A stretch of 64,000 nt of DNA from the NCBI GenBank assembly GCA_964599625.1, contig CAZRGC010000005.1:10462-74461 (forward strand), in the 5' to 3' direction. The translations under genes were made by a program, and so were the position numbers. The stretch is from an uncultured Gammaproteobacteria bacterium (GTDB taxonomy: Bacteria; Patescibacteriota; Microgenomatia; UBA8517). The notes beneath the pieces were generated by a model that had not been told where the DNA came from, did no database searches, and saw only the letters and a list, made by a program, of their open reading frames with translations. Shown here piece after piece: positions 1-64,000 of the stretch; within the stretch, counting starts at the first letter, position 1; each line of letters starts with the position of its first letter.

Positions 1-17
1 GAAGAATCATTCTGACA

Positions 18-470
18 ATGAAAAGCCTATTATTAAAGTTGTGGAAGGCTTTACACCTTCCCACAAATTTTCAACTGTTTCTAATGCGGCGTGTTAACGA
101 TCAGTTTCTTGTAGGAGTAACTGGAATTTTTTTGGATAAACAAAACAAAATATTATTAGTAAAACATACTTACAGGGGAAAGGGTTGGAGTCTGCCCGGC
201 GGATACGCCAAAGCGGGTGAACACCCCAAAGAAGCAATAGAGAGAGAAGTAAAAGAAGAGTCTGGATACATTGTTAGTGCCGACGAGAGAATAAAAATAA
301 GGACTGACAGAGATTCCGCAAGACTGGATATTATCTATAAAGGTGTCTACCTCGGGGGTGTTTTCAAAGCCTCAGAAGAGGTTTCGGCAGTAAAATTTTT
401 CAGTTTCGACAATCTTCCCCCACTTCCCGGAAATCAACTGCTTTTCATAGACAAAGCTTTAGAAAATTGA
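18..470 (+). CDS. NUDIX hydrolase
   Basis: Nudix box GGYAKAGEHPKEAIEREVKEESGY (GX5EX7REUXEEXGU pattern); 150 aa ORF. Confidence 0.8.
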   Translation: MKSLLLKLWKALHLPTNFQLFLMRRVNDQFLVGVTGIFLDKQNKILLVKHTYRGKGWSLPGGYAKAGEHPKEAIEREVKEESGYIVSADERIKIRTDRDSARLDIIYKGVYLGGVFKASEEVSAVKFFSFDNLPPLPGNQLLFIDKALEN

Positions 471-473
471 CTT

Positions 474-521
474 TTTTCAAAAAAAAGCCCCGGGGACAAT
501 TGCTTGTGCCTCGGGGCGAGT
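474..521. terminator. Bidirectional intrinsic terminator hairpin (GCCCCGGGG...CCTCGGGGC) flanked by A/T runs
   Basis: Inverted repeat between convergent genes 18..470(+) and 523..774(-); A8 run upstream gives a U-tract on the minus strand. Confidence 0.5.
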
Positions 522-522
522 C

Positions 523-774
523 TTACTTCTTTTCTTCTTCGGCTGATTCAATGTTTCTTGTGCGTGTTTGCGCAAAAAGCATTGTAAAGCCGTCGGGGGC
601 ATCCAAAGTTGTGGCAGGAAGAGTTCCGCAATACATCCAGTTTTGACAACCAGCGATGCGGATATAATCATCCCACTTCAAGGACCGTCCTTGAATTTCG
701 ACTTCATCAACTTTGGCAATCACGCCGTTAACAACTTCCACAAAGCGGTATTGAATGTATGTTTCCATTCTCAC
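523..774 (-). CDS. hypothetical small protein (83 aa), translationally coupled to upstream gene (ATGA overlap)
   Basis: ORF overlaps stop of 771..1736 by 4 nt; followed by terminator hairpin. Confidence 0.35.
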   Translation of the reverse strand: MRMETYIQYRFVEVVNGVIAKVDEVEIQGRSLKWDDYIRIAGCQNWMYCGTLPATTLDAPDGFTMLFAQTRTRNIESAEEEKK

Positions 775-1736
775 CTTGAGATATGACGACGCGGGTCGGC
801 CAATATCACCAAAATATCAGAACCTGGATCAATATCCTCTCCACAAGTGGAATTGGTATGGTCACGGTCATCAATCTCGAGTGCATAGATCTCGCCAGGC
901 CACCTTGTTCCCGTAACGCGTCGGTCCAAAACAAGCGGCGCAAACGGCGTCAAAAGCTCTGAGGCATCATCGCCAATCATCCGCGCACTTGCGAAGGTGT
1001 AAAGATATTGGGATGTCCCCGGGCGTCGGAAATAGACTTTGGAACCCGAAGAGAGTATGTGGTCATCACAGTCTGCAGTGCCACATGTTGGACAAATCGC
1101 TTCGTCGGTTGGTCTCAGACCAAAGGCCCTGCGGAACCTTGCTTCCCTGGTGATTTCCTTTGGCCAAAGTCCGTAAAACCCTTCGTGTCCAAATGGGCCC
1201 ATAAGCTTTTGCTGATACACCCTCACACTTGGCGTTTCGGAAAACGGCAAAAAGCTTCCGCCGGCAAAGTCGTCGGGATCAGATAAAACCACCACTGTGT
1301 CGCCATCTCTGATAGCATCATAGCGGCGCTTATTGGAGTCCACCATTCGTCCGTTGACGTAGGTCACCGCTTCGCGGTCGTCATCGTCGCCCAAGTTGCT
1401 GAGTACGTCATCAAGCTGACGGTTATAACTGCCGCTGGTGTAGGTATCCGCTAAAAGAATGTCACCCAGTCCCACAGGCAAGCTGTATTCGGTCCAGTCT
1501 TTGTTCTTGCGAACAATCAGGTTCTTGGCGTGTTCCACTTTGTGAACCAACTTAAGAGCCAAAATTTGCCGCCTGGTCATTTCACCTTTAAAGCGGAAAA
1601 GGTTTCCGGCGAGGGAATTTACTCGGCGCTTGAACAGGAATCCATTGATGTAATGTGCCGAAATCTGCACGTTTTGTTCAACAAACGCCGCAATTTCGGG
1701 ATAATCTCTTGCGAGATCGTTTCCTTTAGAAAACAT
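771..1736 (-). CDS. hypothetical protein with Cys cluster CPTCGTADCDDH (putative Zn-binding); GC-richer than surroundings
   Basis: 321 aa ORF, no recognisable family; antisense ORFs inside it rejected. Confidence 0.6.
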   Translation of the reverse strand: MFSKGNDLARDYPEIAAFVEQNVQISAHYINGFLFKRRVNSLAGNLFRFKGEMTRRQILALKLVHKVEHAKNLIVRKNKDWTEYSLPVGLGDILLADTYTSGSYNRQLDDVLSNLGDDDDREAVTYVNGRMVDSNKRRYDAIRDGDTVVVLSDPDDFAGGSFLPFSETPSVRVYQQKLMGPFGHEGFYGLWPKEITREARFRRAFGLRPTDEAICPTCGTADCDDHILSSGSKVYFRRPGTSQYLYTFASARMIGDDASELLTPFAPLVLDRRVTGTRWPGEIYALEIDDRDHTNSTCGEDIDPGSDILVILADPRRHISR

Positions 1737-1825
1737 TGTTCCTCCGAACTATCAAGTTAAAGATCGAACTAGAGCCAATTATGGCGTGCAATTGTACCAT
1801 GGAACATAGTTATGGGACTATTTCC

Positions 1826-1866
1826 CCACAAAAAAGGCAGACCTTAGTTACTTTGGTCTGCCCCAC
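1826..1866 (-). terminator. intrinsic terminator (GGCAGACC...GGTCTGCC hairpin + U-tract on minus strand)
   Basis: CCACAAAAAAGG + hairpin; reads hairpin-TTTTTTGTGG on minus strand directly after stop of 1871..2389. Confidence 0.6.
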
Positions 1867-1870
1867 GGCT

Positions 1871-2389
1871 TTATGATTCTGGATAAAGAAGCATGCCGCT
1901 TTGAATAATGTCGAGATCGTGAACAATCCCAAACGCATTTGTCCAATCGTCTTGATACTTTGGTGGAAGCGGACGGCCACGAACTTTCCAGGCTTCTTCC
2001 AGGTGACGAACCATTTCGTCTTTGTCGTCGAGGGTGAGATATCTGGGTCTAACAGGCTTTACGAATTCGTAAACCTCACCAGCGTCCTCGAAGACAGCCG
2101 CATTCCCTACATAAAATCCGTCAATCTTTGAAACTTGGTAATGAAGCTTATGCTTAAAGCTGTAAACCTCAATACGCTTGATTTCCGAATTTACAATGTC
2201 TGTGACGACTAAAACAATCATGTTTTTGTACCAGAACTCAATTTGGCGTTCATCCCGCGATTGGGAAAAAAACCACTGAGTCCGGAGGTTCTTTTTAATA
2301 GACATAACAGCCTCCAAAATAATAACTTTGTGCGAGTGCCTATAATTTTCAGGCACCCTGACTATAGCATACTTAGCCTCAAAAGTCAA
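1871..2389 (-). CDS. hypothetical protein (172 aa)
   Basis: clean ORF with own terminator. Confidence 0.55.
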   Translation of the reverse strand: MTFEAKYAIVRVPENYRHSHKVIILEAVMSIKKNLRTQWFFSQSRDERQIEFWYKNMIVLVVTDIVNSEIKRIEVYSFKHKLHYQVSKIDGFYVGNAAVFEDAGEVYEFVKPVRPRYLTLDDKDEMVRHLEEAWKVRGRPLPPKYQDDWTNAFGIVHDLDIIQSGMLLYPES

Positions 2390-2440
2390 GCTATAGGATA
2401 TAGAACCGCAACACGTGGGATGTTTTGTTTACTTGCCCAC

Positions 2441-2476
2441 AAAAAAGGCGCAGCTTTTCAATTCTGCGCCTGCCTG
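2441..2476 (-). terminator. intrinsic terminator (GGCGCAG...CTGCGCC hairpin + U-tract)
   Basis: same CCACAAAAAAGG-hairpin architecture after stop of 2478..2684. Confidence 0.6.
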
Positions 2477-2477
2477 G

Positions 2478-2684
2478 CTACTTCAATCGTTTGAAAGTGG
2501 CCGTAAAATCCTGGCCGTCGTTCATTCTGGAATCAAAAGGTGTCTTGATAACAAGATCCCAACCTTCCGACCCTTTGTCGATCAGATACCTCGGCCATCG
2601 AGGTAATGTTCCTGTTAGTGTGCGGTCAAATTCGTGGGTAACGTTGTACCCTTTGACCGTAACTTCCAAATACTCATAACCCAT
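2478..2684 (-). CDS. hypothetical small protein (68 aa)
   Basis: ORF followed by terminator; preceded by 2691..2954 in same orientation. Confidence 0.4.
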   Translation of the reverse strand: MGYEYLEVTVKGYNVTHEFDRTLTGTLPRWPRYLIDKGSEGWDLVIKTPFDSRMNDGQDFTATFKRLK

Positions 2685-2690
2685 TTTTCC

Positions 2691-2954
2691 TCACAATCTG
2701 GAATGAATCGCCAAAAGAACCATGATTATCAATGAAATCCATGCAGCGGGCCAAAATCCAATCCATAATGAAGCAACAAGAGCAATCAACATGCAAAACT
2801 CTGCTGCCCAATATTCGTCGGTCCCCAGCCTGCTCGATCTAAACCAGAAAAACATTGAAACCAGTATGACAACCGAAGAAACTAGCCACCAAATAATCAG
2901 TGCCGTTTCGTTTACATGATCAGGCATATCAGCCTCCGCAAAGATCTTTTTCAA
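2691..2954 (-). CDS. small integral membrane protein (87 aa, 2-3 TM helices)
   Basis: hydrophobic segments LIIWWLVSSVVILVSMFFWF and IALVASLWIGFWPAAWISLIIMVLLAI. Confidence 0.5.
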   Translation of the reverse strand: MKKIFAEADMPDHVNETALIIWWLVSSVVILVSMFFWFRSSRLGTDEYWAAEFCMLIALVASLWIGFWPAAWISLIIMVLLAIHSRL

Positions 2955-3032
2955 AAGTGCAGGCTACATTTTAACCACCATTGAGGTTTTAGTCAAACAC
3001 TATGAGACATCACAAGTTATGCTTTTGAGGCA

Positions 3033-3074
3033 ATAAAAAGGGCTACCCCGACTATTAGTCAAAAGGTAGCCCAA
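3033..3074 (-). terminator. intrinsic terminator (GGGCTACC...GGTAGCCC + U-tract on minus strand)
   Basis: hairpin immediately after stop of small ORF 3085..3249. Confidence 0.5.
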
Positions 3075-3084
3075 TGCTACGTTC

Positions 3085-3249
3085 TTATCCTGGCAAAAAA
3101 GCGGCGACTGTGCCGGAGGCGATGCCTGCGCCAGCCATGATTTTGCCAACGGTCTTCCAAAGATCCGGAAAAGGCAGAGAGACAAGTGTCCCTCCACAAC
3201 CCAGAAGTGTCAGACCGACAACGAACAAGGCGAACTTCAAATCGCTCAT
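3085..3249 (-). CDS. small membrane protein (54 aa), not in ORF track (<60 aa)
   Basis: ATG at 3249 preceded by strong SD GAGGAGAG; product MSDLKFALFVVGLTLLGCGG...GAGIASGTVAAFLPG with Gly-zipper-like TM helices; terminator follows. Confidence 0.5.
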   Translation of the reverse strand: MSDLKFALFVVGLTLLGCGGTLVSLPFPDLWKTVGKIMAGAGIASGTVAAFLPG

Positions 3250-3320
3250 GTCATCTCTCCTCTTACAATTTTTGAGTGCGACAAGCGGATTATACTACCT
3301 TGCAACTTTTGTTTTGCAAA

Positions 3321-3641
3321 TCACTTACGAAGGATACTTCGGATACGAGTTATGGCGCGGACTGCCAAGTTCCCCGCCGAATCAATGACAGAAAGAATCT
3401 TGTCTTCGCGGGCGGTAAGTGCATCAACCGTGCTTTGGAACAGGCCTGTCACAGTACCCCTCAAGGCTAGGCCGGAAAACTGCAAGGCAGGAGCAAAGTT
3501 ACCGTTTGCCAAAAGTAGACCGCTTGTTCCCAAATAAAGCGGAACCCGCGTGAGAAGTTTGGTTTCTTCTTTGCGCGCTTGAGCAACACGGTCCAGGTTC
3601 TTTATAACGGCATCCTGCAAATTATTTTTGAATGAACTCAT
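3321..3641 (-). CDS. hypothetical protein (106 aa)
   Basis: ORF only. Confidence 0.45.
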   Translation of the reverse strand: MSSFKNNLQDAVIKNLDRVAQARKEETKLLTRVPLYLGTSGLLLANGNFAPALQFSGLALRGTVTGLFQSTVDALTAREDKILSVIDSAGNLAVRAITRIRSILRK

Positions 3642-3730
3642 TTCTTCCTCCTCGGGTCGAAAAGACGGATTTTGCTCCGTGGGAGAATTTTAACAGAATT
3701 AGAAAAAACATGTCAGAATATTTTTTTGCC

Positions 3731-3764
3731 ACAAAAAAGGGACAAACCATTCGATTTGTCCCTT
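3731..3764 (-). terminator. intrinsic terminator (GGGACAAA-tcgaatgg-TTTGTCCC + TTTTTTGTGG on minus strand)
   Basis: directly after stop of 3771..4343; diverged copy of the hairpin after the two paralogs downstream. Confidence 0.65.
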
Positions 3765-3770
3765 GTGGGA

Positions 3771-4343
3771 TCAGTCTAAAGTGCCGATCGCGGCGCGAAC
3801 CCTTGGGTCTGTCAGGCTTTCTTCAAAGTATGTTTCGGCAACCTGGCGTGCAACTTCCAGATCTTTCGGACTGGCCAATCCAAGCCTTGAAAAAATCCCG
3901 TATGCCAGGCGTTTTTGGACTCCACCTTTGGGAGTCAGGAGCCATTCCAGGTATACCAAATATCCGTAGAAGGCAGGAATAAACGAATTCTCATCGTTGA
4001 CATTTTCCCCTGCTTTCTTGGCGAGAACCATTGTCTCCAAATAACGGACAAAGTATTCTGCCATGCCCTTCTTTGGAAATCTGTAACCCAAAAGCTTCAA
4101 GGAAAACTCTGTCCAAAGTTCATCTTCCTCGTAAACTTCTTTCATCGACGGAGTCCCTTGAAGCCACTGGTGAGCAAGTTTGTAGCTCTCCAGAAGTACA
4201 CGGAGCATCGGATGCGGCTTTCGGCTTTTGAGCCAATCCAAAGACTCACCCATGCGCTCCAAACCAACCTGACTCAGCTCAGCGGCAACATTAATGTTGA
4301 CAAGTTCCACAGTTTTTACTTTTTTTGATGTGCGAGAGGACAT
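3771..4343 (-). CDS. paralog family A member 1 (190 aa), unknown function
   Basis: shares motifs LLGYRFPKKGMAEYFVRYLE and C-terminal ARQVAETYFEESLTDPRVRAAIG with 4454..5206 and 5344..6105. Confidence 0.65.
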   Translation of the reverse strand: MSSRTSKKVKTVELVNINVAAELSQVGLERMGESLDWLKSRKPHPMLRVLLESYKLAHQWLQGTPSMKEVYEEDELWTEFSLKLLGYRFPKKGMAEYFVRYLETMVLAKKAGENVNDENSFIPAFYGYLVYLEWLLTPKGGVQKRLAYGIFSRLGLASPKDLEVARQVAETYFEESLTDPRVRAAIGTLD

Positions 4344-4405
4344 CTTAACTCCTAACCATTATTTAAATCCTAAGTGTGGATTTTACCACAAAACTATAGG
4401 AAAGC

Positions 4406-4440
4406 ACAAAAAAGGGGCAAACCAATATGATTTGCCCCTG
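4406..4440 (-). terminator. intrinsic terminator (GGGGCAAA-tcatattgg-TTTGCCCC + U-tract), near-identical to copy at 5301..5337
   Basis: CACAAAAAAGGGGCAAACCAATATGATTTGCCCCTGAGGGAA shared with 5301..5343. Confidence 0.7.
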
Positions 4441-4453
4441 AGGGAAACGAAAA

Positions 4454-5206
4454 CTATGCGGCGACGAGCTCCGCGACTTTGGGATTTTCAAGGCTTCCGC
4501 GCAGGAAAGCATCCGCTATTGCGCGAACCTCATCAAAATCCGATTTGGTCGAACCACCCAAACGCTTCCAAAGCATCAGGATGAGCTTCTGATGAAGCTT
4601 CTTGGCAGAATCCGGCACCCGGCGCTCCATGAAAGCGATGTTTCCTGCCATGACCTTCAAACCAGACTCCCGCCGGTTCATGATCGCATCCCCTTCCGAG
4701 ATTGCCGATTTTCCGGTCTCAAGCTCGGAAAGCAAAACTTCAAGCCGTTCAACCCTCGGGCCGAGATTTGGAATAAACTTGGCGTAAGCCTTGAGCGTCG
4801 GAATCAAATCCTCGCGGCTACACTCCAGCTCCACGGCCATCTGTGAAAGCTCGATCTCGATCAGGTTGGTTTTCAGCCTTGATTCTTCAATGATACTTGC
4901 CGCATTATCGCCAGCTTTGAGCACGCTCATAAGCGCAACGTATTTGCCAAAATATTCGGCAAGGCCGTACTTTTTGAAACTGAAGCCGAATTTGGCCGTG
5001 AGTTCGGCAAAAGCCTTCTCGTCATCGTCGGCGTCTTGAACGAACTTTTCAAGCATCGTTACAAGCCCAGGATGAATATTCATCGTTCTCGCACTCAAGC
5101 GGAGTTCGGGAAGTCTGTCTTCACCAAGACTCCTGAACATCTCGATCATCTTGATCCTGGCGGCCAGTCGTTCAACAAACTGCTTATCTTTTTTGGAAAG
5201 AGCCAT
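4454..5206 (-). CDS. paralog family A member 2 (250 aa), unknown function
   Basis: motifs FKKYGLAEYFGKYVALMSVLKAG and VRAIADAFLRGSLENPKVAELVAA align to the other two members. Confidence 0.65.
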   Translation of the reverse strand: MALSKKDKQFVERLAARIKMIEMFRSLGEDRLPELRLSARTMNIHPGLVTMLEKFVQDADDDEKAFAELTAKFGFSFKKYGLAEYFGKYVALMSVLKAGDNAASIIEESRLKTNLIEIELSQMAVELECSREDLIPTLKAYAKFIPNLGPRVERLEVLLSELETGKSAISEGDAIMNRRESGLKVMAGNIAFMERRVPDSAKKLHQKLILMLWKRLGGSTKSDFDEVRAIADAFLRGSLENPKVAELVAA

Positions 5207-5300
5207 TCTTCCTCCGTCAAACTGGAAAAAATTAGATAGAACTCCGGAATCTTAACTTAAACATGCATAAAAGTCAAAAATTATAGGTTGTAATTTTAAT

Positions 5301-5337
5301 CACAAAAAAAGGGGCAAACCAATATGATTTGCCCCTG
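5301..5337 (-). terminator. intrinsic terminator, near-identical copy of 4406..4440
   Basis: identical hairpin GGGGCAAACCAATATGATTTGCCCC. Confidence 0.7.
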
Positions 5338-5343
5338 AGGGAA

Positions 5344-6105
5344 CTACTTCTTACTTTCTGCGATCTTGGAAACTCTGCGGTTAAGGACGCTCTCGCGATA
5401 GAAGTCCTGGGCAAGCTTCTTTGCGCGTTCCAAGTCGAGCTTGGATGCACCATTTTCTGCCTTCCAGCGCTTTAAAAGCCCGTCTTCGTCGTCGCGGTTA
5501 AAATCCACCTGGCGGCTGAATTCGTTTAAGTATCCGAATATCGCCGGCAAGAAGATGCCCAGTACGCCGACAAGTGCTTCGGTAACCACCACTTCCTGCT
5601 TGAGTTTTTCGACGGCATTGACAGTCTTTTGGACCTCAAGCGCATCTTTCAAGCCTCCATTGCGGAGGGCCCAAATGGGAAGGTCTGATACCTTGACGCG
5701 AGCAGATGCGGCGATAGCGGCGAGCGGAATGGCGGCGGTCAATTGAAGAATTTTAAGGTTTGAGACCTCATCCTCAATCTCGCGGTACATGCTGGCAACA
5801 TGCAGGTTTTGCAGGTAGACCAAGAAATACTGAGCCATGCCAACCTTGGGAAGTTTGTATCCCAAAAGTCGCTCTGCCTTGTCCGCCCACTTCGCATCTT
5901 CCTCCAGAATGGTGCCCAGGTTCAACTCGCCTTTCACAGCCGACTTGATATCGAGCACCTCCAGGGCCTCTCCCAAAAGAGGATGAGCCTTATTGCGACG
6001 AACGAAGGCATCTGCCTCTTCCATCCCACGCTCACCGTCAATTGAGTAATCGAGTGCCTTACCCAAGCCCTTCAAGAGCTCTTCAAAGTTAATTTGCTTG
6101 GACAT
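5344..6105 (-). CDS. paralog family A member 3 (253 aa), unknown function
   Basis: motifs LLGYKLPKVGMAQYFLVYLQNLHVASM and AKKLAQDFYRESVLNRRVSKIAE. Confidence 0.65.
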   Translation of the reverse strand: MSKQINFEELLKGLGKALDYSIDGERGMEEADAFVRRNKAHPLLGEALEVLDIKSAVKGELNLGTILEEDAKWADKAERLLGYKLPKVGMAQYFLVYLQNLHVASMYREIEDEVSNLKILQLTAAIPLAAIAASARVKVSDLPIWALRNGGLKDALEVQKTVNAVEKLKQEVVVTEALVGVLGIFLPAIFGYLNEFSRQVDFNRDDEDGLLKRWKAENGASKLDLERAKKLAQDFYRESVLNRRVSKIAESKK

Positions 6106-6197
6106 TAGTCCTCCTAAACTAAAAGGTTCAAAACTAGCCTGGATATGATACTACATCAACAAAAATAAATAAACTATAAGATAATGATTAACAAAAA

Positions 6198-6593
6198 TTA
6201 CTTTGAAGCAATACTCTCCACGTCATCGGGAGAAAAAAAGGCATAAGTAGGCCCCCCTGCTCTATCAAACATCAAATAAGATTTTCCCTTGATAAACCCG
6301 ATCCTTGGCATAAGTTCGCGGGAACTCTCAAAAACAACATTTTTTCCTTCAAATATCCCGTGTTCATGGGCAAGTGACGATGTGATCGTGATTCCTTCTT
6401 CCCTGTACCTTTCAACTGCTGATGCTTTTATTTTTATAACAACCCCATCCTGTCTCACTCCCCACCCAAGCGGAGTTGCGATTTTTTTGGCAAATTCTTC
6501 TGAATTGGGATTTTTTTGCCAAAGTTTTAATCCGCTTTGTAAGTTCAGATTCAAAAGCCAAGTGTCAATATATTTTTCGTGAAGTCTTTCCAT
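6198..6593 (-). CDS. hypothetical protein (131 aa)
   Basis: ORF only. Confidence 0.5.
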   Translation of the reverse strand: MERLHEKYIDTWLLNLNLQSGLKLWQKNPNSEEFAKKIATPLGWGVRQDGVVIKIKASAVERYREEGITITSSLAHEHGIFEGKNVVFESSRELMPRIGFIKGKSYLMFDRAGGPTYAFFSPDDVESIASK

Positions 6594-6692
6594 TTTTAAC
6601 CAGAGTACAGTTTACAGATGCGGATTTGGGAAATCAAAGGCCAGTTTGGTATAATTCTGCCTTCGATCAGTACTTTCACAAAGGAGCATGTC

Positions 6693-7325
6693 ATGACCCC
6701 GTTAGAATATTTGGGTCTTTGGTTACTCTTAAACGTAATAATCTTGGTTCACGAGCTTGGCCACGCGGCAGCCGCGGGACTGGTTGGAAGTGATACAGAA
6801 AGCATCACGCTTGGATTTCCAACACTTTTTACCATCCCAATTTTTGGTATACCAACAAATGTTGGCCTCATTCCTCTTTTTGGTTTGGCTAAAATAAGCA
6901 ACTTTATGGACAGCGGACCAATCCGGAAGTTCATTATTGCTGTTGCGGGCCCCATTGCCAGTTTCGGACTTGCGCTACTGTGTTTCCAAATCGCAGGAGG
7001 AAATAGTCTTGTTCAGCAAATAGCTGCCAACAACTATTTCATACAAGAAACTTTGTCGTCTTTTTGGAACGACACACAAAATCCAATTCTCGAATTTACA
7101 AGCTTGTACGCGACCACAAAGGTTGCAACAGTTGCAGTGGCGGCTGGATGTATCAGCTTAATCTTGGCAATACTAAACATGCTCCCGGTCCCGATTCTCG
7201 ACGGCGGACGCGCCCTTTTTGCGCTTTTGGAAGCACTGTTTGGAGAGTGGGTAAGCAAAGTTCATACTGCGCTTATACCGATAAGCTTTTTTGCCCTGAT
7301 AATCTTCGAGATTATACGTTGGTGA
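6693..7325 (+). CDS. M50 family site-2 protease-like membrane metallopeptidase
   Basis: HELGH (HExxH) in a TM helix and LDGG motif (NMLPVPILDGGRALF); start set at ATG 6693 with SD AAGGAG 7 nt upstream (ORF track starts at 6618). Confidence 0.7.
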   Translation: MTPLEYLGLWLLLNVIILVHELGHAAAAGLVGSDTESITLGFPTLFTIPIFGIPTNVGLIPLFGLAKISNFMDSGPIRKFIIAVAGPIASFGLALLCFQIAGGNSLVQQIAANNYFIQETLSSFWNDTQNPILEFTSLYATTKVATVAVAAGCISLILAILNMLPVPILDGGRALFALLEALFGEWVSKVHTALIPISFFALIIFEIIRW

Positions 7326-7368
7326 TCGCAGTGATGCCATGGAAGAAATTTCGTGGCATCACATTTTT

Positions 7369-7842
7369 TCAAAACCTTACTGGTGGCTCTTTTCTTCGTT
7401 TTTCTTCGACAAATCTGTCAAAAAACATTTTTGAAAGGTTTGAATATTTCATGTTAAACCCGAACATTCGGGAAATTTCTACTTCACCCAAAGTTATTTC
7501 CTTTTGATACTTTTCCCTCTCAAACGGCCTGAGCGCGGCCAAAATAGCTTTTGGGTCTGTGTCCACCCTAGCTCTTTTAATAACCACTTCCACAATACTC
7601 CCTGCCTTAACTAGTCCTTTTGGAACATGGAAAATAACAGGACTGTCGTCGTTGTCCAACATCTTGCCAAAATCCAAAATCACCATGTCGAATCCGGGAA
7701 AATACTTTCTGTCGGAGAACGAGTCTAAAACCCTTATTGTCCCCGCGGTTTCAGGACGTCTAAACCACAAAGCTTCAGTAAAGTTGGCAAATGAGGCCTC
7801 CAAAAATGCCTCTGCTTTATCCAGGTTTCGTTCGATGCTCAT
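7369..7842 (-). CDS. hypothetical protein (157 aa)
   Basis: ORF, last gene of a 4-gene minus-strand operon led by the P-loop kinase. Confidence 0.5.
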   Translation of the reverse strand: MSIERNLDKAEAFLEASFANFTEALWFRRPETAGTIRVLDSFSDRKYFPGFDMVILDFGKMLDNDDSPVIFHVPKGLVKAGSIVEVVIKRARVDTDPKAILAALRPFEREKYQKEITLGEVEISRMFGFNMKYSNLSKMFFDRFVEEKRRKEPPVRF

Positions 7843-7854
7843 TTGCGAACTATA

Positions 7855-8289
7855 CTATCTGACTTCGAAGTTTTCAATTTCATGAGGCCTGAAAATTCCA
7901 ATTGTGCGCCAAACTTCACCATCTCTCTCTTCAAAAACGAAGTTGTATTTGTCTGTCAGCCTCATCTCACCATCGTGCCATTTTCTTATCCCAATCTTCA
8001 ACTTACCCACTTTTCCTTTTTTTGGTGCAAGGTTAAAAACAAAATAATCCCTTTCAACTTTTGCATACCGTCTTACGTCGTTAGCACCAACACTATTACG
8101 CGATTCCGAAAGACTCATTATTTCTCTCTTTATTCTAAAAGTCAGCCCTCTTCTTGTTAAATAGGCATCGTGCAAAACACTTGCCATTTGGTTGGCAGCA
8201 AAGTCATCATCGGGATTTGTTTGCCACGCAAAAAGTGCCTTTCGAAAATCGGCGTCTAGTCTATCAAATTGTTTTGGTCTTTCTTTCAC
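7855..8289 (-). CDS. hypothetical protein (144 aa)
   Basis: ORF; 4-nt overlap with upstream gene. Confidence 0.5.
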   Translation of the reverse strand: MKERPKQFDRLDADFRKALFAWQTNPDDDFAANQMASVLHDAYLTRRGLTFRIKREIMSLSESRNSVGANDVRRYAKVERDYFVFNLAPKKGKVGKLKIGIRKWHDGEMRLTDKYNFVFEERDGEVWRTIGIFRPHEIENFEVR

Positions 8290-8528
8290 TTGAGATTGTG
8301 ATCATCCAGTTCTGAGTGAGCTTTGATTAGTAGCTTCAGATCGTCTTCCGAAATAAGTTTCGATAAGTTTCTTTTGATTCCTTCCGTGATTTTTTGATCG
8401 TGTGGAGGGTTATGAAGAAAAATGCTGTGATAAATTGCAGCTGCCGCTTTCCTGCCAAGATTATTTATGCTTTGTTCCCGTCCAAAAAGCTCCGTAACAA
8501 ATCTCTTTTCAGAAATTCTTTCGGTCAT
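8286..8528 (-). CDS. hypothetical protein (80 aa)
   Basis: ORF. Confidence 0.4.
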   Translation of the reverse strand: MTERISEKRFVTELFGREQSINNLGRKAAAAIYHSIFLHNPPHDQKITEGIKRNLSKLISEDDLKLLIKAHSELDDHNLK

Positions 8529-8568
8529 TCAAAAAATATTAGACCCAAATGATGTTCAAATCAAATTT

Positions 8569-9219
8569 TTAATGTCTTTCGTGCCCGTGATGGTGGTGAT
8601 GGTGGTGTTTGTGTTCACTTTTAGAAGCTTCCGCCTCTTTGGAAACTCTCATTACACCAATACCCAACTCTAAAAAGGCCAAGTCTGCGTTTTGAATAAG
8701 TTCTTCTTTAGATCCTTCATTCCAAATTGTCCTATCAGCCAGCTCAAGACATTTGTCCACCTGCATTGCAGTGGAACCTTCTTCTCCTCTCTCTCTTTCA
8801 AGCATCTTTATAAATTCTTCAAATGTTTCGGGGTCTCCCGGGCGCTTCCTTTCTTTCATTCTTTTAAAAAGCGTTTCAGGACTTGCCGTGATTCCAATTA
8901 CTTTTGCATCAAAAAAGTCTTTAAGAAAAGTTATTTCATCGGGGTGTCTTATGCTGTCAATCACGACTAAATCGGCGTGTTTGAACTCATTTTTGGCAAC
9001 AGTCATTCTTGCCAAAATGTCAGCACCTTCTTTTGCTCTCATATCATCACCAAGGTTCTGAAGCACTTCGCGTTTATGTGACCATCCATATTTTGTAGCA
9101 ACTTCACGCAAGATGTCCGAAAGCGAAAAATAAGTAAATCCTTGGCCAACCAAATACTTGCTTATTTCCCCTTTTCCGCCGGACCCTGGTCCTGTAAAAC
9201 CAATTATCACTCTTTCCAT
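8569..9219 (-). CDS. P-loop NTPase, adenylate-kinase-like nucleotide kinase with native His-rich C-terminus
   Basis: Walker A GFTGPGSGGKGE resembles AK GxPGxGKGT; C-terminal KSEHKHHHHHHHGHERH. Confidence 0.55.
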   Translation of the reverse strand: MERVIIGFTGPGSGGKGEISKYLVGQGFTYFSLSDILREVATKYGWSHKREVLQNLGDDMRAKEGADILARMTVAKNEFKHADLVVIDSIRHPDEITFLKDFFDAKVIGITASPETLFKRMKERKRPGDPETFEEFIKMLERERGEEGSTAMQVDKCLELADRTIWNEGSKEELIQNADLAFLELGIGVMRVSKEAEASKSEHKHHHHHHHGHERH

Positions 9220-9275
9220 CTATGCTCTTTGTATAACAAGGAGGCTTGACTTGGTCAATATCCATATTTTTTGCC

Positions 9276-9312
9276 AAAAAAAACCGCCAGGTCTTTCGTA
9301 AAAAACCTGGCG
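9276..9312 (-). terminator. intrinsic terminator of the Ubl operon (CCGCCAGGT...ACCTGGCGG + U8)
   Basis: perfect 9-bp stem, A8 run on plus strand = U8 on minus strand, 30 nt after Ubl stop. Confidence 0.7.
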
Positions 9313-9341
9313 GAATTACCAACAAAACGATCAGAAACCGG

Positions 9342-9584
9342 TTACTTCCGGCCGCCCTCAACGAGGGGGATCAGGAAGATGCTGTCGCCGTTGCGGACAG
9401 TGGCGGTATCCCAGTCGTCCTCGGGGATGACTGCTTCGTTGCGCTCGACAGTGTTGACGTCATCGAGTGAGAAGCCGGCCGCTTCGACCGCTTCGCGCAA
9501 ATTCATGGCGTCACCTTCAAAGGTGTACTGCTTGGTATCGCCGTCCGAGAGGTCGGCAACCGTAATCGTGCTTTTTCGTGCCAT
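9342..9584 (-). CDS. ubiquitin-like / MoaD-ThiS-like beta-grasp protein ending LVEGG-RK (2-residue extension after di-Gly)
   Basis: 80 aa from ATG at 9584 with SD AAGGAG; ORF-track start at 9626 is a TTG; C-terminus GGRK; adjacent E1 and JAB genes; visibly GC-richer than neighbours. Confidence 0.65.
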   Translation of the reverse strand: MARKSTITVADLSDGDTKQYTFEGDAMNLREAVEAAGFSLDDVNTVERNEAVIPEDDWDTATVRNGDSIFLIPLVEGGRK

Positions 9585-9641
9585 CGTAGGCTCCTTGAAA
9601 AAAGTTGGGAATGTAATGTACTGCAATCTTACTTGCAGCGC

Positions 9642-10310
9642 CTATTCTACCATCATGCGGAATCTTTTCAAATCCACTGTTATGGCTTTAGGCAATGAAC
9701 CCGGATCTGTAAGAAAAGTTTTGACAACTTCGCCAACAACACCGGCACAGTTCATGACTGTGTAAAAAATAGCCGCTTGGGTGCAAACGGCATTGTGGAC
9801 TTTCACCTTGCGGAAAAGTTTTTCCTCGTATGCCTCCACCCGGATTTTGTCGCCCATTGGAATGGGGTAAATCTGATAAAGCTCTCCCGCCATCCTGGTT
9901 TCCACATACAAAGGAATGTGTTTGGAGCTCTTTCTTACCCCGCGCCAAATGTCTTGTCTGCCTTCGATCGAATGAACCGCACTCACAACAATTCCGTTAA
10001 GAGCTGTTGGTGCATGGTAATCTTTGGCAAATGGCGTTGCCTGGACAGTGGTGAATTCCATTAGATTTGTCGCCAAAGACTCTGCCTTTCCCTTACCAAG
10101 TTGAGATAACTTGAAAAACTGGTTGGGCAAATTATGGCTTTCGATCTTGTCGCTGTCCCAAATGGAAAGAATGTCCACACCCATCTTGGCAAGTGTGAAT
10201 CCGATCGGAGACCCCAGGCCGCCTGCACCAATCAAAACAAACGGATATTTGTTCAGGATTTGGGGAGGCAAAAGGCCCATCTGTCTCGTAAAGTTCAAGC
10301 GTTTTCCCAT
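9642..10310 (-). CDS. minimal ThiF/MoeB/E1-like adenylyltransferase (222 aa)
   Basis: Rossmann motif VLIGAGGLGSPIGFTLAKMGV and WDSDKIESHNLPNQFF (DxDxVExSNLxRQ-like); SD AGGAGG; candidate Cys in CTQAAIFYTVMNC. Confidence 0.8.
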   Translation of the reverse strand: MGKRLNFTRQMGLLPPQILNKYPFVLIGAGGLGSPIGFTLAKMGVDILSIWDSDKIESHNLPNQFFKLSQLGKGKAESLATNLMEFTTVQATPFAKDYHAPTALNGIVVSAVHSIEGRQDIWRGVRKSSKHIPLYVETRMAGELYQIYPIPMGDKIRVEAYEEKLFRKVKVHNAVCTQAAIFYTVMNCAGVVGEVVKTFLTDPGSLPKAITVDLKRFRMMVE

Positions 10311-10849
10311 TCAACCTCCTGTTTCGAAGATGGTTTGTAAACGACCTTCTCAGCAACTTCCTTTTCCAACTCTGCGCGCGTAAAGATTACTTCGTCTTTG
10401 CCCGTGTAGGTGTAAATCGTGAAGTTAAAAACGGAAAAGGGTTCGGGTTTTTGGATGTCGTACCGGGTCGCGAAATGTCCCTCTTTATTCCCCACAATTG
10501 AAAACAGTGGATATTTTTGGGACATCCGTTTGATTGTCTCGTCATCCTTGTCGCGCGACCAACCAACTTGGAAAACTCCATGGCTATGCCACCAAAGGCG
10601 GAAAGCCGAAAGAGGAATGCCTTTGCCAACCATCTCACGCACAAAGGCGGAGTGGCCCAATGGGTCAAAAGTGGTCAGAATATCTGTTGCGGTCTGTTTA
10701 ATAAGATAAAGATTGCGCACGTAGTGCACACCTTCAACCTCCTCAATATGACCCAGCCCACTAATCTCGCCTTTGGCAATGTCGATGTAGGTAAACCACT
10801 TTTCAAAAACAGTCTCCGGCATATAGACTACCGGTAAATAATCTTCCAT
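10295..10849 (-). CDS. JAB/MPN (JAMM) metallopeptidase
   Basis: Glu in GLGHIEE plus WWHSHGVFQVGWSRDKD (HxH-x7-S-x-D); 16-nt overlap with E1 gene; SD AAGGAG. Confidence 0.7.
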   Translation of the reverse strand: MEDYLPVVYMPETVFEKWFTYIDIAKGEISGLGHIEEVEGVHYVRNLYLIKQTATDILTTFDPLGHSAFVREMVGKGIPLSAFRLWWHSHGVFQVGWSRDKDDETIKRMSQKYPLFSIVGNKEGHFATRYDIQKPEPFSVFNFTIYTYTGKDEVIFTRAELEKEVAEKVVYKPSSKQEVEWENA

Positions 10850-10858
10850 ACCATCTCC

Positions 10859-11761
10859 TTATGATTCTCTTGCGAAAATCATCATCGACTCTGCGGCAAG
10901 GGCCAGTTCCTTCTTTTTCAAAAACTGGCTGACACCGTGGTGAATATTCCCCAAACAAAGTCCACCGCAGGAATATACATGTTCATGCTTTCCTTGATAT
11001 GCAGGGGATAAATAAAAAACCTGCACAAACGCGCTTTCATCCCAGTCGTTGGGGCGCATCACCACCAGTATCTCTCCAATGTTGACTTTGTTTTGGTCAC
11101 CACCAGATTCTCTGTACTGTGTTTTGCCCAAGCTAAACCTGATTTCATCTTCAGTTACAATCAGTTCGCCCTTGGATATCTTGTAGATATAGTCGTATTG
11201 CTTCTTGATCTGGGCATTGCTGAAATGGGTGCGTCTGAAAAAGGTCTGGAAGTTCTTGAACGATGCGCTTCTGAGATCTTGACGCTTTTTTCCTTCGATC
11301 ATTAACCTCTCTTCAAAGCCAGGAATTTTTTCATAGGCATCAAGAATGCGTTTAAGGACAAGGAGGGCTTTTTGCTTCTCATCGTCCTCGTAGACTGGAA
11401 GGTCAAAAGGTATGTAGATTGTGTTTCCCACCACCTCGGCCACCACGTTTTCGTCATTGTCCGTGATCGGATAACCTATGAGAGATGTTTGGACTCCTTC
11501 CCTTTGTGAATAGAGAAGTTCTACTCCGAACGCTTCGACAATTGAATTTTCGGAAGCGTTAGAAAATGGCCCAACCGAAGCGGAACGCCGGAAATAGATA
11601 TCCAGCCTGTTTTTGCGCATGTTTGGAATGCCAAAATCGGGTCGATCGAAGTCGTCATCCCCTATATGCACTGCATGAATATTGATCTTCCATCGTATTG
11701 CGTAAACCTGAAGAATCAACTTAATTTCTTCTTCAAGTCCTTCTACTTCAACTGTGTTCAT
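10859..11761 (-). CDS. protein with C-terminal UBC/E2-like active-site signature (300 aa from ATG 11761)
   Basis: HEHVYSCGGLCLGNIHHG matches E2 HPN-x7-C spacing and G-x-[IL]-C-L-x-[IN]-[IL]; N-terminal 240 aa unassigned; ORF-track start 11818 is TTG. Confidence 0.45.
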   Translation of the reverse strand: MNTVEVEGLEEEIKLILQVYAIRWKINIHAVHIGDDDFDRPDFGIPNMRKNRLDIYFRRSASVGPFSNASENSIVEAFGVELLYSQREGVQTSLIGYPITDNDENVVAEVVGNTIYIPFDLPVYEDDEKQKALLVLKRILDAYEKIPGFEERLMIEGKKRQDLRSASFKNFQTFFRRTHFSNAQIKKQYDYIYKISKGELIVTEDEIRFSLGKTQYRESGGDQNKVNIGEILVVMRPNDWDESAFVQVFYLSPAYQGKHEHVYSCGGLCLGNIHHGVSQFLKKKELALAAESMMIFARES

Positions 11762-11876
11762 ACTATCCTTTCCACGAAGTAGTCGTGATTTCGTTAAAAT
11801 TTCAAAGTTCAAAACCAAAAAACCAACTTGGGGATTTTATCATATCTCATAGTAAGCGGCAACTAAGCAAGGTGTG

Positions 11877-13079
11877 TTATTTGTCCTGCTGAAGTTGTTT
11901 GAGGCCCATCACTCTCAAGTAATCACGATCAAAAGCTGCCACTAATGACTCTTTGGAAGAAAGCGGTCCGGGTTTTAGAAACCTAGTGCCTGCGCCTTTC
12001 TGCACTCTTGCGCAAATATCCAAAAAGTCCTGCTTGTTGGTTAGGTCCCAAAAATCCACAGCATCCTTGGGGTTGTAGCCAGGAGACTTGGCAGCGTCTT
12101 TCCTAAAAAGCCATCTACTTATTATTTTTGTTTTGTTCTCAGATATGGGAACTATCAAGTCATAGTTGACATAATCCGGATGCACTCCCAAAAGAAGCAT
12201 TCCCGGAGAAAATGAATATGCGTAAAGCCGCTTAACCTCGTCCTCCTTAAAATCCCCCAAAAGGGGTGCGCAAAACTCGCCGGAGATTGTAAGGTCATCA
12301 TATCCTTCTTTAACAAGCATATACCCACCCAAAACCGGCCCTTCTGTAACATCGTTGAACCAGGATTTGTAACCGGAAACCCTTATCAACTGAGGATGCT
12401 TTGTAGGACAATGATCACACTCTTCATAGTTTTCAAAAATTATTTTCCAATTTGCAGGGATATTGTTATAAACAATTTCTGCTCCCAACTCTAGCTCCCC
12501 TAATCCGTATTTATCCAAATCTGTCGGCAGATAAGGAAATGCCTCTTCAAAATTCATTGGTCTATTCGGGTCAACATTAATAAATATAAAACCGTTCCAC
12601 ACATGAACTGCAGACTCCTGAATGCAAAGCTCTTCCCTTTCAAACCCTTCGGTTTCTTCCAATGCCATGGCATTAATTACTTTTCCATTTTTATCAAAGG
12701 TGATGCTGTGATAATCGCACTGAATAACCTTGTTCAACTTCTTTTCTTCTTTTTCTTCTGTTATTTCGACGTCCCTATGCCCGTGATTTTCATCGTGTGG
12801 ATCTTCCATCAAACGGATATTTCGGTGTGGGCAAACATTATGCAGTGCCTTAACACCTCCGTCTTCACCTCTAAAAACTATTATGCTTTCGCCGTCAATT
12901 TCATACAAAAAATAATTATCGGGATTGGGTATGTCGCTTACATGCCCAACACAAATGGGGTTTTCATAAATGAACTTTTCTTTTTCTTTTTGGAAAATCA
13001 CCTCGGAGGTGTAAAACTCACCACTCAATACTCGCGAACCCTTCACAAACGTCTCCTGTGTTCTTTTTGCTTCCGTCAT
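11877..13079 (-). CDS. Rieske [2Fe-2S] domain non-heme iron oxygenase-like protein
   Basis: Rieske boxes VCPHR and QCDYH (unusually long His-rich spacer DPHDENHGH); candidate mononuclear Fe site EECDHCPTKH. Confidence 0.55.
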   Translation of the reverse strand: MTEAKRTQETFVKGSRVLSGEFYTSEVIFQKEKEKFIYENPICVGHVSDIPNPDNYFLYEIDGESIIVFRGEDGGVKALHNVCPHRNIRLMEDPHDENHGHRDVEITEEKEEKKLNKVIQCDYHSITFDKNGKVINAMALEETEGFEREELCIQESAVHVWNGFIFINVDPNRPMNFEEAFPYLPTDLDKYGLGELELGAEIVYNNIPANWKIIFENYEECDHCPTKHPQLIRVSGYKSWFNDVTEGPVLGGYMLVKEGYDDLTISGEFCAPLLGDFKEDEVKRLYAYSFSPGMLLLGVHPDYVNYDLIVPISENKTKIISRWLFRKDAAKSPGYNPKDAVDFWDLTNKQDFLDICARVQKGAGTRFLKPGPLSSKESLVAAFDRDYLRVMGLKQLQQDK

Positions 13080-13115
13080 GTGCCGATTGTAACAAAAATT
13101 TTCTAATAAAGTAGG

Positions 13116-13988
13116 TCATCTTGGGCCTTCGTCTCTACTACGAAGTTCGTCGCTTATCATAGCTCTCACAATACCTTGGACCTCCTCCCTTGTTATGGGA
13201 ATATAAATTTTTTTAAGCTCACCTAAATACTTTGCATAAGCTTTTTCTGGGGATTCCTGAGGACGCATTGATTTCACACCAATATCATTCATGGAAACAA
13301 TATCAACTTGCTCGGGAAGCTCGGCCTCAAGGTCAAGACCTTGAATAATTCCGCGATACTGAGGTTTCATCCCATTTACCAACTTCCAAAGATTTCTTTT
13401 AAATCCTTCAAATTGCTTTTCACCTATTCCACCTTTAACTTTTGCGTCTAGTGCCCCTACAATTTTGGCAACTCTTTTACCCGAGACTGAATCTGTCTTT
13501 ATATCAATTAGTAAAGCGTCAGGATTCTCCACCGGCCTTGTTCCAGGAAAAAGATTCAGACTATACGTTAAATTATCCATATTTTCGCCATATTCACCGT
13601 TCTCGTCAGGCACTGGAAGCGGGTCCCCTTCCAAATTCATTTCGCTCTGGCTAAAAAAATCGATGTCTCTATATTTATTAGACATCAGAACTCTCTGCAA
13701 AAAATCTGCCAAAGCTCTGTTTTCTGGGTTATGAGTAAGTCTTGTGTAATAATAATTAAGGGCTATCTCCTCAAAAACAAACCCGGAAACACTTCCAAAC
13801 ACGTCGGGTGCTTCCAAAGCATCTTTTCCATGATTTTCTATACGGTTGTGGATATATGTTTTTACACCTTGATACCTGTCACTTGCATAAAATTCCTGGA
13901 CCAGTTCATCTTTGAGCCTATTCCTCTCGGTAAGCGCTTTATTTTCTACTTTTTCCCCAACCGGAAATCCTTCGCCAACTCCTTCCAT
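13116..13988 (-). CDS. hypothetical protein (290 aa), first gene of the Ubl operon
   Basis: 36-nt gap to Rieske gene, same strand; no recognisable motif. Confidence 0.5.
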   Translation of the reverse strand: MEGVGEGFPVGEKVENKALTERNRLKDELVQEFYASDRYQGVKTYIHNRIENHGKDALEAPDVFGSVSGFVFEEIALNYYYTRLTHNPENRALADFLQRVLMSNKYRDIDFFSQSEMNLEGDPLPVPDENGEYGENMDNLTYSLNLFPGTRPVENPDALLIDIKTDSVSGKRVAKIVGALDAKVKGGIGEKQFEGFKRNLWKLVNGMKPQYRGIIQGLDLEAELPEQVDIVSMNDIGVKSMRPQESPEKAYAKYLGELKKIYIPITREEVQGIVRAMISDELRSRDEGPR

Positions 13989-14178
13989 ACAAACCAGTAT
14001 ATATGAATAAAAATGTTTATTTGAAAGTCACCGTCTGAAATTTGTTTTTGACAAAGCGAGTGAATACATCTCCAAAGTTGCAATTGTTTGACGAGGGTTT
14101 ACCCCGAAGAAGTTTTGCAAACAAAACATGAACGAGCGAAGGAACTAACAAATTTCAGTGAGGTGGGCATTTCTTGGT

Positions 14179-14204
14179 TCATTCTTTGGGCAAACAAAGA
14201 ATGA
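14179..14204. promoter_or_regulatory. perfect 10-bp inverted repeat TCATTCTTTG-n6-CAAAGAATGA in divergent promoter region
   Basis: lies between divergent operons 13988(-) and 14229(+); candidate operator. Confidence 0.3.
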
Positions 14205-14228
14205 ACAATATTGGTATATAATTACAAT

Positions 14229-15041
14229 ATGAGACGAAATTTCGGCAAAAAAAGTATTAATAGTAGGCAACGCCGAACCATTCACACTGAGCGTAGCAGA
14301 AGTACTTCCTGGGAAAATTCTTCAAGGTGGTATAACAAGATCACGGGAGAAAAAGGACATTATTACCACGAACATGTGGTTATTCCCGGTGTACTAAAAC
14401 TTTTTGACCTCAAACCGGGAGATAAACTTTTGGACTTGGCTTGTGGCAACGGTATTTTGGGAAGAAGCATCCCCAAAGGAATCGAATATCTTGGTGTAGA
14501 TTTGTCGGAGAGCTTGATATCGGTAGCCAAAAAAATGGATACAAACATTAATCACAAATACACTTCGGGTGACGTTACCCATCCATTAAACGTAGGTGCA
14601 GATTTCAATAAAGCCGCAATTATACTTTCTTTGCAAAATATCAAAAAACCGCATCTTGCTATTGATAACGCGTCCAAACACCTTGCTTCCGGAGGAGTTT
14701 TTGTAATCGTACTCAACCACCCTGCATTTCGCATTCCAAGACAGTCTTCCTGGGGAATCGAACAAGGGAGGCAAATTCAGTACAGAAGAGTTGATAAATA
14801 CATGTCCCGAATGGTGATACCGATAAACACAAACCCCAGTGACAAAAACTCCCCCGTCACTTGGAGTTATCATTTCCCCATAAGTGAATATTCCAAGATG
14901 CTCAAAAACTGCGGGTTTGTAATTTCGGAAATAGAAGAATGGACAAGCGACAAAGAAAGTGAAGGAAAAGTGGCAAAGATGGAAAATCGGGGCAGGAGTG
15001 AAATCCCTCTATTTTTAGCAATTGTTGCCACAAAGATTTAA
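14229..15041 (+). CDS. class I SAM-dependent methyltransferase
   Basis: motif I LLDLACGNGILG, motif post-I LGVDLSE; start at MRRNFGKK (ATG 14229). Confidence 0.75.
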   Translation: MRRNFGKKSINSRQRRTIHTERSRSTSWENSSRWYNKITGEKGHYYHEHVVIPGVLKLFDLKPGDKLLDLACGNGILGRSIPKGIEYLGVDLSESLISVAKKMDTNINHKYTSGDVTHPLNVGADFNKAAIILSLQNIKKPHLAIDNASKHLASGGVFVIVLNHPAFRIPRQSSWGIEQGRQIQYRRVDKYMSRMVIPINTNPSDKNSPVTWSYHFPISEYSKMLKNCGFVISEIEEWTSDKESEGKVAKMENRGRSEIPLFLAIVATKI

Positions 15042-15085
15042 CTTCAGTTGGTTTCAAACTTGGGTAAGTTGTTCGAAGAAATAGT

Positions 15086-15120
15086 GCCCGGGGCTGATTT
15101 TCATCAGGATTACCCCGGGC
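15086..15120. terminator. bidirectional terminator hairpin GCCCGGGG...CCCCGGGC
   Basis: 8-bp GC stem between convergent genes 14229..15041(+) and 15154..15459(-). Confidence 0.5.
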
Positions 15121-15153
15121 AAGAACAAATTTCAGAAAAGCGGTTTCGGCAGA

Positions 15154-15459
15154 CTAGGCTTCGCGAGCGAGCGGGTAGCGCAACTTCCGCGCACCGACTT
15201 CGACAGGCAGGTCGGAAACAAGGCTACCGATGACGTGCATTTTTTCGATAGTACCGTCACACACCCAGGTCACATGCAAGATCTCGCCGCCGGGCAAGAC
15301 CAGATTGTCAGCTTCCTTGAGCTGTTCGAGGTCAACGACGTAATCGTCGCCACCGCAATAGCCCCAGGTGAACTTCAGATCGTCGCCGACGATCTCGTGG
15401 GCGCGCAAAGCGTTTTCGAGCGTGTCTTCGTCAAACGGGGTCAACACACGAGTGTTCAT
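15154..15459 (-). CDS. hypothetical protein (101 aa), GC-rich
   Basis: ORF; composition differs from neighbours. Confidence 0.4.
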   Translation of the reverse strand: MNTRVLTPFDEDTLENALRAHEIVGDDLKFTWGYCGGDDYVVDLEQLKEADNLVLPGGEILHVTWVCDGTIEKMHVIGSLVSDLPVEVGARKLRYPLAREA

Positions 15460-15741
15460 ACTGTCTCCTTGAATGAAAATGTTCGCTTTTATTTAAAAGC
15501 AGGCCTGTAGTACAATTACTATCTTATAATGTCAACTTGGGTGTATATCTGAAGTTAATTCCGATTATCCCAAAACCCTATCTAACGATAGTGTCTTGGC
15601 CTAAAGCTTCATATTTGGTAGAATACATGCTTGAGAGTGATCTTTCAGAAATTGTTTTTGGCCCTATTGCGTAAACAGGGGCCGAAAAAATAGATTTTTT
15701 GGACCTACGTCGCAGACGAGGGCCAGAAAGTCTGACTTTCT

Positions 15742-15814
15742 GGCCCTATCGTCTAGTGGCCTAGGACACGGGGTTTTCAGCCCTGTAACCTGGGTTCGAA
15801 TCCCAGTGGGGTCA
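15742..15814 (+). tRNA. tRNA-Glu (anticodon TTC)
   Basis: acceptor GGCCCTA/TGGGGTC (2 GU), D-arm GTCT-AGTGGCCTA-GGAC, anticodon loop TTTTCAG, T-arm CTGGG-TTCGAAT-CCCAG; no encoded CCA. Confidence 0.85.
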
Positions 15815-15831
15815 CTCAAAAAATCATTGGA

Positions 15832-15895
15832 GGGCCCATAACAACCTTGCTTCGCAAGAACGTTGTGGTGCCCGCTTGATGACTCGCGGGCCCAT
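15832..15895 (+). other. structured spacer bounded by GGGCCCAT repeats (third copy starts tRNA-Lys); internal hairpin ACAACCTTGC-ttc-GCAAGaacGTTGT
   Basis: GGGCCCATA at 15832, 15888 and 15928; possible tRNA remnant or processed spacer RNA. Confidence 0.3.
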
Positions 15896-15927
15896 AAGCA
15901 AAGCTTGTGTGCCACAGACAGTTACAT

Positions 15928-15999
15928 GGGCCCATAGCTCAATGGTAGAGCAACACCCTTTTAAGGTGATGGTTACAGGTTCGAGTCCTGTTGGGCTCA
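15928..15999 (+). tRNA. tRNA-Lys (anticodon TTT)
   Basis: acceptor GGGCCCA/TGGGCTC, D-arm GCTC-AATGGTA-GAGC, anticodon loop CTTTTAA, T-arm ACAGG-TTCGAGT-CCTGT. Confidence 0.85.
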
Positions 16000-16063
16000 C
16001 TCGCGTACGCTCCCTCTCCCACCACTCTTTGATAGTGCTTTTAAGGATAAATGTTTTGCGCAT

Positions 16064-16080
16064 GAGTCCTGTTGAACTCA
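16064..16080 (+). repeat. degenerate direct repeat of tRNA-Lys 3' end (GAGTCCTGTTGaaCTCA vs GAGTCCTGTTGggCTCA)
   Basis: 15/17 identity, about 65 nt downstream of the tRNA. Confidence 0.45.
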
Positions 16081-16150
16081 CTAGCTCTGGTTCCCATTCA
16101 ACATTTTTACCTCTATTTACTTGATAATTTATTTGTGAAAAAATCCAACT

Positions 16151-17584
16151 ATGCTTGACCGAGCAACAGATCAGGAGCACCTAATCGCAAACGAAAATAT
16201 AAAAGTTCTCGAGAGCCAAATAAGGTCAGGTGCAACCGTCGAAAACACAAACAGAAAATCTCTGCAGGATCTCGCCACAAAAAGACTTACCAATTGGAAC
16301 ACCGCAGATACCCCGGAAGAAGATAAATCTAACACCGACTATCAATATTCAGAGTTGGTAAAAATATTCGGAGACGAAAGATTGAGAGAAGTTGTAAGCG
16401 GAGCGATTGCAGACCTGGTTGCAATTCCTGAGTACCACGTTTTAACGGGTGAATACTGGGAAAGTTCCGAGTATTCACCACAAAACCTTGGCAAAAAATG
16501 GAGACCGATCGAAAAAACTACACCAGAAGAAAATTCCAAAATGGCTGGAGATTTTGCATCAAACTTTTTACCAAGTAAAAATAGTTTCAGTAACTTTTCG
16601 TACTTAGATAAAAAATATAAGTCTCTGGGTCCCGAGAACGAATGGATGGAAAAAACATATAAATACACAAAGAACATTCTTTCCGCAATGTACAATATTT
16701 GCGAGGTAGTTAAACAAGGCGACGCCAAAACAGTTGCTGCAAAAATAGCTCTGGAAAAATTACCACCAGGTCTTGTTTCAAAATCATTGAGCAGACTTTT
16801 CTTTGAGACAGACGGGATAATGAACAGAAGATACAAGTTCGCAATAGGTGATGACGAAAATGACTGGTCGGGTGACGCATCTGAACGGGGCAAGCAATAC
16901 TTCGAAGAATGGCTACTCCCCGTTTTACCCGGACTTAAAAAAATTTATGAGGAGGTAAAACAAAGTGAAGATGCCGACAAAATGATTTGTATTTTTTTAG
17001 ACAGAGATGCCAGACCGCTTATGCATGCCTTCAAATCGTATATTGGCAACGTTGATTGTGTTCCCCTTATGGCAAACAGCATGATGCTGGAAAGAAGTCG
17101 CGAACTATATAGGAATGCAAGCCTCGAAATACAAGATCAAGATATATCAAACCCGGACCTTTGGACACAAAAAATAAACGAGAGGCTAGACAAAGCAGAA
17201 TCAGATGAAATGCTAAACATGAGAGAGATTTATGGAAAACTCCTTTTAAGAAATCGACTAAAGGGTAAAACTAGAGCCCTTGTTGTTGACATTGGCCACT
17301 ACGGAACTGGAGCAAGCGCGGTTTCTTATATTCTAAGTAAATCATTTCCCGAAACAACCTTTACGCCTGTGTTAGCTTATGGGGTAGATTCAGGAGAGCA
17401 TATCAGAACTGTGGCTCCAAATTCGTCCTCCTGGGGTGCAGAACTTTCACTTCCAAAGGCTGTGCACGGATTATTCATCGAAAATGGAAAGGCTAAATAC
17501 TTAAGAAACCGTGGGAAAACAGATTTCGAAAGAGACTTTTACAAAAGTATTATTTTGGAAGTCCGAAAACTAAGAACAAAGTAG
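16151..17584 (+). CDS. large hypothetical protein (477 aa)
   Basis: long clean ORF immediately downstream of the tRNA-Lys att-like repeat; no motif recognised. Confidence 0.6.
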   Translation: MLDRATDQEHLIANENIKVLESQIRSGATVENTNRKSLQDLATKRLTNWNTADTPEEDKSNTDYQYSELVKIFGDERLREVVSGAIADLVAIPEYHVLTGEYWESSEYSPQNLGKKWRPIEKTTPEENSKMAGDFASNFLPSKNSFSNFSYLDKKYKSLGPENEWMEKTYKYTKNILSAMYNICEVVKQGDAKTVAAKIALEKLPPGLVSKSLSRLFFETDGIMNRRYKFAIGDDENDWSGDASERGKQYFEEWLLPVLPGLKKIYEEVKQSEDADKMICIFLDRDARPLMHAFKSYIGNVDCVPLMANSMMLERSRELYRNASLEIQDQDISNPDLWTQKINERLDKAESDEMLNMREIYGKLLLRNRLKGKTRALVVDIGHYGTGASAVSYILSKSFPETTFTPVLAYGVDSGEHIRTVAPNSSSWGAELSLPKAVHGLFIENGKAKYLRNRGKTDFERDFYKSIILEVRKLRTK

Positions 17585-17590
17585 AAAAAC

Positions 17591-17761
17591 TCACTGCATG
17601 AAGTAGTAAGCCAAAAGAACAAGAAGTGCAATTCCTACAACAATTACTGCCGTCTTGTCAGTTTTGGTAGCCTTTTTACTGGCAACAGCAGCACTCGACC
17701 TCACAACCTTTCTGGATTTAGCCGTCTTCCTGGGAGCAGATTTGGATTTCTTTTTAGCCAT
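17591..17761 (-). CDS. small basic protein with C-terminal TM helix (56 aa), not in ORF track
   Basis: MAKKKSKSAPRKTAKSRKVVRSSAAVASKKATKTDKTAVIVVGIALLVLLAYYFMQ; convergent with 16151..17584. Confidence 0.35.
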   Translation of the reverse strand: MAKKKSKSAPRKTAKSRKVVRSSAAVASKKATKTDKTAVIVVGIALLVLLAYYFMQ

Positions 17762-17829
17762 ATAAATAATCTATATATTAAACTTAGAATATCCTTAAAA
17801 CCTATGCAATAGGCAATTTTTGAACAGAT

Positions 17830-17860
17830 TTGCAAATATCGTTTGCACAAGGTGTATAAT
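17830..17860 (+). promoter_or_regulatory. sigma70-like promoter TTGCAA-n19-TGTATAAT giving a leaderless transcript
   Basis: ATG at 17867 lies 6 nt after the -10 element. Confidence 0.45.
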
Positions 17861-17866
17861 ACCCAC

Positions 17867-18073
17867 ATGGCAAAAGACACAGAACCCAAAGTAGGAGTGA
17901 TAACCCGCATATATGGCGAGGAAAATAGAGATCATTTGGTTGGCCGCGGCATTGGCGCGAACGGAGATGGTTTTTCTAACAGAGATTTGGAACTAGATGA
18001 AGAAATGCAAGTAATTGTTACCTTGGACGACGACTCGATCGCACGCCCCGCACCACCCGAGGAAAAAAAGTAA
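17867..18073 (+). CDS. small acidic protein (68 aa), probably leaderless
   Basis: MAKDTEPKVGVITRIYGEEN...; start chosen from promoter position (ORF track begins 17843). Confidence 0.4.
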   Translation: MAKDTEPKVGVITRIYGEENRDHLVGRGIGANGDGFSNRDLELDEEMQVIVTLDDDSIARPAPPEEKK

Positions 18074-18081
18074 AACCGGGT

Positions 18082-18306
18082 TTATTTAACTCTCCCCCCG
18101 CCAGACTCACCTTCCTGGCCCTCACGATGTTTTCTCAATATCTCAGCAACTCTGTCGGTCAAGTTTGATTCCCGTTCTCTTTGTTTTCTCCTTTTGATCA
18201 GAAGATTATTTGTCAAAGCATCCACCACTTCCCCGGTAGAGCCCTTTGTGGCTCCGCTTTCCGTCTTTTCCACCTCTGTTAGCTCTTTTTGTTTAATCGG
18301 TGACAT
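18082..18306 (-). CDS. small basic protein (74 aa)
   Basis: ORF convergent with 17867..18073. Confidence 0.35.
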   Translation of the reverse strand: MSPIKQKELTEVEKTESGATKGSTGEVVDALTNNLLIKRRKQRERESNLTDRVAEILRKHREGQEGESGGGRVK

Positions 18307-18341
18307 GGCAAAATTCTAACACAAACTACAATCTTAAGTGA

Positions 18342-19076
18342 TTATTTTGCAGGGGGTTCATCCAAAAAAACCTGAGGAAGCTGGTACAAGTCAAACGCTG
18401 TTATTCCCTGCATTTCTGCATCTTTCATCGCAATTTTCATAATCAACCTGTCAAACAATTGGTCCTTGGGAAACACTTCAGGCACAGGTCTTGATGAATC
18501 ACCTTCACCACCACTTTGAAATTTATTAAAAGTGTATATTCGGTCTTCGTTTTTGGACGGGGTAATCACCATTTTACCGATCTTCACTTTCTCCTGAAAT
18601 TGTCTATATGTTGGGTCCACAGTCCACCACTCGGATTCACTTTTGGCTTTGAATCTCAATATATAGTGAGGCATGGATTTGCTTGCAGTTTTCTCGTCCT
18701 CTCCAAGATCCATGTTGTTTGTGGAAACATGCACAACTTCAATATCAACATTATCTCCGTACTTAACTATTAGTGCCTGTTCAAGCGAAGCAACGGCAAT
18801 CGTACACATCCCGCTTCCTGTAAAATTTCCTTCAGACTTACCTACACTCATTTTGAATAATTTAGCCTCACTTTCCCCAACTACAGTCTTAGTTCTATCT
18901 TCTAGCGAAACTATTTGGGTATACCCAGAGTCCATTTTGTCAGCAATTTCCTGAAGTTTGTCCGAAAAAGGCTTTTCGTAGGACCTTATCCAATGAGCAA
19001 TCTGAGTATTTGAGGGGTTTTCGGGAGCTACCATTGCCTCGATCGGGGTATCCAATACTGGTTCTGCCATTATCAA
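18342..19076 (-). CDS. hypothetical protein (244 aa)
   Basis: ORF; GSGMCTIAVASLEQA segment of unknown significance. Confidence 0.55.
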   Translation of the reverse strand: MIMAEPVLDTPIEAMVAPENPSNTQIAHWIRSYEKPFSDKLQEIADKMDSGYTQIVSLEDRTKTVVGESEAKLFKMSVGKSEGNFTGSGMCTIAVASLEQALIVKYGDNVDIEVVHVSTNNMDLGEDEKTASKSMPHYILRFKAKSESEWWTVDPTYRQFQEKVKIGKMVITPSKNEDRIYTFNKFQSGGEGDSSRPVPEVFPKDQLFDRLIMKIAMKDAEMQGITAFDLYQLPQVFLDEPPAK

Positions 19077-19257
19077 ATTCTACACCATACTCCGTGACCA
19101 TCCCAGATAGCCGTTCTTCATGATAAAATAGCCTTGTCTTGTGGTTCTTTTGTGTGTTTCACCAAAATTCTGCAAGAATTTTGAGAGGAGAAACGATGAA
19201 GCGGTAGGGTTTAAGCGTAAGCGGTAAACCCGTCAGCGGAATCCGTTTCGACGACAT

Positions 19258-19328
19258 TGGGGGATCGTCTAATGGTAGGACAGCAGCCTTTGGAGCTGTG
19301 AATTGGGGTTCGAATCCCTGTCCCCCAG
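19258..19328 (+). tRNA. tRNA-Gln (anticodon TTG)
   Basis: acceptor TGGGGGA/TCCCCCA (U1-A72 typical of bacterial tRNA-Gln), D-arm GTCT-AATGGTA-GGAC, anticodon loop CTTTGGA, T-arm TGGGG-TTCGAAT-CCCTG. Confidence 0.85.
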
Positions 19329-19393
19329 CTCGCAGACTCGCTGTTGTTCAGTGATTCGATAGTGCGAAAAATGGAATCTAATACTTTGCACGG

Positions 19394-19410
19394 CGAATCC
19401 CTGTCCCCCA
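19394..19410 (+). repeat. 17-nt exact direct repeat of tRNA-Gln 3' end (CGAATCCCTGTCCCCCA)
   Basis: identical to 19311..19327, 66 nt downstream of tRNA; att-like scar. Confidence 0.5.
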
Positions 19411-19438
19411 ACACTTCGGCAAGCTCAGTGCAAACAAT

Positions 19439-20368
19439 TTACTTTCTATTTTTCTCTAAATAGTTTGTATACCAACTGTAATTTTTGCCAAATAATTTTG
19501 TGGTTAGCTCAATTGCCAGCTCCGCTGTTTTTCCGCCAATATCTTGGAGTGGGTTATATTCCACCACATCTATTCCAATAACATTGGATTTCTTACCGAT
19601 ATATTCACATATCGCAGCCACCTCTCTGTAAGTTAACCCTCCCATGTTGGGCATTCCGGCTCCTGGTGCGTATATGGAGTCAATAACGTCCAGATCCAAA
19701 CTAACCCAAACATTTTTGCTGGCGGTGCTCAGTTCTTCAATTTTTTTGAATAACGGCAAAAGCCCAGTCGCCAATATATCAGTAATTTTGTACATAGACA
19801 GTCCCTCCTTATCAATTAATTCAATTTCACCTGGGTCCAAGTCACACCCACCAATATGCAAAAGTTTTTCTTTTTTAAGTTTTATTGATTTACCCAAAAC
19901 CTCAACCAATCTTTTGTCCCCAAAGCCCATCAAAGAAGCCAGATGCATTCCGTGTATGTTTCCTGTTACCGTAGTTTTGTCTGTATTCATATCCCCATGT
20001 GCATCCAAATAAATAAGTCCAATATCTCCTTTTTTCGCAACCGAAGCTCCCGATATTGTTCCCAAGCTCATGGAGTGATCTCCTCCGAGTGCGATTACTT
20101 TTTTATTTTTGATTATCAAATCATGAACCACTTTTGCACTGGATTCGGACACACGAAGTATCTCTTCAAGATATTTTAGTTTAGGATTTCCGACTTTAAG
20201 TTTTTCCCTACTGACACAACTAATGTTGCCCGCATCAGATACCCTAAAGCCTGAAGCTTCAAGTTTTTCTTTTATATTTTGGTACCTTATTGCATTAGGG
20301 CCGATATCTACCCCAAGATTTTCCGCGCCAAGGTCTAATGGAATTCCCAAAATCGTTGCGTCAATCAT
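19439..20368 (-). CDS. arginase/agmatinase family ureohydrolase
   Basis: motifs GGDHS, DAHGD, SLDLDVID; adjacent to spermidine synthase. Confidence 0.8.
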   Translation of the reverse strand: MIDATILGIPLDLGAENLGVDIGPNAIRYQNIKEKLEASGFRVSDAGNISCVSREKLKVGNPKLKYLEEILRVSESSAKVVHDLIIKNKKVIALGGDHSMSLGTISGASVAKKGDIGLIYLDAHGDMNTDKTTVTGNIHGMHLASLMGFGDKRLVEVLGKSIKLKKEKLLHIGGCDLDPGEIELIDKEGLSMYKITDILATGLLPLFKKIEELSTASKNVWVSLDLDVIDSIYAPGAGMPNMGGLTYREVAAICEYIGKKSNVIGIDVVEYNPLQDIGGKTAELAIELTTKLFGKNYSWYTNYLEKNRK

Positions 20369-20387
20369 ATCCGAATATAATCCCAGA

Positions 20388-21848
20388 TTAATAAATAGAC
20401 ATCAAGTAGTCAGTTGGGGCATAGTTGTCTGTAGCCAATACACCGTTGCCATAATCTAATTCAATTTTGTTCTTTAAATATCCGGCAATTTCCGGGTCCA
20501 AAGATTTTGGAACAGTTGTTTTATTTTTGGAAGCAACCAACATTATGTTCTGAACAAAATCATCAGGAGTATCGGTTACTTTAAAAATGTGAACATTTCC
20601 AAAAACCTGATTGTATACCTTTGCCTGACTTGCCAAGATTTTGCTTTTTGGCCCACTAACTGCAGACAAAATGTTTACCATCACCACCCCGTCACCAACC
20701 AAACCACTGTGTATTTTTTCAACAGCTTCCAGTGTTGTAAGTTGGTGCGGAATAACTTTTGAATTGAAGGCATCAACATATATTGCATCGTATTCTGCAG
20801 TATTCCTGTTCAAAAAAATTCTACCATCGTCCACTATCGGCCTTATTCTTTCGTCATCGCGAAAGTGAAAATATTCTTTTGCAATTGGAACAATATCCGG
20901 ATCAATATCCACGACATCAATCGTGGATTCGGGCAAACGTCTCACAAAATCTTTCGGAAACGCGTAAACTCCGCCTCCAATCATGAGAGCTTTTTTGATG
21001 TCTTCCTTAAATGCTTTGTCCAAGCGGTAATACTTTAGATAGCCAAAAACCAAATCATTATCGTTATCGGTGAAAGCTGCTCCTTGCAAAGTGAATGCGT
21101 CTGATTGCAGCGCAACAATGGGCCTGCCTCCGCCAGAAAAATTTATTACCTTGTATCTGTTATAAGGAGTGTTCAACTCAACACATCCACAATCTACTTC
21201 AGACATCTTACCCAAAGCAATCAAAAGACCTATTCCAACCAAAGCCAAAAGGGTGTTTTTAGCATTGTCAGGTGTTTTGTGAATAACCAAAGACAACAAA
21301 ATAGTCACAATAAACAAACCAAAAAGTATCTCACTTGTTCCAATATTGGGAACAAGAACGAATCCTGCCAGAAAAGTTCCAACAATGCTTCCAATAGTAG
21401 ACAAGGCATATAAATTTCCTACAACGGTTGCAGAAATTTTGCCGTTCAATGCCTTCAACTTAACAGCGTATGGGGAGATCATCGCCAATAAAAAACTTAC
21501 AGGCCCAAAAACAAAAACTGAAGTAACAGATATTCCAAACATCCCAAATTGATAAATCGAAGTGATTCTAGGCAAAACAAACTTGTCCCAAAGACCAACA
21601 GCGGCAATTCCCAAAGCCGACAAAAAAATTATGCTTGCGAATTGCGCAACACTTGGATTTTTGTCAGCTAGTCTGCCACCATATCTGTATCCCAAACTCA
21701 AACTTGCCAGCACAACACCAATTAGTGAAGTCCAAACTATAACTGTAGTTCCAAAATAAGGAGCCAAAACGCGAGATCCCAAAATTTCAACAACCATTAC
21801 AGCGAAACCGCACCAAAAAACCGCAAGCTCAACAAAATACTTTTTCAC
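20388..21848 (-). CDS. membrane-fused spermidine synthase (polyamine aminopropyltransferase) with N-terminal multi-TM domain
   Basis: N-terminal 7-8 TM helices; C-terminal MIGGGVYAFPKDF, VVDIDPDIV, YDAIYVDAF spermidine synthase motifs. Confidence 0.7.
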   Translation of the reverse strand: MKKYFVELAVFWCGFAVMVVEILGSRVLAPYFGTTVIVWTSLIGVVLASLSLGYRYGGRLADKNPSVAQFASIIFLSALGIAAVGLWDKFVLPRITSIYQFGMFGISVTSVFVFGPVSFLLAMISPYAVKLKALNGKISATVVGNLYALSTIGSIVGTFLAGFVLVPNIGTSEILFGLFIVTILLSLVIHKTPDNAKNTLLALVGIGLLIALGKMSEVDCGCVELNTPYNRYKVINFSGGGRPIVALQSDAFTLQGAAFTDNDNDLVFGYLKYYRLDKAFKEDIKKALMIGGGVYAFPKDFVRRLPESTIDVVDIDPDIVPIAKEYFHFRDDERIRPIVDDGRIFLNRNTAEYDAIYVDAFNSKVIPHQLTTLEAVEKIHSGLVGDGVVMVNILSAVSGPKSKILASQAKVYNQVFGNVHIFKVTDTPDDFVQNIMLVASKNKTTVPKSLDPEIAGYLKNKIELDYGNGVLATDNYAPTDYLMSIY

Positions 21849-21881
21849 TATTCAATATAATAACACCCCAACACCCCAGAC

Positions 21882-22484
21882 ATGTCTCTGTGCGTGCATC
21901 ACATGCCCGATGCGAATATAATATGCTTACGAATGTATAAATATAAATCTGTCATTGCACTGGCTGCACTTTTATCTTCAACGCTCGGAATATTTCTTAT
22001 TTCAGATGTAAGAAAGTCAGAAAAAGAAGCGTTCAAACTGTACAAAACAGAAACGGGTCACGGAATTGTAATGGGGCCGGAACCGTGTGTATGGGAGGTA
22101 ACTGCTCCCGAAAAAGTAATTTCAGAAAACAAAACTTTTTCCGTTACCATAAACACAAAAAATATTAGCGGCACTCCATGCGAGTCGTTAATTTCACTCA
22201 GGGCTCCCGGTTTTGATATAAGTCCAAACAAAGAATCCCAAAAAGTAACTCTGGACATGGAGAAGTCAGGGGCAATCTCCTGGATACTTTCCCCCAGGAA
22301 AGTGGGTGTATATGAAATTGCAGTAACCGATGACATAAACACAGAAACTTTTGGAATAAGTGTAAAAAACATAATGGGACTATCAGCTTGGCAGGCGCAA
22401 ATTGCGGGGGGAATTGGAACGCTTTTTGGCCCAATGCTTACTATCCCCTGGTGGTGGGACAGATTCAAAAAGAAAAAAAAGTGA
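21882..22484 (+). CDS. hypothetical membrane-anchored/secreted protein (200 aa)
   Basis: N-terminal TM/signal VIALAALLSSTLGIFLI; TATAAT at 21856; true start uncertain. Confidence 0.5.
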   Translation: MSLCVHHMPDANIICLRMYKYKSVIALAALLSSTLGIFLISDVRKSEKEAFKLYKTETGHGIVMGPEPCVWEVTAPEKVISENKTFSVTINTKNISGTPCESLISLRAPGFDISPNKESQKVTLDMEKSGAISWILSPRKVGVYEIAVTDDINTETFGISVKNIMGLSAWQAQIAGGIGTLFGPMLTIPWWWDRFKKKKK

Positions 22485-22510
22485 ATCTTAATAAAATTCT
22501 ACAACAAAAG

Positions 22511-22936
22511 ATGTCAGATACAGACGTTGCTGTGGCATGCATTATTCGGAATGATGAATTGTTGATTGGGCTACGCAACTACACCGCAGATGTTTGGAAA
22601 GATATTTCTATTTGGACAATTCCGGGTGGAAGATGCAGTCCTCAAGAAACACTTGAAAAAACAATCCAACGAGAAGTCATGGAGGAGGTTGGGATTGGTA
22701 ACCTCCAAATATTAAGTTATCTTGGAAAGGTACCAGGAACAAAAGACAATGATGTTGTGCATATTTTTGTGTGTTCAACAAAAGAAGAACCAAAACTTAT
22801 GGAACCGGAAAAGTTCAGTGAATGGAAATGGTGTGACATAAACAAAATTCCAAAAAACTTCATTAATCCAAAAGGACTTAGAGTTCTCAAGAAACATCTG
22901 AGCAGTCCAAATATCTCCCATAGTTTTGACACTTAA
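22511..22936 (+). CDS. NUDIX hydrolase
   Basis: Nudix box IPGGRCSPQETLEKTIQREVMEEVGI; start at MSDTDV (ATG 22511). Confidence 0.75.
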   Translation: MSDTDVAVACIIRNDELLIGLRNYTADVWKDISIWTIPGGRCSPQETLEKTIQREVMEEVGIGNLQILSYLGKVPGTKDNDVVHIFVCSTKEEPKLMEPEKFSEWKWCDINKIPKNFINPKGLRVLKKHLSSPNISHSFDT

Positions 22937-22954
22937 ACTCATCTCCTGTAAAAT
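22917..22954 (+). promoter_or_regulatory. promoter copy 1: TTGACA-n17-TAAAAT, overlapping the last codons of the NUDIX gene
   Basis: 25-nt block CCCATAGTTTTGACACTTAAACTCA identical to 23494..23518. Confidence 0.5.
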
Positions 22955-22989
22955 TCGCCTGTAGAAATTCTTTAACAAGGAAGGTAATA

Positions 22990-23430
22990 GTGGAAACATT
23001 ATCACTCTCTAAAGTCTATGAACGGGACTGGATGAAAATCAAAAGCAAAGCTGTCTACACCGGGCAACTGCTTACAATCGAGGATTATTACGACTTTGGC
23101 GGCAGAGCTTTGACAACCGGCGGTTTTGACAATTTCATGCCTGGAGATTTTCTGATCCGCGATGGTCACGACGGCTGGATTCTCAGATCCGACCTGGCAA
23201 AAATCCATTACGAATCACGCAAAGGAAGCAAAGAGGGCCTCTTTGAGTTCACCCCCAAGGCTACACTTTTTGGGCTTATGCTGGCAGAGGAAACAGAGAT
23301 CCAACAACTTTACGGCCCGTCTGTGGTCGCCAAAGCAGGCACTTATGTCATAACAGACAAAGTGAATTTTCTGCTGGTTGTGTCCCTGGACACTTTTAGC
23401 GCTTCCTACGAAGTAATCAAGTCACATTAA
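22990..23430 (+). CDS. hypothetical protein (146 aa, GTG start)
   Basis: ORF begins GTG with AAGG 5 nt upstream. Confidence 0.5.
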   Translation: METLSLSKVYERDWMKIKSKAVYTGQLLTIEDYYDFGGRALTTGGFDNFMPGDFLIRDGHDGWILRSDLAKIHYESRKGSKEGLFEFTPKATLFGLMLAEETEIQQLYGPSVVAKAGTYVITDKVNFLLVVSLDTFSASYEVIKSH

Positions 23431-23445
23431 GTTGCTCGCCGCCTG

Positions 23446-23488
23446 AAGGTTGAATATTAACCTCAGGCGGTTTTTTGTGTATTCCCAT
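23446..23488 (+). terminator. intrinsic terminator (CCGCCTGAAGG...CCTCAGGCGG + TTTTTTGTG)
   Basis: hairpin + T6 after stop of 22990..23430. Confidence 0.65.
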
Positions 23489-23493
23489 AGTTT

Positions 23494-23532
23494 TGACACT
23501 TAAACTCACTCCAAGGTATAATCCCCCAGTTA
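23494..23532 (+). promoter_or_regulatory. promoter copy 2: TTGACA-n18-TATAAT for the NAPRTase gene
   Basis: consensus -35/-10; identical 25-nt block to copy 1. Confidence 0.6.
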
Positions 23533-23571
23533 GTTCTAGTTCTTTGATTCATCAAAACAAGGAGATATGGT

Positions 23572-24774
23572 ATGAGATCAAACTCAAAACCTATCATCAA
23601 AACCAGATGGGAAACCGATGCTTACAAACTGAGCATGGGCATGATCTTCTGGTTATTTTTCAAACACGTTTTCGCTCGATATGTGTTTGTAGACAGACTC
23701 AATCTCCCATATGTGCCTGGCTTGGCCGAGAGGATGCGCGAGCAAGTGAAAATGGTTGCCACCTTGCCTCCCCACATGGACCGCGCCGAATTCGTAAAAC
23801 GGAAATGGCCGTTCATCCTGTGGAGGTTTCTGGTTTGGTACGCCAATCTCAGATTCAACCCCGACCAGGTGAAAATCTCAGTAGTCAACGGAAGGCTTTC
23901 GATAATTGTAGAGGGTCCTATATACGAGGCAACTCACTGGGAAATCATGCTTTTGCGCATTCATTCCAGTCTCTATACGGAGATGACCGGAAGGACCCCC
24001 AAACCTGGCTGGCGCGAAGAAGCAATTGCGCACTCACGCTTTTTCTTTGAACATAGCGTGGCCTATGTCGAAGGTGGCGGACGCCGTCCGTTTTCCCCCG
24101 AGGTACACTGGGACGCGTTAACCGCATACTTCACCTATCCGCAAATCGAAAAAGGCAAAGGTGGAATCATGGGCACATCATTTATCGAGTATGCATTTCA
24201 GCTCGAAGTAATGATGTTTGGAACCCAAGCGCATGAATACGGTTCCTTCATGGGTGCTTTTTTTGGCCATGAGAATGCCAATGAAAAAGCCTTGGAGTAT
24301 TGGGTCAAAGTTTACGGCAATCAATTGGGATATGTGTTACCAGACACCTACACAACCGAGAAGTTCTTGGAAGCGTTCGTGCGTGGATATGCCATACTCT
24401 TTAGCGGCGGCCGACAAGACTCTGGAGACCCATACAAGTTTACCAACATGTTTATAGGCCACTACCGAAGTGAAGGCATCGAGGTAGATCCAACAAGCAA
24501 GAGCATCGTTTACAGCAATTCTTTGAGAAACGATGATGAAATCCTGCGTCTCAACGAGTACAAACTCGGTGAGTATATAAGGTCATTCCTGTTTGGCGGC
24601 CTCATCACCAACAACGTTGGGTACGATGCCTACAACACAGTGCTCAAGCTTTTTGCCATATGGTTGGTCGGCGAGCCCGAACACCTTGCTGTCAAACTCT
24701 CGGATGATCCAAGAAAATCCGTAGGCGACCCCCAAGAAATCATTGTGGCACGCCAAAAAGTCGGCATCACCTAA
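23572..24774 (+). CDS. pncB: nicotinate phosphoribosyltransferase (NAPRTase family)
   Basis: N-terminal TDAYKLSM, FGTQAHE (GTxAH) and GGRQDSGDP (RxDSGD) motifs; 400 aa; GC-richer than flanks. Confidence 0.7.
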   Translation: MRSNSKPIIKTRWETDAYKLSMGMIFWLFFKHVFARYVFVDRLNLPYVPGLAERMREQVKMVATLPPHMDRAEFVKRKWPFILWRFLVWYANLRFNPDQVKISVVNGRLSIIVEGPIYEATHWEIMLLRIHSSLYTEMTGRTPKPGWREEAIAHSRFFFEHSVAYVEGGGRRPFSPEVHWDALTAYFTYPQIEKGKGGIMGTSFIEYAFQLEVMMFGTQAHEYGSFMGAFFGHENANEKALEYWVKVYGNQLGYVLPDTYTTEKFLEAFVRGYAILFSGGRQDSGDPYKFTNMFIGHYRSEGIEVDPTSKSIVYSNSLRNDDEILRLNEYKLGEYIRSFLFGGLITNNVGYDAYNTVLKLFAIWLVGEPEHLAVKLSDDPRKSVGDPQEIIVARQKVGIT

Positions 24775-24797
24775 AGCGAAAACAGTTAGTCAACCCA

Positions 24798-24838
24798 ACC
24801 TGGAGAAAGGATATTAAGCCCCTCCAGGTTTTTTTGTG
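24798..24838 (+). terminator. intrinsic terminator (CCTGGAG...CCTCCAGG + TTTTTTTGTGGGG)
   Basis: hairpin + T8 after pncB stop. Confidence 0.65.
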
Positions 24839-24898
24839 GGGAAAAAACTTAAATATACTTAAACCCTATAATAAATATTTGTGCTATAATTCCCCTTT

Positions 24899-25528
24899 AT
24901 GGAATATTTACTCAGGCGTGCCAGAGAAATAATGACACCCAAAGAAAAGGTGCTGCCTTTAACCATGACAAACGAAGCTAGGGGCCATTTGAAAAGGTTG
25001 CTTTCTAGACCAAATCCCTTTCTTTCTGAATTTCTGTTCTATGCGCTTGGTAAAAACGGTATCATCGACACAATTGTGGCAAACGAACATCCCATGTATC
25101 CAGGTTCGGGGCTGCGTCAGGATGGCCCAAATAGCTACCTCTCTACGGCTGGAGAAGACGATGCAGAAGCACTAAACAAAAAACTGCTATCAGTTGGGCG
25201 ATTTGAAGACATGCTTGTTTATGGACACACTCACCCATCAGGTAGCTTTATATTCAAAGGCCAAAGACTGACGGTCGCGCCCAGTTACTCACACCTCAAT
25301 CCATCCTCGGGATCCAAGCTTTCAGGCGGAATTACAAGTGCTCACGATATGAAGGCGGCAAGACTCTTGGCCGAAAATTGGAGAATATCAAACACACCTC
25401 CCCACTTTGGAATTGCAGCACTCACCGAGGATGGTTACAAAATGAAAGTATTTAACACGCAGGATCTGGCAAAAGCCAAACGCTACCAAGACATAGACAA
25501 TGCCCAACAAATAACCATCGATCTGTAA
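24899..25528 (+). CDS. RadC-like JAB/MPN domain protein, tandem paralog 1
   Basis: ANEHP Glu, VYGHTHPSG (RadC HNHPSG-like) and downstream SAHD; 209 aa. Confidence 0.55.
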   Translation: MEYLLRRAREIMTPKEKVLPLTMTNEARGHLKRLLSRPNPFLSEFLFYALGKNGIIDTIVANEHPMYPGSGLRQDGPNSYLSTAGEDDAEALNKKLLSVGRFEDMLVYGHTHPSGSFIFKGQRLTVAPSYSHLNPSSGSKLSGGITSAHDMKAARLLAENWRISNTPPHFGIAALTEDGYKMKVFNTQDLAKAKRYQDIDNAQQITIDL

Positions 25529-25553
25529 AAACATGCAGTGCTAAAATCGAATT

Positions 25554-26177
25554 ATGGAAATCTCCACTCAACAACCGCAAGAACTGACAAAAACGATAGA
25601 GAACGAAGTCGCTCTCACCATGACTAAGGAATCATCTCAGCTTCTTGGAAAATTATTGCTCCGCCCCAACCCCATGTTTTCAGAGTTCATGTTTTTTGCC
25701 TTGGGTGAAAATGGAACCATCAACGAAATAGTTGTTGCAAATACCGAAAGCCACCACCCTGAATCCGGCATTAAATTCGGACTTACTGGTTTTGGCCTTG
25801 GGGTATCAAGGAACGAACTGATTCAAGTTATGCAGAAACTTGAAAGAGAAGGTAAAATCGACAAAATCATGGTAGTTGGGCATTCTCACCCCTCTGGTAG
25901 ATCTGTACACAAAGGAATCACTCTACAAATAGATCCCAGCGACGAACTTTTGGAGCCATCTATGGGTGGGGTGCTGCAAGGAGGCCCGACAAAAGCAAAA
26001 GATCTCAAATTTGCATACGACTTGGAGCACGATGCAGGATTTCCTCATGAATTTTTTGGTATTGGAGCCGTAACAAACGAAGGACCCAAACTCAGGATAT
26101 ACAGAACAAAAGACCTGTCAAAAGTTAAAAAGAGCAAAGAAATTAACAGCCTCCCCCAGCAAACAATCAAACTTTAA
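25554..26177 (+). CDS. RadC-like JAB/MPN domain protein, tandem paralog 2
   Basis: ANTESHHPESG, VVGHSHPSG, PSDE; colinear similarity to 24899..25528 (LLxRPNPxxSEFxFxALGxNG...). Confidence 0.55.
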   Translation: MEISTQQPQELTKTIENEVALTMTKESSQLLGKLLLRPNPMFSEFMFFALGENGTINEIVVANTESHHPESGIKFGLTGFGLGVSRNELIQVMQKLEREGKIDKIMVVGHSHPSGRSVHKGITLQIDPSDELLEPSMGGVLQGGPTKAKDLKFAYDLEHDAGFPHEFFGIGAVTNEGPKLRIYRTKDLSKVKKSKEINSLPQQTIKL

Positions 26178-26181
26178 AAAC

Positions 26182-26754
26182 ATGGAACCAAAAAAAATAA
26201 AATTGGGCGCCAAAGACCTACGGAAAACCCCCCCAACTCCCGAGACTTTCGGAACCATAAAAAGAAATCCAATATATTTTGTCTTGGACAATGTAATCGA
26301 TACATACAATATCGGATCAATGTTCAGGTTAGCCGACGCAGTTGCGGCAGAAAAACTATATATATGCGGAGACGTAGAATACCCCCCAAATAGCCGAATT
26401 CACAAAGCAGCCGTTGGAACAGAAGAATGGGTGCCATGGGAAAAACGTGACAATGCAGTTGAAACAATAAAATATCTTCAAAACAAAGGTATCCAAATAG
26501 TGTGTGTAGAACAATCCCCTACTTCAATACCAATGACACTACTTTCAATGAAACTCCAGTTTCCAGTTGCCATTGTTGTTGGCAACGAAACAACAGGAAT
26601 TTCACAAAATGTCCTGGATGAGTCAGATCTGATTGTTGAACTACCAATGTTTGGAGTAAATAAGTCTCTGAATGTTTGGGGCAGTGGAGCGATTGTTGCA
26701 TACAATGTAGTCCAAGCTTTAATATCCTCACCATATTTCAAAAAAAATAAATAA
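26182..26754 (+). CDS. SpoU/TrmH family RNA 2'-O-methyltransferase
   Basis: SPOUT motifs NIGSMFRLADA, VVGNETTGIS, MFGVNKSLNVWGSGAIVAY. Confidence 0.75.
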   Translation: MEPKKIKLGAKDLRKTPPTPETFGTIKRNPIYFVLDNVIDTYNIGSMFRLADAVAAEKLYICGDVEYPPNSRIHKAAVGTEEWVPWEKRDNAVETIKYLQNKGIQIVCVEQSPTSIPMTLLSMKLQFPVAIVVGNETTGISQNVLDESDLIVELPMFGVNKSLNVWGSGAIVAYNVVQALISSPYFKKNK

Positions 26755-26757
26755 AAC

Positions 26758-27294
26758 ATGCAGGAAAGAATTAACTTATTTTTATCACCGGAAGAAGTTG
26801 CAAAGATCGAAAGCGAATTCAAGCCAGGGCAAGTTCCTGAGTCTATTTGGTACGAACATTTACGCCTCAATGCAGTCGTCACAGTCGAAATCACGCCATA
26901 CAAAATTGTTAACGGAAAAATAATGGTTTACATGGAAATGCGACCACAGACTGACCGCTACTACCCCGGACTTTACCACACCCCTGGAACCATGGTAAAC
27001 GGAAACGATATATCTTTAGAAATGGCAATCGACAGAGTCAAAAGCAAAGAAATAGGCACCTTCATCACTGGAGATGTGGAACAAATTGCGGCTTATTTCA
27101 GAAAGACACCTCGCGGAAACGAAGGAGTATTCCAATATTTGCTGCAGGTGTACGAAGGAGGAAATACAGAAAATTGGTTTAATGCCGACAATCTTCCCGA
27201 AAACACAATCCCAGCACACAAAGAAATGGTGGCTTTATCAGTGAAAAATATCAAATCCAAAGGGCAAAAAAGACAGACTGCAGCCTTCGAATAA
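26758..27294 (+). CDS. hypothetical protein (178 aa)
   Basis: ORF. Confidence 0.5.
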   Translation: MQERINLFLSPEEVAKIESEFKPGQVPESIWYEHLRLNAVVTVEITPYKIVNGKIMVYMEMRPQTDRYYPGLYHTPGTMVNGNDISLEMAIDRVKSKEIGTFITGDVEQIAAYFRKTPRGNEGVFQYLLQVYEGGNTENWFNADNLPENTIPAHKEMVALSVKNIKSKGQKRQTAAFE

Positions 27295-27342
27295 TTCCCA
27301 CAAAAAAAACCGCTGTCGGCGGTTATTAGCGAAGTCAAAGAA

Positions 27343-27804
27343 TTATCTTGTAACCGAAATGGTTGGGGTTGTTCCACCTACAGCCTCAGCAGCTGGTGCG
27401 GCAACTGTAACTCTACCTGCTGTATCTCTGACAACTGTATATCCTGTCGCGTATGCGGCTGCACAATTGCTGACTGCCGTTCCACTTGTCGGAGGTGATG
27501 GGTCCGAAGGAAGAGACGCAATGTAAGTCGGGCTTATAGCTGCACAAATATCAGCAGCACCCGTTGCAATCTCTTGAGCGGTAGTTGTAATTCCGGCTGG
27601 AAGAACTCCTTTGTTATCGGCTGCATATTGATGAATTGCATTCAAAAGCTGAGTTACATCACTTCTTCTGGCTGTGTTATTTGCCTGGGCAAACTGTCTG
27701 GCTGGGTTAATGGCAATAAGGACGATTGCAAGAAGAATACCCAATATACCAATTACTACAAGAAGTTCAATCAGTGTGAAACCTTTAACTCTTAACTTGG
27801 GCAT
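27343..27804 (-). CDS. type IV pilin (major pilin-like)
   Basis: prepilin N-terminus KGFTLIELLVVIGILGILLAIVL. Confidence 0.8.
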   Translation of the reverse strand: MPKLRVKGFTLIELLVVIGILGILLAIVLIAINPARQFAQANNTARRSDVTQLLNAIHQYAADNKGVLPAGITTTAQEIATGAADICAAISPTYIASLPSDPSPPTSGTAVSNCAAAYATGYTVVRDTAGRVTVAAPAAEAVGGTTPTISVTR

Positions 27805-27852
27805 AATTAAATCTAGATCACCAAAATATTAGTGTCAAGTGGTAATTAAAAT

Positions 27853-28518
27853 TCACCTTCTAAAAATCAGTAGTGCAGCAAGCACCACCAAAAGTATTCC
27901 AAACACCAAAAGCATGTATGGCAATGCTTTGCTTTTTTGTTTTACTTCTACCTGTTTTGGAGTTTCAGACTGCTGAACTGCAATTTTATTGATCATGCTT
28001 CCACTGAGATTCGATGAGTAATTTTCCAATATTGTAGTTGCAAAAACCTCATCCAACACTCTTCCGGGCACATATCCCGGGAACATCATTGCCGGAGTCA
28101 CTGTCTCAACCACAAATCCCTCTTTCCCCAATACTTCAGCAATCAGCTCAACAGTTTCTTTGTTGGTGGCCACTGTTCTTATTCCGTCTTTAGTACGATA
28201 ATTCTTAGCAAGAACCTGTCCATATGGCACGGCGTCTATAAACTGCTCCATCTTCTCGTTCATAATATTTGGGTCGGTTTCGGATAAGTCATTAGATATG
28301 CACACATCGTTTGCCAGAACCATACTCACACTCCCCGCAGTGCGGCCATTCTTTTTAATAAAAATGTCAACAAATCCGTCAAAAGCACTTCTGTCCAACA
28401 CATCAAAATCTTTGATAACTTTGGGGTCTAAATCTTCTTTTGTAACAATCTTTCCGTCAAAAAAAGATAAACTTTTTGAATCAATAAAAAGAATGTATTT
28501 ACCTTTATCTTCGTGCAT
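27853..28518 (-). CDS. pilus-associated hypothetical protein with C-terminal TM anchor
   Basis: located in pilus operon; C-terminal LPYMLLVFGILLVVLAALLIF. Confidence 0.5.
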   Translation of the reverse strand: MHEDKGKYILFIDSKSLSFFDGKIVTKEDLDPKVIKDFDVLDRSAFDGFVDIFIKKNGRTAGSVSMVLANDVCISNDLSETDPNIMNEKMEQFIDAVPYGQVLAKNYRTKDGIRTVATNKETVELIAEVLGKEGFVVETVTPAMMFPGYVPGRVLDEVFATTILENYSSNLSGSMINKIAVQQSETPKQVEVKQKSKALPYMLLVFGILLVVLAALLIFRR

Positions 28519-28902
28519 TTATTTTTCTTTCCAATAAACCTGAGTCAAAACATTCTGACTGTTTGTAACAACGCTTTCAACTCTTTTGGAATAAGTACCG
28601 TTTGTAGCAGTAGAAACAATAGTCGCGTTTTCCCCGAACCAGCTAACTGAAACAACTATAGTTCCACCACCTGGCTCGTTAATCGTTTCACCGACATAGC
28701 TTGGGTCCCTTAGTAGTTTTATATATGCAGTCTCAATTCCGGAGTCCGCCATTTGCTTAGTGGATATACCCATCGATAAGTCATTTGACGCAACTGCGTT
28801 GGCAGTAACAACAAATATAGCTGTAGAGGCAACCAGTACCGCCATTAATACAAAGATCAGAAGAACTATCAAAGTTTGTCCGGCTTCTTGACTTGTTTTC
28901 AT
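28519..28902 (-). CDS. minor pilin / pseudopilin-like protein
   Basis: N-terminal hydrophobic helix LIVLLIFVLMAVLVASTAIFVV; operon context. Confidence 0.55.
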   Translation of the reverse strand: MKTSQEAGQTLIVLLIFVLMAVLVASTAIFVVTANAVASNDLSMGISTKQMADSGIETAYIKLLRDPSYVGETINEPGGGTIVVSVSWFGENATIVSTATNGTYSKRVESVVTNSQNVLTQVYWKEK

Positions 28903-28911
28903 AATAAAAGT

Positions 28912-29415
28912 TTACCTCAAAGAAACAGCTGTGCTTACAGATCTTAACAAGTCACTTTGAGAATTAATGTTTGATTTCAAAACGTAGTCAACCTTAATAG
29001 TGCTTTTACCCCCCGGTTTACCTGTGTTTGCAAAACTAATATTTACCAGGTCAGTATCCAAACTATTCAGACTGTGAGACTCCGCACCATTGGTCAAAAT
29101 CATCTTGCCGGACGACGACGCCACTTGAATATCCTGGCCATTGTGAACTACATGCAATGTGTCCGATGTGGTCCCATATGCAGGTGATATTACATCTTCA
29201 GAATTTTGTAAAATATAAATTAATTTTGAAAGTATATAGCGCGAATCCCTATTTACCGAACCAACACTTTCGCTATTGAGTTTTGTGTCCAAAGTTGTTG
29301 TAAACATATTCATTAATACCAAAATAAATATCGACATTAGCCCCATATAAAGCACAAGTTCTATCAAAGAAGAACCCAAATACTTTGAATTTTTGGTGTT
29401 TATGTAGTTGTTCAT
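28912..29415 (-). CDS. pseudopilin (prepilin-type N-terminus)
   Basis: GSSLIELVLYMGLMSIFILVL. Confidence 0.65.
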   Translation of the reverse strand: MNNYINTKNSKYLGSSLIELVLYMGLMSIFILVLMNMFTTTLDTKLNSESVGSVNRDSRYILSKLIYILQNSEDVISPAYGTTSDTLHVVHNGQDIQVASSSGKMILTNGAESHSLNSLDTDLVNISFANTGKPGGKSTIKVDYVLKSNINSQSDLLRSVSTAVSLR

Positions 29416-31793
29416 GGCGAATAATTAATGTTAACGTCATTAAGTTGCGGAGTTTGGTTAAAGTCGGTAGTGTCCAAATAACTTTTGTATTTCACACAGC
29501 GTTCGGGGTTGGAGTAACCTCCAAAAGTGCCGACAGGAAAAGTCCCCGAGATGGAAGCAGCACTAGGTGTGTAGTAAGTCGCCGAACTATTGTCTGGCCC
29601 CAAAAAATTGTATAAAGCACCTGTACACAAACCAGCAGAAGGAGTTGCTACCGCTACCTGCATTTTGATATTGGTATTTGCGGGTTGTGTAACACCGGCG
29701 GTAAATCGGTTAAAAGCTGACGATGTTGCAAACGATATCGGACTCGACTCAAAAGTTCCCGAGCCAACATATATCCCCGTATCTGGCCCACCCTGAATAA
29801 TCTTAAGCTGCTTTTCTGTTGTGTTGGCAATCATATAAACAAAATTGTCGCCATCTGCCTCCGAAACACTTGTCAGATCATTAAAACCGGGAAGGTAGTT
29901 CACACCACCGCAATACGCAGGCGCATTCTCGTTTTCAATATTTAAGACTTGGTATTCTTTGGGTTCTGTGGAATCCTGGACCCCATCCTGGCCTACCAAT
30001 ATAGCCCTCCCCCCATTAAGAACAGTAAGGCTTCTCCTGGGAAACAGCTGTATGTTTGTTAAATCTCCATCGTAATATCCGCCCGAGACAATAGAAGGCG
30101 AACTTTTATTGGAAGTGTTCAAGATATAAAACTGGTGGCTATCCGGCGAGCCGTTGTTGTTGCCGTCAATACCTCCATTGCTGGACACATACGCCCTTGT
30201 GCCGTCCGACTTTATATAAACAGAGTTGGCAGCTTCTTCGGTGCCGCTTGAGGAGTTAAAATCCAACGATCCAATTCTTTTCCAACCGCTTGCACCACCT
30301 GAAATTCTTCCGCAGCTGCTACTATTGATCCTTGGATTTGTGGATGAAGAAGGAACACTTGTTACATTTGCTATATTAAACTCTGGATTAGTTCCGGCTC
30401 CCACCGCCACATAGACATAAGTGCTTCCGGACACATTGACTACATCCAGGTCATTGTCTGCATGCAGTTCAATATTGCCCCCATCTGAACAGTTGTTGTG
30501 TGCGGGTGAAGTTGTATCACTCCAGGACGACCCTGTTTCGTTTGATGAATACTTCCTGTCAACTCCGGTTCCGGGAGAACAATCATATCCGTCCAGCTGG
30601 ATCCTGCAACCAACCATATCAAGGCCTATGGTGGGAGATTTGGTGTCAATATTTGTTAAATCAAAAACATAAAGGTAACCGCCCGAAAGTAAATATCCTC
30701 TATTTCCGGATACCGTAAGCGCAGACGCCCCATACCCAAACGGCGCGTGATCCTGATTGGGGGTGGACCGTGTATCACCTTGGTACTGCTTCGTGTTAAA
30801 AAAAGTCCAGTATTTATATATTTTGTTTACGGGATCCTGAAAAGCGCTGGTTCCTCCATTTGTTATCTGAACAACAACGACCTCATGGTCGGGAAGATTT
30901 GTTGCCAGTAGTGCATACATATTACCGCTACCAGCGACATAATATTTAACATCTTTGGTCTTAAAACTGTTGTTCAAATTTATGCCTGTTGGAAAATATG
31001 AAATATCAGAATATTTTGATTGATCTAGAGTAAAAGTACCTTTAAGTGTGGCTAGTGGAGGATCTGTGTCAGCAGTAACACTAATGTATGCAAGTTTAGA
31101 CGAGTTTGTTGCTTCGGGAGACACTGCCACAAATGCCTCATTTGGAATAGCAGAAGATGTCGCCGAGGCGTAGGCACTTACCGCAACAGGAGGTCCGTCA
31201 GGAAGATCGATTGTGGTTTGCGATATTTCAGGTGAGCACCATTTTGCTTTGTTATTATTTGCAAGTTTAACTTCACCTCCATTAACTGTAGTAGTTTGCA
31301 CAGAATTCAATACACCGGCGTTGAAGTCTGCTTGAGTTGTTTGAACCGTCGACGTATTGCCCACATACCTTGAAAGTAAAAATGTAGTCGAAACATTTGT
31401 TGGAATAACGTTATTCCAGGATACAATTACCGTTACTCTTTTAAGCGATGGGTCCCACGGACTTACTTCGCTTATTTCGACGGATCTTGTAAAATCGCCG
31501 ATTGTTTCCTGTCCCAAATCCAAAGCCCACCTCGTACCGTTAAGTTTGGGATGAAAAACGCCGTTTGATTGCACGTTTGCCCAACCCTCTTCCCTCACAC
31601 TTCTGGCTGCACTCACTCCCTCTTCCAAATAACCTGTGGCAATATTTCTTTGTTCTTGTTGAACCTTGCCCCCGCGCGATGCTGCGAACCCGGAAACAAT
31701 CAAAGGTAAAAATATTGTCGCCAACCCAAAAGCCACCACAACTTCGACAACTGTCTGACCAGGCCCTTTTTTCAAATTAATAGGTCGCTCCAT
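29412..31793 (-). CDS. large pilin-like protein (793 aa) with N-terminal prepilin helix and Ser/Thr/Asn/Gly-rich beta-rich body
   Basis: GQTVVEVVVAFGLATIFLPLIV N-terminus; candidate tip adhesin/minor pilin. Confidence 0.6.
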   Translation of the reverse strand: MERPINLKKGPGQTVVEVVVAFGLATIFLPLIVSGFAASRGGKVQQEQRNIATGYLEEGVSAARSVREEGWANVQSNGVFHPKLNGTRWALDLGQETIGDFTRSVEISEVSPWDPSLKRVTVIVSWNNVIPTNVSTTFLLSRYVGNTSTVQTTQADFNAGVLNSVQTTTVNGGEVKLANNNKAKWCSPEISQTTIDLPDGPPVAVSAYASATSSAIPNEAFVAVSPEATNSSKLAYISVTADTDPPLATLKGTFTLDQSKYSDISYFPTGINLNNSFKTKDVKYYVAGSGNMYALLATNLPDHEVVVVQITNGGTSAFQDPVNKIYKYWTFFNTKQYQGDTRSTPNQDHAPFGYGASALTVSGNRGYLLSGGYLYVFDLTNIDTKSPTIGLDMVGCRIQLDGYDCSPGTGVDRKYSSNETGSSWSDTTSPAHNNCSDGGNIELHADNDLDVVNVSGSTYVYVAVGAGTNPEFNIANVTSVPSSSTNPRINSSSCGRISGGASGWKRIGSLDFNSSSGTEEAANSVYIKSDGTRAYVSSNGGIDGNNNGSPDSHQFYILNTSNKSSPSIVSGGYYDGDLTNIQLFPRRSLTVLNGGRAILVGQDGVQDSTEPKEYQVLNIENENAPAYCGGVNYLPGFNDLTSVSEADGDNFVYMIANTTEKQLKIIQGGPDTGIYVGSGTFESSPISFATSSAFNRFTAGVTQPANTNIKMQVAVATPSAGLCTGALYNFLGPDNSSATYYTPSAASISGTFPVGTFGGYSNPERCVKYKSYLDTTDFNQTPQLNDVNINYSP

Positions 31794-32238
31794 ATTTATT
31801 TATTCTGACGACTGTGTTTTTGTCACTGACTGTGTTTGTCAATGTAAAACTGTCATTTCCGGCCAAATACCCAACAAAATCGCCGCTTCCGGATGCAAAA
31901 ATAATCTCGTCGTTTGGTAAATCACTGGCAACAACCACTCCTCCATCCAATTCCACAACCAATTTACCTTCGCCTGTTATGTAACTTTCTCCTTTAAACA
32001 GAGTATAAGAACCCGACTCAAAATGAATTCCATATCCCGAGGTTCCGGACATTGCCAATGTTTGCTGTGCCCTGATATCGTTTACGACTTTGTCATACGA
32101 CAGATCCTGACTTGTGTTGGGAATAAGATTAGAAAGGCTGATTGAGGCTATGCCAAACAACGTTGCCAAAATCCCCATTGTTACAATGAGTTCAATTAAA
32201 GTGAATCCAGACGTCTTACTGTAAGTAAAATTCTTCAT
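31777..32238 (-). CDS. pseudopilin (GspH/FimT-like)
   Basis: SGFTLIELIVTMGILATLFGIA prepilin motif. Confidence 0.7.
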   Translation of the reverse strand: MKNFTYSKTSGFTLIELIVTMGILATLFGIASISLSNLIPNTSQDLSYDKVVNDIRAQQTLAMSGTSGYGIHFESGSYTLFKGESYITGEGKLVVELDGGVVVASDLPNDEIIFASGSGDFVGYLAGNDSFTLTNTVSDKNTVVRINKYGATY

Positions 32239-33299
32239 CTTACACTTCCCACCTGGCTTATGAGTCCGTAGATTGGAGTAATCAATGCAAGCATCAGTCC
32301 TCCTACAACTATTCCCACAAAAACCAACATTATCGGCTCCAATAGCGCAGTTAAAGTTTTCAAAAGGTTGGAAACTTCATAGTCAAAATACTCTGAGATG
32401 TCACTTAAGGACTTATCCAAAGTTCCTGTTTTTTCACCTGTCTCGATAAGTTTAATCATAATTGACGGTAAATATCCCTTTCCTGATCTCAATCCGTCTG
32501 AAAATGTTTTTCCGGAAAGTATTAGCTCTTTTGACTTTTGAATGATATTCCTGGTTTTTTTACTAGAAACAATGTCTTCTGTGAGCTCAAGTGCCCGCAC
32601 TATCGATAGTCCCGAACGAAGAAGAAGGTGCAAACTTCGAGAGAACCGGGTTACATCAATTAGTTTTACCAAATCAGAAATTCCTGGAAGTGAATAAAAA
32701 ATATTCAAGAAAAATTTTTTTTGTTGGGAAAAAATATATATAGCCACCACTGTCACGGCCATTAGCCCAAACAAAAATGGAACCGTATTTTTGGTGAGTA
32801 TGTCAGAAACAAAAATAAGTATTTTGGTTGGCAGCGGCAGCGGGACTTTCAGATTTGAAAATACAACTGCAACTTTTGGTATGACAAAAACCAAATTGAC
32901 AACAAGTACCAAGATAAAAACTAGAATAATAAATATTGGATAAATTAAAGCTGAACGGATCTTGTCGTTAAACTCATTTTGTTTTCTGATATCATCCCTT
33001 AAATCTTTCAGGGTCACATCAAGTGTTCCCGCCATCTCAGAAGCCCTGACAACATTTACCATAACCTTGTCAAAAATCTTGGGAAATCTGGCAAATGTAT
33101 AATTAACCTGGTGTCCTTGAGTCAAGTCATCACGGAGCGTTTCCAAAACCTTTTTTTGATTCCCTTTAGCATCGTCCAAAAGGTTTGAAACAGCATCAAG
33201 GATTGGAATACCCGAAGAAAGCATCGTAGAAAGATTGCTTATAAAGCTTATTTTTTCGCTTTGACTCAGACTGATGTTACCTAAGCTTTGCTCCTTCAT
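32235..33299 (-). CDS. pilC: type IV pilus assembly platform protein PilC (GspF family)
   Basis: two GspF-like repeats, 3 TM segments, 354 aa; overlaps pilB stop. Confidence 0.8.
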   Translation of the reverse strand: MKEQSLGNISLSQSEKISFISNLSTMLSSGIPILDAVSNLLDDAKGNQKKVLETLRDDLTQGHQVNYTFARFPKIFDKVMVNVVRASEMAGTLDVTLKDLRDDIRKQNEFNDKIRSALIYPIFIILVFILVLVVNLVFVIPKVAVVFSNLKVPLPLPTKILIFVSDILTKNTVPFLFGLMAVTVVAIYIFSQQKKFFLNIFYSLPGISDLVKLIDVTRFSRSLHLLLRSGLSIVRALELTEDIVSSKKTRNIIQKSKELILSGKTFSDGLRSGKGYLPSIMIKLIETGEKTGTLDKSLSDISEYFDYEVSNLLKTLTALLEPIMLVFVGIVVGGLMLALITPIYGLISQVGSVR

Positions 33300-34984
33300 A
33301 CCGTTGATTCAATTTTTGTGACCCTGATTACTTCCTCAATTGTTGTCATACCGGCCGCAACCTTTGCCAAACCGTCATCAAGCATCGTGTTCATCCCCTC
33401 TTTGATTGCTTGACTTAATATCGCGTCAGCGTCTGCCTTCTCAGAAATTAATCTTCTTATTTCTTTACTTATCTCCAATACCTCAAAAACCCCCAATCTA
33501 CCAACATAACCCGTTCTTCTGCAAACTTTGCAACCTTGGCCTTTGTGCAAAGTCACATCTCTCCCTTCACCAAAATATTTTCTGGAAAGATCTTGCGGAA
33601 AGTGCTTGGTTATATCTGTAATCGGCACCCTTTCTTCAACCTTGCACGATGAACATATTTGTCTCACCAACCTCTGAGCCACAATTACGTTTACAGTTGA
33701 GGCAACCAAAAATGGCTCTACCTTCATATCCGTCAAACGCGGGATAGCAGTCGCTGCGTCATTTGTATGCAAAGTCGATAACACTAAATGTCCCGTAAGG
33801 GCAGCGTTAACAGCAATACCTGCCGTTTCCGAATCGCGGATCTCCCCCACAAAAATGACATTTGGATCCTGCCTCAAAATCGATCTAAGCCCATTCGCAA
33901 AAGTAAGGTTTGTTTTCGCATTGACTTGCACCTGATTAGCACCAAAAATCTTATACTCCACAGGGTCTTCTATCGTCATTATGTTTTTCTCACGCGTGTT
34001 TAATATTTTCAAAATTGCGTAAATAGAAGTGGTTTTACCGCTGCCTGTTGGTCCGGTCGATAAAATCATTCCGTAAGTTTTGTTAAACGCGTTTGTAACC
34101 TTCTGCAAGTCGTCTGGATTCATTCCCAAGTCGGAAAGTGTATATTCCCTCGAATGACTGGACAAAAGCCTTAATACCGCCTTCTCACCTTCCGTAACCG
34201 GAAGTATAGAAACACGTATATCGAGATTTTCTTCCTCCAACTTCTGAACCATTTTTCCGTCTTGGGCGGAAAGATGCTCGTCGGTTCGCAAGTTTGACAA
34301 AACTTTAATGCGGGAGATTACTCTGTCGTGTATTTCGCGTGGAACACGCAATACATCCTGTAAAACACCGTCGATCCTGAACCTTATAAGTGAACTTTTT
34401 TCCTCGGGTTCGATATGAATATCGCTTGCCCTATCCTGGTAGGCAGCACTCACCAGAACGTCGACAACTTTTATAATTGGCAGGTCTCCCTGATACAGAG
34501 TTGCCTGTTTAACGTACTCTTTCAAAAGTTCATCAATTGTTTTTTGCAGTGCCTTTTTGTAAAGCTGGATTGTGCCAATTATCTCCTCCTGGCTTGTGTA
34601 ATAGACAGAGACTTTTTGTCCTGTTTTTTTTGCAACAACGTCTGCAATCAATTTATTTTCCGGATCGTTTACGGCAAGTTTTATACCTCCCTCGTTTCTA
34701 TCAAAAGCTATAGCCATTTGTTTTCGGGCTACACGTTCCGGAATAAGATGCGCAACATCTTCAGGGATAGATACATCCGAAAGTGTAATGTAGGGGACCT
34801 TATAATAGCCGGCGACAATCTGCCCCAGCTGTTCTTTTGTTATAGCACCGCTTTCCAAATAACTATTAACTCCCAACTGGGTTCTGGAAGTCGTCGAATA
34901 AGCCTCCGCTTTATTGTGAGATGAGGGTTCTACTAAAGAACTTTTTTTAACTAGGTCCAAAAGGACAGCATCGGGCAGAGCCAT
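33296..34984 (-). CDS. pilB: type IV pilus assembly ATPase PilB (GspE family)
   Basis: Walker A GPTGSGKTTS, Asp/His boxes, tetracysteine CSSCK...CKVCRRTG; 562 aa. Confidence 0.9.
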   Translation of the reverse strand: MALPDAVLLDLVKKSSLVEPSSHNKAEAYSTTSRTQLGVNSYLESGAITKEQLGQIVAGYYKVPYITLSDVSIPEDVAHLIPERVARKQMAIAFDRNEGGIKLAVNDPENKLIADVVAKKTGQKVSVYYTSQEEIIGTIQLYKKALQKTIDELLKEYVKQATLYQGDLPIIKVVDVLVSAAYQDRASDIHIEPEEKSSLIRFRIDGVLQDVLRVPREIHDRVISRIKVLSNLRTDEHLSAQDGKMVQKLEEENLDIRVSILPVTEGEKAVLRLLSSHSREYTLSDLGMNPDDLQKVTNAFNKTYGMILSTGPTGSGKTTSIYAILKILNTREKNIMTIEDPVEYKIFGANQVQVNAKTNLTFANGLRSILRQDPNVIFVGEIRDSETAGIAVNAALTGHLVLSTLHTNDAATAIPRLTDMKVEPFLVASTVNVIVAQRLVRQICSSCKVEERVPITDITKHFPQDLSRKYFGEGRDVTLHKGQGCKVCRRTGYVGRLGVFEVLEISKEIRRLISEKADADAILSQAIKEGMNTMLDDGLAKVAAGMTTIEEVIRVTKIESTV

Positions 34985-35019
34985 AATTCATTCTAACATT
35001 AGGGGTTAACCAATACTAA

Positions 35020-35835
35020 CTAAAACTTGAATTCTTTTAGAAGCTTTTCCTGTCCGTTTTCCAAAATGTATGCACCCACTTCGACATATTTTTCAAGCTT
35101 AGAGCCTTTAATTTTTTCTTTCATAAGATCATCTACTTGGAATATACCGGCAGGATTCACCATTATTATTTTTATCTCCAAAGGAGTTTCCTCGCCTTCT
35201 ATAATCTCCACCTTTTCGATAGCCACATCCGATATGGAGTAAATATTCATTTCCCCACGCTTAAAGGTAATTCTGCTTCTACCTTTACCCATATCAAGCG
35301 CGTCAGCAATCCTCACAATCCCCGCCTCAACCGTAGAGGGCTTTCCATTGGCTCTGTGACTTATTATTGAATGAAGAACTTCAGATAAAACCACCATTTT
35401 TTCTTCTATCGGCAAAAATGAAAGAATTTCTTTGAGCATATCTCTGGCAATAAAAAGGCTGAACCCTTCATGCCCCTCTCTGTGAATACTCATACCCAAG
35501 TCGTGCATAATACATGCCAAAAACACCACCACTTCCGCATAGTCATTAGTAAGACCAAAGTCGTCAACAATCGACATTTTGACACCTTTTTTCTCCAAAA
35601 TTCTAGCCAACTTAAGACCGTTGTTGGCAACAATTTGAAAATGTGTAGGACCGTGATCGCTCATTCCAAGCCTATCAATAGCATTCACATTCATAATTTT
35701 CCAAAGAGTTTTTATTTCTTCGTTTTCGTTAATCCTTCGGACTATTTCTGCCAAAACTTTATTATCACGCACATCAACATTAAGACTAACAAGTCTCAAT
35801 GAATCTTTTGTAATTTTTGTATGACTCTTGTTCAT
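35020..35835 (-). CDS. HD domain phosphohydrolase
   Basis: H..GPTH...IMHDLGM HD motif. Confidence 0.65.
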   Translation of the reverse strand: MNKSHTKITKDSLRLVSLNVDVRDNKVLAEIVRRINENEEIKTLWKIMNVNAIDRLGMSDHGPTHFQIVANNGLKLARILEKKGVKMSIVDDFGLTNDYAEVVVFLACIMHDLGMSIHREGHEGFSLFIARDMLKEILSFLPIEEKMVVLSEVLHSIISHRANGKPSTVEAGIVRIADALDMGKGRSRITFKRGEMNIYSISDVAIEKVEIIEGEETPLEIKIIMVNPAGIFQVDDLMKEKIKGSKLEKYVEVGAYILENGQEKLLKEFKF

Positions 35836-35895
35836 TTATCTGAATTCTAATCTCCCGGAAGTACTCAACGTCTAGAAGACAAGCCTATTATATCA

Positions 35896-36804
35896 TTATT
35901 TGAGGGCCGATTCTGCACTGCCCTTCATGTCTGTCCATGAATACGCACCGTCAAATCGGACTGTGTTGAAGAAAAATCCTGGTGTCCCAGTCACTCCCAA
36001 AGTGGATGCTGAAATGTTCTGTTCGTCTGTCAGCCTTGAGTCATATTTCCCGCTGTCCAAACATTCTTTCATCTTACCTGCATTGGCTACCCCACCGAGA
36101 AAGTTTGCCATATCCTGGGACTTTGTTTTGTCATTTCCTACCACAACTTTTGCAGCAATTCCGTCTGAACCGGCGCCGTTTTGGATAGCATAACCTTTAT
36201 CACTCATCAAAAGATCATGCACTTCCCAGAACTTACCCATGTCATAGGCACAATACATTGCCTTCATTGCCATTTCTCCATTTCCATGTCCCGGAAAGTA
36301 AAGATATGCGAAAGCCGCCTTTTTGGAGTCAACAAGTTTTTTGATCTCTGGTACCGGGGGCTGGTACGAACCACCTTTGCTGGCATACTTAAACTGGGCA
36401 CCAACCTTCTCTGCAAGTTCGGGGTCGTTTCCACCTGCAACGTGACAATATGGACAGGAAGGGTCTGCAATCTCAACAACCATCAATTTACTGTCTTTGT
36501 CACCGAACTTGATTACGTTTTTATCCCAAATACCTTTAACTGCATCAATTTCCACATTTGATGGTTTTGCAGCGGCAGCATTTGCTGCTGTATTTGCCTG
36601 TGCAGCCGAACCACCCTTCTCAAGACTCGAAACCTTCTCCCACAAAACACCAACCATAAAAGACAAAACTATCGAAAAGAAAACCAAAACAGGAACCATC
36701 TTTTCATAAATACTGGGGCCCGAGTAAACTTCTACTTTTCTCTCTTCTACCACCTGAGGTTGACGTTTAACTGTTTTTGTAGCTTTCTTTGCCATCGGAC
36801 ACAT
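35896..36804 (-). CDS. membrane-anchored DsbA-like thiol-disulfide oxidoreductase
   Basis: CPYC active site, N-terminal TM anchor, thioredoxin fold length. Confidence 0.7.
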   Translation of the reverse strand: MCPMAKKATKTVKRQPQVVEERKVEVYSGPSIYEKMVPVLVFFSIVLSFMVGVLWEKVSSLEKGGSAAQANTAANAAAAKPSNVEIDAVKGIWDKNVIKFGDKDSKLMVVEIADPSCPYCHVAGGNDPELAEKVGAQFKYASKGGSYQPPVPEIKKLVDSKKAAFAYLYFPGHGNGEMAMKAMYCAYDMGKFWEVHDLLMSDKGYAIQNGAGSDGIAAKVVVGNDKTKSQDMANFLGGVANAGKMKECLDSGKYDSRLTDEQNISASTLGVTGTPGFFFNTVRFDGAYSWTDMKGSAESALK

Positions 36805-36897
36805 TGTCTTAAAAAATTAAATGGTTGTCAACAACTTAAAGTGTGGAAAAATACCAAGTTATAGGTTAAAATTCACTTTCGCACTTTAAGGAGGCAT

Positions 36898-37710
36898 ATG
36901 CCAACAATTACTTACAACTCATGGACCGAATGGGTTCTGGGCGAATATGTTGCCAAAACAAAAAAGCCGACGGATACCGAAATCGCAACAGTCAGACACC
37001 AGCTCAAAAAGCTTGAGCGGATGGAAGACAAACATTTCACCAAATCCGAAAACGCCGATGACGAAATCAGCGATGCAGAAGAAAAGCTTCGCGAAAAGCT
37101 CTTGGTGCTCGAGTCGGCCAAACGCGGCTACTCAGTTATCAATCTGGGTTTTCTTGGCGAAACTGACGAAAAAGGCTTCCCTTCCTACGCGGCCCACCAG
37201 GTAGATACCTACAGATTCCGAATGGAGATGGAAGCCCGCAACGAAAATCACAATTATCCGGGAAGTATCGGATGGGATAGATCAGATCCCAAAACGCCGG
37301 TACTGGAACGCTCGGATATCGATTTCCAAACAAGCAACTCAAGATATGCCCTTTCCGATGTTTATGCTCCTTCACTCAGAACACTGATGGCTATATCCGC
37401 GGAAAAACATGAATGGGGTTTGGTATTTTTGGAAGCCATCACCAAAGGCATCGCTTTCGGAAATTCAACCAGAACACAGATCAAAAAAGCAGAGCAGTAT
37501 TTTGACACTGTTTTTGTCATATACAACTCTTCCAAAATCTGGAAGCTCAATGAAAGTGTTGAATACTCCCCCAAAGTCGGCCTTGTGTTTGGTGTCAAAA
37601 ACAGCATACCGTTTTATGTTGGTTCTTTTGAGACAGTAAAAACAAGCGACTACATTCAAGCCGAACTCAAAAAACCAGCACCCAAAGTTGTTTCCAAAAA
37701 GTCCAAATAA
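36898..37710 (+). CDS. paralog family B member 1 (270 aa), unknown function
   Basis: C-terminal block FDTVFVIYNSSKIWKLN...VGLVFGV...YVGSFETV aligned with 37809..38513 and 40001..40732. Confidence 0.6.
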   Translation: MPTITYNSWTEWVLGEYVAKTKKPTDTEIATVRHQLKKLERMEDKHFTKSENADDEISDAEEKLREKLLVLESAKRGYSVINLGFLGETDEKGFPSYAAHQVDTYRFRMEMEARNENHNYPGSIGWDRSDPKTPVLERSDIDFQTSNSRYALSDVYAPSLRTLMAISAEKHEWGLVFLEAITKGIAFGNSTRTQIKKAEQYFDTVFVIYNSSKIWKLNESVEYSPKVGLVFGVKNSIPFYVGSFETVKTSDYIQAELKKPAPKVVSKKSK

Positions 37711-37712
37711 GC

Positions 37713-37754
37713 CAGTCCCGGCCGGGTAATAAAAACCTGTCCGGGATTTTTTTG
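37713..37754 (+). terminator. intrinsic terminator (CCCGGCCGGG...CCGGG + TTTTTTTGTG)
   Basis: hairpin + T8 right after stop. Confidence 0.6.
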
Positions 37755-37808
37755 TGATACAATACACATTCTGTCTTATAGTATTCGCACTTTACACAAG
37801 GAGCAGAT

Positions 37809-38513
37809 ATGCTTTTAACAGATGTTCTCCCAAAATACACTGTTATTTTGGACACCCGAGAGGATCATGAGCGAAGACTCAGAATCGAAGCAATTGAGCT
37901 TCGAATCAGAGAGCTCGAAACAGAAAAAAGCCGCCTAATGGGCTTCGAGGGTAAGAGTGGACGCGAAGAAGCAATAAAGCGTCTAACTGCTGACAAAAAG
38001 CACCTCGAGATGGCTCTTGCAGGATACCCGGAACTTTTGTCTCTCGACTTTTTATCGATGACAAGCGGACTACAACGTTTTCCTCAGTTCATGGTACTCA
38101 CCACATCAAGCAATGAGTTCACCATGGAGATCGAAAGACATAGCGTTGGTTTTATGCCGCAGCTTCCGGACGGGATCACCAAGCATTACAAACGAACCAT
38201 TGATCACATAAGGTGGCTTATCACCAAAGACTGGTACCCCTACGCCTCTGTAACACTCAGGGCCAGGTTCGAAGGTGAAATGTCAGACGAGGATCGCGAA
38301 GCGGTTATGAAGGCACAGCAAAGCAGACTTTTTGCAAACCTTTATGTGATCGCGGAAGCGCCTGTGTGGGACGTCAAAAAAGTTGCAAAGGTCAAAAAAG
38401 ACCCTGTGGTGATTGGTTGGGTGTCATCTACCAATCAGGCGTATATCGTCAGGGTTTTTCAGCCCACCGAAAAAGAACATTACGTGCTCACCCAAAACAC
38501 AAAGACAGCTTAA
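37809..38513 (+). CDS. paralog family B member 2 (234 aa), unknown function
   Basis: C-terminal FANLYVIAEAPVWDVKKVAKVKKDPVVIGWVSSTNQAYIVRVFQPTEKEHYVLTQ. Confidence 0.65.
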   Translation: MLLTDVLPKYTVILDTREDHERRLRIEAIELRIRELETEKSRLMGFEGKSGREEAIKRLTADKKHLEMALAGYPELLSLDFLSMTSGLQRFPQFMVLTTSSNEFTMEIERHSVGFMPQLPDGITKHYKRTIDHIRWLITKDWYPYASVTLRARFEGEMSDEDREAVMKAQQSRLFANLYVIAEAPVWDVKKVAKVKKDPVVIGWVSSTNQAYIVRVFQPTEKEHYVLTQNTKTA

Positions 38514-38518
38514 CACTG

Positions 38519-38557
38519 TCGGCCCGACGGAATCAAAAACCGCTCGGGCTTTTTTGT
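38519..38557 (+). terminator. intrinsic terminator (GCCCG...CGGGC + TTTTTTGTG)
   Basis: hairpin + T6. Confidence 0.6.
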
Positions 38558-38579
38558 GCCAATAAAAAATACGTAAGTG

Positions 38580-38999
38580 TTACTGCTGAACTGGAGTTTC
38601 TGCGGGAGGCACTTCCATAGGTGGAACCTGGGGAAGTTCCGAAGGAGACATGGCATCATGTGAATTGACTACAGGAGGTGTATCAGCTGCAGGTGTAGAC
38701 AAGTCCGCAACAGGTGCGGGGGTCTCAGCTTCCGGAACCGATGCTTCTGCCTCGGGTTCTTGTAAAACAGCTTCGTTCTCACCTGCGTAATTAGCCAAAA
38801 TTTCTTTGGCTGCTTCGTATTCCTGCGATTTACCCAACTCCTCTATCACAATAGAAAGCGCTTCAATATTGTTGGGTGTGGGGCTAGCAACAACGTCGTT
38901 TATCAAAGATAACAAGTCTTCTTTGTCGTCGTCGTCAAGATTTGGGTCAGTACTTACCTGATTCAAAAGTTGAGTTAATGTTTTTCCTAGTTCGTCCAT
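38580..38999 (-). CDS. acidic, Pro-rich hypothetical protein (139 aa)
   Basis: ORF; low-complexity C-terminus. Confidence 0.45.
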   Translation of the reverse strand: MDELGKTLTQLLNQVSTDPNLDDDDKEDLLSLINDVVASPTPNNIEALSIVIEELGKSQEYEAAKEILANYAGENEAVLQEPEAEASVPEAETPAPVADLSTPAADTPPVVNSHDAMSPSELPQVPPMEVPPAETPVQQ

Positions 39000-39002
39000 A
39001 GT

Positions 39003-39872
39003 TTATATAACGTTATTGTTTACTCTGTTGTCAAGAGTTTTTGCAGCGTCAGTCGCCAGGTTCTGGGCAACTTCTCCAACGTTACTCCCGTCTGTATTGA
39101 TCTGTGAAGCTGCTGCCTCAGCCATTCCAGGTACCACATTTTGTGCTGCATCAAGTCTACTGGCTGCATCAGCGATTGCGGTTGCGTTTTCGGCCTGTTG
39201 AGTGGCCAAGTCAGATTTCTGTCTGTTAAGTTCAACCGTCCTGGCATTATCCTGATCCTGCAAGCCTTGCTCCAAAGCACCTTTCATTGCAGTAGAACCT
39301 GCCAAAAGTCCATTGGCAAGTGATTTCCAAACATTGGCATTGTGCAATCTTCCTTCAGCACGTCTCGATTTACTTTCAGCATTACTCTTGTTCCAAGCGG
39401 CTCTCATCTTATCAATCCCAGCTACAATGACACTGTCAAACCAGGTGTTTTTGTCCTTAAGATTAACAGTCAAACCTTGTTGTTCAATATAAGCCTTTAT
39501 ATTAGCCGTTTGCTTCTCTGCGGTGATTCTTTTTCCTGCTTTTGCCTGAAGTGCATCAACAGTATTGAGACTCTTTTCTGCTGTTGCTGTTAAATCACCA
39601 GCCTTATCTTCGTTCCCCTTAGCCCACTTCTCCATCCTTCGTGCCTGCTTTTCGGCAATCTTACCCACAAACTTCATTGCCTTTTCCAAAACACCGCCAT
39701 CAGGACTTACTTTTTCAAGTCTCTTGTTAACCGCATCAAGCCGGGCTTTAAGACCTTCTTGTTTAGCGCTGGCATCACCCAAGTCCTGAGCTTCTTTATT
39801 TGCTGCAGGAACCCATGAAGATTCAACCATTCCTCTTCCAAACTCGGCAGTAGAATTGTCAGACATATTCAA
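39003..39872 (-). CDS. Ala/Gln/Lys-rich coiled-coil hypothetical protein (289 aa), GC-richer
   Basis: long predicted helical repeats; 3-nt gap to downstream ORF. Confidence 0.5.
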   Translation of the reverse strand: MNMSDNSTAEFGRGMVESSWVPAANKEAQDLGDASAKQEGLKARLDAVNKRLEKVSPDGGVLEKAMKFVGKIAEKQARRMEKWAKGNEDKAGDLTATAEKSLNTVDALQAKAGKRITAEKQTANIKAYIEQQGLTVNLKDKNTWFDSVIVAGIDKMRAAWNKSNAESKSRRAEGRLHNANVWKSLANGLLAGSTAMKGALEQGLQDQDNARTVELNRQKSDLATQQAENATAIADAASRLDAAQNVVPGMAEAAASQINTDGSNVGEVAQNLATDAAKTLDNRVNNNVI

Positions 39873-40000
39873 TAATTAATAACTCAACCAGTTTAGATTT
39901 TCACAAAGACTATTGTCAATAGGTATTCACTAAAAGTTGTCCAAATTGACTCCCTCTGTATAATATAGCCTCGCACATTTCACTTATCAAAGGAGTCACA

Positions 40001-40732
40001 ATGGAAACGCTTACGTTGGAAAATGACTTTCTCAAGTTGTTTGCACCATATGTGCAAGTAGCTCCCGAGCCGCCGGCCTTACTAAATGAGTTTCAGAAAG
40101 TCTCAGAACAACTTAACGAACTTCAAACAGCAAGAGGAAAGATGTTCCAGTTTGAAGACAAGACAGAGATCGATGCCAAAATTCGTCCGTTTTACCTCAG
40201 ACGAAGAGATCTTCTGTATGCTCAGGAAGGTTACACCGAGAAACTCAGTCCGGATGCCTTTAAGTTACGCCGCCAAGATGGCCTGCCAACATTCATGGTC
40301 ATAAATCTTGACGAAAGAGAGCGCATATTTGGTATTAGGGTAACTGATCCCAACAGCTACAACGTTGTGCCGTGGAGCCTGCCAGATATAATCAAAAATC
40401 AATTTGGTGATGTATCCAAGCTTCTCTATTCCAAAATGCGTTTCTGGCAGTCGGAAATAACAATTCACGCAGAACTTTCCGGTTACATGCCCGATCACGT
40501 TCGCCCGCTTGTACAAAAAGCCAAGGATGCCAAAGTTAGCGGCTCAAAAGCATTTGACAAGATGTTCATCATTGCCGAAGCTCCAGAATGGAAGTTCAAC
40601 CAGATGCCGGTCATCAAAACAGATCCGATCGTTGTTGGGTATGACTACTGGACTCAAAGGTTATACCTAATCACTGTCTACGATCCAACAGATCTGGAAA
40701 CATATCTGGCCGAACAATACACCCATTCATAA
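40001..40732 (+). CDS. paralog family B member 3 (243 aa), unknown function
   Basis: C-terminal FDKMFIIAEAPEWKFNQMPVIKTDPIVVGYDYWTQRLYLITVYDPTDLETYLAEQY. Confidence 0.65.
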   Translation: METLTLENDFLKLFAPYVQVAPEPPALLNEFQKVSEQLNELQTARGKMFQFEDKTEIDAKIRPFYLRRRDLLYAQEGYTEKLSPDAFKLRRQDGLPTFMVINLDERERIFGIRVTDPNSYNVVPWSLPDIIKNQFGDVSKLLYSKMRFWQSEITIHAELSGYMPDHVRPLVQKAKDAKVSGSKAFDKMFIIAEAPEWKFNQMPVIKTDPIVVGYDYWTQRLYLITVYDPTDLETYLAEQYTHS

Positions 40733-40739
40733 CTGCGAC

Positions 40740-40774
40740 CGCCCGCGAAGGCCATCCACTTTGCGGGTTTTTTA
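40740..40774 (+). terminator. intrinsic terminator (CCCGC...GCGGG + TTTTTT)
   Basis: hairpin + T6. Confidence 0.6.
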
Positions 40775-40785
40775 TTGGGGGAAAG

Positions 40786-41745
40786 TCATTTCCCTTCCTG
40801 AAGATACTTAAGAACATCCATTGCAGCCATACAACCAAATGCAGATGCCGTTATTGCTTGTTTATAAAAGTGATCCTCCACATCACCTGCAACATAAATT
40901 CCAGGGACAGAAGTCTTTGTTCTTTCGTGTGCAACAACAAAACCACGCTCATCCAAGTCCACTTTTCCTTTGAATGCCATTGTTTCGGGTTCATGGCCAA
41001 TTGCAACAAATATTCCATCCAAAACAATTTCAGATGTTTCACCATTTTGGGAATCTTTCAAAATTACTTTTTCCAACTTATTCTCCCCCACCACTTCTTG
41101 CACCTCTTTATTCCATAAAACTTTTATCTTTGGATCATTCAGAACTTTTTGCTGCATGGCTTGGCTCGCTTTAAACGAATCTCTTCTGTGTATAACACTT
41201 ACTTCCAGGGCGTATTTAGTCAAAACCAATGCTTCTTCCATTGCGCTGTCTCCACCGCCAACCACAGCTACTTTCTTATCTTTAAAAAAGGGTGCGTCGC
41301 ACGGGGCACAAGAAGAAACCCCCCTGCCAATAAGTTTTTGAATGCCTGGCGCATCCAGCCATTTTGTTCTGGCTCCTGTTGCAATTATTACAGTTTTTGC
41401 TTTATAAATTTTTCCTTCAACACTAATTTCAAAAGGAGACTTTGTTGTATCAATTCCTTCAACATTTTTGCTTACAAATTCTGCTCCAAACATCAAAGCA
41501 TGCTCTCTCATTTTACCCATAAGTTCCGGGCCCAAAATTCCCGGCTGACTTGGGAAATTATCAACATTGGTGGTAAGCATAAGTTGCCCTCCCCAAATTT
41601 CACCACCAAAAACAATAGTAGAGGCGGCACCGCGGGTAGCATAAATTGATGCGGTTAATCCAGCCGGCCCCGAACCTATTACCGCAACATCCCACACCCC
41701 ATATTGGTCGTCTGGTTTTGGTGCAAAAATTTGATGATCTGCCAT
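40786..41745 (-). CDS. trxB: thioredoxin-disulfide reductase
   Basis: FAD motif VAVIGSGPAGLTASIYATRG, redox CAPCDA, NADPH motif VAVVGGGDSAMEEA; ORF extends to 41841 with a possible 32-aa N-terminal extension. Confidence 0.85.
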   Translation of the reverse strand: MADHQIFAPKPDDQYGVWDVAVIGSGPAGLTASIYATRGAASTIVFGGEIWGGQLMLTTNVDNFPSQPGILGPELMGKMREHALMFGAEFVSKNVEGIDTTKSPFEISVEGKIYKAKTVIIATGARTKWLDAPGIQKLIGRGVSSCAPCDAPFFKDKKVAVVGGGDSAMEEALVLTKYALEVSVIHRRDSFKASQAMQQKVLNDPKIKVLWNKEVQEVVGENKLEKVILKDSQNGETSEIVLDGIFVAIGHEPETMAFKGKVDLDERGFVVAHERTKTSVPGIYVAGDVEDHFYKQAITASAFGCMAAMDVLKYLQEGK

Positions 41746-41860
41746 TTTTGTTTTATTAAAACTGAAGAAAGAATCCCAATAAATTGGGATCCCTTCTTCA
41801 TTCGCCTCTGCGAATATTAGTTTCAAAAGTTCCACCTTCAAAGGTAGAACTCACACCGTA

Positions 41861-42145
41861 TTACGCCGCAGGCACTCCTGTTGGAGGCGTTCCTCCCTGA
41901 GGAGCATCTCCTGCTGGTGCATCTACCGGAGCTGCCGGTACCGGCTCAGTTGGAGCTGGTTCTGGCATGGTTGGCATAACTGGCTCAGGTGTAGCAACGG
42001 GAGCTGCCGGCTCTGCCGGTACCCCTGGCATTACGGGAGCAGGTGTTCCTGTAGGAACAGCTGGCTCAGGCATTGCAGACGGAGCTGCTGGTGCGACTAC
42101 ACCAGGATCAGCTGCTGGTTGCGGATTTTGTGCATTAGGATCCAT
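41861..42145 (-). CDS. Pro/Ala-rich low-complexity protein (94 aa) between trxA and trxB
   Basis: strong SD GGAGGTGA 5 nt upstream of ATG; mirror plus-strand Gly/Ala ORF rejected. Confidence 0.5.
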   Translation of the reverse strand: MDPNAQNPQPAADPGVVAPAAPSAMPEPAVPTGTPAPVMPGVPAEPAAPVATPEPVMPTMPEPAPTEPVPAAPVDAPAGDAPQGGTPPTGVPAA

Positions 42146-42197
42146 AAAATATCACCTCCGTCTAAATCAGGCCATTTTCAAGACGTGCGAGTGAGGA

Positions 42198-42518
42198 CTA
42201 TAAACCCTTCTCAATTGTGTCTTTAAAGGCTTGTTTTCCGGAAAAACCCACTTGTCTCGCCACTTCTTTGCCGTCTTTAAACATCACGGTTGTGGGGATT
42301 GAAAAAATACTGTATTTCATAACACTGTCATGATTGGCATCAACATCAATCTTCACTATTTCTGCTTTGTCTTTATATTCTTCAGACAACTCTTCCAAAA
42401 CAGGGGCAGCCATTTGGCAAGGCCCACACCAAGTAGCCCAAAAATCCACCAACACTGGCTTGGAATTTTTCAGGACTGCTTCTTCAAAATCTTTATCTGT
42501 AATAACTTTGGTTGCCAT
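42198..42518 (-). CDS. trxA: thioredoxin
   Basis: WCGPC active site; start at MATKVITDKDF. Confidence 0.85.
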   Translation of the reverse strand: MATKVITDKDFEEAVLKNSKPVLVDFWATWCGPCQMAAPVLEELSEEYKDKAEIVKIDVDANHDSVMKYSIFSIPTTVMFKDGKEVARQVGFSGKQAFKDTIEKGL

Positions 42519-42575
42519 GTTTACAACTACCGTCCCAATATACACGCTTAAATCAATTTGGGTCAATACTAAAAA

Positions 42576-44480
42576 CTAAATTCTTGCCCTACCCAATCTC
42601 AGCGAGTTAAGAACAACCGATATCGAAGATAAACTCATTGCCGCCGCTGCCAACATAGGGTTTAAGTATCCAAGTGCTGCAACAGGAATCAAAACGATGT
42701 TATATCCAAATGCCCAAAAAAGGTTTTGGGTGATTATACCCAAAGTTTTTTTGGACAAATTCAAAAGCGTCAAAACAGTTCTAAAATCTTTATTCATCAA
42801 AGTTATTCCGGCAGATTCAATTGCAATATCTGTTCCACTGCCCATGGCAATGCCAACATCTGAAGATGCCAAAGCCGGAGCGTCGTTAATACCATCTCCA
42901 ACAAAAGCCGCTGAGCCAATTTTTTTAACTTCCAACGCTTTTTCGTTTGGCATCACTTCTGCAACAATGTTGGATATGCCGACTTTTTTAGCCACTGTTT
43001 TGGCATTTTCTTTATTATCCCCGGTTATCATCCATGGAGTCACTCCCCTGCTTTTGATACTTTCCACAACCTCTTTGGCATATTTTCTTGGGTTATCCGC
43101 AACTCTAAAGCTAGCCAAAGTTTTTCCCGCGCTAACAAGGGATATGCCGGTGCTGCCAGTCTTTCCCAAAAAATATTTTTTACCTTTTACGAACCCTTCA
43201 ACACCTAATCCTTCCAGGGCTTTAAACTTTGTCACATTCATTGTTTTCAATTTGAGATCCTTTGCTTTTTGGACGATAGCCAAAGCAATCGGGTGTTCAG
43301 AATTCACTTCCAAAGAAGCGGCTATTGCCAGATATTTTTTATCACCCATATAATCGGTCACAACAGGTCTTCCTTCTGTTAGAGTTCCTGTTTTGTCAAA
43401 AACGATATTTTTAACTTTGTTTAATATCTCCAAAGCCTGAATATCCCTAACCAATATTCCTCGCTTTGCGGCAGTCCCAACAGAAACCAAAATCGCAGTT
43501 GGAGTTGCCAAACCCATGGCACAAGGGCATGCAATAACCAAAACAGCAATTGCATTGGTAAGTCCAAAAAAGAAAAATGTAACCAAAGCTATAAGGAGGA
43601 CTATAGGGATGAAATATGAAGAAACCACATCTACTAGTTTTTGTATCTCGGCCCTACTACCCTGCGCCTCACTTACCATCTTAATTATTTGGGCCAACAC
43701 TGTTTCTTTACCCACCTTTGTTACCTTAAAAGTAAAACTACCGTTTTTGTTTATTGTTCCACCAGTAACCGCATCCCCTTTGTTTTTGTGTACCGGGATT
43801 GCTTCTCCGGTTATCATTGATTCGTCTACAAACGATTCCCCCACGGTAACAACACCGTCTGTTGGTATTTTCTGTCCGGGTTTAATACGTACAACATCCC
43901 CAACTAACAAATTTTGATCAAGCTCTTTTTGAAGTCCCACAAGTTTTTTTATTGCCTCTGAACTTTTTCCTTTGGCATTTAGCTCCAAAAATCTTCCGAG
44001 AAGTATCAAAGCAATAATAGTTACTGATGTTTCATAGTAACCCCCGATTACGGCAGCCGTTGTGCCAATTGCCACCAGACTGTTCATGCCAAAACTAAGG
44101 TTTCTGATGTCTGACCAAAGCGACTGATAAAATTCCAGGCCGATGATTAGTTGTATGGGAAAAGCCAAAAAATAAAAATACTCAGGAAAAAACATCACTA
44201 ATGCCGCGCTTATCAAAGAAATAACAACTTTGATTTTTAGATTTTTGAGTTCCTTTTTCTTTTCCGCTTCAACATCAATGCCAATTTTATATCCCAAACT
44301 CTCAACGGCTTCCTTTATTTTTGCGTCCATTTCCAAAGAAGACTCTACATATGCCGTCTCGTTGCCGTAATTAACACTAGCGGAAGAAACTCCTTCAATA
44401 CGGTTTATTTTCCTTTCTATAAGGTTTGCGCAACTTGCACAGTGCATGCCAACAATCGGATAAGATTTTTTTGTTATCAT
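42576..44480 (-). CDS. copA: copper-translocating P1B-type ATPase
   Basis: N-terminal HMA GMHCASCA, CPC motif ACPCAMGLATP, DKTGTLT phosphorylation site, GDGINDAPAL. Confidence 0.9.
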   Translation of the reverse strand: MITKKSYPIVGMHCASCANLIERKINRIEGVSSASVNYGNETAYVESSLEMDAKIKEAVESLGYKIGIDVEAEKKKELKNLKIKVVISLISAALVMFFPEYFYFLAFPIQLIIGLEFYQSLWSDIRNLSFGMNSLVAIGTTAAVIGGYYETSVTIIALILLGRFLELNAKGKSSEAIKKLVGLQKELDQNLLVGDVVRIKPGQKIPTDGVVTVGESFVDESMITGEAIPVHKNKGDAVTGGTINKNGSFTFKVTKVGKETVLAQIIKMVSEAQGSRAEIQKLVDVVSSYFIPIVLLIALVTFFFFGLTNAIAVLVIACPCAMGLATPTAILVSVGTAAKRGILVRDIQALEILNKVKNIVFDKTGTLTEGRPVVTDYMGDKKYLAIAASLEVNSEHPIALAIVQKAKDLKLKTMNVTKFKALEGLGVEGFVKGKKYFLGKTGSTGISLVSAGKTLASFRVADNPRKYAKEVVESIKSRGVTPWMITGDNKENAKTVAKKVGISNIVAEVMPNEKALEVKKIGSAAFVGDGINDAPALASSDVGIAMGSGTDIAIESAGITLMNKDFRTVLTLLNLSKKTLGIITQNLFWAFGYNIVLIPVAALGYLNPMLAAAAMSLSSISVVLNSLRLGRARI

Positions 44481-44752
44481 TTTTTCTGCAAAACTTCCAT
44501 AATCTCGCTTACAACCTTGTCAGTCTTCCCTTCTTTGATTGAGTCAGCTACGCAACATTTAAGGTGGTTTTCTAATATTTCCTGATCTACTTTTTTGAGT
44601 GCGGCCTGCACAGCCAAAGACTGGTGGACGATATCAATACAATATTCATCGTCAACCACCATTTTTAGAACTTTCTCCAGGTGTCCTTTGGCGATCTGCA
44701 ATCTCCTTACCACTTTATTTTTTTGAGTAACTTGTTCTTTTGACGCTTGCAT
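44477..44752 (-). CDS. csoR: CsoR/RcnR family copper-sensing transcriptional repressor
   Basis: YCIDIVHQ and HLKCC metal-ligand motifs; 91 aa; ATGA overlap with copA start. Confidence 0.8.
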   Translation of the reverse strand: MQASKEQVTQKNKVVRRLQIAKGHLEKVLKMVVDDEYCIDIVHQSLAVQAALKKVDQEILENHLKCCVADSIKEGKTDKVVSEIMEVLQKK

Positions 44753-44767
44753 TTTAGTAGCTAAGTG

Positions 44768-44800
44768 TTACCATATGGTAATCCCCCCCCAGGGGGGTTG
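44768..44800. promoter_or_regulatory. candidate CsoR operator: CCATATGG palindrome + C8-A-G6 inverted repeat
   Basis: GC-tract inverted repeat typical of CsoR operators, located in csoR-copA promoter and upstream of divergent gene. Confidence 0.5.
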
Positions 44801-44806
44801 TCAAGA

Positions 44807-45790
44807 ATGAATCAATTTTTACTTGCTTTCATAACAGGACTCACAAGCGGAGGTATCTCATGCGTTGCAGTACAAGGTGGACTTTTGGCAGCAACCATTG
44901 CAGATTCGGGTAAATCAAAAAATAAAGCAACACTTCTTTTTTTAATTGCAAAGACTTTAGCTTACACAGTTCTTGGCGGATTTCTTGGACTATTCGGAGC
45001 CAGCATTGTATTCTCCCCCACCATCCAAGGTTGGTTTCAAATATTGGTTGGCCTTTTTATGGTTGCTACGGCAGGCAGACTATTAAACATTCATCCCTTG
45101 TTTAGGTATCTTGTTATCCAACCACCGGTAAAGTTTCTTAGAGTTCTATCCAAAGTTTCCAAAGATTCTTCAATCCTAACACCTATTCTTTTGGGATTTC
45201 TTACTGTTCTTGTGCCTTGTGGTGTCACACAAGCAATGATGATTTATGCAGTAGGATCAGGATCCATAGTTAATGGCGCACTTACAATGTTTGCTTTTGT
45301 ACTGGGAACTTTTCCCGTGTTTTTCCTCTTTGGTCTTGCTTCGGTGGAAATATTTAAAAATAAATTGTTAACGGTTTTTGCTTCAATTGTTATTTTGTAT
45401 ATAGGACTCCTGTCAATTAACTCAGGTCAAATCCTAAGAGGTTCTGTACACACATTCCAAAATTACTGGAAAGTTATAGCAGGATCTACTATTGTTCCCG
45501 GAAAAATTAAAATCGAAAACGGCTATCAAATTGTAAAAATCGACGTCTTCTCCAAAGGGTATAAGGCCGACACAAATACGCTTAAACTTGGAGTTCCGGT
45601 TAAATTAACTCTGGTAACCAATAATGTGCTCAGTTGCGCAAGGGCTTTTGTCATTCCCTCGTTGGGAATTTCTAAAGTTCTTCCCGTTACCGGTAGCGTT
45701 GATGTAGAGTTCACACCAACAAAAGAAGGAATACTTACCTATACATGCAGTATGGGAATGTATACAGGTAGTTTTAATGTAATAAAATAA
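44807..45790 (+). CDS. multi-TM membrane protein with C-terminal cupredoxin-like domain (copper-handling candidate)
   Basis: about 6 TM helices then beta-rich tail with TYTCSMGMYTG; start set at ATG 44807 because ORF-track start 44765 would translate the operator. Confidence 0.45.
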   Translation: MNQFLLAFITGLTSGGISCVAVQGGLLAATIADSGKSKNKATLLFLIAKTLAYTVLGGFLGLFGASIVFSPTIQGWFQILVGLFMVATAGRLLNIHPLFRYLVIQPPVKFLRVLSKVSKDSSILTPILLGFLTVLVPCGVTQAMMIYAVGSGSIVNGALTMFAFVLGTFPVFFLFGLASVEIFKNKLLTVFASIVILYIGLLSINSGQILRGSVHTFQNYWKVIAGSTIVPGKIKIENGYQIVKIDVFSKGYKADTNTLKLGVPVKLTLVTNNVLSCARAFVIPSLGISKVLPVTGSVDVEFTPTKEGILTYTCSMGMYTGSFNVIK

Positions 45791-45800
45791 CAGAGTAAAA

Positions 45801-45992
45801 ATGGATAAAAAAGTTTACAAACTAAAAGGTATGGATTGTGCTTCTTGCGCTTCGTTGTTGGAAATGGACCTGGAAGATGCAGGGATAAAGGCAAAATGCA
45901 GTTATCCAAAAGAAACTTTGGAGGTAGATTCAAATGCAGATCTTAAAAAAGTTGAGTCTATTGTTAAATCTTCAGGTTTCACTCTAAGTTAA
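45801..45992 (+). CDS. copZ: HMA-domain copper chaperone
   Basis: GMDCASCA metal-binding motif, 63 aa. Confidence 0.85.
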   Translation: MDKKVYKLKGMDCASCASLLEMDLEDAGIKAKCSYPKETLEVDSNADLKKVESIVKSSGFTLS

Positions 45993-46921
45993 GCTCCACA
46001 GCTTCCGCCGGTTGGTCGCCCTGGCAATGGCCCCACCTTGCTGGAGATATCAGAACTTCCCGAAGCAGAAGAAAAATCATTCCCCAGAACTTTCTTTGCA
46101 TCAACCTTGTCCCATTCAATTCCTTGCCTATCAAAATAGATAGCCGCACTTATATAGCTGTCGGGAAACCAAACAGAGTTTAATTTTAATGCATTTTTAT
46201 AAATCTCATCATCGCTCATGTTTTGAGAAACCATAAGCTCTATTGCTGCAAGCATTGCCATGCCGTGATTGCAATCAGGAAACCATGTGGAATTGCCACA
46301 GCAGGGCCTATAAATGTTTTTGGAAATTTCCGAAACTCTTTTCTGCTGATCAGGAGTAAGCGGAATCAAGTCAAATTTGTTTAAATATTTTAATGGATCA
46401 CCTTTTGCCAGAGTCCACCCCCCGGTTGATGCAAAATTGCCGACTTCACTTTTGTAGTCAGTGCCCAATGGGCCCAAATCGTAAACTTCTGATTTTTGTG
46501 CAAGTCCCAATGCCCACAAAAAATCCACAACAAATTGGCTGTTGTCTGGGTTTATGTTTATCTCACTACCGGAGCCTTTGGTTAGAATATTTTTCTGCTC
46601 TTCACTCAAGCTCACAGCTTCTTCAAACTTTTTCTGATCAATAACGCCCAATTCAATAAGCTTGGGTCCGAAGTCTCCCCAGGATATCGGCAAAGTAAAT
46701 CCTGATTTAGGAACAACAATTTCCGAAATTTTGTTAACTTTAGCCTCTTCTTGTTGATTTTTAGTTGCAAGTAGGTTTGTTTGAATTTTGCTCCACATGC
46801 CCGGAATCCCCATTCCCAAAACCATACCTCCAAGGCCCAGCCCAAGAAGTCCAAAAACCAGTACTAACTTTTTTGCAAAACTTATTTCGTTTTCTCTTTT
46901 TTCTTTCTTGATTTCGTCCAT
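45989..46921 (-). CDS. membrane-anchored hypothetical protein with CCG...CNH cysteine motif
   Basis: N-terminal TM LVLVFGLLGLGLGGMVLGMGI; RPCCGNSTWFPDCNHGMAML. Confidence 0.5.
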   Translation of the reverse strand: MDEIKKEKRENEISFAKKLVLVFGLLGLGLGGMVLGMGIPGMWSKIQTNLLATKNQQEEAKVNKISEIVVPKSGFTLPISWGDFGPKLIELGVIDQKKFEEAVSLSEEQKNILTKGSGSEININPDNSQFVVDFLWALGLAQKSEVYDLGPLGTDYKSEVGNFASTGGWTLAKGDPLKYLNKFDLIPLTPDQQKRVSEISKNIYRPCCGNSTWFPDCNHGMAMLAAIELMVSQNMSDDEIYKNALKLNSVWFPDSYISAAIYFDRQGIEWDKVDAKKVLGNDFSSASGSSDISSKVGPLPGRPTGGSCGA

Positions 46922-47010
46922 ATCGTAAGATTACAACAGCATTCTACTTACTTTTACCTTAAAACAGTAACAAACCGGCTACAAAATCTGCAACCGGGTT
47001 GTCATCGAAC

Positions 47011-47679
47011 TTACTGAGACTTTTTGGCTAACTGTATGCCAAGGGTTAACGCTGAAAGTGCGATAGCTACATAAGACAATGCCTTACTGCCTCCGTTAGC
47101 TCCAGTCGATGGGGCTGGGCTAGCAAGAGTAGCTAAATCGTTTATAACCTTCGTAGTTGAGTATGGTCTCGGGGCATTGTGGTCGTCAGACATAGCACCA
47201 CCCTCTTTTGGAGGGTTATTTTTGGTGTACTCCGCAATCACCTCGGGACTATTCTCCCATGCAACCACATCACCGTCGCCATATGTTTGGTATGCTTTCC
47301 AAACTATAGTCGTTGCTTCAGCTGGTGCCATAGCACTAAATACGAACTCATCTCTTTGTTCAGCGGGGATTCGCCCACCGGACCAAATAACCTCTGTAAC
47401 ACGAGCTTCGTCACCCTCTCCAACTTTTTTGAGTTGAATATTCCAACCCACCTTAACATTAGGTCTTACACTCGTAACACCCTCTGGTATAACAAGCCGG
47501 ACCATCACGGTCGGAACTTCTTCTTCAGTCGGAACACTAACTACAAAGTTGAGCCTTTGACCAACACCAGCTTCACCAGGCTTAATTGTTACATGGGCCA
47601 AAGCTGGAGTTGCCGACAAAAGCATTCCAAAGACTGCTATTAAAACACCAATTATATTTTTTTTCATATTTATCACCAC
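47011..47679 (-). CDS. YcnI-like (DUF1775) copper-binding protein
   Basis: signal peptide then mature N-terminal His (AHVTIKPGEA), W..YQ.YGDG..V.W core, C-terminal TM anchor. Confidence 0.75.
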   Translation of the reverse strand: MVINMKKNIIGVLIAVFGMLLSATPALAHVTIKPGEAGVGQRLNFVVSVPTEEEVPTVMVRLVIPEGVTSVRPNVKVGWNIQLKKVGEGDEARVTEVIWSGGRIPAEQRDEFVFSAMAPAEATTIVWKAYQTYGDGDVVAWENSPEVIAEYTKNNPPKEGGAMSDDHNAPRPYSTTKVINDLATLASPAPSTGANGGSKALSYVAIALSALTLGIQLAKKSQ

Positions 47680-47687
47680 CCTCCTAA

Positions 47688-48071
47688 TTATACAAACTTG
47701 TTGAAAACTTGACTAAATACTATGTCAGGGGGATCTCTTGTTCTTTCTCGATAATCTGTGTAAAACGGTTTTAAATAAGCCCCACTCCCCCAGTGTATTA
47801 AATTTATCTCGACACTTGGCAAATCAAAGACTGGTAACAAATTAGTAGCCAAAACCTGACAACACATATGTTGATTTTTATCGCCCGAAGCCATTTGGTG
47901 TCCTTGCATCAGTGATAACTTCAATGGAAACAAGTGCACACCAATCGCAAGGAAAAACAATGCCACAGAAAACAATTTAAAGTTCAACACTCTTCTAAAT
48001 TTGATGGCAATCAATAAACAGACAGCCGCCTGTATGACAAATGGTGATATGTGCGAACTGTGTTCGTTCAT
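47688..48071 (-). CDS. hypothetical membrane protein (127 aa)
   Basis: 2 TM helices; HMCCQ motif. Confidence 0.45.
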   Translation of the reverse strand: MNEHSSHISPFVIQAAVCLLIAIKFRRVLNFKLFSVALFFLAIGVHLFPLKLSLMQGHQMASGDKNQHMCCQVLATNLLPVFDLPSVEINLIHWGSGAYLKPFYTDYRERTRDPPDIVFSQVFNKFV

Positions 48072-48098
48072 TAAATGTTGTTATTAACCCAAACTTTG

Positions 48099-49109
48099 TT
48101 AGTTTTTACCAACACTCTTTTTTACTGACAATTTTGTTATATATACCAAAATTATGCCTACCAAAATAGTCACTACTATATAAATTGAATCTCGATTAAC
48201 TATCCTCATGTTGAAATCCGTTGGATTTGTTTCTTTCTCGTCTTTGTCTTTATTTGCAATTTTTAAAAAGGAGTCAACGTAAAAACCATTTTTGTCTATA
48301 ACTCGCAACGTAACGTCATACAAGAAGTAATCATCCTTAAAAACATTCGTCACTTCGGCACCAACCTTTGGTTTGTCATCATACTCATCAAATAGCCATA
48401 TATATTTGACTACCTCTGCCGAACCAGATGTTTTTGAAGCGTCAAAATTGACTTTCCTGGGTGTCTTAAACCATTTATTATGGCTATAAATTTCGACAAT
48501 CGCTGCAGATTGTTCTAGAATACCCAATTTATTTTTCACTAGTGTGTTTATATTTGCACCATCGACGAATACCACAGGCTTAGGCAGATCGTATGATGTT
48601 TCAGGAGTTATGTGTATTAAAATTAACTGATTTTGAGGTGGTATCGCAGACGGGTCGTTTACGCTAACCCCGAATCTATTGAGGTCGCTATATTCAATTT
48701 TAACATTAATCTCAAACGACCCCTGCTTAGAATAAGTGTGCTCAACCTTTAATCCTTCTGCAACTGTTCCATCACCAAAATCCCATATATATCTTCCCTG
48801 ATCAGTGACTTCTTTAGGGAACGGTAATTGTGTAGGATCAGCCTCAAAAATAATTTTCTGATTAATTAAGTATTTTTTTGGAGCGGCATCTGAAGGTATT
48901 GGTTCGTCGCCAATATACGAACCTTCTGACAATGTGTATATTGTTGTAAGTTCACCATCAATTTTTATAAAAGGTTTGCCTCTAAAGTGGGCAAGGGTGT
49001 TTTTTGTTAAAAATACCGACAAGGTTAACAGTATTAAAAAAGATAAAAAACATCTACCGATTTTATTCAAAATATTTTTGTAAGATATTTTTCCAATCAC
49101 ATCTATCAT
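48099..49109 (-). CDS. secreted PKD-domain protein with C-terminal TM anchor
   Basis: PKD signature WDFGDGTVAEG...HTY; signal peptide; C-terminal IYIVVTILVGIILVYI. Confidence 0.6.
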   Translation of the reverse strand: MIDVIGKISYKNILNKIGRCFLSFLILLTLSVFLTKNTLAHFRGKPFIKIDGELTTIYTLSEGSYIGDEPIPSDAAPKKYLINQKIIFEADPTQLPFPKEVTDQGRYIWDFGDGTVAEGLKVEHTYSKQGSFEINVKIEYSDLNRFGVSVNDPSAIPPQNQLILIHITPETSYDLPKPVVFVDGANINTLVKNKLGILEQSAAIVEIYSHNKWFKTPRKVNFDASKTSGSAEVVKYIWLFDEYDDKPKVGAEVTNVFKDDYFLYDVTLRVIDKNGFYVDSFLKIANKDKDEKETNPTDFNMRIVNRDSIYIVVTILVGIILVYITKLSVKKSVGKN

Positions 49110-49696
49110 TTTGTTTTTTTATTCCCATGCCGCCTATTGATTAAAACATTGGCGGCAATTATCAGAAATATAAACCCAACTATTGATAATGCAGTATATG
49201 TTCCATCAGACTCTTGCTTGTTATTTGTGTTGTCAATTACCTTTTCTGATACCCTATCAACTCTTATGTCCCATTCCAAACTAAATGGATCAAATGTGTT
49301 TTCTTCCATGGGTTTTCCAACTACGCGCACCTTATACATGGCTTTTGCCGGAAACACGAATGAGAAACTTGCATTTTCCAATCCTGTGGCCATGCCGTTT
49401 TGAAAAACTGGCGCTGAAAATAATTCCTTTCCGTTTTGTAGGACCACACCAACACAGTCACAGTTATCTGATTTGAGTTTATTTTTTTTGTCTTTAAGAT
49501 CAAAATAAAAATCTGTGGATTCACCTGCAATTGGATCATCTTCGGGCGAAACATGAATCACCGCACCTATGGAACCGTGTGTTTTTAAAACATGGGCGTA
49601 AATTTTGTCAGTTGAAATACCAAAAACAAACAAAAAAACGGCAATAAACATCAAGAGCTTCGAAAAATTTGACCGATCTAAAAACCTGTTTTTCAT
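49106..49696 (-). CDS. secreted hypothetical protein with mature N-terminal His (CopC/YcnI-like?) and C-terminal TM anchor
   Basis: signal peptide ...KIYA/HVLKTHGS; C-terminal LSIVGFIFLIIAANVLI. Confidence 0.45.
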   Translation of the reverse strand: MKNRFLDRSNFSKLLMFIAVFLFVFGISTDKIYAHVLKTHGSIGAVIHVSPEDDPIAGESTDFYFDLKDKKNKLKSDNCDCVGVVLQNGKELFSAPVFQNGMATGLENASFSFVFPAKAMYKVRVVGKPMEENTFDPFSLEWDIRVDRVSEKVIDNTNNKQESDGTYTALSIVGFIFLIIAANVLINRRHGNKKTK

Positions 49697-49705
49697 GAAA
49701 AATAT

Positions 49706-51271
49706 TTAGTCAATTTTAACTGTAAAATCACTAGTAAACAACTTGTTGTCGGGGTTAAACTGGGCAAAAACTCTATATGTACCGGGCTTGATTGAGCCAT
49801 ATAATCCAAGTGGCATAAATTCAACATCGGGGCCGCCGTTCTGGTCGGGAAATGGAGTGTTTAGATCATTCGGGTGGACATGAACATAGTCAAACGTCTC
49901 TGCATTTATCATGACAACATGACCATATGCGGTAAGGTATGGTTTAAGTGTAACAACTGGACTTTTTGTCTTAGAGTCTTTTATTGTGTATTTCAAAAGC
50001 TGTTGGCCAATCGAGACTTGTGAAGATCTTAGTGGTTTTGGATAGTTGAGTGTAACGTCATAGTCTCCGAATGTTTTAGTTAATTCTACGTCTGGCTTTG
50101 CGCTAGACTTTTTTGCTTCACCAATATTGCCAACATTTAGGGTGAATGCTATTTGTTGTTCGATAGCTCCAAATGGCTGAAAATCAACATAAAGGTGGTA
50201 TTTTCCAGTTTTTTGGAACCGTGTATTAATTGTGAATGTATTTCCTTTTTGCTCGGGGTGAATATGGCTAAAAGTTTGCAATTCTTCATCAACGATAATC
50301 AAATGAACCACTTTATCGTATACTCTGTTGAAAAGCACAACCTCATTGCCACTACTGGCATCGTACACTTGGAATTCCAGTTTCGTGTCCTGATTAATAC
50401 GAATATTTGCTGGTTTGTTGAAACTTAACGTATAACGCTTTGTTTTGTCACCTTGCAGCCCTGGTATTTTTATCTTACTGTTTGTCCCACCACCCTGCTG
50501 GGCCTCTTTTGCTAACTGGATATGTTGAGAGTGAATCCCAAACGATATGCCATTCTCACCTGGAACTGGCAGAAAAAAGTAAATTAGTCCGGCGAATATA
50601 GATCCCAAAACCAAGACAGTGGCGTAACTAAACTTCGCCTCAACTTTAAACCTTTCTTTTAGCCAGGTGTCAATTCTTAAACTCTCAAGGAAAAGTAAAA
50701 AAGCAAGGCCTATAAAACTTACTTGTGGGACAAATCTAAACAAATCCTGAAAATGAGTCCCCAACATTAAGGCGTGAATAATAATCAAAACACCTGCCAG
50801 GTAAATAAATCTGTGAATGGCTTTCCATCTCTTGAATCCCAACCTCTGGATCATTGCGTCAAATGCGGTTGCCGCCATTGCGGTCATTATTAAGAGTGCC
50901 GTAAAAGCTATAGATATAGCAATTAAGTACCTGTCACTCAAAAAACCCAAACCATTAAAGCCACCAAGTTGGAAAAAGAAAGCTAAGCATGCATGCAAAA
51001 GACCAAAGTAAAAAGCGGATATGCCAAGCGCCCTGCGGGATTTAATATATTCACCTCTGTATGGAAGCTGTTTAAAATACCTGGTCAGAGGAGTTGCTAA
51101 AAGTGTTATGTAAAGAAAAAACAAAGCAGTCAGTGCATAAATCTGTGTAAGTTTTATTATCTGGATAGAGCCGGAGGGTATGGTGGTTTTCACAAACATA
51201 AAAACCCCCAATGAAAAGGTAAAAGAAATAAGAAGTATCCAAAAACGTATATTACCTTTCAGATCTTTCAT
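49706..51271 (-). CDS. ferric reductase-like transmembrane domain protein with extracytoplasmic C-terminal beta domain
   Basis: six TM helices with paired His (LHACLAFF, IHALMLGTHF); start at MKDLKGN (ORF extends to 51340). Confidence 0.55.
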   Translation of the reverse strand: MKDLKGNIRFWILLISFTFSLGVFMFVKTTIPSGSIQIIKLTQIYALTALFFLYITLLATPLTRYFKQLPYRGEYIKSRRALGISAFYFGLLHACLAFFFQLGGFNGLGFLSDRYLIAISIAFTALLIMTAMAATAFDAMIQRLGFKRWKAIHRFIYLAGVLIIIHALMLGTHFQDLFRFVPQVSFIGLAFLLFLESLRIDTWLKERFKVEAKFSYATVLVLGSIFAGLIYFFLPVPGENGISFGIHSQHIQLAKEAQQGGGTNSKIKIPGLQGDKTKRYTLSFNKPANIRINQDTKLEFQVYDASSGNEVVLFNRVYDKVVHLIIVDEELQTFSHIHPEQKGNTFTINTRFQKTGKYHLYVDFQPFGAIEQQIAFTLNVGNIGEAKKSSAKPDVELTKTFGDYDVTLNYPKPLRSSQVSIGQQLLKYTIKDSKTKSPVVTLKPYLTAYGHVVMINAETFDYVHVHPNDLNTPFPDQNGGPDVEFMPLGLYGSIKPGTYRVFAQFNPDNKLFTSDFTVKID

Positions 51272-51502
51272 TACTTTTTTATTTTTTTGGCTAAAAGATG
51301 AAGTGTATTCTTCATAGCCTCTTCTCTTGTCTGCCCCCAAGCCTTTGCTGCCTTTTCAAATGTAGCAACTGTAATATTATCCTGGTTTCCCATGTTGTCA
51401 TCGGGGTTGTCGCATCCGCAGTTGTAACACATATTTAATTCTACTTTATATATTCTATATGTTGAATATGATTAATGTAGCAAGGAGATTATCAACGAAA
51501 TG

Positions 51503-52273
51503 TTAAATAGTTTCAAGAAGCTTTTTTATATCTTCTGACCTTCTCTTTAAGATTTCTTTAATGATTTCTTTGGCCTTTTTCAAAGATTCCGAAATCATTT
51601 TGTCGTCAGTCGCCACGTCCAAACATTCTATTTTTTTCTGAATTTCAAAAGCACTCAAAGTGCCCAGCCTTTTTTCCAGGTCCATTACCAATTTTTCTTC
51701 CAAGGTTTGTTTTTTCATGAAGAGTGCTTCGCTACTTCCTCCATACAACTCTTGCAAATGGCTTATTACCCCTTCTCCACTACTTTCGTCGTTTATTTCA
51801 TCTCCCGGAAAAGCGAAATTCCTCATCATTCCCAATATTCCGGTGTTGAACCTTTCGAAACCTTTTTTTAAATTCAGGATCGTCTTTTCGAAATTTTCAC
51901 CTTGTCTTGCATTCTCCACTAAAAGTGCCGTCGTTTCCCAATCATGTGCATCTTCACTCCCCAGTACTCCAAAAATATTTCCCAAAACTATCAAACCTCT
52001 CTCGTGGGCGGGTAGAACCAGGGACTTTCCAAAAAGAACGTGTGACATACTCCCTTCACCCATCAGGCTTTCAGCCATTTTCCCAACGGCATTCATCATG
52101 ACTTTTTCCATAGCAGAACCGGCTGCCTCGTCCAAACCTAGCTGGCTTCTCATATTTGTCATCAAAACAGCCTTTGTAGCCTTGTTCCAACTTCCCTGAA
52201 CTGCGGCAATCGCCATAGTTGTAGCCACCAAACTATCACTTTTTTCCCTATTTTCGGTCAAAAATCTTTCCAT
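51503..52273 (-). CDS. hypothetical protein (256 aa)
   Basis: ORF. Confidence 0.5.
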   Translation of the reverse strand: MERFLTENREKSDSLVATTMAIAAVQGSWNKATKAVLMTNMRSQLGLDEAAGSAMEKVMMNAVGKMAESLMGEGSMSHVLFGKSLVLPAHERGLIVLGNIFGVLGSEDAHDWETTALLVENARQGENFEKTILNLKKGFERFNTGILGMMRNFAFPGDEINDESSGEGVISHLQELYGGSSEALFMKKQTLEEKLVMDLEKRLGTLSAFEIQKKIECLDVATDDKMISESLKKAKEIIKEILKRRSEDIKKLLETI

Positions 52274-52313
52274 GGGGAAGAATTATAACACGGAGTTTTG
52301 AAATTGAGGCAAG

Positions 52314-53564
52314 TTACACCCTACCCCGAAGCATCATAGCGTCTATTATCCGTTTGAGTGATAAATAGTTTGCAGCCCGTCTGTAGGAAATTCTTTTGGC
52401 CTTTTTAACTTTGTCGATATCGTTAAATGCTTTTGTTATTGTTGCCTTGAGTTCGTCGTTAACCTGAGTTTTTGTCCAATAATAACCGTGAAGATTTTGA
52501 ACCCATTCAAAATAACTCACCGTTACCCCACCTGAGTTAGCCAATATGTCAGGTATTACGTCAATTCCCTTTTCAAACAAATAATGATCAGCTTCGCTTG
52601 TTGTTGGGCCGTTTGCCATTTCAAATACAACTTTTGCGGAAATATTTTCCATATTATCCTCATTGATTGCGTTTTCCAGTGCAGCAGGAACTAAGACGTC
52701 GACTGGAAGTTCCAAGAGTTCAGAGTTTGATATCAAGCCAAGCTTTTCCTTTTTGGCGGCGGCCACAAAACTTCCGTATTTCTCTTTTAATGCAAGCAGT
52801 TTGTCTATATTAAGGCCTTTTTTGTCATATACGCCGGTGCTTGAGTCCGAAATTGCAACCACTTTATATCCCAAGGTGGTAGCTAATTTTGCAAACCAAA
52901 AACCTACGTTTCCAAAACCTTGAATAGCAATAGTAGCCCCTTTCTTGATACCGTTCGCTTTTGCGTATGCCCCAAGTACAAACACCCCACCTTGTCCGGT
53001 CGCCTCTGTTCTACCTAATGACCCCCCCAATTCAAGGGGTTTGCCTGTAAAAGTCCCCGGCGCTTGATAGCCGACCTTTTTCTCGTAGGCTTCAAGCATC
53101 CAAGACATTATCTGTCCGTCAGTATTAACATCAGGTGCGGGTACATCTTTCCATGGTCCAATGTAAGGAGTTATAAGTTTGGCATACTCGGTTGAAAGAT
53201 CTTTTAGTTCAGATTGCGTCAGTTTTGAAGGATCAACTATAACCCCACCTTTTCCTCCTCCGTATGGAATTCCCGCAACCGAACACTTAAGACTCATTAA
53301 AGTTGCAAGGGCCCTAACCTCGTCCTCGCTTACGTTCTGGTGAAATCTTATTCCACCCTTAAACGGACCCCTTGCATCGTTATGTTCAATTCTAAATGCC
53401 TTGTAGGTTTTTTTACCTGCCTTAATCTTACCTTTAACTACTCTTTGGGGAGTTAAAACCATTTCAATCGCCTTTTTGAGTCTCTTTTTGTCCGAATAGT
53501 CTTCCTCAAGAAGTGTCGAGGTGTTTTTTATCTGATCCAGTGCCGCCTTGAGCATTGCGTTCAT
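52314..53564 (-). CDS. gdhA: Glu/Leu/Phe/Val dehydrogenase (glutamate dehydrogenase)
   Basis: KGGIRFHQNVSEDEVRALATLMSLKCSVAGIPYGGGKGG catalytic motif; Rossmann GFGNVG. Confidence 0.9.
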   Translation of the reverse strand: MNAMLKAALDQIKNTSTLLEEDYSDKKRLKKAIEMVLTPQRVVKGKIKAGKKTYKAFRIEHNDARGPFKGGIRFHQNVSEDEVRALATLMSLKCSVAGIPYGGGKGGVIVDPSKLTQSELKDLSTEYAKLITPYIGPWKDVPAPDVNTDGQIMSWMLEAYEKKVGYQAPGTFTGKPLELGGSLGRTEATGQGGVFVLGAYAKANGIKKGATIAIQGFGNVGFWFAKLATTLGYKVVAISDSSTGVYDKKGLNIDKLLALKEKYGSFVAAAKKEKLGLISNSELLELPVDVLVPAALENAINEDNMENISAKVVFEMANGPTTSEADHYLFEKGIDVIPDILANSGGVTVSYFEWVQNLHGYYWTKTQVNDELKATITKAFNDIDKVKKAKRISYRRAANYLSLKRIIDAMMLRGRV

Positions 53565-53591
53565 AGTACTGCGATACTACATCATTAAAAA

Positions 53592-54131
53592 TTAAATGAA
53601 AAGGCCTATTATCAAATTTATAACAACCATGATTACCCAATAAATTTTCGACTGTTCAAACGTCATTTTTATCGGGAAGGTGTTAAGCCAATTATCAAAA
53701 CTTCCAGTGTCCACAATATCGATTATCTGGTCTACCAAAAGGTGAATTGAGAAAGAAAACACCAACCCCCTGCCAAATAGCGACCCCGAAGAGCTCATTA
53801 TCCAAAAGGTAAGAATTACAAAAAGAACTTGAAAAAAAACAGTGTGGAAAATTAAATTTTTCCTTTCGTTTCTTGTGTCATATAAAAGCGATATTGCCCT
53901 TACAAGTTCTTTTTTGTCTGCCAAATAGTTGACTCTTTTGGAGGTGAGTTCATTGGGTTTGGTGTAAATGTATATCAAATGGTCCAAATCCGGCAGAAAC
54001 AGTCCAAAAAGTCCACCCAACCAAAAAGGTAAATAAGGCAAGGTGAAGTGTCTGTGAATCACCGCAAAAAACAAAGACAATGCAAACCAGTAAACAAAGT
54101 GTGTAAGTATTTCTTTTCTAATGGCAGTCAT
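53592..54131 (-). CDS. hypothetical integral membrane protein (179 aa)
   Basis: 5-6 TM helices. Confidence 0.5.
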   Translation of the reverse strand: MTAIRKEILTHFVYWFALSLFFAVIHRHFTLPYLPFWLGGLFGLFLPDLDHLIYIYTKPNELTSKRVNYLADKKELVRAISLLYDTRNERKNLIFHTVFFQVLFVILTFWIMSSSGSLFGRGLVFSFSIHLLVDQIIDIVDTGSFDNWLNTFPIKMTFEQSKIYWVIMVVINLIIGLFI

Positions 54132-54156
54132 ACTTAACTAAAGTATATATCATCAG

Positions 54157-54543
54157 TTAAGAAAATTGGATTTTGTTTGCGACCATTTCCAAATATTCTG
54201 GTGCAAGTTTCAACTCCTTTAGAACCTCATTACCAGGGCGGAACCTGAAAGCTTCAATATCAAAAGAGAAATCATCATCGAATTTAACACCCTCACCCTC
54301 TAATAAAGCTTTTTGCTCATTGGCAGAAAACCGTGAGGCCTTAATCGAAACATAACCTTTGTTGTTTACAACCCTCCACCATGGAATGTTTGTCTCGACA
54401 CCCAAACCTCTCAATATCCAACCAACTTGCCTGGCCGCTCTTGGTGCTCCTACAAGAAGTGCAACCTGCCCGTAACTGGCAACCTTACCAAAAGGTATAC
54501 GGGAAACAACCAACATGACCCTTTGCTTAAATTCCGAAATCAT
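54157..54543 (-). CDS. atl: alkyltransferase-like protein (MGMT family DNA-binding domain, Trp replaces active-site Cys)
   Basis: IPWWRVVNNKGY instead of PCHRV; 128 aa. Confidence 0.7.
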   Translation of the reverse strand: MISEFKQRVMLVVSRIPFGKVASYGQVALLVGAPRAARQVGWILRGLGVETNIPWWRVVNNKGYVSIKASRFSANEQKALLEGEGVKFDDDFSFDIEAFRFRPGNEVLKELKLAPEYLEMVANKIQFS

Positions 54544-54833
54544 TTAGAAGTACGCTCCTCTTGAGTATTCCCCTTCTCGGCTTTCAGCTGAGAAAGTTTC
54601 CACATGAATAGCCTACCTTTAGACCTTGCGTTTTGAGCATCCTTTACAAAACTTCTGGCTTTTTCCAATAGAACCCTGGGGGTAGATTTGGCCAATCTCA
54701 TATATAAAGATTTATGTGCCAAGTCCCCCAGCTCCTCTGCTAATTCGTAGGCATATTTCTGAAACTCCCTGGATATATATTTGTCAGTATCATCCAGTTT
54801 GAATTTATTAACTATATCTCCAATTTTTTGCAT
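54540..54833 (-). CDS. hypothetical protein (97 aa)
   Basis: ORF overlapping neighbours by 4 and 22 nt. Confidence 0.45.
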   Translation of the reverse strand: MQKIGDIVNKFKLDDTDKYISREFQKYAYELAEELGDLAHKSLYMRLAKSTPRVLLEKARSFVKDAQNARSKGRLFMWKLSQLKAEKGNTQEERTSK

Positions 54834-55279
54834 ACATCTTCAACTACTTTGGAAATTACCGTTTCTTCTTCTGGTAAAAAATCCGACAGAACATACTCCT
54901 CTCCTTTGGTTCTGTTTTCAGAAGTCCGATTGTCCACCCCCACTCTCACATGCCAAAAGTCTTTGGTTCCAAGCTTTTGGTAAATATCACTTAGCCCATT
55001 GTGGACCTTAGGACCTTTACCAAATTGGATTTTGTAGTCACCAAGCCTAATGTCTAAGTCGTCATGAACTATATATATGTCACTAGATTCAAGTTTATAA
55101 TTTCCCTTTATCCTCAACACAAACGACCCGGAGTCGTTCATGAATGTATCCGACATTTTTAACACAACTCCTTTGAAGTTTTTCTTTTGAAGCTGCTCAA
55201 CCACTCTGTGGCCAATATTGTGCCTGTTGTTTTTGTACTTCTCTCCTGGATTACCAAGCCCGATTACTGCTTTCATCAA
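54812..55279 (-). CDS. pth: peptidyl-tRNA hydrolase
   Basis: GLGNPGEKYKNNRHNIG N-terminal motif; HNG; 155 aa. Confidence 0.85.
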   Translation of the reverse strand: MMKAVIGLGNPGEKYKNNRHNIGHRVVEQLQKKNFKGVVLKMSDTFMNDSGSFVLRIKGNYKLESSDIYIVHDDLDIRLGDYKIQFGKGPKVHNGLSDIYQKLGTKDFWHVRVGVDNRTSENRTKGEEYVLSDFLPEEETVISKVVEDVCKKLEI

Positions 55280-55430
55280 AAATGATTATACAATACAAAC
55301 AAATCCGCAAATACGGAGAGAAATACTAAAATACACTTCACAGCAAAGCTGGAAAAAAGCTATTAAGCCTTTTCATACTGAAAGTGGAAGAAAGCCTCAG
55401 GCTTTCTTCAAGATACAGGCGGAAGAAGGA

Positions 55431-55754
55431 TTAAGCCTTCTTCATTATCTCTACTGCCAGTTTACCGATAAAAGGCACTTCCCACTTTTCACCTTGCCAA
55501 GCTTTGTAGGTCATAACCAGCCACAAAACCATACCCAATACAAATACCAAAGGTGTAAGCATAATAAGGAAAATTGTCAAAACCAAAACCCACTTAAGTA
55601 TGAATAGTGCAAGAAACACCACTATTGATTGGAATGCCCAAAATTTTACAAATTCGTCTTTTTCCAAAAGGATAAAAAGCACAGGTACAACCAAGGTGGG
55701 TCCCAAAAGTACACAAAGTGCTGCAGAGGTCTCTTTTTTAAGTCCTGTTGCCAT
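55431..55754 (-). CDS. small membrane protein (DUF4870-like)
   Basis: 3 TM helices, 107 aa. Confidence 0.5.
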   Translation of the reverse strand: MATGLKKETSAALCVLLGPTLVVPVLFILLEKDEFVKFWAFQSIVVFLALFILKWVLVLTIFLIMLTPLVFVLGMVLWLVMTYKAWQGEKWEVPFIGKLAVEIMKKA

Positions 55755-55933
55755 AAATTATCACCTTCTTTCCTTAAAATATCTTTTCATATCAACACAC
55801 CCCGGTCAATTGGTATTATTCCAGAACCTAAGAGGCACCAGGCGCAGTTCTGTGGAATGCCGTGCCTGCCGGCAGGCAGGAATTAGATTCTGGAATGTCA
55901 TACCCCGCGACAAAACACCTTCACAAGGAGTTG

Positions 55934-56323
55934 TTATTCGGTAGGACCGAGAAGTTGAGAATAAACATAACTTTCAAAATATCTTCCGAGGTGATCCAGC
56001 CTTCGTCTTGCTGCCTTTGGGCCGTTGATACCGCTGGACCCTGCAATTGCACCAGCAAGCGCCATCATACTCAGTTTTATCATCATCTCCCCCATTTCTG
56101 TACCGGCGGTCGAATTGATCGTATCCATCGATTGTTTAACCAGTACTCTGTTGCGCTCTGAAGATTGGAGAACCGCTTCATATACATCCGCGGGGATGGG
56201 CTCGTTCATAAATGTGTGATACATGGCTCTTATCTGACACTCTCGCGGAGTCTCCGTGTCATGTTTTACAGGTCTTTCGTAAAGAAAATCCCTTTCCATG
56301 CGGCAAGAGTACCACAAACCCAA
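55934..56323 (-). CDS. hypothetical protein (129 aa)
   Basis: ORF. Confidence 0.45.
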   Translation of the reverse strand: MGLWYSCRMERDFLYERPVKHDTETPRECQIRAMYHTFMNEPIPADVYEAVLQSSERNRVLVKQSMDTINSTAGTEMGEMMIKLSMMALAGAIAGSSGINGPKAARRRLDHLGRYFESYVYSQLLGPTE

Positions 56324-56366
56324 TTACACCACAACAAAACTCAAGAAACTATCTGTAACTTATATA

Positions 56367-57752
56367 TCAAATGAAGTAATTAAGTATTACTTTAAACGTA
56401 AAATAACCAAAAAAAGCAAACGACACAAGCATTGCACCAACTCTAAAAAGCGACGGTTTCACTTCTCTCTCCAAAACAGAAACGTTTAAAATCAGAGTGG
56501 CACCAATATGCACAAACATCGCAAGTGCATTTATCACAGCCGCTAGGGTCAAAAGAAATAAAGGTTCTCTAAAATTTGTTGTAAAAATTATTATGCCAAG
56601 CAATATTTGCGCCCACAAAAAAGAATAGTAAATTTTGGGGAGCAGGTTGCTTCCCCACACATGTCTTTTAAGTATCAACAAATTTTCTGCCATGATTCTA
56701 CTGGTGGCGTCCATCACTGTCATCTGTGTCGAGAAAAGCATCAACCCTCCAATCACCAAAAAGAATGTTCCGATCATAGGCGACGAAAGTCTTGCTATGG
56801 CTTCGGCTTCACTTAAAACAAAAGTTAGACCTGAGGTGTTCCCTTTTGTTGTGGTTGCAAACGCCAAAAGTCCCAAAAAACAAATCGACAAAGCCCCGGT
56901 TGCCCAAAAAACAATTGCATGCTCCCAATTAATAAGCTTCCACCATTTTTTGAATTTTTGTACATTTTCACCCGTCATTGGGAACTTACTGCCTTCAAGT
57001 TCTATACTCTCCACCTCCTCAGACAGAATACTCGTGATTCTTCCCCCGTATTTACCCATCCCGTATCCTTTTTCTTTGATATAAAACGACTGGGCAAGAT
57101 TCAAGTTTCCCCCAGCGCCAGAAAAGGCAAACGCGGCCAAAAAAGATGCCAAAGGAATGTCTTTGGGTAGAAATCTATACCCATCACCAAATCCTGCAAG
57201 ACCATTCAAAAGCGCTTGCCAGTGTAAAGGCTCCGCAAGGTGTACAGCCAATCCAAAAATCGCCGGCACGCCAAGTCCTATTAGAAGCATCGAAAACTTT
57301 TCCATTGTTTTATATAAAACTTTCCCGGCAGTAAGAATCAAACCCATCAAAACAAGCATCCCCATCGCAACAAAGTGGCTTTCGGAAAAACCAAACGCTT
57401 TTGAAATCAACACAGCTGAAGAAGCAACAATGCCCGGCCAAACGAAACCGATAAAAGTAGAAACTATAAACCAAACAGGAGCCCACCCAACCTTTCGTGC
57501 AAAACCGACAAAAATACTTTCACCGCGCAAAAGCGAATAACGTTCAATTTCCATATTTATAAAAAACTGAAGTGTAATCCCGAGAACCGCCCCCCAGATT
57601 ATTCCCATTCCAAAGTTTGACGTAAGATAAGGCCAAAGGATTATCTCCCCGCTTCCAAGTCCCAAACCAAGAAGAATAAAAGACGGCCCTAAAAGCGAGG
57701 TAAACTTTGGCGGAGAAGGCATTTGAGCGATTTTGTGATCTTTAAGTGGCAT
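56367..57752 (-). CDS. NRAMP/SLC11-like divalent metal transporter (divergent, lacks canonical DPGN)
   Basis: 11-12 TM, N-terminal GPSFILLGLGLGSGEI resembling NRAMP motif 1. Confidence 0.45.
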   Translation of the reverse strand: MPLKDHKIAQMPSPPKFTSLLGPSFILLGLGLGSGEIILWPYLTSNFGMGIIWGAVLGITLQFFINMEIERYSLLRGESIFVGFARKVGWAPVWFIVSTFIGFVWPGIVASSAVLISKAFGFSESHFVAMGMLVLMGLILTAGKVLYKTMEKFSMLLIGLGVPAIFGLAVHLAEPLHWQALLNGLAGFGDGYRFLPKDIPLASFLAAFAFSGAGGNLNLAQSFYIKEKGYGMGKYGGRITSILSEEVESIELEGSKFPMTGENVQKFKKWWKLINWEHAIVFWATGALSICFLGLLAFATTTKGNTSGLTFVLSEAEAIARLSSPMIGTFFLVIGGLMLFSTQMTVMDATSRIMAENLLILKRHVWGSNLLPKIYYSFLWAQILLGIIIFTTNFREPLFLLTLAAVINALAMFVHIGATLILNVSVLEREVKPSLFRVGAMLVSFAFFGYFTFKVILNYFI

Positions 57753-59456
57753 CTATTTCTTTTGTAGAGACATTATAGACTTAAGCTCCTTAAGGGTTGT
57801 CACGTCACCGGAAGATTTATCGTCTCTAAATTTAATAAGCCTTGGAAAACGCAAAGCATACCCGGATGTGTGATTAGGGCTAACTGTTATTTCATCTGCC
57901 GCCAGTTCAACAACTACTTTAGGTCTAACCCATCGGTCAGGAGTAAGAATTTTGCTGACTTCATAATCTTTCGGCATTGTGCCAAGTTCGATCTTGGATA
58001 ATCTTGTATTTAATTCTCTAAACTGTTCATCTGTCAATCCGGTTCCCACTTTTGTTACAGATTTAAACGACTCACCATCTTTTATTCCCGCAAGGAATTG
58101 GCCTACTCCAAACCCGGCCCGCTTACCTTTTCCGGCTGTATAACCCATTATCACACAGTCAACAGTATCCGAAAGTTTGCCGGTCCTCCCTTCTTCTTCT
58201 TTCATCTTCACCCAATTCCAACCCGTCCTGCCGCTTACATACAAACCTTCTGACTTCTTAACAACTACACCCTCAAGGTTCATTGATAAATATTTCAAAT
58301 GAAGCTCCCTTATAACCTCGGGGTCTTGGGTGACAGTATTTTCATCAACCCTAAGAAGTCTCCCATTCACTATGATTTTTTTGAGGTCTTCTCTCCGCTT
58401 TAAATACGGAGTATCCATATAGCTTTTTCCGTCAGCATAAATTATGTCAAAAACTTGAAACTGAAGCGGTATTTCTTCTGCGTTTTTTTGAATATCATGT
58501 TTTCTTCTCCTTTGAATAGTTTTTTGGAAATCAAGAAATTTTTCTCTTTTTTCATCAATACCAATCGCTTCAGTGTCCAAAATTACTTCCTCGGCTTTTA
58601 TAAAATCACCAACCTCTTTTAGTTCCGGGAAAGTGGATACGTCTATTGAATTCATGTTTCTGGTGAATATTTTCAGAAACTTGTCTTTCTTTCGGTAATG
58701 GATAAATATGCGAAGCCCGTCAAATTTGGGTTCCACAGAAACCACGCCCATTTTTTTGACCATTTCGGTTGCCGAGTTTAGACGCTGTGCAAGCATTGGC
58801 ACAACAGGAACACCCAAAGTCGGCTTTGCGTTTTTCAGCTGTTTTTCTTTTACAAGGCGCGAAATGTAACCAATATCAGGTCTTATATTGTAAGCACTTT
58901 CAATATCCGAAGCTTTAACACCTGAAGCCTGAGCCAAAGCATCGATAACTGTCTTTTCCGAAAATCCCAACCGGAGATTGCCGATTGGAAACCTGGAAAC
59001 AAATCTGACACTTCGGGAATCCAAAGATTTCAAAAGCTCCGCAAGTTTTTCCACTTTCCTGTCCTGGCTCCCTTCCCCATTGTCTCCCGCCACAGACAGA
59101 AGAGTTTCAAACACTTGTGTGACAGACAGTTTTTTTGACCCTTCGGACTTACTCGCAAATTTTTCCGCCACTACTCCGATGTCTCCCGACTTTTTGTAAT
59201 CTGTTTTAACTTCATCCTCGTCTACGCCGTAAGCCAAAGCAACAACTCTCACCATCATTTTTTCGGCCAAGTTCAAAAGCACGCCTTCATAGTTAGGTGC
59301 CAAAGTCCCCAGGCTCAAAAAAATTATTTTGTCTATTTCTTTGGAATCTGAGTCTTTTATTAACCTTGCAAGAATATCTGTTATCTCAAGACGTTTTGTG
59401 GTTTTTTCCAGTTCAGACAAATAAATGGAAAGATCCTTAAAATCCATAGCACTCAT
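57753..59456 (-). CDS. ATP-dependent DNA ligase
   Basis: motif I KFDGLR, motif III ILDTEAI, motif IV DGKSY, motif V EGVVVKK; 567 aa. Confidence 0.85.
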   Translation of the reverse strand: MSAMDFKDLSIYLSELEKTTKRLEITDILARLIKDSDSKEIDKIIFLSLGTLAPNYEGVLLNLAEKMMVRVVALAYGVDEDEVKTDYKKSGDIGVVAEKFASKSEGSKKLSVTQVFETLLSVAGDNGEGSQDRKVEKLAELLKSLDSRSVRFVSRFPIGNLRLGFSEKTVIDALAQASGVKASDIESAYNIRPDIGYISRLVKEKQLKNAKPTLGVPVVPMLAQRLNSATEMVKKMGVVSVEPKFDGLRIFIHYRKKDKFLKIFTRNMNSIDVSTFPELKEVGDFIKAEEVILDTEAIGIDEKREKFLDFQKTIQRRRKHDIQKNAEEIPLQFQVFDIIYADGKSYMDTPYLKRREDLKKIIVNGRLLRVDENTVTQDPEVIRELHLKYLSMNLEGVVVKKSEGLYVSGRTGWNWVKMKEEEGRTGKLSDTVDCVIMGYTAGKGKRAGFGVGQFLAGIKDGESFKSVTKVGTGLTDEQFRELNTRLSKIELGTMPKDYEVSKILTPDRWVRPKVVVELAADEITVSPNHTSGYALRFPRLIKFRDDKSSGDVTTLKELKSIMSLQKK

Positions 59457-59471
59457 TATATATCAGGATGC

Positions 59472-59681
59472 TTAAATAGTTTTTGGCGTAGAAAGATATG
59501 AAGAAAAGAAGAAGTAGGCAAAAATAACAGAACCAATAAACATAAGGCCAAATATGACTGACAAAATTCCGTTCCATTCTTCATGGGCAATCTTATTCAA
59601 ACCTTCACCCAAGAGTGTTAACCCGAAAAGTGTCGGCAAAACTAAAATCATATACAGAAACTGTGGGTCAGTTGTGCTCAT
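59472..59681 (-). CDS. small membrane protein (69 aa)
   Basis: 2 TM helices. Confidence 0.4.
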   Translation of the reverse strand: MSTTDPQFLYMILVLPTLFGLTLLGEGLNKIAHEEWNGILSVIFGLMFIGSVIFAYFFFSSYLSTPKTI

Positions 59682-60742
59682 TTATTGGCAATCACGTACT
59701 TGGACGCTTTCGTACTCCCTTGCTTTTTTAGTATACCCTTTCCCAGAAGATCTCGTAGCTCCCTAAGTATGGTGTCTTCAGATACCATCGACAAAACTTT
59801 TTTAAGTTCTGCCATTCCTCCTGAACCCTGGTCAGAAATATACTCAATCAACCTCATTTGCCTCTCGTTCAAAGCCACTTGTTCACCAATTTTAACTTTG
59901 AGACGGCTGTCTACTGAGAGTTTTCTGACTTTGTCTTTTATTTTTTCTAGTTCAGCCGCAACAACCACAGTAAAATATTCTAACCATGGTGTAATGTCAC
60001 GGTTACCCAAGTTTGGAGATTGCTTATCCACCTGAGACAGGGAATCATAATAAGCAGCAGGGTCCTCGTCAAAGTGTTCCTCCAAGGAAAAAAATTTTTT
60101 GATATCGTAGCCTTCGCGCATCAAGACCAAAGATGAAAACGCACGCACAGTACGCCCGTTACCCTCAACAAACGGGTGTATTGCCACCAAAATATAATGC
60201 GCAATCCCTGCTCGGATTACGGGGTGAATTTCCCGCGCGGCTGCATCGTTTAGCCATTCCAAGAAGTCCTCAAGCAAATACGGCACCTCAATTGCGGGAG
60301 GGGGTGAAAATATAACTGCCCCGGTACCCTCTTCTTTTATGACAACTTCAGTGTTTCGGAATACACCTACTTTTTCGGGAACTATTATTTTATCAACCGT
60401 AACTCTGTGGATGTCCTTAAGCATCTCAAGCTCATACCCACCTCTTTTGGAAACAAGCTCGTCCAAGAGTGTTGTGACATTTCTGTAGTTCACAACTTCC
60501 TGAATATCTCTCGCCCTTGCGTACACTTCCGCGCCTTCCAAAATCTTTTTAGTCTGATAAAGTGTCAAGTCGTTCCCCTCTATGTGTGTTCCGTGATGAA
60601 CTGTTCTGAGTGTTGCATCAGTCTGAAATTGTTTTTCAAAAGAGGGTACGAGCGGGGCGTTTTCAATTACCTCTTTTGAGGCTTCAATAGAACCAACATT
60701 TTTAAGAATTTTATTGGAAATTATAAATTTTGGAGCATACAT
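59678..60742 (-). CDS. Fic/DOC family protein
   Basis: Fic motif HPFVEGNGRTVRA; C-terminal wHTH-like region. Confidence 0.85.
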   Translation of the reverse strand: MYAPKFIISNKILKNVGSIEASKEVIENAPLVPSFEKQFQTDATLRTVHHGTHIEGNDLTLYQTKKILEGAEVYARARDIQEVVNYRNVTTLLDELVSKRGGYELEMLKDIHRVTVDKIIVPEKVGVFRNTEVVIKEEGTGAVIFSPPPAIEVPYLLEDFLEWLNDAAAREIHPVIRAGIAHYILVAIHPFVEGNGRTVRAFSSLVLMREGYDIKKFFSLEEHFDEDPAAYYDSLSQVDKQSPNLGNRDITPWLEYFTVVVAAELEKIKDKVRKLSVDSRLKVKIGEQVALNERQMRLIEYISDQGSGGMAELKKVLSMVSEDTILRELRDLLGKGILKKQGSTKASKYVIANK

Positions 60743-60788
60743 GTTTAAGTTATATTAACGCACATTTTGCGGAGAAAACAAGGAGTTT

Positions 60789-61445
60789 TTATTTTCTCAG
60801 TTTGTCTTTAATTTTTTCCAAAATTCCCCTGTTTGGGTAAAAATTACTCAACCATCTTTTTTCTATTCTATTTTTAATACCGATAGGTAACATGAGGCCC
60901 ATTACTTCATATTTATAACGAGGCCTGACTACATAACCTTCGACGCCGGAGTATTTATATCTCTTCACTCCGGGAAACACTTCCGGAGTATCAGGGTCTG
61001 TATACAAAAAACTGTGCTCAGGGAACCAATAGAGTCCTGGATGTTTGGAGTCTACTGATTTTGGCATAACTAATGCGTTTAAATGTGTTAGAACAAATGT
61101 AATACCTGGTTCAGATTCCGCCCGCTTGTTCACAAGCATAACAGTCTTGTCTCCTTCGGGTGTATTTGTAAAATCTGCGAAAGATACATTTCTCCAATAT
61201 GAGTTCTTTTCACTTAATAGTAGTAAGGGCTCTTGAAGGTTATCGGTAAAAAATGCGATTTGTCCCTGTGATAAATCCCCCCACCCAACTTTTTGACCGC
61301 TTATATTGTACAAACCTTCATTCTTAAACACTTGTTCGGGCCCTGGCAATCTTTGTCCATCTCTGAAACCTAGTGACTGGAGATATTCCCAAGTGACTTG
61401 AGATTGAGTTCCAGAAATATCAGGCTGATGGCTTTTTTCACTCAT
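60789..61445 (-). CDS. hypothetical protein (218 aa)
   Basis: ORF. Confidence 0.5.
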   Translation of the reverse strand: MSEKSHQPDISGTQSQVTWEYLQSLGFRDGQRLPGPEQVFKNEGLYNISGQKVGWGDLSQGQIAFFTDNLQEPLLLLSEKNSYWRNVSFADFTNTPEGDKTVMLVNKRAESEPGITFVLTHLNALVMPKSVDSKHPGLYWFPEHSFLYTDPDTPEVFPGVKRYKYSGVEGYVVRPRYKYEVMGLMLPIGIKNRIEKRWLSNFYPNRGILEKIKDKLRK

Positions 61446-61447
61446 TA

Positions 61448-62290
61448 TTATTCTTTACTTAACTCCCAAAAAGTGTTTGCCACCCTACTGGACAGGTCAT
61501 CGGAATTATAAAAAGGGCCAACCTCATCAAACAATTTTTCTGCAGTTTTTTTGATGACATAAGATGCGGTAGCCGCTGATATATCAGCATCGTTTTTAGC
61601 AAAAAGTGCCACAACAAGTCCTGCCAGCGTGTCTCCCGTTCCTCCTTTGGATAAACCCGCGTTTCCGCCTTCAACCACAACAACACGTCCGCCTGAATAA
61701 ACCTTATCCGTGATATCTTTCAACAGTATTGTGCAATTAAGCGATTTGCTCACTTCTTTGGGGTCTTTGCTACCAAAAAGTATTTTATATTCACTTTGAT
61801 TTGGGGTTATTATTGATCCTTCGGGAATTGACGAGCCCTTGATGACCTGCAAACTGCCTGCGTCTATAACCCACTTCTTTTGGGGAAACCTCTTCAAAAG
61901 CTTGATTGTAACATCATAAGTCAGCTCCGAAGCTTCGTCTTTTGTTTCAGGATTTTGGTTCTCATTTTTTTCCGTTCTATACCGCATTAGTCCGGGGCCA
62001 ATAAGAACAGCGTCTGACTTTTCTATATAATCACCGACCTCATCCCAAGGAACCCATATAAAAGCAGATAGTCGCGACTTTATTTGAGCAGCAACCAATT
62101 CCATTGTTTTTTCAGGAGAGGCAAAAAAAACCATATCATTAACACGCGAAGATGCTGTTAGAGAAAATATAGGCGCTCCATGAAACAACGAAGACCCACC
62201 TATTATTGTTACTTGTCCGTTTTTTGACCTGCCGAGTGGTCTGAAGAGTTTTTTTATTTCTTTAGGATCAAATCTGGATTCGCTATCCAT
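61448..62290 (-). CDS. nnrD: ADP-dependent NAD(P)H-hydrate dehydratase (YjeF C-terminal/carbohydrate kinase fold)
   Basis: GGTGDTLAGLVVALFAKN signature; 280 aa. Confidence 0.8.
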   Translation of the reverse strand: MDSESRFDPKEIKKLFRPLGRSKNGQVTIIGGSSLFHGAPIFSLTASSRVNDMVFFASPEKTMELVAAQIKSRLSAFIWVPWDEVGDYIEKSDAVLIGPGLMRYRTEKNENQNPETKDEASELTYDVTIKLLKRFPQKKWVIDAGSLQVIKGSSIPEGSIITPNQSEYKILFGSKDPKEVSKSLNCTILLKDITDKVYSGGRVVVVEGGNAGLSKGGTGDTLAGLVVALFAKNDADISAATASYVIKKTAEKLFDEVGPFYNSDDLSSRVANTFWELSKE

Positions 62291-62328
62291 ACTTTGGTAT
62301 TATACTCAAGAAACTTAGTTTCGAGTAC

Positions 62329-62601
62329 ATGGCCAAAAAACCTGCAAAAAAAATCAGTCACGTTCAGAATTTTAGAAAAGAAGTGCTTGGACAAATGTTA
62401 AAACTTTCAACAAGCGGCTTTGGACTTGTAGCCGCTCTGGCATGGAACGAACTCATCAAAGAAATAGTAGCTGTTTATGTTAAGCCAATAGTGGGCGGCG
62501 CTTCAGGGGCCGTATCTCTTTTGATATATGCAGTTCTCGTTACATTTTTGGCAGTATTTGTCACCTACAACCTTTCACAACTCACAAAAAAAGATAAATA
62601 A
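62329..62601 (+). CDS. small membrane protein (90 aa)
   Basis: 2 TM helices. Confidence 0.45.
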   Translation: MAKKPAKKISHVQNFRKEVLGQMLKLSTSGFGLVAALAWNELIKEIVAVYVKPIVGGASGAVSLLIYAVLVTFLAVFVTYNLSQLTKKDK

Positions 62602-62603
62602 GA

Positions 62604-63032
62604 ATGTTTAGAGTCGAAGATCTTTTGAAAGTGCCCGACTTTGAATTCAGAGCAAATGAGTTTATAAAAAAGGTCGAAAGACTGGCCGGAATATTCCCCA
62701 ACGTCTACGCAGTTGCCCGCAATAAAACTCTCAAAGAACTCGAATCAGGACCAACAAATATTGCCTGGATGGACAAAGAGTATCCAGAATTTTCCAAAGC
62801 AGAAAGACAAAGAGACAGGGAAAACGAAATTGAGTCAAGCTACATGAACGTAGTGGGAATACAAGTTGGATCGGAATATAGAAAAGAGTTGGCGGAATTT
62901 ATACGTACAGTAGATGGTATAGCAAAAGAGATGATGGCTAGAAAACAGCAGTCAAAAAGAATCTCCGACCATGGAGTTGATTCGGGCTACACTTTCAGAT
63001 ACGAAGGCGAATTGTGGTACGACTTTGACTAG
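62604..63032 (+). CDS. hypothetical protein (142 aa)
   Basis: ORF. Confidence 0.45.
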   Translation: MFRVEDLLKVPDFEFRANEFIKKVERLAGIFPNVYAVARNKTLKELESGPTNIAWMDKEYPEFSKAERQRDRENEIESSYMNVVGIQVGSEYRKELAEFIRTVDGIAKEMMARKQQSKRISDHGVDSGYTFRYEGELWYDFD

Positions 63033-63319
63033 TTGCCTTGAGACCCCCCAATTGGAGGATTCTCATCTCCACCAGCTTTTTCCCAAGCACGCCTCATGCT
63101 TCTAACGTCAACTTTATGAAAAGCGCTTACGGCAGCTTGCTTCAAAAGTTCCTCGCGCTCAGAATAAGGTACAAAATAATGCCCAGATTTAGTCTTTTGT
63201 TCACCTTCGCGCCTTGCCTGTTCCAAATATTCCAGGTATCTTTCTTGAACATCGGCTCCAGCGCCCTGCAATAGAATCTCAAAGCTCTTCTGTTCACTGC
63301 TTTTTTCCGTCATTGCCAT
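63029..63319 (-). CDS. hypothetical protein (96 aa)
   Basis: ORF. Confidence 0.4.
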   Translation of the reverse strand: MAMTEKSSEQKSFEILLQGAGADVQERYLEYLEQARREGEQKTKSGHYFVPYSEREELLKQAAVSAFHKVDVRSMRRAWEKAGGDENPPIGGSQGN

Positions 63320-63325
63320 ATGATA

Positions 63326-64000
63326 TTACCCCAGATTTATTTTTTCCACTTTTATATCGCTATCCACAAAATGTTCGTCAGCTGTGGTGATAACTGTTTG
63401 CTGTCTTTTGGCTAGGTCAAAAACATCTTTGCGGTGCAAATGATCCAATTCCGAAAATATATCGTCCAAAAGCAGAGTGGGACGCAAACCGCTCTGGGAT
63501 TCTATAAAGTTAAGTTCCGATAGCTTAAGCCACAAAACTCCCATCCTTTGCTCGCCCCGGCTACCAAAAGAGGCTAAATTACGCTCCCCGTCGAAAAACA
63601 CAAAATCGTCCCTATGTGGGCCGACCAATGTAGTTGCCGCCGCGATTTCTTCGTTTTTGTATTTTTCCAAACGAGTTTCAGAAATAACTGAATTTTCGTA
63701 CAAAAGTCTCAACTTCTGACCGTTTGGTGCAGGTTCAATGTTGGCAAAATCAATAAATTCATTTCTTTTTCGGGTAATATAATTACCGTTTTTAATGAGA
63801 AGTTGATTCCAAAATAAGAGTTGCGACCGACTAACCCCCTCCTCCCTGATGCGTAACAAGAGTTTATTCCTTTGTCTTAGTCCTTTTTCATATGACAAAA
63901 TACATCTTCTATATTCCCTATCTACCTGGCCCAAAACGTTATCCAAAAATTTTCTCCTGAGCGAAGGCGCCTCCGTTACCAAGTCCATATCCCAAGGCCC
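63326..64000 (-). CDS. recF: DNA replication/repair protein RecF, C-terminal part (gene continues beyond window end)
   Basis: signature/Walker B region TLLLDDIFSELD, FLDNVLGQ; reading frame open to window edge; Walker A expected upstream is missing. Confidence 0.75.
   Translation of the reverse strand, partial: GPWDMDLVTEAPSLRRKFLDNVLGQVDREYRRCILSYEKGLRQRNKLLLRIREEGVSRSQLLFWNQLLIKNGNYITRKRNEFIDFANIEPAPNGQKLRLLYENSVISETRLEKYKNEEIAAATTLVGPHRDDFVFFDGERNLASFGSRGEQRMGVLWLKLSELNFIESQSGLRPTLLLDDIFSELDHLHRKDVFDLAKRQQTVITTADEHFVDSDIKVEKINLG

Follow-up and report, generated by a model that had tools for sequence, protein, structure and literature searches.

The exact 17-nt repeat of the tRNA-Gln 3′ end described here was most likely left by a past insertion of DNA into the tRNA gene, and the sequence between the two copies appears, by sequence comparison, to be a defined family of 64-nt spacers rather than random debris. 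We give about an even chance to the more specific reading that the interval is an insertion module without cargo, placed at a hotspot of tRNA recombination in this Patescibacteria (CPR) genome. In the window (the whole 64,000-nt stretch of DNA that was analyzed), the locus consists of the following elements.

19258..19329, plus strand: tRNA-Gln(UUG) gene (ARAGORN; Rfam RF00005, 58.7 bits; the end lies at 19329 or 19328)
19311..19327, plus strand: repeat copy 1, from C56 of the T-loop to A72 of the acceptor of tRNA-Gln
19330..19339, plus strand: 10-nt linker TCGCAGACTC, from the end of tRNA-Gln to the inverted copy (alignment of four spacers)
19340..19359, plus strand: imperfect inverted copy (15/20) of the tRNA-Gln 3′ end (repeat search; shuffle P of ∼0.03)
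19362..19391, plus strand: inner hairpin GUGCGAA...UUUGCAC, at the tip of the module (minimum-free-energy fold, z = −2.76; alifold; pair counts)
19394..19410, plus strand: repeat copy 2, probably the displaced original 3′ end of tRNA-Gln

The original prediction of an exact repeat was borne out: the 17-mer CGAATCCCTGTCCCCCA has exactly two matches in the 64-kb window (19311 to 19327 and 19394 to 19410) and still only two when up to three mismatches are allowed. The copies are 83 nt apart from start to start, with 66 nt between them. Chance, which had been judged unlikely, can be ruled out as the origin, with two matches found in 0 of 100 dinucleotide shuffles. The duplication also has the anatomy of an integration, again as predicted, since it runs from the T-loop to the 3′ end of the tRNA, in direct orientation and downstream of the gene, and kindred blocks exist at other loci (described below). 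The block of identity stops at A72, the next base being G73 in tRNA-Gln and A after copy 2 (G-CTC at tRNA-Gln versus A-CAC at copy 2). The CCA end of tRNA-Gln is not encoded in the window, where CTCGC comes next. No ORF is found in the 66-nt interval. The genes near tRNA-Gln encode an arginase, a spermidine synthase, an NAPRTase, a NUDIX protein, and a Rieske protein, and the closest named homologues of the arginase are from Daviesbacteria, Levybacteria, and Saccharimonadales, an affinity that assigns the window to Patescibacteria.

On the 5′ side of tRNA-Gln, at 19164 to 19186, we observed a near-palindrome, AAAATTCTGCAAGAATTTT, followed by GAGA, a possible operator or promoter of tRNA units. 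The same motif is present in the alternative tRNA-Glu/tRNA-Lys spacer of strains L001 and L002 (L001, ∼10442 to 10632), and in relative L184 its counterpart reads AAAATTTC...GAAATTTT, with compensatory changes in the arms. Separately, none of the three tRNA genes in the window (15742 to 16000 and 19258 to 19329) encodes CCA, and the tRNA-Gln of relative L127 does (CCCCCAGCCA).

The roughly 65 nt enclosed by the repeat had been read as a scar or minimal remnant of a lost element, and this reading was not supported. In global alignments, four spacers (those after tRNA-Gln in the window, L184, and L165 and the one after tRNA-Lys in the window) were more alike than shuffled sequences, including the tRNA-Lys spacer against the tRNA-Gln spacers (P = 0.000 to 0.002). 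The 64-nt length is identical in three diverged tRNA-Gln lineages, and the spacer is ∼70% identical across lineages whose tRNA-Gln genes differ at ∼9 positions and whose flanks are unrelated. This constancy of length and sequence between diverged lineages is not expected of a neutral remnant, which is further opposed by the tRNA-Lys paralogue, the inverted copy of the tRNA end, and the hairpin. A spacer profile searched with nhmmer against ∼1.4 Mb of fetched DNA plus the window matched only after the tRNA-Gln and tRNA-Lys genes of this lineage. At the level of individual blocks, the linker after tRNA-Gln starts with TCGC, as does the tRNA-Lys trailer, and the sequence GATAGTGC occurs three times in the window, two of these being ∼30 nt after tRNA-Lys and tRNA-Gln. 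An Rfam search of the window matched the tRNA family alone, with none for the module. A transposon or MITE with a target-site duplication was not supported, as no convincing terminal inverted repeats were seen in the module when judged by eye and spacer copies in the DNA searched occur only after tRNA-Gln and tRNA-Lys of this lineage.

The inverted copy at 19340 to 19359 could pair either with the tRNA end itself (19310 to 19329) or with downstream copy 2. The hairpin at the tip covaries, being closed by GUGC/GCAC in the window and L184, by GCGC/GCGC in L165, and by GUGC/GCGC after tRNA-Lys. In L165, moreover, a G57A change in the T-loop of tRNA-Gln (TTCGAAT to TTCAAAT) is echoed in both other copies: relative to the window, ATTCGA becomes ATTTGA in the inverted copy, and CGAATCC becomes CAAATCC in the direct copy. 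Mirroring of this kind is not predicted by the plain vertical decay of a scar. An inverted partner scored better than shuffles in about 6 of the 16 cases tested (P = 0.03 in the window, 0.014 in L165, 0.000 in L075 and L122, 0.016 in L082, and 0.01 in the proteobacterial locus L074). Extending the inverted-copy pattern to the 5′-side modules of L184 and L186 was not justified (P = 0.28 and 0.07). A fold of the full-length tRNA plus trailer, in which GCUGUUGU pairs with the anticodon stem, was dropped, as the pairing is not kept in L165.

A similar pattern had also been claimed for tRNA-Lys, and it is real, though imperfect: the repeat there has 19/22 identity and a spacing of 81 nt. The elements at this second locus are as follows.

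15928..16000, plus strand: tRNA-Lys(UUU), which bears the paralogous module (ARAGORN; Rfam)
16001..16063, plus strand: tRNA-Lys spacer, homologous to the tRNA-Gln spacers (shuffle P of 0.000 to 0.002; nhmmer E = 1e-9)
16064..16085, plus strand: degenerate copy (19/22) of the tRNA-Lys 3′ end (repeat search)

The repeated unit here is the 22-nt 3′ end GAGTCCTGTTGGGCTCACTCGC at 15983 to 16004, compared with 16064 to 16085. The spacer carries GATAGTGC at the same offset as in the tRNA-Gln spacer and also contains TTTGCGC. Among relatives, the tRNA-Lys module is present in the window, L001, and L002 and absent in L186, L184, and L165; the tRNA-Lys of L186 is identical to that of the window, yet no degenerate 3′ copy follows it. 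Relative to L186, the window has an extra segment at 16002 to 17584, which comprises the tRNA-Lys module and a 477-aa ORF. A search of the window for another tRNA-Lys or tRNA-Gln copy that might delimit a larger island found none.

Several further observations were made around these tRNA genes. The 477-aa ORF (16151 to 17584) directly follows the tRNA-Lys module and has no Pfam match; L186 and L184 lack it in their syntenic region, and it has the look of an islet on the 3′ side of tRNA-Lys. The spacer between tRNA-Glu and tRNA-Lys (15816 to 15927) is replaced wholesale among close relatives, with 112 nt in the window, 193 unrelated nt in L001 and L002, 51 nt in L184, and 439 nt including a GIY-YIG ORF in L186. 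The window version contains two additional copies of the tRNA-Lys 5′ end, GGGCCCATAA. The tRNA-Glu leader (15655 to 15747) has two upstream copies of the tRNA 5′ end together with the preceding T-run (15655 to 15667 and 15696 to 15708, spaced by 41 nt), and 14 nt at 15719 to 15732 are perfectly complementary to the leader plus tRNA 5′ end at 15734 to 15747. The resulting hairpin is kept in L186 with compensatory changes (GGGCCAAAAAATC/GATTTTTTGGCCC), and the whole ∼85-nt leader module is missing from L184. A palindrome, GAAAGTCTGACTTTC, is common to the tRNA-Glu leader of the window (15722 to 15744) and to positions 741 to 757 of L165, on the 5′ side of a GIY-YIG ORF.

The predicted contrast between occupied and empty sites was seen among relatives of the window: the tRNA-Gln site is occupied in the window, in L184/L125, and in L165 and appears empty in L127. 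The module is present in all five near-identical strains (L001 to L005, 96 to 100%). Selection was not argued from strain identity, since the whole block from 16000 to 19800 is near-identical in L001 and L002 and the identity of the module is therefore uninformative. The contig ends at 19253 in L003 to L005 were likewise discarded as a sign of rearrangement, because the tRNA 5′ 24-mer is common across phyla and k-mer graphs branch there.

L184 and L125 are two contigs of GCA_964600575.1, with an arginase 84% identical to that of the window, and they overlap by 55 nt across the module. Together they give the order tRNA-Gln, homologous 64-nt spacer, 19-nt copy, contig break, RibD_C gene, degenerate second copy (GGTTCAAATAGCGTCTATGTCCCCCAGC), 151-aa gene, and arginase. 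L184 has an additional 55-nt insertion upstream, which duplicates the first 20 nt of tRNA-Gln and is absent in the window and L186. In the more distant metagenome contig L165, the tRNA-Gln differs in the anticodon stem and T-loop and both flanks are unrelated to the window, and the module is present with the same 83-nt spacing as in the window. L165 was the one useful result of a metagenome scan with TCCCTGTCCCCCAGCTCGC, in which the other 32 of 33 matches fell in coding sequences or at ordinary tRNA-Gln loci and lacked the module. Arginase synteny was given up as a guide to further relatives, as it is lost at ≤76% identity.

In L127, whose arginase is 91% identical to that of the window, ATTGGGGTTCGAATCCCTGTCCCCCAGCCA is followed by TAA and then the arginase stop. 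The tRNA-Gln 3′ part, which includes the 5′ strand of the T-stem, lies 6 nt from the arginase stop and has an encoded CCA, with neither module nor second copy. L127 appears to be an empty site, of which the last ∼30 nt of the tRNA are visible, as the contig starts inside the gene. The sequence following copy 2 in the window shares no homology with that following the L127 tRNA, which prevents the reconstruction of one clean insertion event. The 3′ flank is CTC at the tRNAs and CA(A/C) at the displaced copies, and this difference weakly suggests that the downstream copy is the original tRNA end, which once bore CCA.

To place the locus in a wider context, we collected 119 genome loci sharing the tRNA-Gln 5′ 24-mer and ran a directional scan over 157 tRNAs from the fetched loci, the strain contigs, and the window, searching for a 15-mer of each tRNA's own end (≤2 mismatches) within 300 nt. 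The tRNA's own 3′ end recurred downstream in 21 of the 157, several of which represent one locus in near-identical strains; recurrence of the tRNA's own 5′ end upstream was seen in 7. Reverse-complement controls over the same 157 tRNAs gave 0 matches, and wrong-side combinations were seen only at a genuine tandem tRNA-Gly pair. Identity blocks begin in the T-loop in the window, L064, L075, L122, and L095; at the tRNA-Val of L075, the 43 nt between the anticodon loop and CCA, inclusive, recur without a mismatch 27 nt downstream. Across loci, the breakpoints fall in the D-, anticodon-, and T-loops, and every identity block ends at the tRNA 3′ end. Grouped by record titles, ∼5 of 34 Patescibacteria tRNA-Gln loci had a short-range 3′ copy versus ∼4 of 80 others.

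Some of these loci have cargo or additional signals beside the copies. In L009, a Taylorbacteria MAG, the order is tRNA-Gln, terminator, 5.1 kb of cargo, a short inverted piece, an arm of ∼95 nt, and the copy. The cargo has no integrase, one of its ORFs matches a periplasmic binding protein, and the arm shares homology with those of L064 and L075, two loci without cargo. In L064, L075, L122, and L074, the analogous hairpin is separated from the tRNA by an intrinsic terminator. Among further arrangements on either side of tRNA-Gln, L085 (125 to 522) and L010 (1879 to 2272) have a 5′ fragment of tRNA-Gln interrupted by a GC-rich hairpin (CCCGCC...GGCGGG) and followed by a small GIY-YIG ORF and the intact tRNA-Gln, with 20 nt of leader included in the duplication in L010. 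In L051 and L095, tRNA-Gln is flanked by similar hairpin-interrupted fragments. L095 (∼4010 to 4200) also has GTCCCGAGGAG...GAGCGACGAGGGGCTACG twice, on either side of the displaced tRNA-Gln 3′ copy, and a motif resembling it lies downstream of tRNA-Gln in L010.

Integrases were sought by tblastn with XerD and Hin sequences. In the 64-kb window, no tyrosine or serine recombinase was detected (E > 0.06). The same queries detected integrases directly beside partial tRNA-Gln attP sites in viral contigs. The 17-mer CGAATCCCTGTCCCCCA itself adjoins tyrosine integrase genes in viral contigs, at attP sites of proteobacterial-type phages. The suggested search for the 17-mer next to an integrase was thus positive for these viral contigs, and no integrase or related mobile element was found in the window or in the viral collection that would match the module. 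No recombinase was found in the Patescibacteria loci with short-range repeats. When the viral collection was scanned with the 17-mer and the module, the matches were tRNA-Gln genes of phages, attP sites of phages of the proteobacterial type, or due to chance; for a free element or attP with the module, there were chance matches only. One viral contig with a bare 17-mer (L133) has no integrase nearby and looks unrelated.

On the insertion reading, recombination inside the T-loop of the tRNA-Gln gene would have produced the insertion, probably through a site-specific recombinase. The incoming DNA would have brought its own tRNA nucleotides 56 to 73, which would now complete the gene (19311 to 19327 plus G73, followed by a module-derived CTCGC), and the original tRNA-Gln 3′ end would have been displaced 83 nt downstream, to 19394 to 19410. 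The interval may then be seen as a cargo-free 64-nt cassette in which a linker is followed by an imperfect inverted version of the tRNA end and by a small hairpin; together with the displaced copy, this cassette could fold into a stem-loop, and the tRNA-Lys of the window would carry a member of the same cassette family. In relatives, the displaced copy would serve as a boundary for small gene islets. Because no recombinase is encoded here, the module would now be immobile or reliant on an enzyme supplied in trans. The predicted junction of an empty site is GGTTCGAATCCCTGTCCCCCA joined to ACACTTCGG, and that of a circle or attP is TTTGCACGG-CGAATCCCTGTCCCCCA-GCTCGCAG.

The order of target copy, optional cargo, inverted partner, loop, and target copy would fit a P-arm with an inverted core; by analogy, it would also fit an attachment site that folds into a hairpin, like those of CTX or attC, with the hairpin as part of the recombination site. 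A bolder version, which we regard as decidedly unlikely, is that the inverted copy, hairpin, and displaced tRNA end form an active recombination site, which would fold as single-stranded DNA or a cruciform that imitates the double-stranded tRNA 3′ end. Host recombinases would then capture and shuffle small cassettes beside Patescibacteria tRNA genes without an element integrase, in an integron- or CTX-like manner, and the module of the window would be an empty docking cassette.

The main rival to the insertion reading is that the module forms an RNA structure under selection in the 3′ trailer of tRNA-Gln, one that imitates the 3′ strand of the tRNA. Either the downstream mimic would serve as a decoy for the inverted segment and leave the tRNA free to fold, or the stem-loop would aid the processing or stability of the CCA-less precursor. 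There is no terminator between tRNA-Gln and the module, and the plus strand of the module gives a more stable fold than both shuffled sequences (z = −2.8 and −3.1) and the minus strand (z = −0.8 and −2.3). The length and sequence blocks kept in three lineages and the T-loop change that covaries three ways in L165 also speak for an RNA, as does the analogous tRNA-Glu leader hairpin, which sequesters the tRNA 5′ end and has compensatory changes in L186. Pairing across the four sequences is kept in 88% of cells, versus 22 to 46% in slid controls, and there are three compensatory pairs, with several G-U pairs that would be C-A on the opposite strand; however, with only four sequences this covariation is not significant, as 57 to 71 of 500 shuffles reach the observed values. 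The tRNA-Lys version, unlike that of tRNA-Gln, folds differently (z = +0.45), a terminator precedes the analogous hairpin at the four loci named above, and an Rfam match is absent. Furthermore, the close relative L127 lacks the module, as do three relatives at the tRNA-Lys site, which indicates that it is dispensable. On balance, we consider a selected trailer RNA unlikely.

An origin without a recombinase seems quite unlikely. Here, a break in the tRNA gene, for instance one made by a nuclease directed at tRNA genes, would have been repaired by copying another template and end joining, or template switching would have occurred, leaving a direct-inverted-direct layout. Small GIY-YIG nuclease ORFs do lie inside the tRNA clusters of relatives (twice in L165 and in L186) and beside tRNA-Gln in L007, L010, L041, and L085, in L085 and L010 between the hairpin-interrupted 5′ fragment and the intact tRNA, and the location of breakpoints in the D-, anticodon-, and T-loops is compatible with such breaks. 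Yet the window has no GIY-YIG ORF, at no locus does one lie between a tRNA and its 3′ copy, and a spacer family common to two different tRNAs points to a defined donor sequence instead of ad hoc repair. A decayed tandem duplicate, of which the 3′ end alone would survive, could account for the period of 81 to 83 nt as one tRNA plus a short spacer (∼11 nt for the 83-nt period), and the tRNA-Lys spacer does contain CTTTTAAGG, which equals the tRNA-Lys anticodon loop, while GATAGTGC resembles GGTAGAGC. We rejected this very improbable origin, as the similarity of the spacers to tRNA positions 1 to 55 is at the level of shuffles (P = 0.96 to 0.99 for tRNA-Gln and 0.08 for tRNA-Lys) and the spacers match each other instead. 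No weak tRNA match appeared at E ≤ 10, and the 3′ pieces upstream or 5′ pieces downstream that tandem duplication would leave were not seen.

Partial tRNA copies are standard landmarks in the mapping of mobile DNA, and in this case the landmark is present without mobile genes and the interval is conserved. If the modules are recombination sites or cassette remnants, they would represent a route of gene gain and loss beside tRNA genes in the very small genomes of Patescibacteria and would account for the assembly breaks at these sites. As RNA structures, they would instead represent a new type of tRNA trailer, one that mimics the end of its own tRNA. On either reading, software that annotates tRNAs or finds islands should allow for nested fragments of tRNAs in these genomes. 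We found no description of such modules in Patescibacteria in the literature.

A regenerated target together with a displaced fragment is the mark of integration into tRNA genes in the Islander account (PMC4383910), and the anatomy of such integrations is also treated elsewhere (PMC9897764). As in the tyrosine-integrase islands of the Islander/TIGER type, the direct repeat here runs from a loop to the tRNA 3′ end, with the intact gene upstream and the fragment downstream, and relatives show occupied and empty sites as well as degenerate copies bounding small islets. Unlike in those islands, the copies are just 66 nt apart, genes for an integrase or other element functions are absent, and no free element was found, and the spacer is conserved, structured, and present at two different tRNAs.

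Other known systems share individual traits with the module. The CIMEs of Streptococcus retain attL and attR after the loss of their recombination genes, and the tycheposons of Prochlorococcus include cargo-only satellites in tRNA-linked arrays. Both resemble the present case in having att copies without an integrase and small cargo accreting beside a tRNA gene; the known examples are kilobases long, however, whereas the module here is 83 bp and empty. Folded single strands serve as recombination sites in the attP(+) hairpin of CTX phage, which is used by XerCD, and in integron attC. Their layout after insertion is like that seen here (target copy, cargo in some cases, inverted partner, a loop of ∼35 to 95 nt, and target copy, with a stem that imitates the target), and they need no element-encoded integrase; the layout of L009, L064, and L075 fits this pattern. 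The target here, in contrast, is a tRNA 3′ end and not dif or attI, and a single-stranded intermediate would be hypothetical. Downstream of E. coli tyrT, 178-bp repeats each contain the last 19 nt of tRNA-Tyr, so that, as here, a tRNA 3′ end is directly repeated downstream in the same transcription unit; the tyrT units differ in being longer, in tandem, and coding for a small protein, and they are not known to contain an inverted copy. Overall, the duplication is of a known kind, that of a tRNA att site, and what is unusual about it is the conserved minimal module that it encloses.
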